The notes beneath the pieces were generated by a model. The model saw only the letters and a list, made by a program, of their open reading frames with translations, had not been told where the DNA came from and searched no databases. From NCBI GenBank assembly GCA_030390025.1, contig CM059429.1, positions 139,934,001 to 139,998,000 on the forward strand: a stretch of DNA of 64,000 bases, in the 5' to 3' direction. A program made the position numbers and the translations under genes. Numbering within the stretch: position 1 is the stretch's first letter; every line of letters starts with the position of its first letter. The stretch comes from Squalus acanthias (lineage: Eukaryota). Below are positions 1 to 64,000 of this stretch, piece by piece.

Positions 1-305
1 CATCCTCCTCCAACGCCTCTTCTCTATTGTCCAGCTGGGTGGGACTGCACTCACCTGGTTCCATCATTACCTCTGGAGTCCCCCAAGGATCTATCCTTAG
101 TCCCCTTCTATTTCTGATCTACATGCTGCCCCTCACCAACATCATCCGAAAGCACAACATCAGGTTCCACATGTGCGCTGATGATACCCAGCTCTATTTC
201 ACCACCACCTCTCTCGAACCCACCACTGCCTCTGATTTGTCATGCCGCTTGTCGAACATCCAGTATTGGATGAGCAGAAATTTCTCCAATTAAGTATTGG
301 GAAGA
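1..305 (+). mobile_element. L2-clade LINE fragment (reverse transcriptase core)
   Basis: ORF 27..293 reads [21 protein letters not shown]...[11 protein letters not shown] (degenerate YADD box). Homologous to the L2 copies at 1636 and 3998. Confidence 0.9.
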
Positions 306-485
306 CAAATTTACCAGAATTTTTGAATTCAATTTTCCAACTTGCTAACAGAGCCCTAGGTAAGCAGAAACGATTTGAAATGTGTTAAGGGTGAGTGTTA
401 TTAGGAGCACTGTGTGGGGGGCTGGGTGGAGGTGCACTGACTGCTTAAGAAAAAGAATCCCTCCCCTTCTAAAGGCAGTTTGAAC

Positions 486-590
486 AAATTCTGGTAAATT
501 TGTCTTCCCAATTTCCCAATTGGAGGAAATTTCTGCTCATCCAATACTGGATGTTGGACAAGCAGCGTGACAAATCAGAGGCAGTGGTGG
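486..590 (-). repeat. Inverted duplicate of 220-322 (L2 piece plus its flank)
   Basis: Reverse complement reads ccaccactgcctctgatttgtca...gggaagacaaatttaccagaattt, matching 220-322. Confidence 0.85.
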
Positions 591-1635
591 CATCAAATTC
601 TGTCTGAAAATCAGTAACCTTAAAAAAAATTAATGTATTGATTGAGGTTAATGTTTCCGAGAAACCCTTCACAATATCTACACTAAGTTTTGACCGTTCC
701 GGGAACAAACAATAACGCTTTTATTTTATCACCCATGAATGCAATTTTGAAACTTGGCGCAAAACACCAGGCAGAAAAAATAGAACATTTCTCGTTTCTA
801 TTCAAACGTCTGAAAGGTGTCCTGGAGACCTCTGCCTGGTCTGGCAGTTTTCACCTAGTCTTTGTATTAATAACGTAGACTTTCCCAATGCGGAGACTCA
901 TTTTAGCCCAACAATTCCCCGTCTCTCTGCTCTTACATGGTTCATTTCAGAGCCAGTGAAATCCACGGTCTTAAAAATGATCAATGAAACGTTTGGCTGA
1001 AAAACGATTGTAATGTAAACGGGCTGGAGAACTGATAGATGCTGCATAGCTCCAGGGAGATGGTGAGACCCAGATGGCCCGAGTGTTGTAACATCGCAGT
1101 GCCGCCGAAAGACTGGGTGAAAATAAATCTAGCGTTGGTTTTGATACACGGCTCAAACACGGCTCGGTGAAATCTAGAGGCGGCGAGATTCCTGTTATAT
1201 CCGAAAGTAATTGAATTAAATCATCAGTCCGATTATTTCCCACCAAAAGTGTGTTTCATCGAATCCTGTGGGTCCGACCAGAAACTCTTCAATCTTATGA
1301 TACTATCAGCAATAAGGATCCCAACATTGGGTAAACGTACTTCTAAACTATTCGGAGGAGTGTGTTATTTAAAGGTAACGATACAAAGCGAGATGATATT
1401 TAGGGCATGGGTGGATTTTATCAATACCAATGCCTGCTTGTTCTTCTAAAATCGAATATTTATTTCAAGAAACGTAAACAGGAGAGATTCTCGGCAGAAA
1501 GTTAAAGATACATAATCTGTTAAAGAACGATAATAACATCCCTCACCAGTAAATAGCCTTTCCGCTCTCCTGTGTAATATATGGAAGAAAAGTTGTAGTT
1601 TTATTATTCAGCACAGTGACCGGAGAGCCGAGCAG

Positions 1636-2732
1636 ACAACAACAACTTACATTTATATCACGCCTTTAACGTAATAAAACGTCCCAAGGCGCTTCACAAG
1701 AGTGTTATCAAAAAATACTGAACCTGAGTCATATAAAGAGACGGTAGGGCAGATGACCAAAAGCTTGGCCGAAGAGGTGGGTTATAAGGAGCATCTTAAA
1801 GGAGGAAAGAGAAGTGCAGAGGTGGAGAGATTTCAGGAGGGAATTCCAGAGCTTAGGACCAAGGCAGCTGAAGGCACCATCCCCAATAGTGGAGTGTTTA
1901 AAATCGGGGATGTTCAAAAGGCCAAAATAGGCTGAGCGCAGAGGTCTAGGGGGGTTATAGGGCTGGAGGAGATTACAGAGATAGGGAGGGGCAAGGCCAT
2001 GGAGGGATTTGAAAACAAGGATGAGAATTTTAAAATCGAGGCGCTGCTTAACTGGGAGCCAATGTAGGTCAGCGAGCACAGGGGTGATGAGTGAACGGGA
2101 CTTGGTGCGAGTTGGCACGGGACGGCAGAGTTTTGGATGACCTCAAGTTTATGGCAGGTAGAACTAGGGAGGCCGTCCAAGAATGCATTGGAATAGTCAA
2201 GTCTAGAGGTGACAAAGGCATGGATGAGGGTTTCAGCAGCAGATACATTGAGGTAAGGGTGGAGATGGGCAAGATTACGAAGGTGGAAATGGGCAGTCTT
2301 AGTGTTAGAATGGATATGAGGTAGGAAACTCAATTCGTGATCATACATGACACCAAGGTTGCGAACAGACTTGGTCAGTCTTAGACAGTTGCCGGGGAGA
2401 GAGATCGAATCAGTGGAAAGGGAATGGAGTTTGTGGCGTGAACTGAAGACAATGGTTTCGGTCTTCCCGATATTTAATTGGAAGAAATTTCTACTCATCC
2501 AGTGCTGGATGTCGGACAAGCAGTCTGATAGTATAGAGACGGTGGAAGGTTCGAGAGAGGTGGAGGAAAGGTAGAGCTGGGTATCATCGGCGTATGTGTG
2601 AAAACTCACATTGTGTTGCCGGATGATGTCAACGAGGGGCAGCATGTAGATGAGAAATAGGAGTGGGCCAAGCATAGATCCTTGGGGGACACCAGAGGCG
2701 ACAGTGCAGGACTGGGAAGAGAAGCCATTGCA
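1636..2732 (-). mobile_element. 5'-truncated L2 LINE (RT C-terminal half, 3' UTR, (GTT)n tail)
   Basis: ORF 1914..2816 contains GVPQGSMLGP, YADDTQLY, LNIGKTE and LIHAFVTSRLDYSN. ORF 1729..2118 contains LHWLPVKQRLDFKIL. Tail seen as acaacaacaac at 1636. Confidence 0.95.
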
Positions 2733-2776
2733 AGACGAGGACAATGTACCAGTTGTATGGACTATTTGTACTGTTT

Positions 2777-2855
2777 GAAAGAAAGACTTGCATTTATATA
2801 GCACCTTTACAGCCAATGTAGTACTTTTGAATTGTAGTCACTGTTATAATGTAGG
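2777..2855 (-). mobile_element. 3' tail fragment of DeuSINE (SacSINE1-like)
   Basis: gaaagaaagacttgcatttatatagcacc...gtagtcactgttataatgtagg matches the 3' end of the full copy at 6590-7058. Confidence 0.75.
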
Positions 2856-3997
2856 TTAGAGACTTCTGTAGATCTCAAAAAATGACAGCAATATTGGGTA
2901 TAGTTATAAAACATTGGTATAAATATACTCAGATCCTGGGTCATTTTAAACCATTTGCTTAATAGTTAATTTCAAAGGCCTTGCTTGCTACATTGACTAT
3001 TAGAACAAATTAGCAAAACAAAACAACCATTCAACCGCATCGCTCTACCAGATTGATAAGGGAAATGTTTAGATTCTATGAAGCATTGCACGCCGGGAAA
3101 TGCGGTTAATAGTCATATAACTAACCTGGAATGAAAAATATCGATCCTTCAAAACGATAGCACTAATAGATGTACATTTATTATAACATTCAATTTGACA
3201 AATTAAACAACACTGAAATGGATTAGATTCAATAGAAATATCTAACGTCATCAGTATTTTAGTAGCCATCTAAAACCTTCCACCATTTCTGTATTATTTT
3301 CTAGATCCCAATAATAGCTCATAAAACAGAAGGCGGCATTCCTACACCCTGTTTAGTTAAAAAACAGAAAAATTGGGCAGATTATAAAATTCACGGTAAA
3401 CTGATCAGGGCAAAGATCCAAGACTGTTCGCAGGCCTTTGCCCTTGTACGGGCCCGGTACACTGAGTGTACTTGAACAGTATTAAAGGGTAGCTGCTGTT
3501 CATGTACATGTATTGGAGTCCTCGCCTTGTGTGTAGGGCAAGCCTTGCGAGTGCAGAGTGTCCGCTTGGAGTCACGGGTTTGGTAGGTCACTTCGTGTCT
3601 ATCCTCTATGTTATTGCCTGTTAGTGAATTACTACATCGATTTTCAGATTGCAATGGCTATTCAGAATCATTTAAAAAATTACATTAAATACATTTTACG
3701 GAGCTATGTTCTGATGTTAGAAGATGCTGGTAACTTGTATTTACTATTCAAACCCCATGCGGATGTGAGGGAAGGCTACTATATAGAAAGATTCTGAAAA
3801 ATATCCTAGTTTGCTCATGTCGATTTATTCCGATTCATTGAATCCTGAATAGATTCACCATACAATATATATGTACCAGTGTCCGATTAAGATGAATTAG
3901 AGTTACATTGAAGACTTTTAGTTCAAGGGTACAGTTATACTGACACGTTTACTTCACTGCAAAGTGGAAAAGATGACGTAAAAGTGATAGCATAAAT

Positions 3998-5938
3998 CAA
4001 CAACAACAACAACAACTTGTATTTATATAGCGCCTTTAACGTAGTAAAACGTCCCAAGGCGCTTCACAGGAGTATTAAAAGGCAAAAGATTTGACACCGA
4101 GCCACATAAGGAGAAATTATGGCAGGTGACCAAAAGCTTGGTCAAAGAGGTAGGTATTAAGGAGCGTCTTAAAGGAGGAAAGAGAGGTAGAGAGGCGGAA
4201 AGGTTTAGGCAGGGAATTCCTGAGCTTAGCGCCTTGGCAACAGAAGGCATGGCTACCAATGGTTGAGCGATTATAATCAGGGATGCTCAAGAGGGCAGAA
4301 TTAGAGGAGCACAGATATCTGGGGCGGGCGAGGGGGGAGGTGGGGCTGAAGGAGATTACAGAGATAGGGAAGGGCGAGGCCATGGAGGGATTTGACAACA
4401 AGGATGAGAATTTTGAAATCGAGGCATTGCTTAATCCGGAGCCAATGTAGGTCAGCAAGCACAGGGGTGATGGGTGAATGGGACTTGGTGCAAGTTAGGA
4501 CATGGGCAGCCGAGTTTTGGATCACCTCAAGTTTACATAGGGTAGAATGTGGGAGGCCAGCCTGGAATGCGTTGGAATAGTCAAGTCTAGAGGTAATAAA
4601 GGCATGGATAAGGGTTTCAGCAGCGGATGAGCTGAGGCAAGGGCGGAGACGGGAGATATTACGGAGGTGGAAATAGGCGGTCTTTGTTCTGCTGCGGATA
4701 TGTGGTCGGAAGCTCATTTCAGGGTCAAATATGACACCAAGGTTGCAAACAGTGTGGTTCAGCCTCAGACAGATGTTAGGGAGAGGGATGAAGTCAGTTG
4801 CTAGGGAACGGAGTTTGTGGCAGGGACCAAAAACAATGGCTTCAGTCTTCCCAATATTTAATTGGAGAAAATTTCTGCTCATCCAGAACTGGATGTGGGA
4901 CAAGCAGTCTGACAATTTAGAGACCGTGGAGGGGTCGAGAGAAGAGGTAGTGAGGTAGAGCTGGGTGTTGTCCGTGTGCATGTGGAAACTGATGCTGTGG
5001 TTTTGGATGATGTTGTCAAGGGGCAACATGTAGATGAGAAATAGGAGGGGGCCAAGGATAGATCCTTGGGGGACACCAGAGGTAACAATGCGGGAGCGGG
5101 AAGAGAAGCCGTTGCAGGTGATTCTCTGGCTATGATTAGATAGATAAGAATGGAACCAGGCAAGGGTAGTCCCACCCAGTTGGACGACGGTGGAGAGGCG
5201 TTGGAGAAGGATGGAGTGGTCAACTGTGTTAAAGGCTGCAGACAAGTCAAGAAGGACGAGGAGCGACAGTTTACCTTTGTCACAGTCACAAAGGATGATT
5301 TGTGACTTTAATGAGAGCCGTTTCAGTACTGTGGCAAGGGCGGAAACCTGATTGGAGGGATTCAAACATGGAATAGCGGGAAAGATGGGTACGGATTTGG
5401 GAGGTGACAACATGTTCAAGGACTTTGGAGAGGAAAGGGAGGTTGGAGATGGGGCGGTAGTTTGCAAGGACGGAGGGGGTCAAGGGTTGGTTTTTTGAGG
5501 AGAGGGGTGATGATGGCAGATTTGAGGGAGAGGGGGACAGTACCTGAGGAGAGAGAACCGTTAACAATATCAGCTAACATGGGAGCCAGAAAAGGAAGTT
5601 GGGTGGTCAGCAGTTTGGTGGGAATAGGGTCAAGGGAGCAGGAGGTGGGTCTCATGGACAAGATGAGCGCGGAAAGGTCATGAGGGGAGATTGGAGAGAA
5701 ACTGGAGAAAGATGTGAGTTCAGGGCTAGGGCAGGGGGGAGCCTTAGAGGAAGTTTAGCCTGGTGGGCTAGGGGAAAGAAGGGAAGTGGCAGAGACAGCT
5801 GAAGGGATGGTCTCAATCTTAGAGACAAAGAAGTCCATGAGCTCCTCACACTTATTGTCGGAGGTGAGGATGGAGGAGACAGGGGAGAGGGATTTAAGAA
5901 GATGGTTAGCAGTAGAGAATAGAAGCCGGGGTTTATCT
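3998..5938 (-). mobile_element. 5'-truncated, frameshifted L2 LINE (~1.9 kb, RT domain)
   Basis: Overlapping ORFs give SCSLDPIPTKLL, NYRPISNLPFLSKVLE, QSGFRPCHSTETAL, LLDLSAAFNTVDH and [10 protein letters not shown]. The YADD box has decayed to HTDN. (caa)n tail at 3998-4016. Confidence 0.95.
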
Positions 5939-6589
5939 TAGATCTTGATCTGACTCTGGAATACAGTTGGAGTATAACTCCAGCATATTGTCAGGTGCTT
6001 AGGCCTCCTGGACCCTTTATAAACTTAACAGAGGTTCGTTTAAATATTTACAGGAAACGGGCGTAAGACTGGAGCTCCCTACTGGCTGTTAGAAGGTGAT
6101 TGACAGTCTGCAGCATAACTCTGGCGCTGGCAGCTGCAAATCAAGCTCTGCAGATACGAGTCTCCCACCAGCTCAGTAGTGCACGATTGCAGTATAACAA
6201 GTGCACAACACACACATTCACAGAGTTATGTTTCAATTTCACACACTTCTGACCATGGTACTGGGAAAAATACAACTTAAATGTGTTATCACTGATTTCC
6301 TGCATCATATGTACAACAAGCAAGTAAGGTTTAGAAGGAGGATTTATGATTGTTATCAGTTCTATTTAATGACCTGTTATATCATCATTGGTTTAGCCAA
6401 TGGTCCCGCTGTAGGCTGGCATTAGAGAGGCTTGGCTTGACCTGTAATTCCACACTGAACACTGATTAATCTTATGTTTGATAGATTGATAGAGGTCAAT
6501 AGTAGAAATATGAAACCATATATATAATTCTAACTGCCTGGACCCAAATAAGGTTGGAATTTACTCTAATTTTCTCTAGGAATCAGAAG

Positions 6590-7058
6590 GAAAGAAAGAA
6601 AGAAAGACTTGCATTGATATAGCATCTTTCACGACCTCAGGACATCCCAAAGCGCTTTACAGTCAATGAAGTACTTTTGAAGTGGAGTCACTGTTGTAAT
6701 GTAGGAAACACGGCAGCCAATTTGAACATAACAAGCTCCCACAAACAGCAATGTGATAATGACCAGATAATCTGTTTTTGTTATGTTGGTTGAGGGATAA
6801 ATATTGGCCAGGACACTGGGGATAACTCCCTGCTCTTCTTCGAAATGGTGCCATGGGAACTTTTACGTCCACCTGAGAGAGCAGACGGGCCTCGGTTTAA
6901 CGTCTCATCCAAAAGACGGCACCTCCGACAGAGCAGCACTCCCTCAGTACCGTACTTGTGTGTCAGCCTAGATTTTTGTGCTCAAGTAGAGTGGGATCTG
7001 AACCCACAACCGTCTGACTCAGAGGCGAGAGTGCTACCCACTGAGCCACAGCTGACAC
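6590..7058 (-). mobile_element. Full-length tRNA-derived DeuSINE (SacSINE1-like)
   Basis: Minus-strand head gtgtcagctgtggctcagtgggtagcactctcgcctctgagtcag (A box) and ggttcagatccc (B box). Deu-like core ggatgagacgttaaaccgaggccc. L2-like tail ending aatgcaagtctttctt. Confidence 0.85.
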
Positions 7059-8124
7059 ATAAGCCACAATGAGAGCAGGTTTCCGTGTGAAATGTTATGA
7101 ATTCTTATATTATATTGGAACCTTGTACTCATAGTTTACCATATGGAATTTCTCTATTCTCTAGTCTGCATTCTCAGAAAGATTTAAACAGTTTAAACTA
7201 GAGCTGAATTTGCTTAGAGACTTAAAAGAGATAGTTGGATAATATAGCCATATAATTCAAGGAGGGATATAATAAATAGATAATTTTGCAGTTCTAAAGC
7301 GAATTAGAATGAATTAAAGGGAGGGTAACTCCTTCAGATAATTATTATCAATGATATTCACAGGGTAGCTCACCGGTTTTAGTTTTTTTTAACTAACATT
7401 TTAGTTTTTAATTTTTAAAATATTCCTATTTACACAACTCCTCTGTGAGCTCTATATAACCATTTGAGGCAATACAATGGTGGTAATCATCCTTTGCAGA
7501 CTTGCTGCATTATTCTAACAGGCCCACTCACTTTAAAATTTGTATCTAGGACCCCATTAAAGAGCCTTGTAAAGTGGACTATTTAAATCTGAGAATCTAA
7601 GTAATCTCTTATCATTGGTCATACCTACCTTGTTCCACTAAGAGCCTGGTATATATAATATAAAGGATAGTGTACAGATGGCAGTGTTACAAGTTTGATC
7701 ATGGGATCCAATGTGCAAAAGTGATGCTCGAGAGATTTATGAATCTCAAAAGTAGTTCAAGAGTGTCTTAAACAGATTGGCAGCTATCTATTATTATTTA
7801 TGGAGTAGAGAATTTTGATTAAAAAATACTCTATTTTTCTTTTTTTTAATTGTTATAAAATGAATGTGCAGAGGCGAAAGGCTGAAGAGTCTCAGTTATA
7901 TTGCTGCTTTGCATCACTATGAAGCCGTTTCTGCTTCAAAGTGACACAAAAGTGATAGTGTAACTTAGACCTACCTATGGTGAGTAGCAGTCTGAGATCC
8001 TCTGGGAGGAGACCACCTCATACTGCTAGGACTACAAACTGAAGTCAAGTGTAGTGTCAAGCCTAGTTAAAAAAAGTGCTCAGGGTTCCGGTGGACCTGC
8101 TGGACACTTTTGTCTTTGCTCTTT

Positions 8125-8420
8125 GAAAATTGGTGATACTGGCAAGGCAGAATTTATTGCTCATCCCTTGTTGCCTTGAGGGCATTAAGAGTCAACTATG
8201 TAGTGTGGGACTGGAGTCACATGTAGCCCAGACCAAGTAGGAATGAAAAATTCCCTTCCCTGGCAGACATTAGTGAAGCAGTTAGGTTTTTGCAACAATC
8301 CAGCAGCTTACATGGTCAACTGATGGGCATAAATGACCAGATTTATTGAATTCAATGTTACATTTTACCATGGTGGGATAGGAACTCCCAAACTCTGGGT
8401 TATCTGTCCTCTACCATATC
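8125..8420 (-). mobile_element. Degenerate tRNA-derived SINE, same family as 12242-12658
   Basis: Reverse-complement similarity to 12242 and 45262 (ggactggagtcacatgtagcccagacc, gacattagtgaa...gttaggtttttgcaacaatcc). Confidence 0.7.
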
Positions 8421-9015
8421 ATACCCATTATAAACCAAAGCAGAACTTATTTCAATGACTTGAATGTGAGAACACTCCCACCTGTCTTCTCAATATATTT
8501 AACATTTTCTGGCCAAGAGCAGAAGTCTGCACATGTCTGTACGCACGTGTGCACAGAGATCTATCCTGCCTATCTCAAAACTATTCTGGCTGGCAGAATC
8601 AAATTTGTAGTCGGATGGTAGAAACAGGGAGCTGCTGGCTGCGAGTGGACATTGTATTTATTAATCTGAGATCATAGCTACAATATAAATTCTATATAAA
8701 TACAAGTTGTTGTTGTTAACTGCAGGTTAAGAGTGACACAGTACTGACATAGGACCAGGATGTATGTGGCAGAGCATGATAGGAGTGATAGACCAACTTG
8801 GGTTTGATTCTGGCAGTGGCTTATGAGAACATAACCTGCAATGCATTCTATTGTACAGAATAGTAATGGCATCAGGAAGCGAGTGACAATCAAAATTCAC
8901 AAGTTGATCTTGAGTAGTTTTTAATTGTCGGCTAAAGCCGATGTCATGAATTTATTACAGTGCATGTGCATATAAATTATTATAGTATAGATCTGTAGCA
9001 TCTTTGTTAGATTGT

Positions 9016-9347
9016 TAGGAATTCTTTCTGTTGTGGGAAGTGTCGGAGTATCTCAGCATGGTCTTGGAGAGTGCTCGTTTAAAATTTTTTCCCTTGGTTT
9101 AGCTGATCTACTGTGGGTAAAATGGAGCCCATATTGCTTAGCTGCTCGCCCAGTCTGCCCCTGTAAGACCACATGTCAGGTACTTCCTCTGGGGAAGTGG
9201 CCTAAGTAGTCCCGAAGGTCAGTTAGAGGCTAATTATTGTTGTTGTTGTAATTTTTTGTGAAACAGCAGCTGCTTGGCCCCTCTCCTTGTTATCCCAACA
9301 ACCGCTACAGGTTATCTCAAGATCGGAAAAACAGCAGAAAATTCCTA
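9016..9347. mobile_element. Putative MITE with imperfect terminal inverted repeats
   Basis: Left taggaattctttctgtt versus reverse complement of right end taggaattttctgctgtt. Confidence 0.45.
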
Positions 9348-10019
9348 GATTTCTTTTCCATTTGGTATACTTTTTTAAGATTGTTCATTTGTTCATATTT
9401 GATGCAAAATATGATGCCCAGAGTGTGAATTCTGGAGTACGAATTTAGAATAAAGACAGATACTCTCAAAACTTTTATATAAAATATAGACAGATATGAA
9501 GAAGAAACAGAGCGGCAGAGAGGGCAGAGCCCTGGAGAACTTTTGAATGAATGGAAAAGTCAGTGGATAAAATAATGGAAGAGGATCAGCGAAAGTAGTC
9601 CAGTACCTCACTACAGTGGTAGAAAATGTTCAAAATCTCATTAAGCATAGAGCTTCTGTGTGTAGTTTTTTTTCACAAATGGGTGGCTTCCATTGCATAA
9701 CTGCTGTGTTGACATCTGGCGTACTGTACCTTCAGCAAAGATCATCTACTTCTTTTCAATGACAGTAGCAAACACAGAAATCGGATTTTTTTAAGGATCA
9801 GTCAGGCTTCCAGCTCTTGGTGCACAGCGCACATGTGTGGATGTGAAGTAAAGACAGAACTGGGAATGGCTTAATGCCCTTCATCATTGAATAGCTAAGT
9901 AACACTGATATATTCAGAGTGGCTTGCCCCAGTGCTTCCCTTTAGTGAAAGTGTATGGTGTATGTCTTCTACTTCCTAACAGTGTGCCCTTTCTAAATGT
10001 TTTCCCAGTGACAAGAGGA

Positions 10020-11802
10020 AGTGAGGTCATTGGTTATTGTATGTCAGTGTTTGTCTGTAGGGATGAAGTTGGCCAATTACTTCTTGTGCTGTGTTAGTAG
10101 TTGGCCCTGCAACTACAGGCACTGTGGGTACTGAAGCAATGGCTGCCTGTGCCTATATTATATTTGATACTTTTATAGTTATTTGAGTGGGGCAACAGGG
10201 TATGATGTATGTGGTCCCATCCTGAGAAACATCTCCATCATCTTTGCCAGTTCCCGTCATTCACCTGAGGTTGGGCATTTCCTCAGAGATCTGTGTGAGA
10301 AAAGATTTGTGAGGTTGTTGAAGACACATGTTATGGCTGTCTCAACCTGATTCCCAAACATGGTGAAATTGGAATCCAAGGTCTGCAGAGCCTCACTCAC
10401 AGCATTCATTAAGGAACCTATGGCTGCACTAAGAAGATCAGGCAAAGGGGCTCTGCTGCAGAAGTAGTCACATTTTCCATGGGTGTTGCACAACTTTGTT
10501 ACATGGTGATATAACACTGCATGGATTCAAGTTGTGGACTCCTCAACAGATGCCTCAAACTGTAATGGTTTCTTGCTCACTCTCAAATAGCTACATTTGT
10601 CAGCTGCACAAGTCCTTGAGCTGGCCCTCCAGCCAGCAGGTTGAAGTTCCTCCAAATATACCTGTACTTTCTTTGTGCTATGCGCTTCACGAAGTACTCC
10701 CTGCTGGAACCACCATAGTGTGAATATATCTGGATATATTGCCATTGTAGGAGTGAGTTATGCGAAATGCTTAATTGAGGCTGCACACTGGATTCTGACA
10801 CTTTTTTGGGCACCTAGAGGAACAGAAGAAGAATATATTTTGGAATGCTGGCAGTAAGACATCCCCTGAAGCAGAGTTTTATGTGGCAAGACTTTGTAAT
10901 GTGTCTGTGTGGGAGGGAGTGAATAAATAAGGAGAGAAAGCATGAAATGCAAAGTATGATACTAGCCATGAGTTTGGGGATGGTCTGAAAACAATCCCTC
11001 CCATACTCTAGCTATTGCCAAAATATCCAGCATCTGCAATACCCTCTCCTAATAAGGAGTCAATGGCCGCAGCATCGGTGACCTCCTTCCTATCTGCCTT
11101 TACTGATGCCAAACAGGAACATGTGTTGTAAAAAGCAATATGAGAGATATGTGTGACCCAAGTGCCCAGACCAGCAGCCTCCTTATGTAAAGGTTTCAAC
11201 ATGCAGCTGCAGCAACCTTGTGGGCAGCGTGCTTGGTGTTTGTTACTTGCAACATTTCTTGGGCTACATCGTGCTGGCAGCAATGCAAAGTGACTTATTT
11301 TAACATGAGTATGCTTGTGCATTCGGAAAGCACATGAACTATATAGAGCTGTACATTGTACATTACAACAGTGACTTCAAAAATACATTTCAAAAATTGG
11401 CTGTAAAGCACTTTGGGATGTCCTGAGGTTGTGAAAGGCACTATATAATTGCAAGTCTTTCTTTTTTTATCTATAATGCTGCACCACAGTTACATTAGAG
11501 TGCTGTTATGATGCATTGTAAGACAACATTGTTAAATTATGCAAAGTGTGAGCAGACTTACCTTGGCAACCTTGAGTAGACCAGCACATTTATCCTTCCC
11601 CTGCTCCTAGATCTGAAACACAGGTGAGACCGAATTCACTCTACCTCTCACCTCTACCTAGGTTTCTTGGCAGTATCCTTGACTGTAGGGTGCCCTTCCA
11701 TTTCCAAAAGATTCACCCTTCTCTGTAGCACTTCCTGTAGGAGCACCTCCAAAGCTACATCTTGGAATGGCACTATTCTATCTCCGTGCCTTGCTTTGGC
11801 AT
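10020..11802 (-). pseudogene. Decayed Myb/SANT-like gene of a PIF/Harbinger transposon
   Basis: 11802->11562 translates, with frameshifts and stops, RIVPFQDVALEVLLQEVLQRRVNL...*VEVRGRVNSVSPVFQI*EQGKDK..LLKVAK, followed by the donor gtaagt. This fits the Myb_DNA-bind_5/MSANTD pattern. Coding-like helical segment at 10257-10517; the lower boundary is uncertain. Confidence 0.65.
11361..11466 (+). mobile_element. DeuSINE 3' tail fragment
   Basis: cattacaacagtgact...ggctgtaaagcactttgggatgtcctgaggttgtgaaaggcactatataattgcaagtctttc matches the tails of the 6590 and 19770 copies. Confidence 0.8.
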
Positions 11803-12241
11803 TTTGTTACTTTTGCGACTAGTTTCCTTTTAAGAGCTAGTATTGCAAATGACCCACCCACTCAGCCAGCAAACTCCCAACACTTAATGTGCTAAGTCCG
11901 AAAATGTGTTTAAATGAACTGACCTCACATTACAACACAACGACAGCTCAGTGGAGGACAGGTGGACTCAACGCATGGAGAGCAGCGGTTCCTGTACCAC
12001 TGCACCCTGATCACATCATCACCTCTAGATGTCAGCCTGTTCCATAACTCTAAACATGAAGAAGCTATTCCTTAAATTATATTCGACTTGCGACTTCTCT
12101 AGTCTTAAATGTTCTATTTTGGTCCATCAACCCGATTTTCACAATGCGCCTCTCTGCATCCACCTGATCAATTCTCCTCATGATCCTAAAAGTAAGATTA
12201 TCTTTCTATAGTTTTTTCTTCAGCGCGCATATCGCAATTCA

Positions 12242-12658
12242 GGTACAGTAGTGTCGTGGTTATGTTACTGGACTAGTAATCTAGGGGCCTGGACTAATAA
12301 TCCAGAGTACATGAGTGCAAATCCCACCAGGGCAGTTTGAGAATCTGAATTCAATTTTTAAAAATCTGACCATGAAGCTGTCAGATTGTTGTAAAAACCC
12401 AACTGATTCACTAATGTCCTTTAGGGAAGGAAAGCTGCTGTTCTTACCCAGTCTGAGCTGTATATGACTCCAGTCCTGCACCAATGTGGTTGACTTTTAA
12501 CTGCCCTCTGAAGTGGCCTAGCAAGTCATTCAGTTGCATCAAACCACTACCAGCGCTTCAAGAAGGCAGCCCACCATTATCTTATCAGGGCAACTAGGGG
12601 TCAGCAATAAATGCCAGTCTGGCCAGCGATGCCACATCCTGAGAATGAATTTTTTTTA
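12242..12658 (+). mobile_element. tRNA-derived SINE sharing its 3' tail with the LINE at 50995-52275
   Basis: Head ggtacagtagtgtcgtggttatgttactggactagtaat...gtgcaaatcccacc. Tail gcaataaatgccagtctggccagcgatgccacatcctgagaatgaattt. Confidence 0.8.
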
Positions 12659-13224
12659 ATCCTCCTTTCAAAGAGTAATGATCTAAAACCTGGAATCCGC
12701 TTTATTGCTCTTCAGATGGCTGAAAACGTCAACCTATCAGAAAACAATGGGCCTGAATGAAGATATTCACTATCCATATAACCAAAATGCTGCATCTCAA
12801 CTATCATCTACACTGGCTGCTTTGTCTATTCACCATCCGCCAGACAACAGGGTGGCAGTTAACTTTATCCCAGGCTTCTACCAAAGTTGCTCTGTGATTT
12901 GCCGCTGACAGATACTTGAGAACTACCCACACTGGCTTTTCCTTTCTTTCCTGTGGGGAATTGCTTCGTTTTCACACCTCCTCCAAACAGCTGAGCAAAT
13001 ATCCAGAAATCACAGGTGTGAACCAACTGCTCCACTGAACATTGATGCAACTCTGTGCTGGGTGGATTTATCTAAAGTGACATCTATACTTTTTAACAAT
13101 CTAGCCTGTTCATTTGTAAAAACAAAGTGAACTTAAATAGTAATATATGATTGCACTGGGATGCTAGTTCTCAATGAACAATCCACCTTCTGAAGTCTTC
13201 AAAATATCGTTCGATTAATTACTT

Positions 13225-13572
13225 TCTTTTTTTCTCCCCCTAGAAGCTGAGGTACGGACCTCCAGGTGCTGATATAGCTCTAGGACCTTGCCCAGGTAGC
13301 CATGTGTGAATCACAACAGGTGAACTTAGAATCATTTGGGCCCATTTCTATCCTAACCTGATGTTCCAGCACAGGTGACTGGATAGCAATCAGGGGCGTG
13401 ATCTTTAGCTGGTTCTTCTCACCTCTCTAGCCCAGGACTGACTGTAGAGCTCCCACCGCCAACTTAACTAACATCAGCTAATTCAGTGTAGAGTAGGAAT
13501 TAGACCTGAGACCTTCCTGATCTACTGGGCTCAGTACTCTAGAGGATGGTGATCTTATCCACTGTGCCATTG
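13225..13572 (-). mobile_element. Old AmnSINE2-like SINE
   Basis: Minus strand gtactgagcccagtagatcaggaaggtctcagg...gaattagctgat...cctgggctagagagg...cctgattgctatccagt resembles my recollection of the AmnSINE2 consensus. Homologous to 14545 and 24290. Confidence 0.6.
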
Positions 13573-14544
13573 AGTGGAAGTACATTGATTTAAAAAAAAT
13601 AATGGCATATTCTTTGAAGATATACTTTCAATATGTTTGTGATACTGTGCTGCAGCATGTGATGTATGGAGTCAAATCATTTATTTTAAGGATACATAAT
13701 ATATTTATAATATATATTGTAATTGTAAGTACATGTATATAAAATAGTACCTTTTACAATTAACTTTCTTGACATTTCAAATTCTGATGTATAATATAAC
13801 ACACAAGTTCACAACACAACACAGACAAGATTTGTCTGATTTTTATTTGCAGAGAATTACAAATGTAACAAGGGTTTTAGATTATCTGTTTTGTTAAAAT
13901 TTTGGACAGGGCAATTGGATTTTTTAAACATCCAGTAAAATTGGAATAAAAATGAAAGAGCTGGACATAAGACAGAATTCTGGCAGTTAGTTGCAATTAC
14001 AAAATATCCTTACCCTCTATGGTCAATATGAGGAATAACAAAACAGGAATTCTTATTAAAGACACATTTCTGATTTTTTTTGTACTTTCCCCATTCAAAT
14101 GTTACTTCTGCCAGATGAAATTTCCAGTGTAAGTGCTCACACATGTAGTTTTGATTGACGGGCAGGAATAAAAATGGGAGCAGTTCCGTTAACATTTACT
14201 ACACCCACTGAGTTTGGAAGTAAAATAAATACATTTTCTTTTTTTCTCCCAGCTTCATAACCTACCTGATTTTTGGATGTTACTGAATTTATTTCATAAA
14301 TTACATTTTAATTTCAGGAGTGTTCTGTGTTTGACCGTAAATTCTCACAACCTGATTATATATCAGGATGTGGCTATACCAACTATGATGAGATATTATC
14401 ATTGGCATGTATAGCACAAGCAATTCTCTCTGTACAATTAAATATATGCTGTATACTGAACAAATAACTTGAAGCTAGAATAATCCATTCAAAGGAGAGT
14501 AAACACCACAGGAGCAGATAGCTTAGAAATTAATAATATTCGTA

Positions 14545-14812
14545 GACCCTGGGCTGATAAGTGGAAAATCAGCAATGGTTCCTGCTCCCAATCATTATCC
14601 AGTGGTGCACACTGAAAGGAGCATGCATGTGGATGTCAAGGGCACATGAGGCATGGATGCAATACTCCCCATGATTAACTAGCCTCATGATATTCACTAA
14701 TTAGGTTCACTCATGGAAAATGTCCACTTGAACAAGGTACTAAAGAGCAGTAGATACCTGCAGAACTACTCCAAGACTGACTTGTTACATTCAGGAAAGG
14801 ATGAGAGAAAAG
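14545..14812 (+). mobile_element. Old AmnSINE2-like SINE, 3' part
   Basis: ccctgggctg...gaaaatcagcaatggttcctgctcccaatcattatccagtg...ttcaggaaaggatgagagaaaa. Confidence 0.6.
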
Positions 14813-16879
14813 GATAGAAAAGGATTGAGGGGGGAAATCTATAATAGAAACATTTAGCTTGTTTGCCCTTCAAAAATTCTCCACCCAAGTAAATTTCTGA
14901 CACCTAAAATTTTTTATCAAGATGCTTGGAAGTACTTAACTTCATTTTAATCTCTTGGTTCCCTTGTGTGCAGTACAAAATAGATTAACAGGTGCCTCTA
15001 AATTCTATAATGGGGACAGAATATAGAGAACGCATAGTCAAATGGAGGCAAGTACAACCAACTAACCTCACAAGTTAGATGTGGCTTGCTAAGTCCAGAT
15101 CTTGGTTAATTTAGTCGACTTTTGCTCAATGTCCTTAGGCAAAGTATTGTACACATTGGAAATTGCTTCCATGACATCCTGGGGTCACACTGTTGTTCAA
15201 CCCAAAGATGATGGTTAAATAAATGTAATGTGAGCAGGACTTCCATCAGGTTTTTTTGCCCTGAAGGCAAGCTTCTTCGCTTCCCACCTGGCAGCTGGAA
15301 TGAGAACTGATGAAATTGCAAAAGTATTTTTCAGTGTCAGAGGCATTTGGGCTGGGAAGCCATATGTCGTAGGAATCTGTGACTCAAACCAATTGCCCCA
15401 TTCAACTTTACATGCTTTTTAAAGCTATGCAAATTGTTATGTGGTTTAAGAAAGCTAGTGCAGTCTAGTGATTTTATATCATTTTTGACTTTTTTATTTG
15501 TAACATTTTATTAATTTACCTAATACCAAGGGGAATCACTGATGTAAAATGAGAACCTTAAATGTTGGCACTAGTACTTTGAATCTTTTTTTTGTGTAGA
15601 TAGCAGCCCTCTTTGTTATTTTTTTCCCTTTACTCAATTGGATATTTCTACCCCATGAGCAATTCACAACCAAGAAAGCATCCTGATGACAAAGCTCCAC
15701 CAATGTTGCATCAAACCTAGAGGTACGAAAGAATGGCTGGCTTGGAAATCTCTTCCACTTTAATTTTCCCTATCTCCTTCCCTCTGGGGAGACTGCTGGC
15801 CTCCATTCTACACTTTACTCAGTGGTGTGGCTAAACATTTCAACTCCATGGTGTAGGAGATCTTTGGAATTAATCCACATCCCACCATTTCATGGCACCA
15901 CAAAGCTTCAATGTGCCACTCCACTGTGCCTTATCTTGAATTTACATTTAAACCCAGGTGGATTAATATCTTTCAAGACGTGTACTTTTAAAGTGGAAAT
16001 TTACATGTATTAACGATATACACAGAGGGATCAGATGCATGTAGAGCAATGGATGAATGAGAATGAGTTACAAGATTGTAAATCAATTGAATATTTCTGA
16101 GAATGTCATAAACAGAGAGCCTCGGGCACTTTATAAATCCCAGTAGGATTGTAATGCTCAATTACTACTTTTCGATCTGCCAGATGTTTGATATTCTATA
16201 TATTATGTAGTCTGTAGTATATATATATTTTTAAAGTTAGATTTCTCCACCATTAATTGGCCACTACATTGCCTGTAGTTAAAGCAACATATTAAGGTGA
16301 ACGGGTAATAAAAGTAATAATGACATAGAACCTGAATGCATGAGTCATGTGTCTTCAGCTCCTACATCACAACATCCAACAACACGAAAGGAGATCAGCA
16401 GTGGATTAATGGGAAATATACTGCACACTATATAATATAAGGGAATGATTTAACATAACAACATACTTCCTTAAAACTGCTGCATTTGTACATTGACATT
16501 ATGTAATACTTTAGATACAGTATTTCCAAATATTGTATTACTCAGGAATGTGAAACACCCGCCTTCTGATCTGTCAACTATATTCTGTGTGCCGGTCTAG
16601 CTTGCTTTATGAACTGCTAAATTTAGATCGAGGTTTGAAGAGCTGTTGCTTAAATTATTAATTCGGGTAGGAACAGCGACTGCATGTAAACCAAAGAAAC
16701 TTTCTCCGCAGGAAATGTTGAACACTGATGTTCTGCAACATCAATGTTTCATTGCTCTGCAAATTCTTTTTAATCATTTTTTCTATAGGGTTGGCAAGTC
16801 TGATGACTTGTATTATATAATGTTTCAGGTCTAGAGCTGTGACTTTTTCTAAGTTTCTCCTATTTTTCTATGTTTGTAT

Positions 16880-17025
16880 GGACGCAAAAGGCGTCATAGG
16901 GTAGGGGAGAGAGCTGGAATATGGTATTGAGATAGAGGATCAGCCATGATCATATTGAATGGCAGAGCAGACTCGAAGGGCCGAATGGCCTACTCCTGCT
17001 CCTATTTTTTTTCTATATTTCTATG
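16880..17025 (+). mobile_element. CR1 LINE 3' end fragment
   Basis: gatcagccatgatcatattgaatggcagagcagactcgaagggccgaatggcctactcctgctcctat followed by a ttctat-type tail. Same tail as 17586 and 46041. Confidence 0.85.
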
Positions 17026-17585
17026 TGACACTGTAGTATATATTAAACTGTTCTTGCATTAACATTTTATTCATTTTTCATTTTTTTAACAACAATAATC
17101 TGTAAAATTCTTCCCATCCTATGCCTACATCCTTTAATAAAACTCTGGATAAATACAAAGCAACTTCAAATATAATTCTGATACAGCAGAGAATCCCATT
17201 GTGCCTATCCACATCTTGGTTAGTCCCATTCTAGACAACTCCAAAGCACCATTTCACATCCCATTCACACCCATCATATCAAATTACTGTACTTGTTCCA
17301 CATATCCATTACCCTGTGGTGGAAAATTCTTTGAATCTCTCATCTTGCTTGAGTCTTGTGAATTCTTTGCTCTTGTTCTCCATTTCTGCAATCATAGTCT
17401 AAGTTAAATTGAATACCTACATCTGAATTATCCATTCCTCTCAGTATTTTAAAATCTTGGATCGTGTTCCCTTTCAATCTTTTTTTACAGTGAAAATAAA
17501 TTGACTTCTGTAAGTTTGTTGTCATAACTTGGAGCCATAATTCTTTGAATTATTCTTACTGCTCTTCTCAATACTCTCACCAATG

Positions 17586-18962
17586 CATAGAAGCATAGAA
17601 GATAGGAGCAGGAGTAGGCCATTCGGCCCCTCGAGCCTGCTCCGCCATTTAATGAGATCATGGCTGATCATCCAAATTCAGTACCCTGTCCCTGCTTTCT
17701 CCCCATATCCCTTGATCCCTTTAGCCTTAAGAAATATATCTATCTCTTTCTTGAATATATTTAATGAATTGGCCTCAACTGCCTTCTGTGGTAGAGAATT
17801 CCATAGGTTCACCACTCTCTGGGTGAAGAAATTCCTCCTCATCTCAGTCCTAAATGGCTTACCCCTTATCCTTAGACTGTGACCTCTGGTTCTGGACTAC
17901 CCCGCCATCGGGAACATCCTTCCTGCATCTAGTCTGTCTAGTCCTGTTAGAATTTTATAAGTTTCAATGAGATCCCCTCTCATTCTTCGAAACTCTAGCG
18001 AATATAAGCCTAATCTACCCAATCTCTCTTGCCATCCCAGGTATCAGTCTGGTGAATCTTCGCTGCACTCCCTCCATGGCAAGAACATCCTTCCTCAGAT
18101 AAGGCGACCAAAACTGCACACAATACTCAAGGTGTGGTCTCACCAAGGCCTTGTACAACTGCAGCAAGACATCCTTGCTCTTGTACTCGAATCCTCTCGC
18201 TATGAAGGCCAACATACCATTTGCCTTCTTGACCGCCTGCTGCACCTGCATGCTCACCTTCAGCGACTGGTGCACAAGGACTCCCAGATCTCGTTGCACT
18301 TCCCCTTTTCCCAATCTATTGCCGTTCAGATAATAATCTGCCTTCCTGTTTTTGCCACCAAAGTGGATAACCTCGCATTTATCCACATTATACTGCATCT
18401 GCCATGCATCTGCCCAATCACCCAACCTGTCCAAATCATACTGGAGTTTCTCGGCATCCTCCTCACGGCACACACGCCCACCCAGCTTTGTGTCATCTGT
18501 AAACTTAGAGATATTACATCTAGTTCCCTCGTCTAGATCATTAATATATATTGTGAATAGCTGGGGTCTTAGCACCGATCCCTGTGGTACCCCACTAGTC
18601 ACTGCCTGCCACTTGGAAAAAGACCCGTTTATTCCAACTCTTTGCTTCCTGTCTGCCAACCAATTCTCTATCCAAATCAGTACCTCACCCCCAATCCCAT
18701 GTGCTTTAACTTTGCACACTAATCTCTTATGCGGGACCTTATCGAATGCCTTCTGAAAGTCCAAATACACCACATCCACTGTTTCTCACTTATCTATTCT
18801 ACCAGTTACATCCTCAAAAAATTCCAGTAGATTAGTCAGGCATGATTTCCCTTTTGTAAATCCATGTGGACTTTGTCCGATCCTGTCACTGTTTCCCAAG
18901 TGCTCTCCTATTCCATCTTTTATAATGGACTCTAGCATTTTGCCCACTACTGATGTCAGGCT
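17586..18962 (-). mobile_element. 5'-truncated CR1 LINE (RT domain and 3' UTR)
   Basis: ORF 18015..18779 reads DVVYLDFQKAFDKVPH...GVPQGSVL..LFTIYINDL..KFTDDTKL..LVRPHLEYCVQFWSP. ORF 18786..19046 contains HGFTKGKSCLTNLLEFFE. Confidence 0.95.
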
Positions 18963-19008
18963 ATAATTCCCCGTTTTTTGCATTAATGTTCCTTTGAAGA
19001 TAGGAACC

Positions 19009-19284
19009 TGGAATTTCCCTGGGGGTTCTTCTGAATCTACTACCATAACTTTGGTGGAAGATCAGTGGAATGGCCATTTCTGCTGTTTCCTCCAAGTTTC
19101 CACTGATCTTCCACTAAAGTTATGGCAGTAGATTCAAGAGAACCTGATATTGTACGCAATGTGGACAGCCTGGGGAGAATTTCTGCAGGGTTTTCCAGAT
19201 CGCCTACCATAACTTTGGTGGAAGATCAGCGGAATAGCCTTTTCTGCCATTTCTCCCCCAGGATGTCCAAATTACATACAATAT
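19009..19284. repeat. Compound palindromic (MITE-like) element
   Basis: 19024-19070 is reverse-complementary to 19098-19144. 19147-19180 pairs with 19251-19284 and encloses a third copy of taccataactttggtggaagatcag. Confidence 0.7.
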
Positions 19285-19769
19285 TTTAATTGTAGCCGTA
19301 CCAGTGAATTATTGTAATGTGTTCAATTTATAATCAAATGTTTTTGAGATACACCACAGTATTTGACAACCTTATTGCTAACAGCTGCACTGTGACTCAG
19401 TTGAATGCGGCATCAACCTAGAGTGAATCTATGATATACACACTCTATTCTATGCCTTTAATGGCCTTTCTATGATGTCGTGTCCAAAACTGCACACAAG
19501 ACCCTAACTGTGGTTTACCCAATGTTTTGTACAAATGTTACTTTACTCTTGTACTCTGCGCCCCATTTATAATACTCACTCCTAATCACCATAGTTCCAT
19601 AATACATTGCAAGCTGCCGTGGTCCAGCATTTGAAATTGAGGAATTTGATTTGCAGTTCTTATAAAATACAGTCTACTCCAGATATCTGAATTGCTATTC
19701 CATGCAGAGAATTTAAATCTGGCAAATCATTTGGGGCCATTCCCATTATATAAGATTCCTCATTGAAGC

Positions 19770-20215
19770 CAGCCATGGCTCAGTTGGTAGCAACCTCACC
19801 TCTGAGTCAGAAGGTTGTTGGTTCACGCCCCACTTCAGAGACTTGAGCACAAAAGTCTAGGCTACAAAATAACTAATAGAGTGCTGCTTTGTCAGAGGTG
19901 CCATCTTTCAGATGAGACATTAAACCAAAGGCCCTGTCTACTCTCTCAGGTGTATGTTAAAGATCTCGTGGCACTATTTCGAAGAAGAGCAGGGGAATTA
20001 TCCCCAGTGTCCTGGCCAATATTTATCCTTAAATCAGCATCACTAATAACAGATTATCTGGTCATTATCACATTGCTGTTTGTGGGAGCTTGCTGTGCGC
20101 AAATTGGCTGCCACGTTTCCTACATTACAACAGTGACTACATTTCATTGGCTGTAAAGTGCTTTGGGACGTCATGAGATTGCAAAAGGTGCTATATAAGT
20201 GTAAGTCTTTCTTTC
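19770..20215 (+). mobile_element. Full-length DeuSINE (SacSINE1-like)
   Basis: cagccatggctcagttggtagc...ctctgagtcagaaggttg...gatgagacattaaaccaaaggccc...gtaagtctttctttc. Collinear with the reverse complement of 6590-7058. Confidence 0.85.
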
Positions 20216-22024
20216 ATAACATTTAGATACAGAACTCTCCTTCAAGCTGAGTCTTTCCCATTTTCTGGATTTTAATACCCAAATTCACCAGTTAAAGTTA
20301 ATGCACAGACATTTTACTGAGAGCCATCACCATGTTTCAGAAATGCAATCATCTCAAAGCAAAATGTGTGTTTTTGTTAAGTGTTTTCTGTTAATGTTGT
20401 TTAGACTGATTGAATCATTTATTAGGCTGCGGTGCAAATACTCTGCCAACTGGCTACTTTTAACGTGCAATTTACAAAACTCCTCATCCAAGCATAATTT
20501 TCATCCAAGCATAAACATTCTTGGCAGTCTAGCGATATATTCATTAAGATTCAGCTGTACATTCGCTCTTCCCTCCAAATAAGAATTTTCATTTTGCCTG
20601 GACGTGAAGATATTTCAGCTGAAAGTGTGATTAACACAAGCTAAATGGAGCTTGTAAACACTGATCTACTGTTAACCATAATGGAGTCACTAATATAACT
20701 GAGGTAACTGGCTCTGGTCGATTCTGCCCTTCAAGAATTCTGAGCACACCAAGCCTCCTCTCAGAGTGATTAATAGGTATGGTGGATTTTGTTTTTTGGA
20801 ACTTTCCAAGTAACCCTGAAGCATTTTATTTCTGATGTTGCACAAGTGTTTTTTCTATCTAAATAAACTTAAGGCTAAAAGTAACTATTTGTGTCACGTT
20901 TTGGGATTTTTGGACCATTTTTCCACAAACACCTTTTTTGGAAAAAAAGAGTTACTTTTCGAATGCTATATTTCAACACATAATGTATTTGCATAAGTTA
21001 AAAATGACACTGAGATGTAGATGGTTAACATGCTAATAGAAGTTAATTTTCTTCCCCAAAGTGTGTAAACAATAAGCAATTCATTAGCCTGGCTTGATAA
21101 TTGTTAAGCATCTCATACTTGCATATTTTCATCATCTCTGTTACTAAAGCATTCTGCTGTTGAATGCTGGGTAAACATTGGCTTTAACTTGTTTAAATGT
21201 GGTAAATGTCTATGATCCAGTATTGCTGTAATGTTTATTGTGATAACAGTTGATTTATTAACTGCTTGAATTTGATGTTCAATCATATATATTTGTATTT
21301 TATCTTGAGGTAGTAGCTAAATTAATCTTAAATCACCTTATGTACTCAGCAGAGGTTAACCACCAGCAAGATTAAACCTGTTATGTGTACAGAGGCAGTG
21401 GAGAAAAGTGATTCATATCAAGAATAGCATGCAAATTGGGGAGAGGTGTTTATACTGCTGTTAATTTGCTTATTGTTTTGAGCTATATACCAGTGCATGA
21501 TCCAGATTAGTCAGCTTTTTACACCTTACACTGGAACTAGCTTAACTAGGGTTTACACTAAAACCTTGAGCACTGGTAATGGATCTGTACAAGTCTCTTG
21601 TGTAAATAGGCCTAGGGTTGCAATGATAAAATCCCAATGCCATCGTCAATTCACTTCTTCGCAGTTCCTGTTTCAACAACATTGTAAATAATTTGATGAT
21701 ATTAGCAGTTTAAAAGGAGCCCCACTCTGAAAACTTTCACAGCGCTGTGAGAAGAATAGACTAGATTAGTCTGAACACCAAAACTTTGCATAGCTGAAAC
21801 TGAAAATGAATACAGAAAATATAATTGTGATTCACAGGTCTAAAAAAATCTCAAAACTATCAATACTGTGTGACAATGCCAAAGAAATCACCACAGTCAA
21901 ACCTCTTCTTTGTCTAATGTGCAGGTATATGTGCTAAAATATAACAAGACATGGTAGCTGACAATACATAAGCTGTATAAGAAGATCAATAATAAAGGCC
22001 TCAGATGACAAGAAGGGGCTTTTT

Positions 22025-22280
22025 ACAACAACAACCTACATTTATTAGCAGCTTTAACTTAGCTAAACATACTAAAGCACTTTACATTTAGGAGTCAGAA
22101 GTGAGCAGGAGTAGGAGTGGAGTTATGGGAGGTTGCTGAAGGTGCAGTCAAAGAGAGAGTTTTTGTAAAAAGCATTTCAAGGTAGGGGTGGGCAATGGGG
22201 CTTAGAAAGAGACTTCCAGACTTCAGGGATAAGATGACTGAGGGCTCTGCCACTGATGGTGGAGTGAAGGAACATGACCC
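22025..22280 (-). mobile_element. Old L2 3' fragment
   Basis: acaacaacaacctacatttattagcagctttaac tail and diverged similarity to the 3' UTRs at 1636 and 3998. Confidence 0.6.
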
Positions 22281-22380
22281 TTAAAAAGAGGCGATCATTA
22301 TCAAGTAGCATTTAAGATAATAAAGGAAAGAATGATAACTAGGCCTTACCTCCTTTTTGGAGGGATGATGGCTGACACTA

Positions 22381-23226
22381 GGGCGCGATTTTGCCAGCCC
22401 TGGGGAGGCGGGTTTGGAGGCGGAACTGCCGGGAAAATGGCAGAATCTGGGGGCGGGTACCCATCCCGCCCCCAACCCGCCTCGGTGCCATCTTCCCAGG
22501 AGGCGGGTAGCCGACTCGCGCCGGGTCCCGTCTCCTCGAGGTGGGAAGGGGATTAGTGCCAATTAACTGCCTGTTAACAGGTAGTTAACAGGCAGTTTTT
22601 TTGAGAATCCCTATTTTCAGCCCTGAAGTGTGGGCTTCCCGAAGGCTCCGAACCTCGCCAGGGTCAGCGAGGTGAGCCGTGGGTCTGCGGGGGTCGGAGG
22701 GGCCGAGATGTCCGGTGTGCAGGTGAGTGATGGGTGCATGTGTGCAGAGGTAAGTGTGTGAGGTGTGTGTAAAGTGTTTTAATAAGTTTTACTTACCTTT
22801 ACTTCTTCCTGCAGGCTTCCTCCCTTCAGGTCTCGGGAGTCCCTCAGCTCACCGGCACAGAAAGCAGAATGGCCGCTGAACTGTCAAAAGCTGCAGCCTT
22901 CTGCTTTCTGCTCAGGAAGGCTTTCTAACTGAGTCTTGAGTAAAGACTCAACTTAGAAGACAGATTGTCAATGTTTGACAGCTTCACAGAACTGTCAAAC
23001 GATGACAATTCATCTGTCAAAAGATCTTGACAGATGAAACGTCACTCGCTGACGTCACCTGTAACCGGCTTTCCCTTAATTGGCCTGCTAAGCCCGCTGG
23101 GCGGGCTTAATAAGGTCAATCAAGGGAAATTAGCGTGGGTTGGCCACAAGTCGATGGAGGCGGGACTAAAATACCAACAAGTGGGAGTCCCGCCTCCAAA
23201 AACTCCCCATTGAGAAAATCCAGCCC
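22381..23226 (+). mobile_element. Non-autonomous Harbinger-type element (MITE), copy A
   Basis: Imperfect TIRs gggcgcgattttg... / ...gaaaatccagccc. CpG-rich. Second copy inverted at 24527-25376. TIR and subterminal motifs resemble the Myb-bearing element at 27452. Confidence 0.8.
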
Positions 23227-23434
23227 TCCAGTATCCTGTAGTAACATTTCCTTTCTGCCTACATGGGTGATGATGAAGGGTTGCACATGAATTGCTAACC
23301 TATCGTTTTCTTTCTGGTGCTGATTGACCTATTCTATTTTCCAAAATGTTATATTTTTCCTTATATTTCTCGTGTTCTTAGTTTCCTTTATCCCTGAATA
23401 TTGTCTAATGAGATTTCTTTCATTGTGTTTGCAG

Positions 23435-23660
23435 AGTCCCAGCTGAGCTCAGATCAGGAGCAGAGCCCAGGAGCAGAGGGTGAGAGCCCAACCCAACATA
23501 CAGCCTGTTCCTACAGCTCTCCCACAGAACTCACTTCCAACTCCACCTCATCTCTCCCAAACTCCTCCATGGATGAGATTCAGATGGAATTGCAATGTGC
23601 CGATCTTTGGAAAAGATTTCATGACATTGGCACCGAAATGATTATTACCAAAGCTGGAAG
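23435..23660 (+). CDS. tbx15: T-box transcription factor TBX15, coding exon 2 (N-terminal linker and T-box start)
   Basis: ttgtgtttgcag|AGTCCC...GGAAG|gtacca. Encodes ...SSMDEIQMELQCADLWKRFHDIGTEMIITKAGR; ELQCADLWKRFHDIG is TBX15-diagnostic. An alternative in-frame acceptor would start the exon at 23453. Confidence 0.95.
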
Positions 23661-23769
23661 GTACCAAACAAGATTTCCTTTTGATCATTTAAATCTGTGC
23701 CATTTTAGTAGACCTCAGAATGAAGCCCTATTTCAAGGCTTAATTTTCCCAATGATATTCATGCTAAAC

Positions 23770-24255
23770 TACCAAGCTCCTCCTTACATCATTTCCAGTT
23801 TTTCCAGAACTGTACCTCTTGTCTCCTATCACTCAACGTTTGCTGACCACCGTTGGCTCCCCAACCCACAGAGCATTGATTTTAAAATTTTTGTTTTCAA
23901 ATTGTTCCGTGGCTTTTCTTTACCCTTCCTCATCAATCTTCTGCAGCCTTATGTTCCATCATGCAGCCTTTGCTCTTCTGACTCTGGACTGCTCTTTGTG
24001 TCCCCCTCCTTCTGCTCCACTGTCGGCAGCAAAGCCTTTAGTCACCACAAACCTACACTCTGAAATTCCCTCCCTAAACTCCTCCTAGTAACCTGTTTCC
24101 CCACTTTCAAAAGCCTCTGTAAAACCTACCTTTTTGTCTGTTCTTTTGGTTACTTTCTGTAATTGCTCTCACCTTCTGCTTGCTGAGCTCCAATTTCCTG
24201 TAAAGTGGGTTGGAATGTTGTTAAAGGTGCTGCATAAGTGTGCGTTGTTGTTGCT
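23770..24255 (+). mobile_element. Old L2 3' fragment
   Basis: Translates ADHRWLPNPQSIDFKIFVFK..LINLLQPY..TVGSKAFS (L2 ORF2 C-terminus). Ends aaaggtgctgcataagtgtgcgttgttgttg. Confidence 0.8.
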
Positions 24256-24289
24256 GCAAATAGCTTCAGCATCCTATGTTAGGAAGCTA

Positions 24290-24518
24290 TGGTTCCCACT
24301 CTTGATTACCATCTAGTAAGCACTGTTGTAAGTGTATGTGTCTGGAGATAGCGAGTGAGGATAGGATTAGGCTGGGTTGTGATCCACTCCACAATCGAAT
24401 CACCTGCTAACACTCACTGTAAATGATGGCCATGGGCAGGGTAACAGAAGGCCACAGTGCCTGTTGAGCTGTACCCCAGCAAGGAATCCATGTCTTCAGG
24501 ACAGGAGAGAAGAGAAAA
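24290..24518 (+). mobile_element. Old AmnSINE2-like SINE, 3' part
   Basis: gtgaggataggattaggctgggttgtgat...acactcactgt...gtaccccagcaaggaatccatgtcttcaggacaggagagaagagaaaa. Confidence 0.6.
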
Positions 24519-24526
24519 GTTCAAAT

Positions 24527-25376
24527 GGCGATTTTGTCAATGGGTGCGCGTTGGAGGCGGGACTGCTGCTTGTCTGGTCGTTGTCCCACCTCCATCGATT
24601 TGTGGCCAACCCACGCTATTTTCGCTTGATTGACCTAGTTAAGCACGCCCAGCGGGCTTAGCAGGCCAATTAAGGGAAAGCCGGTTGCAGAGCACGTCAA
24701 CGTATGACGTTTCATCTGTCAAAAATTTTTGACAGATGATTTGTCATCATTTGACAGCTCTGTAAAGCTGTCAAACAGTGACATTCTCTGCAGTTTGATG
24801 AGGTCTTGCATACAAGACCCCATCAAATTTCTTTCTTTAACAGAATTGAGATGTTTGTTGCATCTGAGAATGAAACGGCCATCTCTCATCTGCAACACGG
24901 AGGTCCAAGACTCTTCGCATACACACCGATTGAAGCCTGCAGGAAGAAACAAAGGTAAGTACACTTTTAAAAACAGTTTGCACTTACCTCAGATACTCAC
25001 CTCTACACTCTTGCACTCATCACTTACCTCCACAGCACACTTTTGCACCCCCCCCCCCCCCCGACCCCCACAGACCCAGTACTCGCTGAGCTGAGCTGGC
25101 GGGTTTTGGAGCCTTCGGGAAGCCCGCACTTGTGAGGGTAAAAAGGGGATAATCCTATTTTCCGCCTGTTAACTACATGTTAACAGGCAGTTAATAGGCT
25201 TTAATCCCTTCCCGCCTCCAAGGAGATGGGACCCGGCGCGGGACAACTACCCGCCTCCTGGGAAGATGGCATGGAGGCGGGTTGGGGGTGGGTTGTGCAC
25301 CCGCCCCCAAATTCTGCCATTTTCCCAGCAGTCCCGCCTCCATACCCACCTCCCCAGGGCTGGCAAAATCGCCCCC
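24527..25376 (-). mobile_element. Non-autonomous Harbinger-type element (MITE), copy B, inverted relative to copy A
   Basis: Reverse complement of 25376-25247 matches 22381-22510 at about 118/130 positions (manual count). The other end (24527-24780) matches 22970-23226. Confidence 0.85.
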
Positions 25377-27451
25377 AAACAGTTGAAAATGTTCACCTTT
25401 TGTTACACTTATTGCATTCTCAGAATTATAGTACAGTACATATTTTTCAAGAAATACCCTTGGTTTCCCCCGCGACCCCCACCCCCTCCGACCCCCCACC
25501 ACCCTTTCTACATGGAAGACTTCATGTGAATTTAGCAGCCTAGCCAAGAATTAACAAAACTTGGATTCATGAGATTTGAAGCTGCCAACATCTGGTTAGG
25601 AATACAGGGATTGAAAAGGAAACTATTCAAATCATAGTTCCTAGGAATTAAATTGTTGAAATAATTTACTTAACCTTTTCCCCCAATATTTACATTTTTG
25701 GAGATGATTTATTAATAGAAATGTTGATCCGAGTTTTATGGCTTTATTTTTTGGCTTAAGCCTTTTGGAGGCCGTGTTTTAAAAGTCCACAGACTGCGAT
25801 CCTGGTTGTTAGGCTGGGATGGCACCCGCCTGCGCTCTCCAGCACTGATCGCACCACAGTTTGCAGGGTCTGCAGGAGGACCCCTCATTTGCATGGGATC
25901 AGTGGGTGCCCACGTCACAATGTGTGAAGCTTTGGTGCCCGTGTGCCCCATGCAGCTGGAAAATACCCCGCCTGTCTGCCACTGGGTGACAGCCAAAGCC
26001 TTCCTCCTCCCTGATACTCCAGCCATCTCCCCTTCACCCCCCTGTGTAAGGTTTTTGGCAAAAAAAGAAATTTGTGCCTTTCTTCAGGAGTCCAGGCTGT
26101 TTCCCTTGCCTGAACTGACACCACCGCACCCCCCCCCCCCCCCAACCCCCCACCCCGACCCCTGCCAATTCAGGGCCAGTGTGTATTCCTTCTGGGTTAG
26201 GTGTTAGGATCTCCCAAGTAATGCTCTTTTCACAAAGTATTACTTCTCTACAGTATTTTCCTCAACAAAACTTAAAGGATTAATCCTAGTCCAAACAAGG
26301 CACGCTCCTGAGTCAGGAAGTGTGCGTTGTTGCACATGCATCTGGATTCTGCAATAAATCTGTCATCCATTTTAACCCTATTCACCAATTCCATTGATTA
26401 AACTGCGTTGTTTTAGTTTTTATTCTGAAACTTTCTTTTTCATGAATTGAACTCCTTCTCTCAATATGCACTTATTTCATTCTCCTCTATAGAACTCCAT
26501 CCCCACCAACATGATGCACCATTCCAAGACCGAAAGATTTGGCAGGTGACCTGCTCCCAGACCACTGTTTATGGAGCTCTTCAGCTGCTAGGGAAAGTAT
26601 CAGGGAACTTTGAGTTGACTTGGCCCCTGATGTTACTGCCCTGTCCAGATGGCTCAGCCGAAATGAGGAATAAATAAGGAATCACTGACAAGACAGATCT
26701 ACCATTCTGTGTAATAACCTATTAGTGCTCCAACATGTTGCACCACCCCCACCAGGCATCATACAGGCCCTCGCCAAAAAAACCTCCATGAACCTGATGG
26801 AACAACTTTCATCTTGCAAGTAAATAATTTGAACATGGAATTACTCTGAAAATGTTTTCAAATGAGTCAGTGAAATATAACTGGAAAAGGATTGTGAAAT
26901 AAACCACACAGATGTTCCTGACCATTTCAAGGAATCATTTTCAGAATCTTACCCTGCACTGATTTCATTCAGAACTAAATATAAGCGTATAACATTGAAA
27001 AGTTTAAAGGGGAAGGAAATCCCTGGGGCAGTCAAAGTTAATAAAAATAGGCCTTTAATTCCCCTCCCTAAACTGTTTCTGCCATATAATTTCACTTTCA
27101 CTTATTCCCTTGTTGAAATTTTTTTTGACTGAGGGCAAAGGCGAAAATGCAAACTGGCATTAAATTTCATTGCAATGAATTCTGAGCACACAACTCTCCT
27201 ACATTATGCATACATGTCACCACTTATTCTGTGCTCGACAGGCCATATGTAAAATGACTGGAACTCAAAAACCCTTTGAAAGTGAATTTGAATCTGTACA
27301 AGAATGGACAGCTTGCAAATCAGGTTCAAACAGAATTAACCCTTCTTGGACTCACCGACTTTCAATTACATAGAAATAAGTTTCCCTTTGTATACTTCGC
27401 TAAGGTGCAGAAACATAATGTTGGCTATTACCAAATACAAGGAAACACCAT

Positions 27452-29165
27452 GGGGCTGGATTTTTCCAACCTCGGTGGGTCCGGGGCGGGCGACGTCGGT
27501 GGCGTGTGGGGACCCCGCATCTGTGTCGATCCCGGCCTCCAACAAGATATTCCGCTGATGGGGCTTGTTAAGCCCACCCTGCGAGGTTCCCGGCCAATTA
27601 ATAGGAAGCGAGTCTGATGACGTCATTTGATGACGCCGTCATCAGCCGGTTTCCTTAAAGGGACCATGTTCACAATCATTTTGACAGTTGTGTTGTCAGT
27701 GTTCTGCAGCATTGGGGTGCTGCAAACACTGACAAGCACTGCACAAAGGTGAACAGCTGCTTCCGGGCTCTCCCATTGCTCCCTCCATATGCTTTTGGAT
27801 GGAGTCACAGCATGCAGGGAGGTTCTCCCAAGACACCTCCCCAGGAGACCAATGCAGCCTGGTTGCATGTTGCACAGGAGGGCACAAGCAGGGATGTCAT
27901 CAGGAGTCCCTGGCTGCAGTGGAGCAAACCTTTCAATGATCTCAGTAGATCACGAAATATTACTGCAAAGCCACACTCAGCCTCATCCTGCTGTGCCACT
28001 CATCACATCCCCATCACTCTGCCTTCCCTAACCTACTCCTGCACATCTTGACTCACACCAACTTACCTTACACTGCCACCCATCCCTCTCTATCTACATT
28101 ATCACTTCCCCATCTCACTAGCCACCCCTCACACTCACCCTCATCCTAGTGCAATCATTCAAACTAACAACACACAAGGGTAGGCACTTTGCGCTCTTGG
28201 ACAGATTTGTGTGCGCCTTTGGGAAGTGTCTTAGTGAGTTCCAGTGAATGGTGAGACATAATTTCACCCCCCCCCCCCCCCCCCACAATGGTGATGAGTG
28301 TGAAAGGAATGGCTTGGACATTGTAGGGATGCTTTATGGTGCTGGTGTGGGGTGGTGCCAACCTGGTGCATCATGTTGCAGCCAGGGTGTACAGCATCAA
28401 GTGAAGTAAATCTGGCCATGGTGAGGCCATCGCTGGCGTCCCGGGCAGCAATGTGCACGCGTGATGATGCCCTGTGTTCAGTGCAGCATCAGTTGATTGC
28501 AGAGAAGGTTGGTGTGGATATTAGTGCTGCTGGAGTGCCTGGTGATACTGGTGTTGGGGCTGATCGTTTTGGGATTCTGAGGACCAAGGTGAGATTTTTT
28601 TCAAGGGCACTGATGCGGATGGAATAGATGGCAGGTGAGATTGAGATAACAAAAGTAATCTGTCAATGTTGAGATAGGTTGTTCCAAGGAGGTGACAGTG
28701 GATAGAGAGATTACTCCAAACACTTCAAAAGTGCATAAAGCTCAAAAGTGGGTTCCAAATCATTGATGCTCCAGCTTCTAAGATTGGGAAGTGAACAGCT
28801 GTGAAATGGTAGGTTTTAGACCACTTTTACAGCTTTCACCTATTCACAGCAATTCATAGTCATTGAGAGCCCGACATACTTACCTGACGTGATAGCCACT
28901 CTCCAGGAACCTCGTTGAAAACCTGGGAAAATGGTAAGTACATGGGAAAATGGTTCTTAACTACTTTTTAAGAAGGTTTTAACTATCTAAATTGGCTGAC
29001 CCGCCGCTTGGTGTCGGGTCTGTTCAGGGATGACAGACCCGACATTTGGGAAACTGACAAGGAGGCGGGTTTACAGCGGGATACTGACCCGCTGTCAATC
29101 TTTATGATTTTGACAGCGGACCCGCCTCCAAACCCGCACTCTAAGCGCCGGCAAAATTCAGCCCC
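27452..29165 (+). mobile_element. Internally deleted PIF/Harbinger-superfamily DNA transposon (Myb/SANT remnant and transposase C-terminus)
   Basis: TIRs ggggctggatttttcc / ggcaaaattcagcccc, flanked by AT on both sides. Plus strand 27780-27950 gives LHMLLDGVTACREVL/PPQETNAAWLHVAQEGTSRDVIRSPWLQWSKPFNDLSRS (Myb_DNA-bind_5-like). Minus strand ~28400-28460 gives HIAARDASDGLTMARFT, resembling a HARBI1-like C-terminus. Confidence 0.8.
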
Positions 29166-30177
29166 ATATAAATTCAATTTTCCTATTATATGCTCTAGAA
29201 TAAATGAAAACAATTGCTCTTCACTTTTCCTATTGTTTTATCTCTGATTTGCACCCTATTTCTTTTCTCTCTCAGGATTTGCTTGTTACATATAGTTTCC
29301 TTTATCCAGGATACACTGTTTTTATGTTGTTGAATATATTGTAATTTATAAAGGCCAAATGGGTTAATAAATGGGATAAATTAAATCATGCCGAAACACT
29401 AGACCCATTTGCACTTGCCCAACAGTTCAGAATATACCTGGTGTCAGCTCGGGATAAATCAATACAGAACATTCAGAAGCAAGACAAGTTTACTCGTTGA
29501 ATCGGACTTATTGGTTATTCGTAGGAATAATTAGCAAAGCTGACAGCCTGCTATTTTGATTCAGCATCGTGAAGTTTCAAATGGAGCTGTACTATTGGGC
29601 TGGAACTGGTCAAGAATTGATTAAAAACAACTACTACCGTTATGGGGTTCGGAGCTTTGAATAACAGCTAACGACCAAAAGCATGTAATTTAGATTTTTA
29701 CTGGATGCTACACCTCGGGTTGTATATAATAGCCAAACTCTATAACCTAGCTATAGACTAGAGGATGAGCTAACATCCATAAATGTCTCATACACTACGG
29801 TTTAAGGATATGATGAGTGAAACTAGATGTTTCCCTACTGCCAGAGGGGTAACCATGAGTTAGTGGGGACATTGAGCAATTCTAAGATTTGAGTGGGGGG
29901 AGAGGAGGACAGAACATATACCAAAAAGGTTTGGTGGGGGAACACCTCCCCCTTTTTCCCTCTCAGCGGTCTGTGCAGGCCTAAAGAAAAGAAGGGGAAA
30001 TGGAGGAGTCAACTCCCAGACTGCTCTTATGCATCTACTGCACTGGCAATTGGCAACCTGTTTGTGCTCCTGGTCAGGGAATGGTAATGACTTGATGGGG
30101 CTTAAAGGGCAAGGGGGAATATATAGCCTATGAATTAATTAATTATAATTAGAAAACATGGTTAATTTTATTCACAG

Positions 30178-30279
30178 GCGAATGTTCCCAGCAATGAGAG
30201 TGAAGGTCACAGGGCTGGATCCTCATCAGCAATACTACATAGCAATGGATATCATCCCTGTCGATAACAAGAGATACCG
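30178..30279 (+). CDS. tbx15: TBX15 coding exon 3 (T-box)
   Basis: ttttattcacag|GCGAATG...TACCG|gtatgt. 102 bp, phase 2-2. [34 protein letters not shown]. Confidence 0.98.
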
Positions 30280-31823
30280 GTATGTTCCACAGTACTTGGG
30301 CCATTTCGGTTTAATTGTATGGATATCTTTAATTTCAGTACAAAAATTTGGGTTTCAATCTCGTTATTCCATGATCATTTGATAATGTAGATACCGAAGG
30401 ATATACTTTCGAAGGAGAACTACAAGAACATTGTCTATGTTAAATTAGTTCCCACATATCTTAATGAAGCATTTCTGTTTTATAGGGTTGTCTTTCATTG
30501 TTTGCTCCTCTAAGATGTTTCCAAACGATTGTCAAACTAAAACATGTCTAATATGTGAATAGTCATTGAATAATTTACTGTAATAGTCAAAATGAAACTT
30601 ATATCTGATGTAATTTGTTAATTGATTTGGCACATGTTTTGTTGAACTACTTTTAGCTTGGTTTGCTATGATGTACTTGAAGTTTCCTATACCAAAGGGT
30701 GACATAATCTACAAGGGATCTCTGGGTTTCAGCCTGGCAGTTCCTATTTACATTGTCTGGCTGAAACTTCAATTTTGTTCTGCACATGAGGGCCTGCATA
30801 TATGGGCAGAGCTCCTCATCCAGCAATTAAAATTGAAATGTTTCTGACGTGTGGGCAGCAGCATCAGAATTCTGTAACCAATGAAGCTAACTCAAGGAGC
30901 CTTGAACACATTTTACACAAGGTTCAACATCATATGGAACTAACACTTCAGCCTCAATTTTACAAGCATCCACTGGCAGCACAGAGCCTTGTTTGTGGCA
31001 TGTGCAGGTTGTAACAGTGGACATTCCATCGTGCAGCTGATTCATAGTGTCCTCACAAGTTTTGGGGCAGAACGGGGGCTACACTACAAGCAAGCACAGG
31101 CTCCATTTAAATATTAAAAGTAGTCAAATTAAGACCCACTCAGAATTTCACAACAGTGGACAAGGCTCTGCCCTCAGCATGCATCTTGCCCGTATAAAAT
31201 GGGCACCTGTCTGCCTTTGAGCTAATTCCAAAAGCAAGGCTTCTGGTGTTTCAGTTAGTTTTGGAGTGTCAGTTTCTTTGGTAGTGAACATTTATTTACT
31301 TTTACATTTGAAGATCTTGCAGACTATATCCCCCTTGTGCATTGGTGCCTTTTTGCTAAAGTTGTCAGTTTGCTAAGTAAAATTTTCCTAAGGTATTGAC
31401 AATTGCAGTACAAATTGCAGTTAACCAATCTGAAAGGATTGAAATACCTTTGGCTATTCCCATACTGCTGAATGATTGGATAAAGACAATGAATTCATGA
31501 GGAAAATATCTTCAGGGTCAGCACCTCAGGCTGCTGTTAATACCTAATGGCCTATCTTTACAGACCACGTCACTACTATCTGGGTATATCAGAGGAGACC
31601 TGTTTTCACCACCTCCATATCTCTGAGAGACAGAGCCATGACACTTTTATTATGCAATATTCCACAATGCCTATCTTATTTGAATGAATAGTTGACTTTT
31701 GGAGAACCAGGGCTACCCTTTGCATCCATGACTCATGACCCAAATTAGAAACCCCCACCCTGTAGAAGAGCACACATAAAGTGAGATCCATACAGGTTAC
31801 TGTCAAGCATATGATAGCGATTT

Positions 31824-32242
31824 CAAGCAACAATCATCAAATTTAAAATTCTCATCTGCGTCTTCAAGTCTCTCCATAGCCTTGCCCCTCCCAATCCTTG
31901 TAACCACCTCCAGCCATATAACCCACTGAGAACTCTGCGTTCCTCGAACTCTGGCCTCTTATGCATGCTCCACTCTTTTCGCCCCACCATTGGTGGCCGT
32001 GCCTTCAGCTGTCTAGGCCTTAACCTCTAGAATTCCCTTCACAAACCTCTCCACCTCTCTCTCCACCTCTCTCTCCACCTTTAACACCCCCCTTGAAAGC
32101 TACCTCTTTGACCAAGCTTTTAGTCACCCCAACTAATTTCTCTTTCTTTGGCTCAGTGTCAAATTTTGTTTGATTACGCTCCTGTGAAACACCTTGGGAC
32201 ATTTTCCTCCATTAAAGGCACTATATAAATGCAAATTATTGT
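31824..32242 (+). mobile_element. L2 3' fragment
   Basis: tttaaaattctcatc...ccttgcccctccc...ccaccattggtggccgtgccttcagctgtctaggcc...aaaggcactatataaatgcaa. Homologous to the reverse complement of 1636-2060. Confidence 0.85.
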
Positions 32243-32289
32243 CACTGTGAGGACTATGAAGGTGAGTCAGTGTGAAAAAATAATAAATG

Positions 32290-33010
32290 GAGGATATTTG
32301 CTGGGTAGTGGCACCACACCTCCAAACTCGCCCTTGCCGATCCTCTCCACAGATTCATGGCTGTAAAGGGCCATCACCATCTCCTTATAATGGGTGAGCT
32401 GTTTCAGCATGGTTTGTTCATTGCCTGTCTTGTTTCTCTCTTGGTGGTTGTGTGCCACCTTGACCTGTAAGCAAAACACATTTAGGAAGATATTAGTAAC
32501 TGCCTGATCACCCCAAACAGCACTCCTGTGCCCAATCCATCTGCTTACCTGTGCTTGGCCTTTGCAGGTTAGCCTTGATGGTGTTTCTGCTGGCAGTACT
32601 CTATGCAGGTTGAACTGTGAACTACTATGTGCAACAAATTACTGTGTCTTACTGCACTTACGCCTTATGCTGTATGAAGAAGCATTGCAAAAAGAGTTAA
32701 TATTCTCTGCATGCTTTCTCCATAAGGATGCAGGAGATGAACATTCACATTGGATCCACTTTTCTATAGATGAAGCATAAGCGTATATATAAAGGTGACT
32801 ACACCTACCTTGGCACACTTTCCCCCTGGCATGCCCAACTCGAAAATTGCATTCCCTCACTCAGCAGTCTCCACCCATGCATCTTGCACCTCAAATTTAA
32901 TAGCTGGGAGGCCTTTGGTACCAAAGAATGTCACTTCCTTCACTGTTCCTCCTATAGCAAGATCTTCAATGAGGGAGTCTTAAACATAGCCCTCATTGCA
33001 CACATCTCTC
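32290..33010 (-). pseudogene. Decayed intron-containing Myb/SANT-like gene of a Harbinger element
   Basis: Exon-like 33000->32809 reads RAMFKTPSLKILL*EEQ*RK/FFGTKGLPAIKFEVQDAWVETAE*GNAI, then aag|gtaggt. Next exon-like segment starts gttttgcttacag|VKVAHNHQERNKTGNEQTMLKQLTHYKEMVMAL, the typical post-Myb ER..TG motif. Confidence 0.65.
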
Positions 33011-33560
33011 CAACTCTATACTTTTACACCTCCTTTCAGTGTAAGGAAATTAAATAAAGCAAACTCCCCTTTAATGGTAAGCAGCAACTCTTTTAGAGCT
33101 GGAGGCTTGCTCTATTTTGAAACTCCCAGCCTAAAAAAATGCAGGCCTGCCTTTCTGCACATTGAAATGAATGAAAAGTAGGTGTAGCATGATTCTTTTA
33201 AAATTAAGTATGTCAATTAAAATGTCTTAATGATTGTGCCTCTTTGAAGGGGAGTGCATGAGAGCAGGAGGACCTGAGATAAAAAAGGACAAGTGTAAGT
33301 TTTTATGACTAGCATAATTATATGTAAATAACAAATTTGAACATCTTAGTTTGAATCTTCAACAAACATTAATTTGTTCACATGCAAATCTAGCTTTCAG
33401 CTTGTGCTCACTATCAAGTCACCAATGGTCATAAGCGAGACCTTATTACAGTTTATAGTCTCAATTACTGATCCAGTGATACAAAGGCAAATGGAAGCGA
33501 GTTGTTCTAGGTTCCACTGAGGTTTCCTGATTTTATTATTTGTTTCCTTTCTGTCTACAG

Positions 33561-33732
33561 ATACGTTTATCACAGTTCAAAGTGGATGGTGGCTGGGAAT
33601 GCAGATTCACCAGTGCCTCCTCGGGTGTACATCCATCCAGATTCTCTAGCTTCTGGGGACACATGGATGCGACAAGTCATCAGCTTTGATAAACTCAAAC
33701 TTACAAACAATGAGTTGGATGATCAAGGACAT
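33561..33732 (+). CDS. tbx15: TBX15 coding exon 4 (T-box)
   Basis: ttcctttctgtctacag|ATACGTT...GGACAT|gtatgt. 172 bp. [57 protein letters not shown]. Not listed in the ORF track. Confidence 0.98.
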
Positions 33733-33790
33733 GTATGTAGATAATAATGTATATTTTAATGACTATTCCTGATGCAGAAGTAGCTCATTT

Positions 33791-33855
33791 CAAAATTACT
33801 CAGACTAATGAGCAAAATTACTCAGACTGATTAGCAAAATTACTCAGACTGATGG
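33791..33855. repeat. 22-bp tandem repeat, 3 copies
   Basis: caaaattactcagactaatgag / caaaattactcagactgattag / caaaattactcagactgatgg. Confidence 0.9.
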
Positions 33856-36800
33856 CCACTGGCAATAGGTAGTTACATGAGCAGGTGCACAGCATACTAA
33901 TAAACACAGCACCAAACTCATTGGTGGATTATTTTTGTAATCATTCACCACTGAATTGAAAGGTTAGTTATATGTTGACATTTTTGGCATTTCAATTCCA
34001 TAGTTCTCATCATCAAGTAATTCTGGAGAGAATATCATTTTACTGATTTATTTTCTGGACGTATTCTTTTCTCGCCTGATTCCAGATTAAAGCTTTCAAA
34101 TACGGATTGTGAAAAATCTTACCTTAACTAAGAAACTAATAAATCAGGTCAAACCTGAATCAGTACAAATCTGATGCACAATATATTAAAAATCCTGCTC
34201 ATTTGCATATTTTAACCAAGATCTATTTGTTCCTAACTTAATAAATATATACACAGTCAATCTTACTATATGGAAGTCTACTTATAAGCAACCGTTGGTC
34301 ATTTCTGACTATTGCATATAACCAAATGCCATCAAATTACACAAATGTTATGTTTGATATTTGTGATACAAATTGTAGGAATAGTTTTCATGACGCATGC
34401 AACAGGTCTATAAATCAGCAGTGATAAACTGTATAGGATATATTCACTTTAAAACAGACCCACTGTTACTCTTTTCAACATAAAAACTATTTTTAAAATT
34501 AAAAACGACGGCCAGTGAATAATTGTAAACTTAAACTGCTTTGCACTCTGTGATGGCCCCAAGCCCTCTAAGGTCAAAAATAGCACAGACCAGATGTGAT
34601 CCAAATCTTCCACTCCCAAAATGTGCCTCAGCTGCAGCTTCTAAAGAACACTCTGTACCACATCAGTGGTGTTTTCCATTCTCCGTACTTTCTATTCTTG
34701 TGTCCTCCAAAGGTATCATTTTCCAATTGATGCCAGTTGCTGCCAACTCTGTGGGCATTTTTATGCTGTGGATTTATGTCCATTGGGAACTGGATTGACA
34801 GTCAAATCTCATTCTCCATATCAGCTATTATAAAAAAGAAACTCCTACACCCTGTGCGTCAGGTGGATTCCAATCCAGCTTCCAGAAGTCAAAGGACAAT
34901 GTCCAACCTTCTGCACTGCCCAATCCTCACATGATCCTTTCATTTAGCATTTTCCTTCAAGCTACAAATTAACATGTGATAACATGTGTGGTGATATATT
35001 GATCTAAGCCTCTGTTGAACTATGTTAGGGAAAGGTATTGTATAAAATATGAATTAAATTGTGGCCCTTCCTGTTCAATGTTTAAAGAGCCAGTTATAAT
35101 CCAAAATATAATTGGTCGCCATATCTTATCTGTATAGCATAAAGCGCAGTGGGCAGACTCAAGTTACACTGCTGGCTAAGCCTTGTTGAGGCTTGCACTG
35201 AGCTCCTTAACAGTGTTTGAGCACCTGCATAGATTCCACTCCTGGGTCTTGTTTAGCATAATGTTATGATAGCACGTTCAGGATGTCTCTCATTACATTA
35301 AAAAGAATCAACATAAATTTATAAAGTTCCTAAGACAGCCATGGCAATTTTAAAATGTGGCTTTGCACCAGGATAGAATTATAGTACACCCAAGAGTGCC
35401 TGAAACTGTAAAATTCATTTTGTTTCAGCTACAGTTATACTAACAGCAATGTGAAGTTGAAGTGGTGTGGCGTGGTGGTCTTGCTATTGTTGCTAAAATC
35501 CAATTTACACCACAGTTGTGCTACATATTTCACATTAACTCAAAACCAAAACCAGTTTGCACCAACACAAAATGTAAAGCAGATATAATAAGCAAATTAT
35601 TTGAAGCATATATATAAATAAGCAGAAAATACAAATTGTGTCTTCATTTTCTTAAGTGCTTACTAGTTCTAAATGTCTGGACACAAGCCCTTACCAAACT
35701 CATTTCACAGAAGTTTGATTAAACTCTTCAGAGAAATTATTCTGTTTTTCCTTCAGAGAAAAGGAAACTTTCATTCTCTCTGTTTGGGCTGGACTCCATC
35801 CCAGGTTCTGGAGACAAGTAGGCTGTATTAAAAAAAATGGTACCATCACACTCTTCATCATGGAAACAGAATATTTCTTCATCTGCCAGGGTTAGATCTG
35901 AAATCAAGCCCAGAGGACAGTGTTCCAATAAACTGTACTGCCGAGTCCCTTACACAGAGAGAGGGAGGAGAGCGCCCTACTTTGGGGCTATACTAAACTT
36001 AGGACAATATTCCAATAAACTAAACACTAGATTCCTCAAGAAAAGAGAACAAACCTAATTTCTCTGTGTCTGGGATGGATTACAAGCCAGATCACAGTAA
36101 TGTTTTAATGCAGTTTGTCACCAAGTCATAAGAATAAATAGTTTCAGAGTCAGTTTATAAATGTGATGAAATTCTACTATAAACTTCATGGTAGTTAAGA
36201 ATGTCATGACAATAATTTTAGCCAGACATCATGTCATTATTTAGACACTACAAATTATTTTAATAATCGACTGCATATGCTTAATTTACTTTGTTTATGT
36301 ACAACAAGCTACAGCTGGCCATAATTTTCTCATAATTATGTTGTCCAATTAAAATATAACATTCTTCCTGATTCAAAGTCCACTTTCAACAGATGATTGA
36401 GAGTTATTTATTTGTATTTAATAATAGTTGTTATGATCTCCACTCCTAATACATTGGCCTGAAAACAGTGCAGTGCCAACAACTGGTGCAGCCTGGTGTG
36501 TTGCTGAATTGATGGGCCTCACGGTTGAGTCCCAGTACAAGCTTCTCTTGTATGTGCTGGCGTTAAGCTGCATCTTCAGGTGGTGGAGAAACTGGCAGGG
36601 CCGGTCCTGATCAACCATCTCTTGATTGTTGGTAGAGTGGCACTGACAGCCAGGGTGAAAGAGATGACAGGTTTTCACCCCTCAGCTGTTAAAATAAAAG
36701 AACAATAACCATAAGAGGCAACAAGAAGGACCAAAAAAATTTTTTGATTGTCATCTAATAGTTGGACCGTGCTACAAAATTGTTTTGGTAATGTGCCATC

Positions 36801-38115
36801 GTTTGTCAAGCAAACGTATCTGCTCTTTGTTATAAGAAAAATTGCAAAGTGAATTTGGAACGGCAAGTCTTTTTGGCCGGTACTTAGCAGTGAAACTACA
36901 GTTGCATACAATTAAAATAATGAACGCAAAAGACATTTACAAGCAGGTTTCATTTTAAATTCATACGAACATGCACAGGGACATACCAAGATGATGAACA
37001 GGAACAGAGCAGCTGGCGTCTGTCCCATACCGGCGTGGCTCAACTCAACATCATGTTCCCCAAAACCCACCAGCAGCCATCTATTCAACTAGGTAGCATT
37101 CCAGGTCCTGTTAATGCAAAGCTCTGCAAGGAAAATAGATGTGATGGCAGAGTTATATTCTTTTTACATACAAATCAGTTTCATTGAATTGTAGTCTGGC
37201 TGGGAATAAAGTTCTAATATGACCTAAGCAAATCACTAACTTTCAGAGCCCCCAAATCCAAGAGTTAGAGCTGTGTTCCGAAATAATGAATAGACCCTGC
37301 TGATCATTTCAATGTAATAAAAAGATGGTTAATAATCTGGTACCGAGGTTTTTGTCCTCTCATTGAATGAAGTCTGCTTAAATGCAGAGTTGAGCAAATA
37401 TCCGTTTAATTCAGGTATCACTTGCTCAATGATTAGAGGCTACATTTCTGATCACTGTATTCGTAACAGATCTAAAACCAGATTAAATTGATGACTACCA
37501 GTTTGCACCAGTTAAAGTTTAACAACTCATTGATCTCAAAATATCGCCCAGTCACCACTATATAAAGCAGAGATCGGATTTGAGCGCCCGCCAAATCTGC
37601 CGAAGCGCGATTCATCTTACTACGCAATTAATATTTGTGCAAATTTTAGTCAATTTTAAACTAGTAAAAGATTGAAATATTCGTGTTTCCCCAATTTAAC
37701 CACATTGCTACCCAGAGCGTGAGAGTTCTGTTTAAAATTATACATTTCCTTCCACCTTCCTCCTCTTTTCAAAAGCTGCCATGCTTATTATGATATAACA
37801 TCATTATATGTAAATCTACTTTATTGGATTATCCTATTAATTTAATCGATTAACTGGAAGAAAATAACGCTTTGAATTGCAAGCAAATGGCGGGTGTGTT
37901 ATGTGTCCATGTATATGTCGGGAAAGCGCTTTAATTTGAAACCAGTATGTGATGTTTTAACCAGCGTTCATGTTAATTTTTTTGGCTGCATTTCTGTCCG
38001 ATTACAGTACAATTTAAACCATATTTGCCTTTATATTTTGTTTGGCTCACATGAAACAAAATAATTGTCTTTATTCTTCCTCTCTCTCCCCCCCCCCCCC
38101 CCTCGATTCTAACAG

Positions 38116-38283
38116 ATAATACTTCATTCCATGCATAAGTACCAGCCCCGGGTGCATGTGATCCGAAAGGATTTCAGCAGCGAGCTGTGCCCAACCAAAC
38201 CAGTGCCTGGGGGAGAGGGGGTGAAAACCTTTAGCTTCCCGGAGACCGTCTTCACCACAGTGACGGCATATCAGAACCAGCAG
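38116..38283 (+). CDS. tbx15: TBX15 coding exon 5 (T-box)
   Basis: ttctaacag|ATAATA...CAGCAG|gtaggc. 168 bp, phase 0-0. [56 protein letters not shown]. Confidence 0.98.
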
Positions 38284-39656
38284 GTAGGCTCCCTGCTCTC
38301 TAATATTACACAGAAAGGAAGGATGCATTTTTCATATTCGTTGAAAAAAAATGATTTCTAGCATCTCTTGTTTAAACTGCAGTGAGGGCGAATCGAAGCC
38401 GACGAGTATGCATCCTGTTTGTTACTAAATTCTTCCAAAAAGAATGCGTGCGATTCATTTTTAACATATATTTATCGTTTGAGAAACTGGCTGCAATTAA
38501 TCCTAACGAAACAATGGGCGTATTTCGTGTTTAAATAAAATTAGTAAAATGAAAATTATTTATAGTCCGTGTTTATTTTTAAGAAATTGTTTTTTCTGAA
38601 CTTTCCTCTGGAAACTGCGCAGATTTACTCTAATAATATAAAGAAGTAAATGATTAATTCTGTGGAATCATAGGCCTTCGTGCATTGTTCTTACTGTTTA
38701 CAGTCAGGTTTAAAGTTTAAAAAAAATCAAATCTTGTTACGGACCATTGCGGGTTATTTTATTGTAACTAACAGATATTTAATCATTACAGGTTAAACAC
38801 GGAAATAATGAGAAGCATAAACACAAATACATTAAACAACCGACACAACCTCCTTCCCAGAGAGGGCCTTGACTGTACAGGCTGATAATCCAGACCAACA
38901 TTATAAATGTAGCTGGAAAATGCTGTCTAGAAATCTTCAAAATATCCCGTCACAGTTTTTACTGGAACTCCTGGCTCTTTAAATAAATGAACGAGTAAAC
39001 AAATACATATATGTGTGTAAATATTTCCATGACTTATTTTTTCATTTTATTTTCTCAAACGGCGTTTCTGGACGCCGTTACTTATCAAAGTACAAATTGT
39101 TATGGTAGAATTTAAAAACAAAAAAAATCCTATTCTGCACAATTAAAAAAAAAGTAACCATTCCAGTATGAGAGGGAGAATTTCGCTCGCAGCTGTGCAG
39201 AGGAGCGATTCTTTCCCTCTCTCCTTAGCTCATTGACTCCGCAACTGGATTCCTGTTCCAATCCTTTCCAACTCCTTGTTATAGGCGATATTTTTCTCAT
39301 TATTCTTGGTTTACTTGTATAAAATGTTTGAGCAAATTTGAATGTGGCTGACCAACTTTCTAAGTGTCACACCTGTATTATCGCAACAGTCAATGCACGG
39401 TGTTAACCGTCACTGCTATGATCACATCCACGTTTTAAAAAAACTAATATAATCCCTTCAATACCTGGAGCAGTCATTTCAAATTGTGTTCCTAACTAAT
39501 TATTTCAGTAAACGCACTTTGTGAGTCTGTGGAACGGACAGGAGCCGCCGAGACTACCTTTATATTTGAAGACTATTTCTGATGTCTGAAAATGAGAAGC
39601 AGATTTCTTTCATTATTTTTCCCGCAACGTGAATAAAATCAGCATAAGGCGGGTTG

Positions 39657-40119
39657 TTGTGGAAGTCAAGGAGCAGGACTGGTCCGATACACTGTGTGTA
39701 TACAGCACGTTCCGCATTGTGGAATTCAGGGAGCAGTACTGGTCAGTGTATATACAGCACGTTCCGCATTGTGGAAGTCAGGGAGCAGTACTGGTCAGAT
39801 ACACTGTGTGTATACAGCACGTTCCGCATTGTGGAAGTCAGGGAGCAGTACTGGTCAGTGTATATACAGCACGTTCCGCATTGTGGAAGTCAGGGAGCAG
39901 TACTGGTCAGATACACTGTGTGTATACAGCACGTTCCGCATTGTGGAAGTCGGGGAGCAGTACTGGTCAGATACACTGTGTGTATACAGCACGTTCCGCA
40001 TTGTGGAAGTCAGGGAGCAGTACTGGTCAGATACACTGTGTGTATACAGCACGTTCCGCATTGTGGAAGTCAGGGAGCAGTACTGGTCAGATACACTGTG
40101 TGTATACAGCACGTTCCGC
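39657..40119. repeat. Minisatellite, 8 units (60,52,60,52,60,60,60,59 bp)
   Basis: Unit ttgtggaagtcagggagcagtactggtcagatacactgtgtgtatacagcacgttccgca. Units 2 and 4 are 8 bp shorter. Confidence 0.97.
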
Positions 40120-41819
40120 GGCAGATGGAAAGTCCTGATGTTCTATTTCGAGGCTGTCACTGCTAACGTTAGAGCTTTAAAATGCTCACACGATTTTAAT
40201 TAATTCAAGCATTTAATAGAAACATTCATTCCTTCCTGAGAAAAATCGTTGGTGAAATATTTAAACTGAAATGTATTCTAATTTAAAGACGATTTAACAG
40301 CAGGTATTTTGAGTGATGCAAGGTTATTTAAATCTCCTGTAATTATATGGGCTACAGCGAGAAACTCCACGGATTTCACCACTTTCTATTTAAACTCTAA
40401 AGTCTCTAATAGCCCTCGGCCCCCCCGAAAGGAGATTTGTTTTTCTTTTAAACAATAATTCCTTTTAAACATCAACGAGGACTATGAAAAAGCGTGAATT
40501 CGTGTTCTCTGGCTCCGTCAACAGTTACTCTTTCGGAGTGATCATGCGGCATGTTATCTTTAATACACTTCACTTTTAGACTTTAGCTACAGCCCGGCTA
40601 CAAATCCGGTTTTCAGAACCAGGAGTAAGATCTGTACATTGTTACCAGTGCCCAGAGCTCCACTCTTCCCTGTTAATGATTTATGTTTCAGGAGCAGCCA
40701 CTGGAGCGTCTAGATTCTCAAAACATTTAAACATCTACACATGTTGATGCGGTGTCCGGGAGATCGAAGGGGGCCCTGAGCACCATTGAAACCAAGTTTG
40801 ACCCCCACACTTCAGTTCTACCATACACCAGGTTAAACCTATTGGTGTGAGCTGCTTCCTGTAGACTGCTTTTACATCGCCGGGCTCTGGAACAGAGTTG
40901 GGAGTTACACTATCATTTAATATGAAAACTCCCCCCCCAGCAATGCCAACACGGCGATTCTACAACAGAACTTCCTGTGCATTTCGGGGTTGCAATATGC
41001 GCCTGTCTTACTCTTCCGAGTACTGCTAACATTTCCCCTTCACGGAGGCTGTATTCCAGGAGAGCCGGGCGCTCAGTCACAGAATGCTGCTGAGTGTGAT
41101 GTGGTGCAAGTGGGTGGAAGCGGACAAGACTCATCCTCAGTCACTCTGACAGTTTGGGGAAACTCTTAAAGCTGATTGAGGGAGTGTCTGTCCAGTTTTT
41201 TAAAAATTGAATATAAAACAAAAGTCCACAAAAAGAATCAATTTAAATATTAAAAACCCTTTCCATTATGAATATTCTTATAGGACACATTCTTTCAGAC
41301 TTCACATCCTTTCTCTAAATGCGACAGATCAACCAGCTAACGGCAGAAAACCTGGAAATCTGAAACCTTTATGTGAAGCATTTAAACGGTATAAATGAAA
41401 TATACGATTTTAAAATATTGTTATTAATGTCATTGAGAAGAAAAATTTGATGCGTGCGAATAAGCTAAAATATTTTGACTGCAAACAGCTTCCCGAAAAA
41501 ATCCTCTTCATCTAAATCCACGTTCACTGATTTCCTTTCTTGACGCCGATCAATCGGTTGTATTGGGATTATTTTATTATAACAGAAAATATTCTCATTT
41601 CCTTTGCTTCACTTATTATTTAATAGGCTTTTGACTTTGGAGTTTATTTTATTTTCAAACTAAATTCAATTCTAAAGCGCGTGTAAATACATCCACAGTC
41701 AAACTTTTTCGCGCTATGTTCTCACACAGAAACCAGGAGCGGTTTTCTCTCCACCTGCCGGCAAACTATTTATCATCTCGCCGCCGCTTTAAAGGTGAAT
41801 GTGTTCCTTTATTCCCCAG

Positions 41820-41884
41820 ATTACAAGGCTGAAGATCGACAGAAATCCGTTCGCGAAAGGATTCCGGGACTCGGGCAGAAACAG
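41820..41884 (+). CDS. tbx15: TBX15 coding exon 6 (T-box C-terminal DNA-contact helix)
   Basis: ttcctttattccccag|ATTACA...AACAG|gtgagg. 65 bp. ITRLKIDRNPFAKGFRDSGRNR. Confidence 0.98.
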
Positions 41885-43455
41885 GTGAGGAGTCACTGCT
41901 TAAAAATGCTTTCGAAATAAATATTCAAAACATAACACTCGAGACAAGCGCTTTGTACTTTTAATCCGAAATATAAAGATGTTGTGCAGATGAGAGATGT
42001 CCGTACACAACAGGCGATGGTCAAACATCTTTAAGAAGTTTTGGGGAGTGCGCCAGCAGCTCGTTTAGTTTTTACCATATTGTAATTACCGGAGCCACAG
42101 CTTTTTCCCATTTACTGTATGGGCCCAGGACTCAGTCCTTCCCAGTGGTCGCCTCCTCCCAAATAGAAGCGGCGGCGCCGGCGACTGACGATTGCTCCCA
42201 TCTCCGAGGTGGCTGTAATCGCGGTCACAGAATACTCGCATTCTCATTGAACCTGGAAGGAAAGGCACAGTCGCGTGCAAACTATGTGGTAAAAACAAAA
42301 TAGCTATTTTAAAAACAAAATTACAGGATTTTACCGATTTACCTGTAATACGGTAGTGATATTAGTTACATGAAACTATTTTAAGTCAGCCCGTATTTCA
42401 GGCTGCAGTTCGAGCACCATTTCCACATCCGTGCACAGCGGTTTCAGGTGGTACGTCAGGGTGGAAATGGCAGAATAAATCGGGAATCAAACCTCAGTTT
42501 TACAACACTCACCTTGATGAGCTCAAACATCAGTAAGTACAGCAGATAGTCTGGCATCAGGGATAGTATCAACACTAATGGAAAGCCACATTTAATCAGC
42601 AGTCCAGGACCTCGTAGGGGTTTTGAAAAATGTATGGCTTTCTAATGTTAGAAGAAAGTTGACGTTCCCATCCCCGCAGCAAGCATTTAAAACTAGCTGG
42701 AGCCGGGAATAACACCGCTTGGATTCAAGAACACATGCACAGAGCTCCTTTTGTCACTGGCTTCGGTGCAGTCAGCAACAACTGGCAGTTAGCACTCTAG
42801 CCAGTCATGGGTAGCTGTGGTGTAAGCTCGGCTAGCAGAGAGGACTTTTACTGTGAACTGCTGCATCCCGTGAGTCGCCGTGAGGCCAGCCACAAAGCAC
42901 ATGTGTGCTTGGACACACACTCAGAGCTTCCCTCCTTGGGCGGCTAATGTTAGGAAAGTGCAGGTGGGAGCATTTACTTTCTCCGAAAATTAAACATTTT
43001 CAAAAGAATAAAGTGATCATTGAAAATGCAGCGTTGCACCACTAGCCAGTGCAATTTCAAATCAAAATGAGACCGACTCCGAGAGAATTTCATGATACTT
43101 GGCTTTACTGCATTCACGACTTCCATCAGTACCTGATTCCTCCTATTTCTCATCTACATGTTGGCCCTCGAGACATCATCTGAAAACACATGTTAAAGGT
43201 GCTATATAAATGCAGGTTTTTGTTATTGTATTTGTGATGATCCTTCTTTGCCTGAATGCTCATCGAGAACTACTTTGCATTGGTATGAAAGTGGCACCAT
43301 AACATTTTGGAACAGTTGGCTCCCAATTTGTAAATTTGAGTTGGTTTTCTTTTTGCAGTAATGATTTTTTAAATTTTATTGAAATTTTGATGCACAACAT
43401 ATATTTTACATTAAATTGAAAATTAGTATCATAAAGTCCTTAATTCCTCTATATT

Positions 43456-43975
43456 GGCCCGGATTGTGCAGTCAGCAGCGAAGGAACAGTGCTTGCTATT
43501 CACCTCGCTGGCAGCTTCCCACAAAGTTTTGACCGGCAGTAGAGCGCAGGCTTCCTTGATTCCGATGTCTGTTCCAATGCGTCGCCCTCTGCAGGGCATT
43601 ATTGTGGCATCTGTGAACAGGCAAAGTAACAGCGAGGCTCTTCAACCAATCAGATTGAAGAATCCTCACTGAGCCATGCAGAGTCCAAACCAGGAAATAT
43701 AAAGCAGGAAATATAAGTTAGATTTAAATGATGTACAGAAAGTGAAATAAAGGTTCAGAAATACAGATGGGATTAAGGGAAAGAGATAGCAGAGCCAGAC
43801 AGAAAAAGTAAAAAAAAGTAAACTTTAATTTTAAAAACAGTCTACAACATTAATTTTCTTCTGAGGGAATAAGACTCCACTCCACTCCACTCAGGGCCAG
43901 AGGGGTTGTTGAGCAATAATTATCACTTATCACGCCATTAAAAACTAACTTACTCCAGAATGCACCAGCCCTAAC
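43456..43975 (+). mobile_element. Putative truncated MITE
   Basis: Starts att|ggcccggattgtgc, resembling the GG-start termini of the other MITEs. No matching right TIR found. Confidence 0.35.
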
Positions 43976-45261
43976 TCTTTTATTCATTCATGGGATGTGG
44001 GCATCGCTGGCAAGGCTGAGGATGTAGGGTGTGTTTTTTTGGATGATTGAAGTACGGTCATCAGTTAGGTGGGCATTTGAGAAGTTGAGTTTTGAGGTGT
44101 TGAAGGTATGGATTAGGGTTTCTGTGGAGGTGGGTGAAGAGGAGGAACAGAGGTGGGCAACGTTGCAGAGGTGAAATAAGATGGTAATGATATGGATAGG
44201 AAAGATGAAGCTGAGCTCAGGATCAAGCAAGCACCAAAGTTTGCACTTCCTGATAGCCTGACAGGGCATCTGGGATGGCTGGTGAAGTCAAAGACAGAGA
44301 AATACAGCTGCTGGCTGAAACCAAAGAGGATGGTTTTGGTTTTGCTGACATGAAGCTGGAGGATATTTTGACTCATTCAGGTCGTGATGTTGGACAAGTG
44401 GTTGGAGAGTGTAGTAACAGCTGTTGGATTGATGGAGAAAGCATAAAAGTTGAGCTGCACACATGTGAAAGCTGACCCTATGCATCTGGATGATATTGCA
44501 AGGGATAGCATGTAAAGAGTGAAGAGGAGAGGGCTGAGGATAGACCTCTGGAGCACATAAGGGGAGACCATGTGGATAGAGGAGGAGAAGCTATTTCAGA
44601 CAATGTAGTGCCAGCCTTGCAACAGGCACGAGTAGAACCAGCAGACAACAGTGCCACTTCAGTAGAGAGATATTGGAGGAGAATGGAATGGTGTTGAAGG
44701 CAGTGGAGAGGTCAAGGAGGATGAAGAGAGAAAAGAGGCATTTGTTGGTGTAAAGAGAGACAGGAGGCATGACAGAAGATGTAATTTGTGACTTTGACCA
44801 GTGCTGTCTCAGTGCTTTGGGCAGGGCAGAAGCCATAGTGAAGCATTTAGAACAAGAAATGGTAGGGCAGCATATTTGTGAGGCAACAACTTATTTTAGG
44901 ACCATGGAAGGAAAAGAAAGGTTGGAGATAGGGTGACAGCTGGATAGAGTGGAGAGTTTGCCTGTGGGTGTCTTGAGGATAGGAATAATAACAGCAGGGC
45001 AAGAGGAAGGTACAGCCTGTGCTGGAGGAAAAACAAAAGGTAATGATATCGGCAAGCACAGGACTGAGGAGATGGAGTTGGGTGGTCAGGAACTGCATGA
45101 GCTGAGAGGGGATTGAGAGCAGGTGTTAGACTTCATTAAATGGGTGTCCTGAGGGGAAGATGGGTGTCAAACTGCAGAGAATGGGAATGGTGAGGGCTCA
45201 GTTGAGTGAAGGGCAGGAGGGATTCTGGGAGTTGGGAGAGATCAGAACAACAGTGGTCGCT

Positions 45262-45622
45262 GTTTTTTAAAAAATATTTGTTCTCGGGATGTGGGTAACT
45301 CTGGGTTGCATTTCGTTGTCCATTCCCATCTGTCCAAGAATTTTTACAACTGAGTGGCTTGGTAGGCCTCTTCAGAAGGCCTTAAGAGTGGCATTGCATA
45401 CTGTGAACTGGAGTCATGTGAAGGTCAGACCAGGTAGGAGTGGCAGATTCCGTGTCCCGAAGGATATTAGTGAATCAGTTAGGTTTTTACAGTAATCCAG
45501 CAACTTTCATGATAGCCCACAAATAATCAGATTACTGAATTCAATTTCACAATTTACCGCGGTGGGATTGAATCTCACGACCTCTACGTTGCTAGTACCA
45601 TAACCACTACACTACCATACCC
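45262..45622 (-). mobile_element. tRNA-derived SINE (12242 family) nested in L2
   Basis: Reverse complement has head ggtatggtagtgtagtggttatggtactag and tail cccacatcccgagaacaaat. Confidence 0.75.
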
Positions 45623-46040
45623 AATGCGATTTGCTGATAGTCTCAATTATGGGCACATAAAAGTTCATAAATTCCTTAAATTTTGAGCCTGATTAAGGAT
45701 GGGGGTATGGAAAAGGGAGGACTGATTAGACTACTACTGCTAGAGATGAGAAATTTGGTATTTTTTCTGTTCTCCAGGGTGATCTTTGAATACTGAATAG
45801 TTTTATCCAGGAGGGGAGAGACATGGTAAACCCCAAGGTAGTCCAGCCCGATTCAAGGCTGGTTGATCAAAACATGCTCAGTGATGCAGAGATAGGTTTT
45901 GAACAAGGGAGAGTGAAAGAGTGGGAGATCATTTGGGATCTGAGGTGGTGGGGACATTGAAGTGAAGGTGAGATAGTTGTGGAGGAGGTTGATAGAGGCA
46001 TCAATGTTATCGTGGGTGGCAGGCCAGAGGAGGGAAAGGT

Positions 46041-46668
46041 TAGAGGGTTTGAGCATAAAAGTAAAGACGTCTTACTGCAATTATATAGGGCCCTGGTGAG
46101 ACCACACCTGGAGTATTGTATACAGCTTTGGTCTCCTTACCTAAGGAAAGATATACTTGCCATAGAGGGAGTGCAACAAAGGTTCACCAGAATGGTTCCT
46201 TGGTTGGGAGAATTGTCCTATGAGGACAGGTTGAGTAGACTAGGCCTATATTCTCTAGAGTTTAGAAGAATGAGAGGTGATCTCATTGAAACATAAAAAA
46301 TTCTTACAGGGCTTGACAGGTTAGATGCAGGGTGGATGTTTCTCCTGGCTGGGGAGTCTAGAACCAGGGGTCACAGTCTCAGAATAAGGGGTTGGCCATT
46401 TAGGACTGAGATGAGGAGAAATTTCTTCACTCAGAGGGTGGTGAATCTTTGGAATTCTCTACCCCAGAGCGCTGTGGATGCTCAGTCGTTGAGTATATTC
46501 AAGACAGAGATCGATAGATTTTTGAATATTAAGAGAATCAAGGGATATGGGGATAGTGCAGGAAAGTGGAGATGAGGTAGAAGATCAGCCATGATCTTAT
46601 TGAATGGCGGAGCAGGCTCGAAGAGCCAAATAGCCTACTCCTGCTCCTATTTCTTATGTTCTTATGTT
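46041..46668 (+). mobile_element. 5'-truncated CR1 LINE nested in L2
   Basis: RGFEHKSKDVLLQLYRALVRPHLEYCIQLWSPYLRKD...RMRGDLIET and SRTRGHSLRI..FFTQRVVNLWNSLP. Tail cctactcctgctcctatttcttatgttcttatg. Confidence 0.95.
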
Positions 46669-47432
46669 AGGATTAGAGAGGAAGCTTGAGTGTAAGTTGG
46701 GGGGTTGTTTTTTTTCCATGGGATGAAAGTGGCAGTGTCGAGTTTGGGGGCAGGCAGGATGTGGATGGAAATGAAGGTAAGGAAATGGTTGCAGTGACCC
46801 CTCTCATTGCTGGAGATTTCAGAGGTGTGATGAGAGGTGACCATGTGTGTGGATGGGGAAATTAATTTGAGGGTTACATAATCCAGGAAAATACAAGTTT
46901 CCTCACAGTGCTTTTTGTACATTTTTTGCATGTTGATTTTTGTACTCATCACAGTGAGTGCTGTAGGCACTGGAAAGCGAAAGACATTTCCACTTTTATC
47001 ACTCACTATCAGCATTAGGCACTAATGTTCCAGGTGTAGACTGGCCAGGTGCAGAATAAAACTCTGTCTACACTCCCTAATTTGTGCCTTAACCTTAGAA
47101 GAGCATCCTTACTTCACCAGTGCAATTATTTCCGCTTTCCACACCAACAATCTTTTGTGGCAGCTCTGAGTGAGATTAACAATGAACTGTTAATTCGTTC
47201 TTAATGATGGTAATTTTGTGCTGTTGGCTGGAGCCCACCAAGAACTGTGTTGAGTTTGTAACTATGTATACTAGCATCCAGACAGATTCTATAAACCTGT
47301 AAAACAGAAGTGCACTCACAGTATTTCAGTTTATAATATAATGTTCTGGCAGTGTTTTTCATTGTGCATAATACTATTGTCCTGACATTGTCTGCAATCC
47401 TGCATAATACAAAATGGACTCTCATATTTTTA

Positions 47433-47572
47433 AGTGTCAGCTTGGTTCAGTGGAAGCGCTCTTGCCTTTGAATCAGAAAGTTGTGGGTTCAAGCTCCACT
47501 CCAAGACTTGAGCACATAATGTAGGCTGACACTTCAGTGCAGTATTGAGGGAGTGCTGCATGGTTGAAGGCG
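47433..47572 (+). mobile_element. DeuSINE 5' part, truncated
   Basis: gtgtcagcttggttcagtggaagcgctcttgcctttgaatcagaaagttgtgggttcaagctccactcc...gagggagtgctgc. Confidence 0.8.
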
Positions 47573-47705
47573 TAAAGTCAGATAGCCAGGTGGGATAGAA
47601 CACTAGAGTCTAGTCTTTAGTTGCTTACAAGCCTTTATTTACAGAGACACGCATTATATACTGTGCACCCCCACCCCCTTATCTTGTGGCTTATTTATAA
47701 TGCAG
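47573..47705 (-). mobile_element. Possible LTR (R/U5) fragment abutting the SINE
   Basis: Minus strand has tataaataag followed by aataaaggcttg and ends gactttac at the SINE breakpoint. No partner LTR found. Confidence 0.3.
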
Positions 47706-50700
47706 ACACTGGTTTGAGACTGGTACCTATTTAAAACAGTTAGAACTCCAGAGGCTGAATTATACTGCCAGCTCTCCACTCTTCTGTTCTTGGGCTAAAC
47801 TTAACTCACTGACATTTAAATGCCACATAAATTTTCAAAGTTAATGAAGATCGCTCAGCTCTTCACAAGCATTAAAAACTTAGGATGCACTTACATTGCA
47901 GCTACTGTTCCGATGCTGGTAGCTGCAGTTTGGGTTCCAGACAGGCAGAACCATGTTTACATTGCCTAGCTAGAACTGTAGCAGTCTTGCCTAGGAGAGA
48001 GCTGTGTGCAAGTGATGCCAATTTGTGCTACACTCTATCCCAACAGTTAAAAATGCAAATATTTAGAAAGCAGGAAGGGGAGAATCTTAAATCTCTAAAC
48101 ATTTAAATTGAGGTTAGGTGGGTTTTCAAATTCCCCCGTGGGACCATCTGAGAACTTTGTAAATCAAGTTTGACACCACACTGGATTTACATTTTATGTG
48201 GTGTCAAGCCAAAGTGATGTCAGACAAACCCCCTCCACCTCCCAGGGAGTTTCACTCCCTTCACTCCGAGTCAGGTTGGATCCTGACTCCAGATTTATAC
48301 TGCCAGTTTAGTGTTGGTATGAAGCTCAAATTGGTTTGAAGATGTTAAATTTGCAGACTTTTAAAGTGAAGAACAGATCACCTGGAATCTCCTTAATTTT
48401 ATACATAAAGTTTTTAAATAGATGCCTGCACAATGGCTGCATTTATACTGTCGCCAGTATGAAACCAGGTGGTGTGAGCTTAGTTCCTTGAGGTGATTGC
48501 AGTTCTTCCAGAATTTGATGTGCCATCAGATTAGCAACTTTACTCCCTAGTTACATGGCAGTTTTTTGCATGCAATTGTATTAAAGAGCTGCATTAACAG
48601 CAACTTCAGGACCATGTGTGTGTTTTATGTACTCACTCTGTTTCCTTATACCATTGGGTTCATTAACTCCTCGAAGTCTTTTCCTTGCTGATTTCATTAC
48701 CATTCCATGTTTAAACAAATCTTTGAGTGGAATGACAGAAAAAATTAATGAAATGTCAAAGTTGATCCTAGTTGATCTTAACTAGTTTATCTTTAAAAGG
48801 AATCTTGATGGTAAGGCTGCTTCTTTATGTATGAGTTTCCACATCTAAGAGCCACAATGACTGAACTTTAAAAGTGAATCTACAGTTCCATGCAGAAATG
48901 TTGATTTTTATGACTAGTTAAAAGTAGCCCCCATCTTTTTAGCATTAATGGCATGTTGAAAACACTATTATATTTGTGTTTGTCCGTAGCTAATTGGTAA
49001 CAACTGAGTTACGGTTACGGAATATAGGCCCAGATGTCCTACAGAATTAAACATGCATTTGAAGCCTATACAGACAGCGATGCGGTTAAAAGAAAATTGT
49101 GCAGCAGTTTTTAATGATTTTATGAATTTGGAAACTTTCTGCTCATACAGTGCTGTCATAATAGATAGATTGTGATAGAAACCTGTTTCTAATCTACTGT
49201 TCAGAGATGGATTCTAACGTGCTGAAAGCTATTTGAAATAACCAGCACCGACTGTACTGAAGTGTGTTTCTAGTGATATAGAGACATCTGAAGGAATGAT
49301 TTAACTGTTTTATATCTTTAAATATTTAGTAATTGATGTGTACAGTATATTTCTGCAACACACAAGCTGGTATTAATCTAGTACCAATCAGATGATGCCC
49401 TATATCTGATAGTGTGCTATGTTGCAAATCATATTTTAACATTATTAAAAGGTTTGATTTCTCTTGACACAGTCGGTACTGAAATGAAGCCTCAGAATTA
49501 TTTTGCTGCCATTGGGTGAGCTTCAAGAATTGTTGGCTGGACTGCTGGATGGAACATAGTTGGTCAACGCTACTCCATCTCATTGGGTGGGGTGAGAGGG
49601 GAAGTTGTGAGTTCTGCTCTCTCCTCACAAACACATGGCTCGACACTCAGACATTAATGGATCCAGATTGATTTTATGGGCATAACTGCTCCAGTCTCCA
49701 CCTCGACCAGCAATTATAGTGACAGAAAGTAATAGGTGAATATTCAATAGGGTGAAATTGTGGAAGAAAATGCTCCCAATTATAAAGAGTATAACGAATA
49801 TCATTAATAGAGATGTTTCATGCAGCCGAGTTGACAGTTGAAGTATTTAAGTAATATCCAATATCCATTGTATTAATGTGGAAAAATCCATGAGATTTAA
49901 AAAAAAAATCATCAGAAAAGAACAAATTTTGACTTGATGCATAAATCAAACTTTTATATTGGGGGACCTGTGTTTTCTTTCATTCAGAACCCAACTCATT
50001 CAGAGTTACTGCTGTCACCAGCACTTTGTGTTCATGTAGAATTTCTAAGTAGTGACACCACAGCCGTACTCACTACTAATTCATTCAGTTTTTTCAGTCC
50101 TTGGAAAACATTTGTGAATTGCACATTTCACTGACTGGTATCAGACAGCATCATATACTCAAATAAATCAGGAAGCTTTATGCATAAATAGAAGTACAAA
50201 AATGGGGAAAAGCCATGATTTATGGAATATTATAAATACATTATTTTCTTCAAAAGTAAAATGCAATTAATGTTGAAAATATGTTATGCTGCTCTGACAA
50301 ACAAGATCTGACTTAAAGATCCTTTAAAAATTTAGTCAAGTCATTTAAAAATAATTGAATATTGCTTCTCGACTGAGGGTCATTTGTAAACTCTTTAGTC
50401 TGAATTAATTGTGCTGGTGTACAGTCTTGTAACAGAGGCAACAGGGCCTTTACTTTCCATTCAGATGGCTGAAGTGTGGAGTCTGAGGGCTGTTTCCCAT
50501 TGATAGGAATGAATTCCTTTAGCTGTTGGTTGGTCTCTTTGATGGGGTGTTTTTGGTACATGGGGACTTTTCATCTCAGTGGAAGGGAGTTGGCTCAGTC
50601 ACTACAAATGTACTTACACTCAGTTGAATGAAATGGTATTGATGAAAATCATGGCTGAGATAAGTTGCATAGTGATGAACGGCTCTAGTGGGAAAAGCCA

Positions 50701-50994
50701 AAATAAATATCTAAATAGAATTGTATTGGTAAAATCTATTCATAACTTACTGTTTTATGTTAGTCCACATATTATTTTCCTTTTATTTGGTTATTTAATT
50801 CTGTTAAATGTTTTCAGCAGTATCATCCTTTAGTTTATTGTGAGCTTGTAGGATTTATTTTATTCTGGTTTATTTTTCCTTAACCCTTCTTCAACTTTCG
50901 TGATAAGAAAAATGAGGTCCTCTCCAGTCCTTCCTCTTTTGGAAAGTCTGTTATTAGTTTTTGATCAAAATGGTTTGGTAGATGTACAGTGACC

Positions 50995-52275
50995 CAGCCA
51001 ATTACTGCCCTATCAGTCTCTTCCCCCATCAGCAGTAAAGCAATGGAAGGAATCATCAATAGTGCCATCACCAATAACCTGCTCACCAAGGCTCAATTCT
51101 GATTCTATCAGAAGTACTCAGCTTCAGATCTCATCACAGCCGTGACCCAGATATGGACATAAGAGCTGAATGACAGAGGAGAGGTGACAATAGCCACCCA
51201 CGACATTAATGCAGATTTTGACCAAGTTTAGCATTAAAAACTGAGGTTAATGGGGTCAAGGGGAAAACCCTCGAGTGGTTAGAATCATACCTGATACTGA
51301 GAGATGACTGTGGTTGTTGAACGACAGCCATTGTGGCCCCAGGTTGTCACTGCAGGAGCTCCTCAGGGCAACGTCTTCTACCTAGCTATCTTCAGCTGCT
51401 TCCCTTCATCATAAAGTCAGGGGTGGGGCTGCTTGCTAACAATTCTACAGTGTTCAATTCCATTCACATCTTCTTCAATAATGATGCAGCTCATGCCAGC
51501 CTACAGCAGGACTTGGACAACACCTAGGTTTGTGCTAACAAGTGGAAATTAACATTTGCACCATGCAAGTGCCAGATAATGACCATCTCTAACAAGAGAA
51601 AGCCCAAACACCTCTCCCTGACCTGCTACAACACCATTATTGCTGAGACCTCAACCATCAACATCCTGGGGATGCCACTGACTAAAAACTTAATTGATCC
51701 AGCTGTGGTTACAAGAGCAGGGCAAAGGCTTGTTCCTCTGTGATGAGTGACTCACCTCTTTATCCTCCAAACATCTTCACCATCTACAAGGCACTAGTCA
51801 AGAGTGTAGTGGAATATTCACTAGTCGCCTAGATGTGTGCAGCTACATCAATATTGGAGGCTTGACCCCATCCAGAACAGAGTAGTTCAGTTGATTAGCA
51901 CCCTGGTACTGGACTTAATATATAACCCCTCCATCACCAGTGTACTGTGGCTGCAGGATGCACTGCTGTAACTACTTAAGCTTGCTTCAACTGCACATCC
52001 CAGCCTCACAACCTCTAAGACCAAGATAAGAGCAACAAAATCACGGAACATCATCACCTCCAAATTTCCCTCCAAGTCATCATCCTGACTTGGTCAAGTA
52101 TCACCTCTCCTTCATTGATGCCGGGTCAAAATCCTAGAATTCCCTACCTAACACCATTGTGGGAGCAGTATCATGACAGGAACTGCAGTATTCCATGAAG
52201 GCCCACCACCACCTTCTCATGGCAACTAGGAATGTGCAATAAATGTGGCCTTGCCAGCAATGCCACAGAACATGT
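50995..52275 (+). mobile_element. Degenerate CR1/L2-group LINE (RT and 3' UTR)
   Basis: Decayed NYCPISL, DINADFDQV and AGAPQG motifs, with LLANNSTVF in place of the FADD region. 3' end gcaataaatgtggccttgccagcaatgccaca is shared with the 12242 SINE family. Confidence 0.75.
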
Positions 52276-53567
52276 CTGTAATAAATATACATAAAACTCA
52301 TGTGGCCACCTAAGTGATTGTCCTTTTGGCTCACTATATACCATTGGGTTTATTTATAAATTATATTTGTCGTGATTGAATTGGTGAATGTAAGACTTTA
52401 GACAAGAGCATCATGACTTTGAATTGCAGCTTCATCTTACACTCAGACTTACCTTCCCTGACTGCGCAAGTTTTGCCATTTCTTGGTTGGGCAGCTAGAT
52501 AAACCACATTAAGACGATCAAGGACTTCAGCTTTAGGAAGAGCCAATATTACAAGGACTAGCTGCTCTTTATCAAACCTCTGCAGGACCACTGAAGAAAT
52601 CCTCAGTTCAAACTGTTCCCTTGAAGGAAGAAGTATGTCAAAGGCAGTGAACTTGGCAGAGGGGAAGTCGAGAAAACTTGTGTTAAAGAAGAGATGAGGA
52701 CATCAAGTTTCTCAAAACATTAAGGAATTTATTCAATCCTCAAATTATCTATTTTTTAAATAAAATGTTAGGCCATGATTTATTTGGTTGGCTGCAGGGG
52801 AAATAAGTACTGAAGAAATGCTAATTTAATGCAGTACACCAAACTTTGTGAGTCTTAGATATGCTGCAGAGCAGTGGAACTCAGAGTAAACAGGAAGAGA
52901 TGTGTGAAAAGAAGGGTTAGGATCTTTTTTTTTTAATTGGATCATCGGAACTGGAAAAAACTGGGTTGAAATGGTTGAATCATAAAACCCTGGAAAATTA
53001 GTCAGAATCTTCCTACCCACATGGATGCAGATTTATACTGGGTGTCTCCCAAGTGCCCAGCTCGTTTGTATCAATCCTAGCTCGGCTCCTTGAGCACAGA
53101 CAGAAATAACATACCACATGGAGAAAGCAAACACAAAATGAAAATGCCAGAGTCAGAATGAATGACATTAAAAACACTTAATAAAAAGTCTGTAGCTCTT
53201 CTCAAGTCCAAAATATTTGAGGATGGAAAAGGAAAGAAACATTGCCCTAATACATATACAGGATGCATGTGGAACCAATTAAACTGCCAATATTGCAGAA
53301 ATCTTTTGTTGTTCTTATACAACACACTAAATGATTTACACCAAGTCGAATTTTTTTTATTGTAAAGAACTAACACAGAGGAGCAAAATTGTTACAAAAG
53401 TGACGATGGACTTTATTGAATGTTAATTTATGAGTTAATTCCTTTATGCTGAGCTTCAGTTGACACTGAACAGCAGAGCTGAAAATGCTACTATGTTTAT
53501 GAATACAAATTGAAGTTACTCCAATTCTTAGGACTAGAAATGAACTTGCCACCACAACCTGCAGCAA

Positions 53568-54190
53568 GTTAGCGGATCGATCGCTCCGTGCATTCAACTG
53601 TACCGGCACCGGATCTCCAATTAGTCCAACGAGCCGCAGGCGCCGATCGGGTGTCCCGATACAGCTCGTCAGTTTGGAGGTCACCAATTTGGGTCAGTTG
53701 TGACGCCGGCTGTGGTCCTGTGGTAGGTCCTGGGGAGGGAGGCGAGCGCCGGCTCACAGTGATGCTGAAGAGCCGGGTGGAGCATTCCCGCTCCTCTTGC
53801 CACCACCTCGAGTTAAGTTTAAAAATAAAACGCGTTTCTTCTTCGGCGGCCTCCAGCGCTCCCTTTAAGGATCACTGGTTATACCGCCATAGACCAGCAA
53901 AGCATGCGTGGCCCGGGCTCCGCTTAGTTATTCCCCAATTCGGACCATTGCCGGCGTCGCAACCACCCCCCAAATTGGTGACCTCCATCCTGAAGCAGGT
54001 TTTAAACCCATGATGAAGGGAGCCGAGCGCCTGTTCTCGGCGCCCGGGGCACTCTGAGGCCCCGATTGCCGATTTGGTAGCCGGCACATAACGGGAGGGA
54101 TTGGGCGCAGGAAACTGCCACCCAAAAATAGTCCTCCTAATCCTGATTTTTGCACCCAGAAATCAAGCACGACATATGCCAATTTCTATC
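53568..54190 (-). mobile_element. Young CpG-rich non-autonomous DNA element fragment
   Basis: Abrupt GC/CpG-rich block in AT-rich intron. One terminus ggatagaaattggc resembles the GG-start TIRs seen elsewhere; the other end was not identified. Confidence 0.45.
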
Positions 54191-54999
54191 CTTAATATTT
54201 TGATCGTCTCATTCCATACCGGATCCCCCCCCACTCCTCCGTTTTGAACTGATGTATTGCCATTTTTCTAAATGGAGGAATGGTACATGTTTGTTTGGCC
54301 CTGAAATCTGGAACTCACCTACTTCTCTGGCATTGATTTATCGGAAGAAATTGCAACTTTAACAGTTCTGTTCTGGTTCAAAATGTGTCAGACTTCTGTT
54401 ACTTTGAACTGAACTATAGTAAAAGCCCAATCCAAGGCTGGCACAGTCACCCTTCAGTTGACGTTGCAGATTTTGTTCTTTAGGATTTTTTTTGTAAATG
54501 TGTAATGCAAATCTTAAACAAATATTCTCCATTTAACCAAAGCTTCTGAGTAGCCTAGTAAATGTAACCAATCACATTAAATTTGAAACTTTAGTTATCA
54601 AGCGCTTAGTGATGGCACGTTCTAGAAAGTTTGTCACTTTCCATTGTAAGCTTTCTGCTTCTAAACATTTTACTGGGATCATCTACACTTGTAATGAGCT
54701 GGATCTTCTGCTTGGCTGTTACGGCGGTAGATGTGCGGCAGGTGGAGACTTTTATCTGTCCGTGTGCATGTTGGATTTGGATACCGGGGTAGACTCACCG
54801 CTAATCAGTGTCCCACTAATGGTTGGCAGTCTGCACTTGCGGTGGTGGAAATCCTCTTGTGCCTGCAGGCTCCCTGCAAACAACCTCGTGTTACTGGTTC
54901 ATCCGATGATTGTGGACCCGGGATGGTCAAGGATAGGCAGGGCGAACAGTGTTGCATGGAGTGGGGAATACCACTTTTTAAGAGGAGTCGACTGGGCGA

Positions 55000-55625
55000 G
55001 TGTTGCAGATATTTTTGGCTGCACCCATAGGATTCTCCTTAGCATCCTCTTCCTCTTGTTGCTGCTGGACCGCGCCTACCCCTGTTGTCTCTGTGAGTTC
55101 CCTCTTGGTAAATTTTCAGTGCAAAATTGTGCAACATGCAGCAGAATAGGCACTGTTATGGAGATTCATTCAAACTCTACTGGAGTGCTCCATCAGACCG
55201 ATCAATGAGCAGGAAGCATGCCTTCAGCATTTTGATGATGTGTTCGATTCACATCATGGTGGCAGAATAGTCCTCATTGAACCTGTGATCGGCTGGGCTC
55301 CTGAGGATCCTCAACCGTGTCATTAACCAAGACGAAGGAGGAGGCATTTATCCCTCAGGGCCCCAGTGGACATTTGCCTTTCGTGTTGGAAGAGTGGAAA
55401 CAGTCAAGATGAAAGTCATGACAGCTCACCAGATAAGGAGCATTCACCATGCATGAATTCATGATGATGGTCGCACACTGGCTGTACATATATGGAGTAG
55501 AACCCTTTTCTGTTGCTACATGACACAACGAATAAAGGGAGTCTATGCAAATATATGGGTTCCATCGATAGCCCCATGAACTTTGAGGAATTCTACCGTA
55601 CGGAAGAATCCCATTGCCTCTCAGA
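55000..55625 (-). pseudogene. Harbinger (HARBI1-like) DDE transposase pseudogene, catalytic half
   Basis: Across frameshifts: GFFRTVEFLKVHGAIDGTHI, NRKGFYSIYVQPVCDHH, VNAPYLVSCHD, LRDK..SWLMTRLR..RFNEDYSAT..IEHIIKMLKACFLLIDRSDGALQ, CCMLHNFAL. These are DDE_Tnp_4 motifs in the correct order. Confidence 0.9.
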
Positions 55626-56140
55626 CCGAGACCTTTGATCAATATGGAAGGTAATGAACTCAACAATGTGAGAAAACAAAGCATTTCATTCAATCGAAAT
55701 CATTTACTATTAGTAGGCAGAAAATACACAAAAAGTAATAAAAACCAAAGTCAAATGATTGCAATGCAAGGATTTGCCAGTGCTTACAATATATAAGTCT
55801 TGCGGCAGATTAAAAGCAATTCTCCCATTACCCTACACCATAGCAACAGAATACATCTGTTTTATATAGCCACCTCTTATGTCAGTTGTAAATAAATGTG
55901 TACTGATGGATGAAGCCCACTGACAAATACTGTGATATCACGGAGACCTAGAATGGGACATGTAAAATGGCAGTTCATTAGAAAGCCAACTCAACCTAGC
56001 CTAATTTAGTAATTTTGTGTTTGGAATTTGTTGCAATGTTTAACTCAGCCATGCAACATTCCGTAAGGAAACATGAAGCTGGCAAGGAGAACTGTTACAA
56101 ATCTGAGGGCTGTGGGATTTCAACAAGATTCAGAAATATT

Positions 56141-56878
56141 GGGGTAAAGTTTCCGTTTTGGGCGCAATCGACAATCTGGGTGCAAATTGCACTTGAAATT
56201 GAGCTGGTTTTCTAAAGTGGTTCAAGTTTCCGCTCAAACACATTTGCATAATCACAAACCTAAAATTTTGCATGAACTAGCTTGTTTTTTAAAATTAAAA
56301 TGCAATATCAGCAAAAATATTAGTTAACTTTCCAGTAAGTATTTAGTGAAACAGTGGAAGTATTATTTAATTTCAGATGCAAATGGACAATGTAATAAAA
56401 CGTAATTGTTTATTTTTTTCCATGAAAAAAATATTCCTTGATGTTTAAGAGTGGTAACCTGGTGCAGTTTTATTAATGCAGCTGAAAATGGGTTTATCAC
56501 AAAACAGAAGCATTTTTAATAAGTGTGTCTAGTCCACCACCTGTAAGTAACCTGATTTTAAATCACTGAAAATGACTTTAATAAAACTAATCTGAACCAT
56601 TTACTAGTTTCATTACTGTAAAAAAAAGCTTAATTTTAAGAGCCTTCTCGAACGGTTGTAAATGGACACAATCGGTGGAAACTTGCCAGACTTATTATTT
56701 TGAGCTGGGAGCGTGGCCAGTTTTGTGGGTGGGGTCGGCTTCCAGCGCAATGTTTTTTAAACCAATGTTAAAGAGCGTGGAAACTCGATTTACGCTCGAC
56801 ATAATTTGTGCTTAAAATTCCTCGATCTTTTACGCTGGTTTGGCCAATTTCCGGCGAAACTAGCGGAAACTCTAGGCC
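56141..56878. mobile_element. MITE with 15-bp imperfect TIRs and 3-bp ATT target-site duplication
   Basis: att|ggggtaaagtttccg ... cggaaactctaggcc|att. Confidence 0.75.
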
Positions 56879-58299
56879 ATTGTTTTTCCGCATCTTTTCT
56901 GTGAAGAAATTGCAGCTCCTGTTGCTGAAATACTTTACATAAATACTTTACATAGCTGGTGACCTCGTGGGATGCAAAGGTTCCTAAAATCCAAATCTAT
57001 GAGAAACTGGCCATGTTTCACAATGTTTTACAGCGTCAATGACTCCCACTTCTACTATATTGTGCAATGATGATTAGCTACTGGTTATTTTTTCATCTTT
57101 AACAAATAATCATTTAATTCCACTAAAACTCTTGTCATTTCTCTTGTACTGTGTACACAGCTCAGCATGTTCCAACAGCACCCTGTAAAAGAGTTACATG
57201 TAAATTTAGCTTTCCCTTTCGTGTAGTGACATAGTTGATACATTCTGATTGTGTTCAATTTTCTATTTCAGTCATGTGATGTTTCTTCAAAAGGTTTATA
57301 GCCCATGGAAATCAATTGTGATTGTTTATATTGTTGCATATATTATATAAATTAATTGTTGAGATGAAGTCTGCAGCAGAAACTTGGAGTTTTGAGAGCA
57401 TCACCAGCATATCTGGAGTGTAGAACAGTCTTATAATACTACTGTCCAACACAACTACAATTCCATATGGCCTGTGGTGTTTGCATTAGCAACACACACA
57501 TACTACAGGAAAGCAGTGATAGATGGCTTCTCTAATTGGACAGAGCTTCAGTAGAATAGATGGTGATGGGAGTAAAACTACCTGCTGAATGAGGACTAGC
57601 AAACGCGTGGGACAGCAGAGGGAATACAGAAATCCTCTGAGACTTGTCTGGTGAAATGCAAGAATTGGACTGAGTTTGATTAAAGGCAGATTTGGTTAAA
57701 GGTGTATAGTAAAAGAGATCATCAATGCAACAGTTTGGATGGGCTTTTGGGCTTGAAATAACTTCATGTAGAAATTCAAGGTTATATACAAGTGGTATAG
57801 CAGTTGACATTTTCAATGATGCGAGAAAAAATGATCTACATTTGGAGAAGCTATGATATGTCTTCCATTATCACACATAATTATGCTTCTATAATTACCT
57901 CACTGTTTCAGGTGGAAATCATACTCTCCAGGTTTTAAAATTTGCCTGTTTTCTCTCTTGTTTTGCTTGGTTGTTTGGAATTTGTTTTGCTACTATGTCT
58001 CCATGGAGGCGTATTTCCGGTATGTGCTTACTGTTAGATACATCGAAAGATTTACAGCCATAACATGTCCCGGCTGGCTTCAATTGTGTGGCTGAGGTGC
58101 ACATGAAAGAGATGCAACTGAATAAACACAGGTGTGGGTTACCGTTGACAGTTTATTTTTCTGCCAGCACCAAGTTTCCTTATAGTGTGAACCACTAGTG
58201 ATTAGATATATCCACACACAATTCCATTGGTCATCAGCCTGCTACCTCAAAACAAAATTAATCAAGTTAAGCATCAGAAAATAAATACTGTCTTTTAAT

Positions 58300-58650
58300 T
58301 ATCTTTCTTACTTCTTTAGACTCTTCTTTCAACCTCATTTAAACCTCTCCAGCCAAATCATATAGCCTCGCCACCTGTTTTCTTTTATACCGAACAGTCT
58401 TCTCTGTTCACCTATCCTGTTTCACACCTTTCTCCAGTCTTAAGCTTGTTCCCCTGCCTTTTCACATCTCTCCCCATCCTTTAGTTTGCCCGCTTATCAT
58501 CTTTTACACCTCTCTGGTTCTACGGAATACTCTCTATGCATTCTTACACCTTACGCCCAATCCTTTATCTTGCCCTTCTTCCCACCCTCTCTCTTTTCAT
58601 CTCTCTCCCTGTTTCTGCAGCCTGTTTACCCAGTCACCTTTTCCTATCAG
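58300..58650. repeat. Pyrimidine-rich low-complexity tract
   Basis: Strong C/T bias on the + strand with no periodic unit. Confidence 0.5.
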
Positions 58651-59515
58651 AAGAAATAGAATTCAAAGTCATGCCCCTCTGATTGGGCCACAGTGCTCTA
58701 TAAATAATAACTACTCAATTAGGTAAGTTACAATAAAATAGTTAGTTTCAGGTAGGAGAAGATCTTTGGCCTATCTAACCCACTGTATTACCTTGATGCA
58801 TTTCTAATAACCCTGAATCCCGACAAGAACCTGCCTAGTTCCTTCTTGAAACTTATTAAGGTTTTTTCTTCCATCGCCCATAATCTGTTCCACATACTGA
58901 ACACCCTTTTAGTAAAAAAGTTCCTCCTGCATTTATTATTTTCTTTTGTTGTAGGACCAGATGTGTACAAAAGAAGTAGGAAGGCAGAAGAAATCATAGA
59001 CAGCAACACAAAAGTAACATTAACACCAGTTATGTTTGAGTACTTAATGACCTAGGAAACATTAAACCAATGTCCTGTCTATTTTACAGTGCTGACTCTT
59101 CGGATTACACACCAAGTAAAATAACTTCATAAAACTTGCCTGTAAGCCATGTTTATTTAAAGAAAGCAAGGAGTAGACTTAGAACAAATATGTAAGAATT
59201 GTGGAAAACCAATTATACACTTCAGAGACTTGCTTAAATACAAGGGCTTTATAAAGCAAAAATTACAAAATTAAACAACATCCCTTCACAACCTGAAAAT
59301 TTACAAGAGCCAAGACTCAGAATAAGGGATTTCCAACCTCTAAAATTGACTGGTTAAGGGGTTAAGAATAGATTTTGTGGGAAATGTAGGAACATAAATC
59401 TGACTGGAACAGTGTGAGAAAAAAATGAACCAGCTGGAAACAGGACAATCTGGAGATTGATGTGTGTGTTGAAGCTGTACACAGTTATATTTCCTCTTTG
59501 CTTTCTTTTGATCAG

Positions 59516-59613
59516 GACTGGCCTAGAGGCCATCATGGAGACATATGCCTTCTGGAGACCTCCTGTTCGGACCCTCACATTTGAGGATTTTACCAACATG
59601 CAGAAGCAACAAG
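59516..59613 (+). CDS. tbx15: TBX15 coding exon 7 (post-T-box)
   Basis: ctttcttttgatcag|GACTGGC...CAACAAG|gtaatg. 98 bp. TGLEAIMETYAFWRPPVRTLTFEDFTNMQKQQ(G), the TBX15-type sequence (TBX18 has MGLEALVESYAFWRPSL). Confidence 0.98.
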
Positions 59614-59700
59614 GTAATGGGGCAGAATGTTTACCTGTATTTTTATTTTTTTCCCTGTACAGGCTATAGAATTTGGAATGGCCATTGTCACTGCCACTCT

Positions 59701-59770
59701 ATTAGGGATGGGCAATAAATGCTGGCCTTGCCAGCGACGCCCACATCCCAGGAACAAATAAAAAAAAAGA
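59701..59770 (+). mobile_element. Extremely 5'-truncated LINE/SINE 3' tail with A-rich end
   Basis: attagggatgggcaataaatgctggccttgccagcgacgcccacatcccaggaacaaataaaaaaaaa matches the tails at ~12590-12655 and ~52225-52270. Confidence 0.85.
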
Positions 59771-62149
59771 AGCTTTCTGTCAGGTTGTGTCTCCAATTCC
59801 TTCTCTGGAGAAGTCCTATTGCCATGCGACACTCTTTACTGGTATCCCAACTGAAAGACAGCTCATAATTCAGACTGGAAGTTTCAAGTATTGGACAGCC
59901 CTGGGACTTGAATTTAGAATCACCGAGATGCAAACTTGTCAAATGAGCATTATAACGACTGCACTGTGAAACACAACTGACTGTTGGAATAAGTGGTTTG
60001 TGACAAATTGTAAGAAAATAGATTCTTCCAGGTGTACAAAGTGATAATAAACAGCTCTCAGTTTTATTAATCTGCCTCATTTAACAAATCATTTCAGTCT
60101 GTACGTGTATTTAATTAGTAAGTGCCCCTCTCAATCGGAGGCCTCTTTCTACAGGTAAGATAACGTACTTCAGGAACTAATCCTGTTTCACCTGAAGCTG
60201 ATATAAGGTGAACGTGTAGCATTGAAGAGATGGACATTGTTATATTTTCCCTACTTTGAGGTGCATTGCCAAAATTTTAGGAAGATGCTGTGCAGCCAGT
60301 CTGAGAATTAAGTGCTCAATCTTACTGTAGCCAGCTTATTTGAGAGGCAGATTGAATGACTCAACCTCTTGTCCTTCTGACAGAAAAGTCAATATTGAAA
60401 CTGCTAGGCTAGGCTGCTATGGTTGTATTAATGATAGTAAACATATAAGCATGTAATAAGACCCAGTCATCATGGCATAGGTCAGCTGGAGTTATCTCAA
60501 GGCAATAAGCTGACACTTATCTCAGAAATCACAGATTTCTGATGGATTTTAATGGTATTGGTACCAGAATTCTACTGATAGGCACCGAACATGTACCAGA
60601 TAATATTGGGCAGCTTAGTTCAGTGTCTATTCTCATATTTAGAAAATCTATTTTAAAATGTCTTTTATTTTAAATGTTGATTTTTATTTCCCCTTTCTAC
60701 TTTGAAATTATTTTTCCCCTCTGGGCCACACACAATTCCCAGGCTGAGAGAGAAGGCATTAAACCTGCTTCTAGATCTGCATGAGGATTGTATTCTGTGT
60801 CCCCTTTCTCTGGAAAGGTGCATCTCTTAGCTAACACAACTAATTTTGATATTTTGAACTAACCATATGGAGAATAATGATGGAAGAACTTCCAACTTAC
60901 TCTTCTGTGGTGTAGTGCATTGTTAATATTTACTTATTGATATTTATTTGCTGATATGGAAGAACAATAGATTGTTGTCTCATATAACATTTTGAGATTC
61001 AGTGTAGATTTTGGAATATAGGACCAAGCAAAATGTCTTCCTATGATATTTCCAAATTCCCAAAAGTAATGTTAAAGACAATTATATATTTTTTTAATTG
61101 ATTCAATATTAAAACATCGTATTAATGTAAAGAATAAGCAAAATACATTCTAATAATGGCAATTTTGTCCTTTGGCCTAATTGGCAATGAATGTGACTTG
61201 TATTTTCCTCCCATTTAAAACCAATTGATTGTTCTTGTGTATGCCAATTTCATACTGCCCAGAGCAACGCATGGTTTTACTTCTCTCACACTCTCCCATT
61301 GTTTTCAATTGGAGACACATTCTATATGTGTAATAAATCCTCGTTGCTTAAGACAGCCTTTTATGATGTCATAGAAAAAAACAGAAAAAATCATTGGGAA
61401 AATTTTGTACAAGTGCCAAAAGTTGAATAAAATGCAGTTTTCTCCTCAACCATGGATTGGAATTGATCCAACTTTGGCAGATTGATTTATTTTCATATTT
61501 TGATTCATCTTACTTAGTTACCTTATTCTGTTAGATGCTGTATTTTAGGAACAATCCATAATATTTGGTCTGGCCAACAGTATTCTGTTTTTTTTCAATC
61601 TGGTCTCCTAGGGCAGGGGCTCAGGCCCATAGCACAAAGCTGCATTCTAAAGCTACTACTGGCACTATATTATTTCAGTTTATTTCTGAGAGATGTTATA
61701 AGGAAAACAATGCCATCTCTCTCAGCCTGGGAATTGTGTGTGGCATAGAGGACCAAGTACTCTTCTTCTAGAGTAGAGCATAGTGGGGCTTCATTTTTAC
61801 ATTTAACCTGTGTCCTGTGAGAATATTTGATAATATCACTGATTATAAAGTTTAAGATCCTTCTTTCAGTTACTGTGCATATATGTACACTACCCCCTGT
61901 CCATCCCCAAATTATTGGCAAACCAGTCAGCCTGATGGATCATGTTTTTATAGTTAAATCTTAAGATATTAAAATAAAACTTTATTCTAGATGTACCATT
62001 ATTTATCATAATAATAACTCTGATGACTCAAACTTTAAATATATCTGACTGGCTTTAGCACCTCTCTGTTTTTACATAATTTTTAGATAAAATCCATGCC
62101 AAAGCCTAGGCTTTGGGAGTTTGAAAGTGCAGTTGTAAGTAACTTGGGG

Positions 62150-62655
62150 GGTGGGGGGAGTTTATTCCAGGGTTAGACTCAGCAGGATGTAGGATTGGAA
62201 GAGAGTAGGGGGATGTGGGTGGTGAGGAATACAAGGAAGTGGTTGGAGATGGCCTTGTCTGTAATCAAGACCATGGGAGTAGAGAGGCCACGTGAGATGG
62301 CAAAGTCAACGGGGGGTGGCCTTGAATATGAGAGTTTATATGGAGGACAGGAGAGCAGTGAAATCAGAGGAGGTAAAATGAGTTGAGATGTACATTGAAA
62401 TCACCAAAGATGAGTCATTCAGTGCAGAGACTGAAGGAGGAAAGAAGAGTGGCTATCTCATTGAGAAACTCGGGATGGGGATTGGTGGGGTTGATTGAGA
62501 ATGAGGATTTTAAAGGAGAGGCAAGAGTGTTGGAACAAGGTGAGGTGCTCGAATGAGGAGTTGGTATCAGAGGATTCGGGGGAGGGACCAAGGTGTGATT
62601 TAGTGAGAAGGGCTACACCACCACCATGATGGTTTGGGCAGGTCAGATGGTGGAG
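62150..62655 (-). mobile_element. L2 LINE fragment, APE endonuclease region
   Basis: Minus strand reads HLTCPNHHGGGVALL, SSFEHLTL, EFLNEIATLLSS and IFGDFNVHL. Confidence 0.75.
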
Positions 62656-62920
62656 GCTAATAGAGTTCTGCAGGTTCTGTTCTTAGTCCCTATTGTTCAC
62701 ACTATTCATAAACAATTTGACAAAAAAGTACTTCGTGTAATATTATAACATTTATTGATTATCTCATATATATTTTCAACTTGATATTAACAGCATTCAA
62801 AGTGATGAGAACAATTTGAACAGATGGGTTAGGGAATGGTGATAGATTTTCATATAAATATAAAGCAATGTGTATTGGAACAGGAAACAGCAAATGAAAC
62901 AATATCTGTTAGCCAGAGAT

Positions 62921-64000
62921 GGCCCTAGTATTTTGGGGGTTAACATTCAACTTCACATTGGAGGTGAGATTCAACTTCAGCAGTGGCACAGAACGGACAG
63001 TAGCCAATCGCCATGTCCGATTTTCCTTTCCATTGACCAATAAATTCAAATCAGTATCAAGTGACGTAATTACTCGTCAATGCCATTTATCAACTTCACC
63101 GCCTGGCTAACACCATTTCCTGCTCCCGCCCATCAACTATGGGTGGTACAGGTCCTCAGGCAACCATTTCCAAATACTGTTTCAAGGGATCCACAGCTAC
63201 TCTCACGTACAACTATATGGAGCTCTTGAAGACTTTTTTTATACAGTATTTTGTGTTCTTTTGACAAAAGATTTGAAAGTCCTTGTAGTTGCTACTACTA
63301 TTGTTAGGGGTTTCTAGCATTGTAGTTGTTTCTTCATGTGGGTCCATGTAAAAATCCCACTCTGAGAGGAGGAGCAGGGGGAAGGAGCCAGCAGCTAGAG
63401 GGAGATCAAATAGAAGGAGGCATGTGTGGAGGAATCCTTACCATCCTAGAACAACATACCTGCAGTTCTCTGAGGAATGATACATCAGAAGGCTTTGATT
63501 CTCTAGAGAAGCAGTGTGCGCTGTGTTCCATCTTGCAAGAAGACATACAGCCAACTGCTCCAGCCAGCACAGCAATGCTTGTTGCAGGAGCAGGAAGGTG
63601 GAGGTGGCTAGGAAAGCAAAAGAATGAGCTAAGCCTAAGGCCAGCTCACGTTCTAGCTCTGCTGAAGAGGACTGAGGTGCTGAAATCAAGGGCACAGCAC
63701 TTAAAAGAAAGATGATTTCTGTGCAGCAGCACTTGCTGAATGGGTTGGACTGCCTGCCAGGAAGCTTACACATGATGAATAGTATGGTGGAGTCCACTAC
63801 TCACTTCATGTGGGTCCAGCCTGATCCTCCTGGCTCCAAAAGAACGTTTACATTTTTTTGTTTTTTTTAAAAAGCTCACCTTTTGTTGGAGAACACCGAT
63901 GAATCCTGAACAGGGCAGGCCTGACTCCTACCCTGTTCACTGTCGACCAATTTCAGCGAGGGGACCTAAAACAAGCATTAGGCCCGTCATTTACGTATGG
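62921..64000 (+). mobile_element. Decayed Harbinger element with transposase N-terminus
   Basis: 63412-63586 reads RRRHVWRNPYHPRTTYLQFSEE*YIRRL*FSREAV/ALCSILQEDIQPTAPASTAMLVA, matching the HARBI1-like N-terminal pattern. Boundaries approximate. Confidence 0.7.

What the first reader, a model, noticed from the sequence alone, without database searches (positions are those of the whole stretch)
22381..25376. Inverted pair of ~850-bp MITEs brackets tbx15 exon 2 (candidate circRNA, exon-skipping or editing switch)
Seen: copy A (22381-23226) ends 208 bp before exon 2. Copy B (24527-25376) starts ~870 bp after it and is A's reverse complement (about 118/130 identical in the outer arm, good pairing in the inner ~250 bp, divergent middle). 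These are the only copies I found in 64 kb. Known: inverted intronic repeats such as Alu pairs promote back-splicing, exon skipping and ADAR editing. Inference: the pre-mRNA could loop out exon 2. At 226 or 208 nt its loss shifts the frame and removes the T-box start, giving a transposon-made dosage control on a girdle and dermis regulator. The pair could also act as a composite transposon or an inversion substrate carrying the exon.
Basis: partly seen in the sequence, partly recalled or inferred. Interest (0 to 1): 0.7.

Follow-up and report, generated by a model that had tools for sequence, protein, structure and literature searches.

The report
Chance transposon pair around tbx15 exon
Two copies of a very common small jumping element sit facing each other around one exon of the shark-type tbx15 gene and are predicted to pair in the unspliced RNA, but they likely landed there separately by chance, and any effect on splicing is untested.

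Summary
The pair is real: A 22381-23226 and B 24527-25376 are 655/853 (77%) inverted matches, 208 and 866 nt from tbx15 exon 2 (226 nt, fixed by homology). They belong to two sister subfamilies of a Harbinger-like MITE family with about 45,000 copies (23,000-78,000). They are no more alike than any cross-subfamily pair (76.0% vs 75.7 +/- 0.9%), and their substitutions do not favour pairing, so they read as independent, neutrally drifting insertions. Per exon it is still rare (0 of 40 control exons). An A:B duplex is predicted, and both inner ends are likely present in two related species. The mechanism has precedent at the same identity (TBXT Alu pair, 228/297; laccase2). Against a switch: skipping gives a stop 7 codons into exon 3, the exon is under 300 nt, and its acceptor looks strong. 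Splicing is untested. A composite transposon is rejected. New: B carries a 111-nt in-frame candidate exon with a consensus donor. The scan has noted Harbinger-like MITEs in this genome many times, but no exon-bracketing pair.

The parts
22381..23226 (+). MITE copy A (subfamily A of a Harbinger-like non-autonomous DNA transposon family), in tbx15 intron 1
   Evidence: 40 scored genomic copies at 93-95% besides itself, 7924 first-look candidates; 97.0% to its subfamily majority sequence; own flanks CTA/TCC do not match
22721..22756 (+). Two consensus-like splice donors inside A on the tbx15 sense strand (9/9 and 8/9 match); predicted to be paired with B
   Evidence: Consensus scan and fold state; use untested
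23435..23660 (+). tbx15 exon 2, 226 nt, carries the start of the T-box; alternative in-frame acceptor at 23453
   Evidence: 96% to Heptranchias and 89-93% to other cartilaginous-fish TBX15; tblastn exon map; reading frame
24527..25376 (-). MITE copy B (subfamily B of the same family), in tbx15 intron 2; its inner end lacks the last three bases of the terminal repeat
   Evidence: Best genomic relatives 91-93%, 8752 first-look candidates; ends; 95.2% to its subfamily majority sequence
24844..24954 (+). Candidate cryptic exon inside B: AG acceptor after a pyrimidine run, 9/9 consensus donor, 111 nt, open in the tbx15 frame (37 extra residues at the start of the T-box)
   Evidence: Sequence and translation; the acceptor AG is present in 20 of 20 B-type copies and the donor GT in 19 of 20, so it is a family trait; use untested
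27452..29165 (-). Related 1.7-kb element with the same type of terminal repeats, same orientation as B, in intron 2; only its ends resemble A/B
   Evidence: Profile hits of 53-60 bits at both ends; termini; relatives in random stretches
30178..30279 (+). tbx15 exon 3 (102 nt), the acceptor a skipped transcript would use

Best explanation
A and B are copies from two sister subfamilies of an abundant Harbinger-like MITE family that likely inserted independently and by chance on either side of tbx15 exon 2; they are predicted to pair in the pre-mRNA, and this likely yields at most minor by-products (A-to-I edits in the arms, a little skipped or circular RNA) rather than a selected switch. Shown: family, copy density, subfamily split, exon position, frameshift on skipping. 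Predicted: the duplex. Inferred: independent insertion, neutrality, and that skipped transcripts (stop 7 codons into exon 3, exons 4-8 downstream) would be removed by nonsense-mediated decay.
For: Density: 13 copies over 150 bits (10 over 400) in 12 of 100 random 10-kb stretches; at 12 per Mb about 45,000 copies (95% 23,000-78,000) and about 350 inverted pairs within 1.3 kb genome-wide; 6-8 bracketed exons under uniform spacing, 25-33 with the four-fold clustering seen (the 150,000-200,000 internal exons are my assumption). 1 of 48 other copies has an inverted family neighbour within 1.5 kb. Any family: 10 of 100 random stretches hold an inverted pair at least as strong as A/B, 7 with a loop up to 3 kb. 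Two subfamilies: within-A 93.7%, within-B 93.5%, between 75.7%; this A vs this B 76.0%, matched or exceeded by 40% of other A x B pairs. Transitions at shared positions: A 4 keep pairing vs 4 break it, B 6 vs 9; other copies average about 6.5 vs 8. B is further from its majority sequence than all 19 relatives. Inverted Alu pairs flank many constitutive human exons too, and fold energy barely separates skipped from constitutive exons (d = -0.12); only weak-acceptor exons responded (PMC13019027, section 21). Exon 2 has a pyrimidine-rich acceptor by a crude count. Only exons of 300 nt or more circularised efficiently between laccase2 repeats (PMC4617980, passages).
Against: Per exon the arrangement is uncommon: 0 of 40 kinase exons are bracketed at this strength within 4.9 kb (best 434 bits, 4.2-kb loop), 0 of 5 other tbx15 exons, and only 1 of 100 random stretches has such a pair with a loop of 1.3 kb or less. 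The duplex is strongly favoured in silico (-1522 kcal/mol for the 3-kb region vs -414, -368 and -314 folded apart; 603 A-B pairs). 77% identity was enough for TBXT exon 6 skipping (228/297, PMC10901737). Both inner ends appear retained in two relatives 3-5% diverged. The exon 2 donor is the weakest of five tbx15 donors scored (6/9). The selection tests rest on 8 and 15 transitions and have little power.
Confidence: 0.72

Rival explanations
1. TBXT-like switch: the A:B stem loops out exon 2 at a substantial rate, producing NMD-bound transcripts and/or a 226-nt circle, and so tunes Tbx15 dose in this shark lineage.
For: Same identity as the AluY-AluSx1 pair of TBXT (76.8% in both; and PMC10901737) but nearly three times longer; predicted duplex; long flanking introns of 34.5 and 6.5 kb, like laccase2 exon 2 (PMC4617980); weak-looking donor; inner ends likely shared with two relatives; 0 of 40 control exons so bracketed.
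Against: No excess A-B similarity or pairing-preserving change; several to tens of such exons expected by chance; the skip is out of frame, unlike TBXT exon 6 (PMC10901737); exon under 300 nt; each element folds strongly on itself and A is transcribed 1.3 kb before B, which would compete (inference).
Confidence: 0.13
2. The relevant feature is splice signals inside the MITE: B offers a 111-nt in-frame cassette exon that would put 37 residues into the T-box, and pairing with A would bury its donor, so the pair would act by masking or releasing a cryptic exon rather than by looping out exon 2.
For: Acceptor at 24843 and 9/9 donor at 24955, better than any of five real tbx15 donors scored (6-7/9); open frame in phase with exon 2; donor fully paired with A in the predicted fold. 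Weak hint only: one 141-nt contig of a run of unknown kind aligns to 24851-24954, ends at the donor and has 37 unaligned letters before it, but with 10 differences it is probably another copy.
Against: The signals are a family trait, so thousands of intronic copies carry them and are tolerated; in the predicted fold the acceptor pairs locally, not with A; no MaxEnt-type score could be run.
Confidence: 0.08
3. A + exon 2 + B is a composite transposon or an inversion substrate.
For: Outer ends are terminal repeats of one family, and 150 scored DDE_Tnp_4 matches, most with long open frames, exist in the genome.
Against: Different subfamilies; outer flanks CTA and AAA do not match; exon 2 sits at its orthologous place and was found once at high identity; longest exact A-B match is 41 nt at 77% identity; no transposase locus with these ends was found. 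An inversion would destroy a conserved gene (inference).
Confidence: 0.02

Closest known systems
AluY-AluSx1 pair flanking TBXT exon 6 in hominoids (Xia et al. 2024, PMC10901737; passages and Discussion read)
   Same: T-box gene; two separately inserted elements of different subfamilies in the introns either side of one exon; 228/297 = 76.8% identity vs 655/853 = 76.8% here; predicted stem-loop.
   Different: There skipping was shown, was in frame, spared the DNA-binding domain and depended on each Alu. Here the elements are DNA-transposon MITEs, the arms are about 850 nt, skipping would be a frameshift at the T-box start, and no RNA product is shown.
DNAREP1_DM pair flanking Drosophila laccase2 exon 2 (Kramer et al. 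2015, PMC4617980; passages read)
   Same: Non-Alu transposon pair close to exon 2, 69-75% identical, long flanking introns, lineage-restricted.
   Different: The circle is abundant and was shown to need pairing; only exons of 300 nt or more circularised efficiently, while this exon is 226 nt.
Inverted Alu pairs genome-wide (Denisko et al. 2026, PMC13019027; abstract, passages, section 21) and short intronic repeats (Liang and Wilusz 2014, PMC4201285; abstract, section 15)
   Same: Inverted repeats flanking exons are common, are enriched at skippable exons, and inverted DNA-transposon repeats sufficed for circularisation at human GCN1L1.
   Different: The effect was mainly seen at weak-acceptor exons, and presence of a pair did not guarantee a product. 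Supplements were not read.
Non-autonomous PIF/Harbinger (PHIS) elements, Tourist-like MITEs (PMC9179366 and PMC4482050; passages read)
   Same: Short terminal inverted repeats, 3-bp target duplication, no coding capacity, high copy number.
   Different: No autonomous partner with these ends was found here, so the PHIS group is not fixed; the two copies at tbx15 lack clean duplications.

Membership tests
PIF/Harbinger-type MITE | Terminal inverted repeats | tested here: met
   About 12-nt G-rich start and C-rich end, near-perfect in subfamily B, slightly imperfect in A
PIF/Harbinger-type MITE | 3-bp target site duplication | tested here: met
   Identical 3-mers in 23 of 46 other copies with both ends found (of 48); A and B themselves have no clean duplication
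PIF/Harbinger-type MITE | Short, non-coding, high copy | tested here: met
   846-850 nt; no ORF of 150 aa or more overlaps either copy; about 12 per Mb
PIF/Harbinger-type MITE | Autonomous partner with the same ends, DDE transposase and Myb-like ORF | tested here: inconclusive
   0 of 30 top DDE_Tnp_4 loci hit the family profile within 1.5 kb; in 20 stretches of 10 kb the hits did not form matching ends around the transposase; only 150 of 63,886 candidates were scored
Loop-out exon skipping by inverted repeats (TBXT type) | Inverted pair in the two introns flanking one exon, able to pair | tested here: met
Loop-out exon skipping by inverted repeats (TBXT type) | Skipped isoform observed and dependent on both elements | not testable with these tools
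   Needs exon 1-exon 3 junction reads and deletions
Loop-out exon skipping by inverted repeats (TBXT type) | In-frame skip giving a new protein (as in TBXT) | tested here: not met
   Skip gives a stop 7 codons into exon 3
Loop-out exon skipping by inverted repeats (TBXT type) | Weak 3' acceptor (the responsive class in PMC13019027) | tested here: inconclusive
   Crude count only: 13 of 16 pyrimidines, as high as any tbx15 acceptor scored; donor 6/9; no MaxEntScan available
Repeat-driven single-exon circRNA (laccase2/ZKSCAN1 type) | Complementary flanking repeats and long introns | tested here: met
   Introns 34.5 and 6.5 kb; duplex predicted
Repeat-driven single-exon circRNA (laccase2/ZKSCAN1 type) | Exon of about 300 nt or more | tested here: not met
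   226 nt against the threshold in PMC4617980
Repeat-driven single-exon circRNA (laccase2/ZKSCAN1 type) | Back-splice junction, RNase R resistance | not testable with these tools
   Needs raw total-RNA reads
Composite (Pack-type) transposon | One target duplication outside the pair and cargo moved from elsewhere | tested here: not met
   Outer flanks differ; exon 2 at its orthologous place, one high-identity match

The most novel reading that the evidence does not exclude
A shark counterpart of the ape TBXT story built from DNA-transposon MITEs: the A:B stem, shared by at least three related species, sets Tbx15 dose by looping exon 2 into decay-bound or circular RNA, and at the same time buries a perfect donor in B that would otherwise splice 37 residues into the T-box.
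Probability: 0.1. Interest if true: 0.75.

Novelty: new member of a known kind. Interest (0 to 1): 0.27.

Why it matters
As it stands it is an ordinary product of a repeat-rich 3.7-Gb genome, but a clean test case: an 850-nt, 77% inverted pair close to a coding exon of a developmental gene, of the kind the TBXT paper asked to be searched for. If it changed splicing, it would extend loop-out skipping from primate Alus to DNA-transposon MITEs in cartilaginous fish and tie a lineage-specific insertion to a skeletal regulator (role of Tbx15 in girdle and dermis is recalled, not checked here). The splice signals carried by the whole family may matter more genome-wide than this one pair.

Tried and rejected
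RNA: no RNA holder listed on record (14 holders guessed as RNA). The two laid (X1, X18, contigs only) did not cover exon 2 or exon 3, so back-splicing, skipping, the cryptic exon and editing were not tested; this blank is no evidence either way. Their A>G counts in the repeats (X1 36 A>G, 30 T>C, 43 C>T, 36 G>A) come from many family copies and say nothing on editing. Gene conversion or selection for pairing: not seen, low power. Autonomous partner: not found. The alternative N-terminus of a Mustelus TBX15 isoform has no match in the window. A translated circle: stops in two of three frames limit it to a short product. Control exons: 40 of 60 planned were fetched. About 9.5 kb of intron 1 upstream of the window was not examined, so further competing copies there are not excluded. 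A first skip translation used a wrong exon 1 length (205) and was redone with 202. Literature: searches for TBX15 with circular RNA and back-splicing (11 papers, listing only), shark circRNA (16, 10 listed), MITE with reverse complementary matches (0), Harbinger/shark/MITE (9) and tbx15 in shark or skate (5, 3 listed) showed no title or abstract on this locus; this does not show absence from print.

Full report
Observation. Self-BLAST of the window aligns 22381-23220 with 25376-24530 on opposite strands at 655/853 identity, 614 bits. The exon translates to TBX15, 96% identical to Heptranchias and 84-93% to six other cartilaginous-fish entries, so the genome (3.71 Gb) is shark-like. tblastn places exon 2 at 23435-23660 and exons 3-7 further on in the window; exon 1 is 11 kb upstream of the window and exon 8 just past it. 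Intron 1 is about 34.5 kb and intron 2 is 6.5 kb. A third, 1.7-kb relative with the same type of ends lies at about 27452-29165 in B's orientation.

What the elements are. A has genomic relatives at 93-95% (7924 first-look candidates, 40 scored) and B at 91-93% (8752, 40 scored). Copies have about 12-nt terminal inverted repeats, and 23 of 46 with both ends found have an identical flanking 3-mer. With no ORF, this fits a PIF/Harbinger-type MITE as described in PMC9179366 and PMC4482050 (passages). The genome has 63,886 first-look DDE_Tnp_4 candidates, but no transposase locus with these ends was found in 30 short and 20 long stretches, so the superfamily call rests on ends and duplication. A and B are different subfamilies: 93.7% and 93.5% within, 75.7% between. 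That points to two separate insertions.

Is the arrangement more than chance? I drew 100 random 10-kb stretches from 24 large contigs (small contigs and contig ends beyond the last known hit were not sampled). They hold 13 copies over 150 bits (10 over 400) in 12 stretches. At 12 per Mb that is about 45,000 copies (23,000-78,000) and about 350 inverted pairs within 1.3 kb. The chance for a given exon is about 4e-5; copies cluster about four-fold (7 neighbours in 6 of 48 loci against 1.7 expected; 6 direct, 1 inverted), giving 6-33 bracketed exons if there are 150,000-200,000 internal exons (assumed). For any repeat family, 10 of 100 stretches hold an inverted pair at least as strong, 7 with a loop up to 3 kb and 1 up to 1.3 kb. 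The three pairs I inspected look like LINE fragments (family names recalled); others may be arms of single elements, so these are upper bounds. Against ordinariness: 0 of 40 kinase exons (1 of 40 at 400 bits, 5 of 40 at 200 bits) and 0 of 5 other tbx15 exons are so bracketed. The configuration is rare per exon and expected per genome.

Signs of selection. This A and this B are 76.0% alike, against 75.7 +/- 0.9% for other A x B pairs: no homogenisation. At positions where the subfamilies agree, transitions that keep RNA pairing are not favoured (A 4 vs 4, B 6 vs 9), and B is further from its majority sequence than all 19 relatives. These counts are small. In two runs of other organisms whose contigs cover the introns evenly, single contigs run 23198-24556 (44 other letters in 1354) and 23198-24560 (67 in 1336), aligned to both their ends. 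They reach 29 nt into A and 30-34 nt into B; three of these four junctions fall just short of the tool's 31-letter bar, but an empty site would have left a loose end. So both inner ends are likely shared with relatives 3-5% diverged. That matches the elements' own ages (3.0% and 4.8% from their majority sequences) and is expected of old fixed insertions with or without function.

How it would work. The 3-kb region folds at -1522 kcal/mol with 603 A-B pairs and helices up to 45 bp, against -414, -368 and -314 for the parts alone, so a duplex is predicted. Each arm also folds strongly on itself, and A is made well before B (inference). Skipping exon 2 joins the 202-nt coding exon 1 to exon 3 and stops after six more codons, a likely NMD target, not a new protein. 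The exon 2 acceptor has 13 of 16 pyrimidines and its donor matches 6 of 9, the weakest of five scored (crude counts). Whether any skipped, circular or edited RNA is made was not tested.

On the sense strand B holds an AG acceptor at 24843 and a 9/9 donor at 24955, defining a 111-nt exon that is open in the tbx15 frame and would add 37 residues at the T-box start. A holds two consensus-like donors. All three donors are paired in the predicted A:B stem. The signals are family-wide, so they are not an adaptation at this locus, but they offer a second route to a splicing effect.

Comparison. The closest case is the AluY-AluSx1 pair around TBXT exon 6: a T-box gene, two independent insertions, 228/297 identity, skipping shown and dependent on both (PMC10901737, passages and Discussion). 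That skip is in frame; this one is not. Drosophila laccase2 exon 2 circularises through 69-75% identical DNAREP1_DM repeats, but only exons of 300 nt or more did so efficiently (PMC4617980, passages). Genome-wide, inverted Alu pairs are enriched at skippable exons, yet fold energy barely separates skipped from constitutive exons and the effect centred on weak acceptors (PMC13019027, abstract, passages, section 21). PMC4201285 section 15 notes that a pair does not guarantee a circle. No supplements were read.

Earlier scan notes (unchecked AI notes) describe Harbinger-like MITEs in this genome, including inverted pairs from independent insertions; I did not check that they are the same family. 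A word search found no note on an exon-bracketing pair.

Verdict. Real, well described, and most likely a chance pair of neutral insertions with at most minor RNA by-products (0.72). A functional loop-out or circle switch (0.13) and a cryptic-exon effect (0.08) stay open and are cheap to test; a composite transposon is rejected (0.02). Interest 0.27; new member of a known kind.

Noticed in passing
window 27452-29165: A 1.7-kb relative of the MITE family in intron 2, present at both ends in the two related species and with relatives in 16 of 100 random stretches, about nine of them long. Depending on where its left end is set, its flanks read ATG/CAT (mirror image) or CAT/CAT.
   Followed up: partly
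G000, DDE_Tnp_4 search: 63,886 first-look Harbinger-type transposase candidates, the 150 scored all over cut-off, many with 384-392 aa open frames and several at identical scores, suggesting recent activity. PMC9179366 found no Harbinger in elephant shark and asked for other cartilaginous fish to be checked.
   Followed up: no
family alignment; window 22721-22756 and 24844-24960: The MITE carries consensus splice donors on both strands, each pointing inward from a GC-rich end, and subfamily B carries a complete 111-nt exon-like unit; it may be a remnant of first exons of the parent element and a genome-wide source of cryptic exons or alternative starts.
   Followed up: partly
L002-L050 flanks: Close family neighbours are about four-fold enriched and 6 of 7 are in direct orientation (p = 0.125), a possible hint of loss of close inverted pairs; all six loci are A-type.
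   Followed up: partly
window 17589-18197 and 46042-46662; 1639-2034 / 4009-4417 and 31842-32242: Longer-range inverted LINE fragments (79% over 623 nt; 74% over about 400 nt) also bracket tbx15 exons 2-6 and 2-3; the 256-aa ORF at 18015-18785 reads like a reverse-transcriptase end (label recalled).
   Followed up: no
window 39657-40119: Tandem array with 60- and 112-nt periods in intron 5, 89-93% matches.
   Followed up: no
window 23453: An in-frame alternative acceptor 18 nt into exon 2; a Rhinoraja TBX15 isoform lacks about this stretch.
   Followed up: no
window 25760-26160: A further GC-rich repeat in intron 2 with high multi-copy depth around 26052-26313 in the laid runs; not classified.
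   Followed up: no
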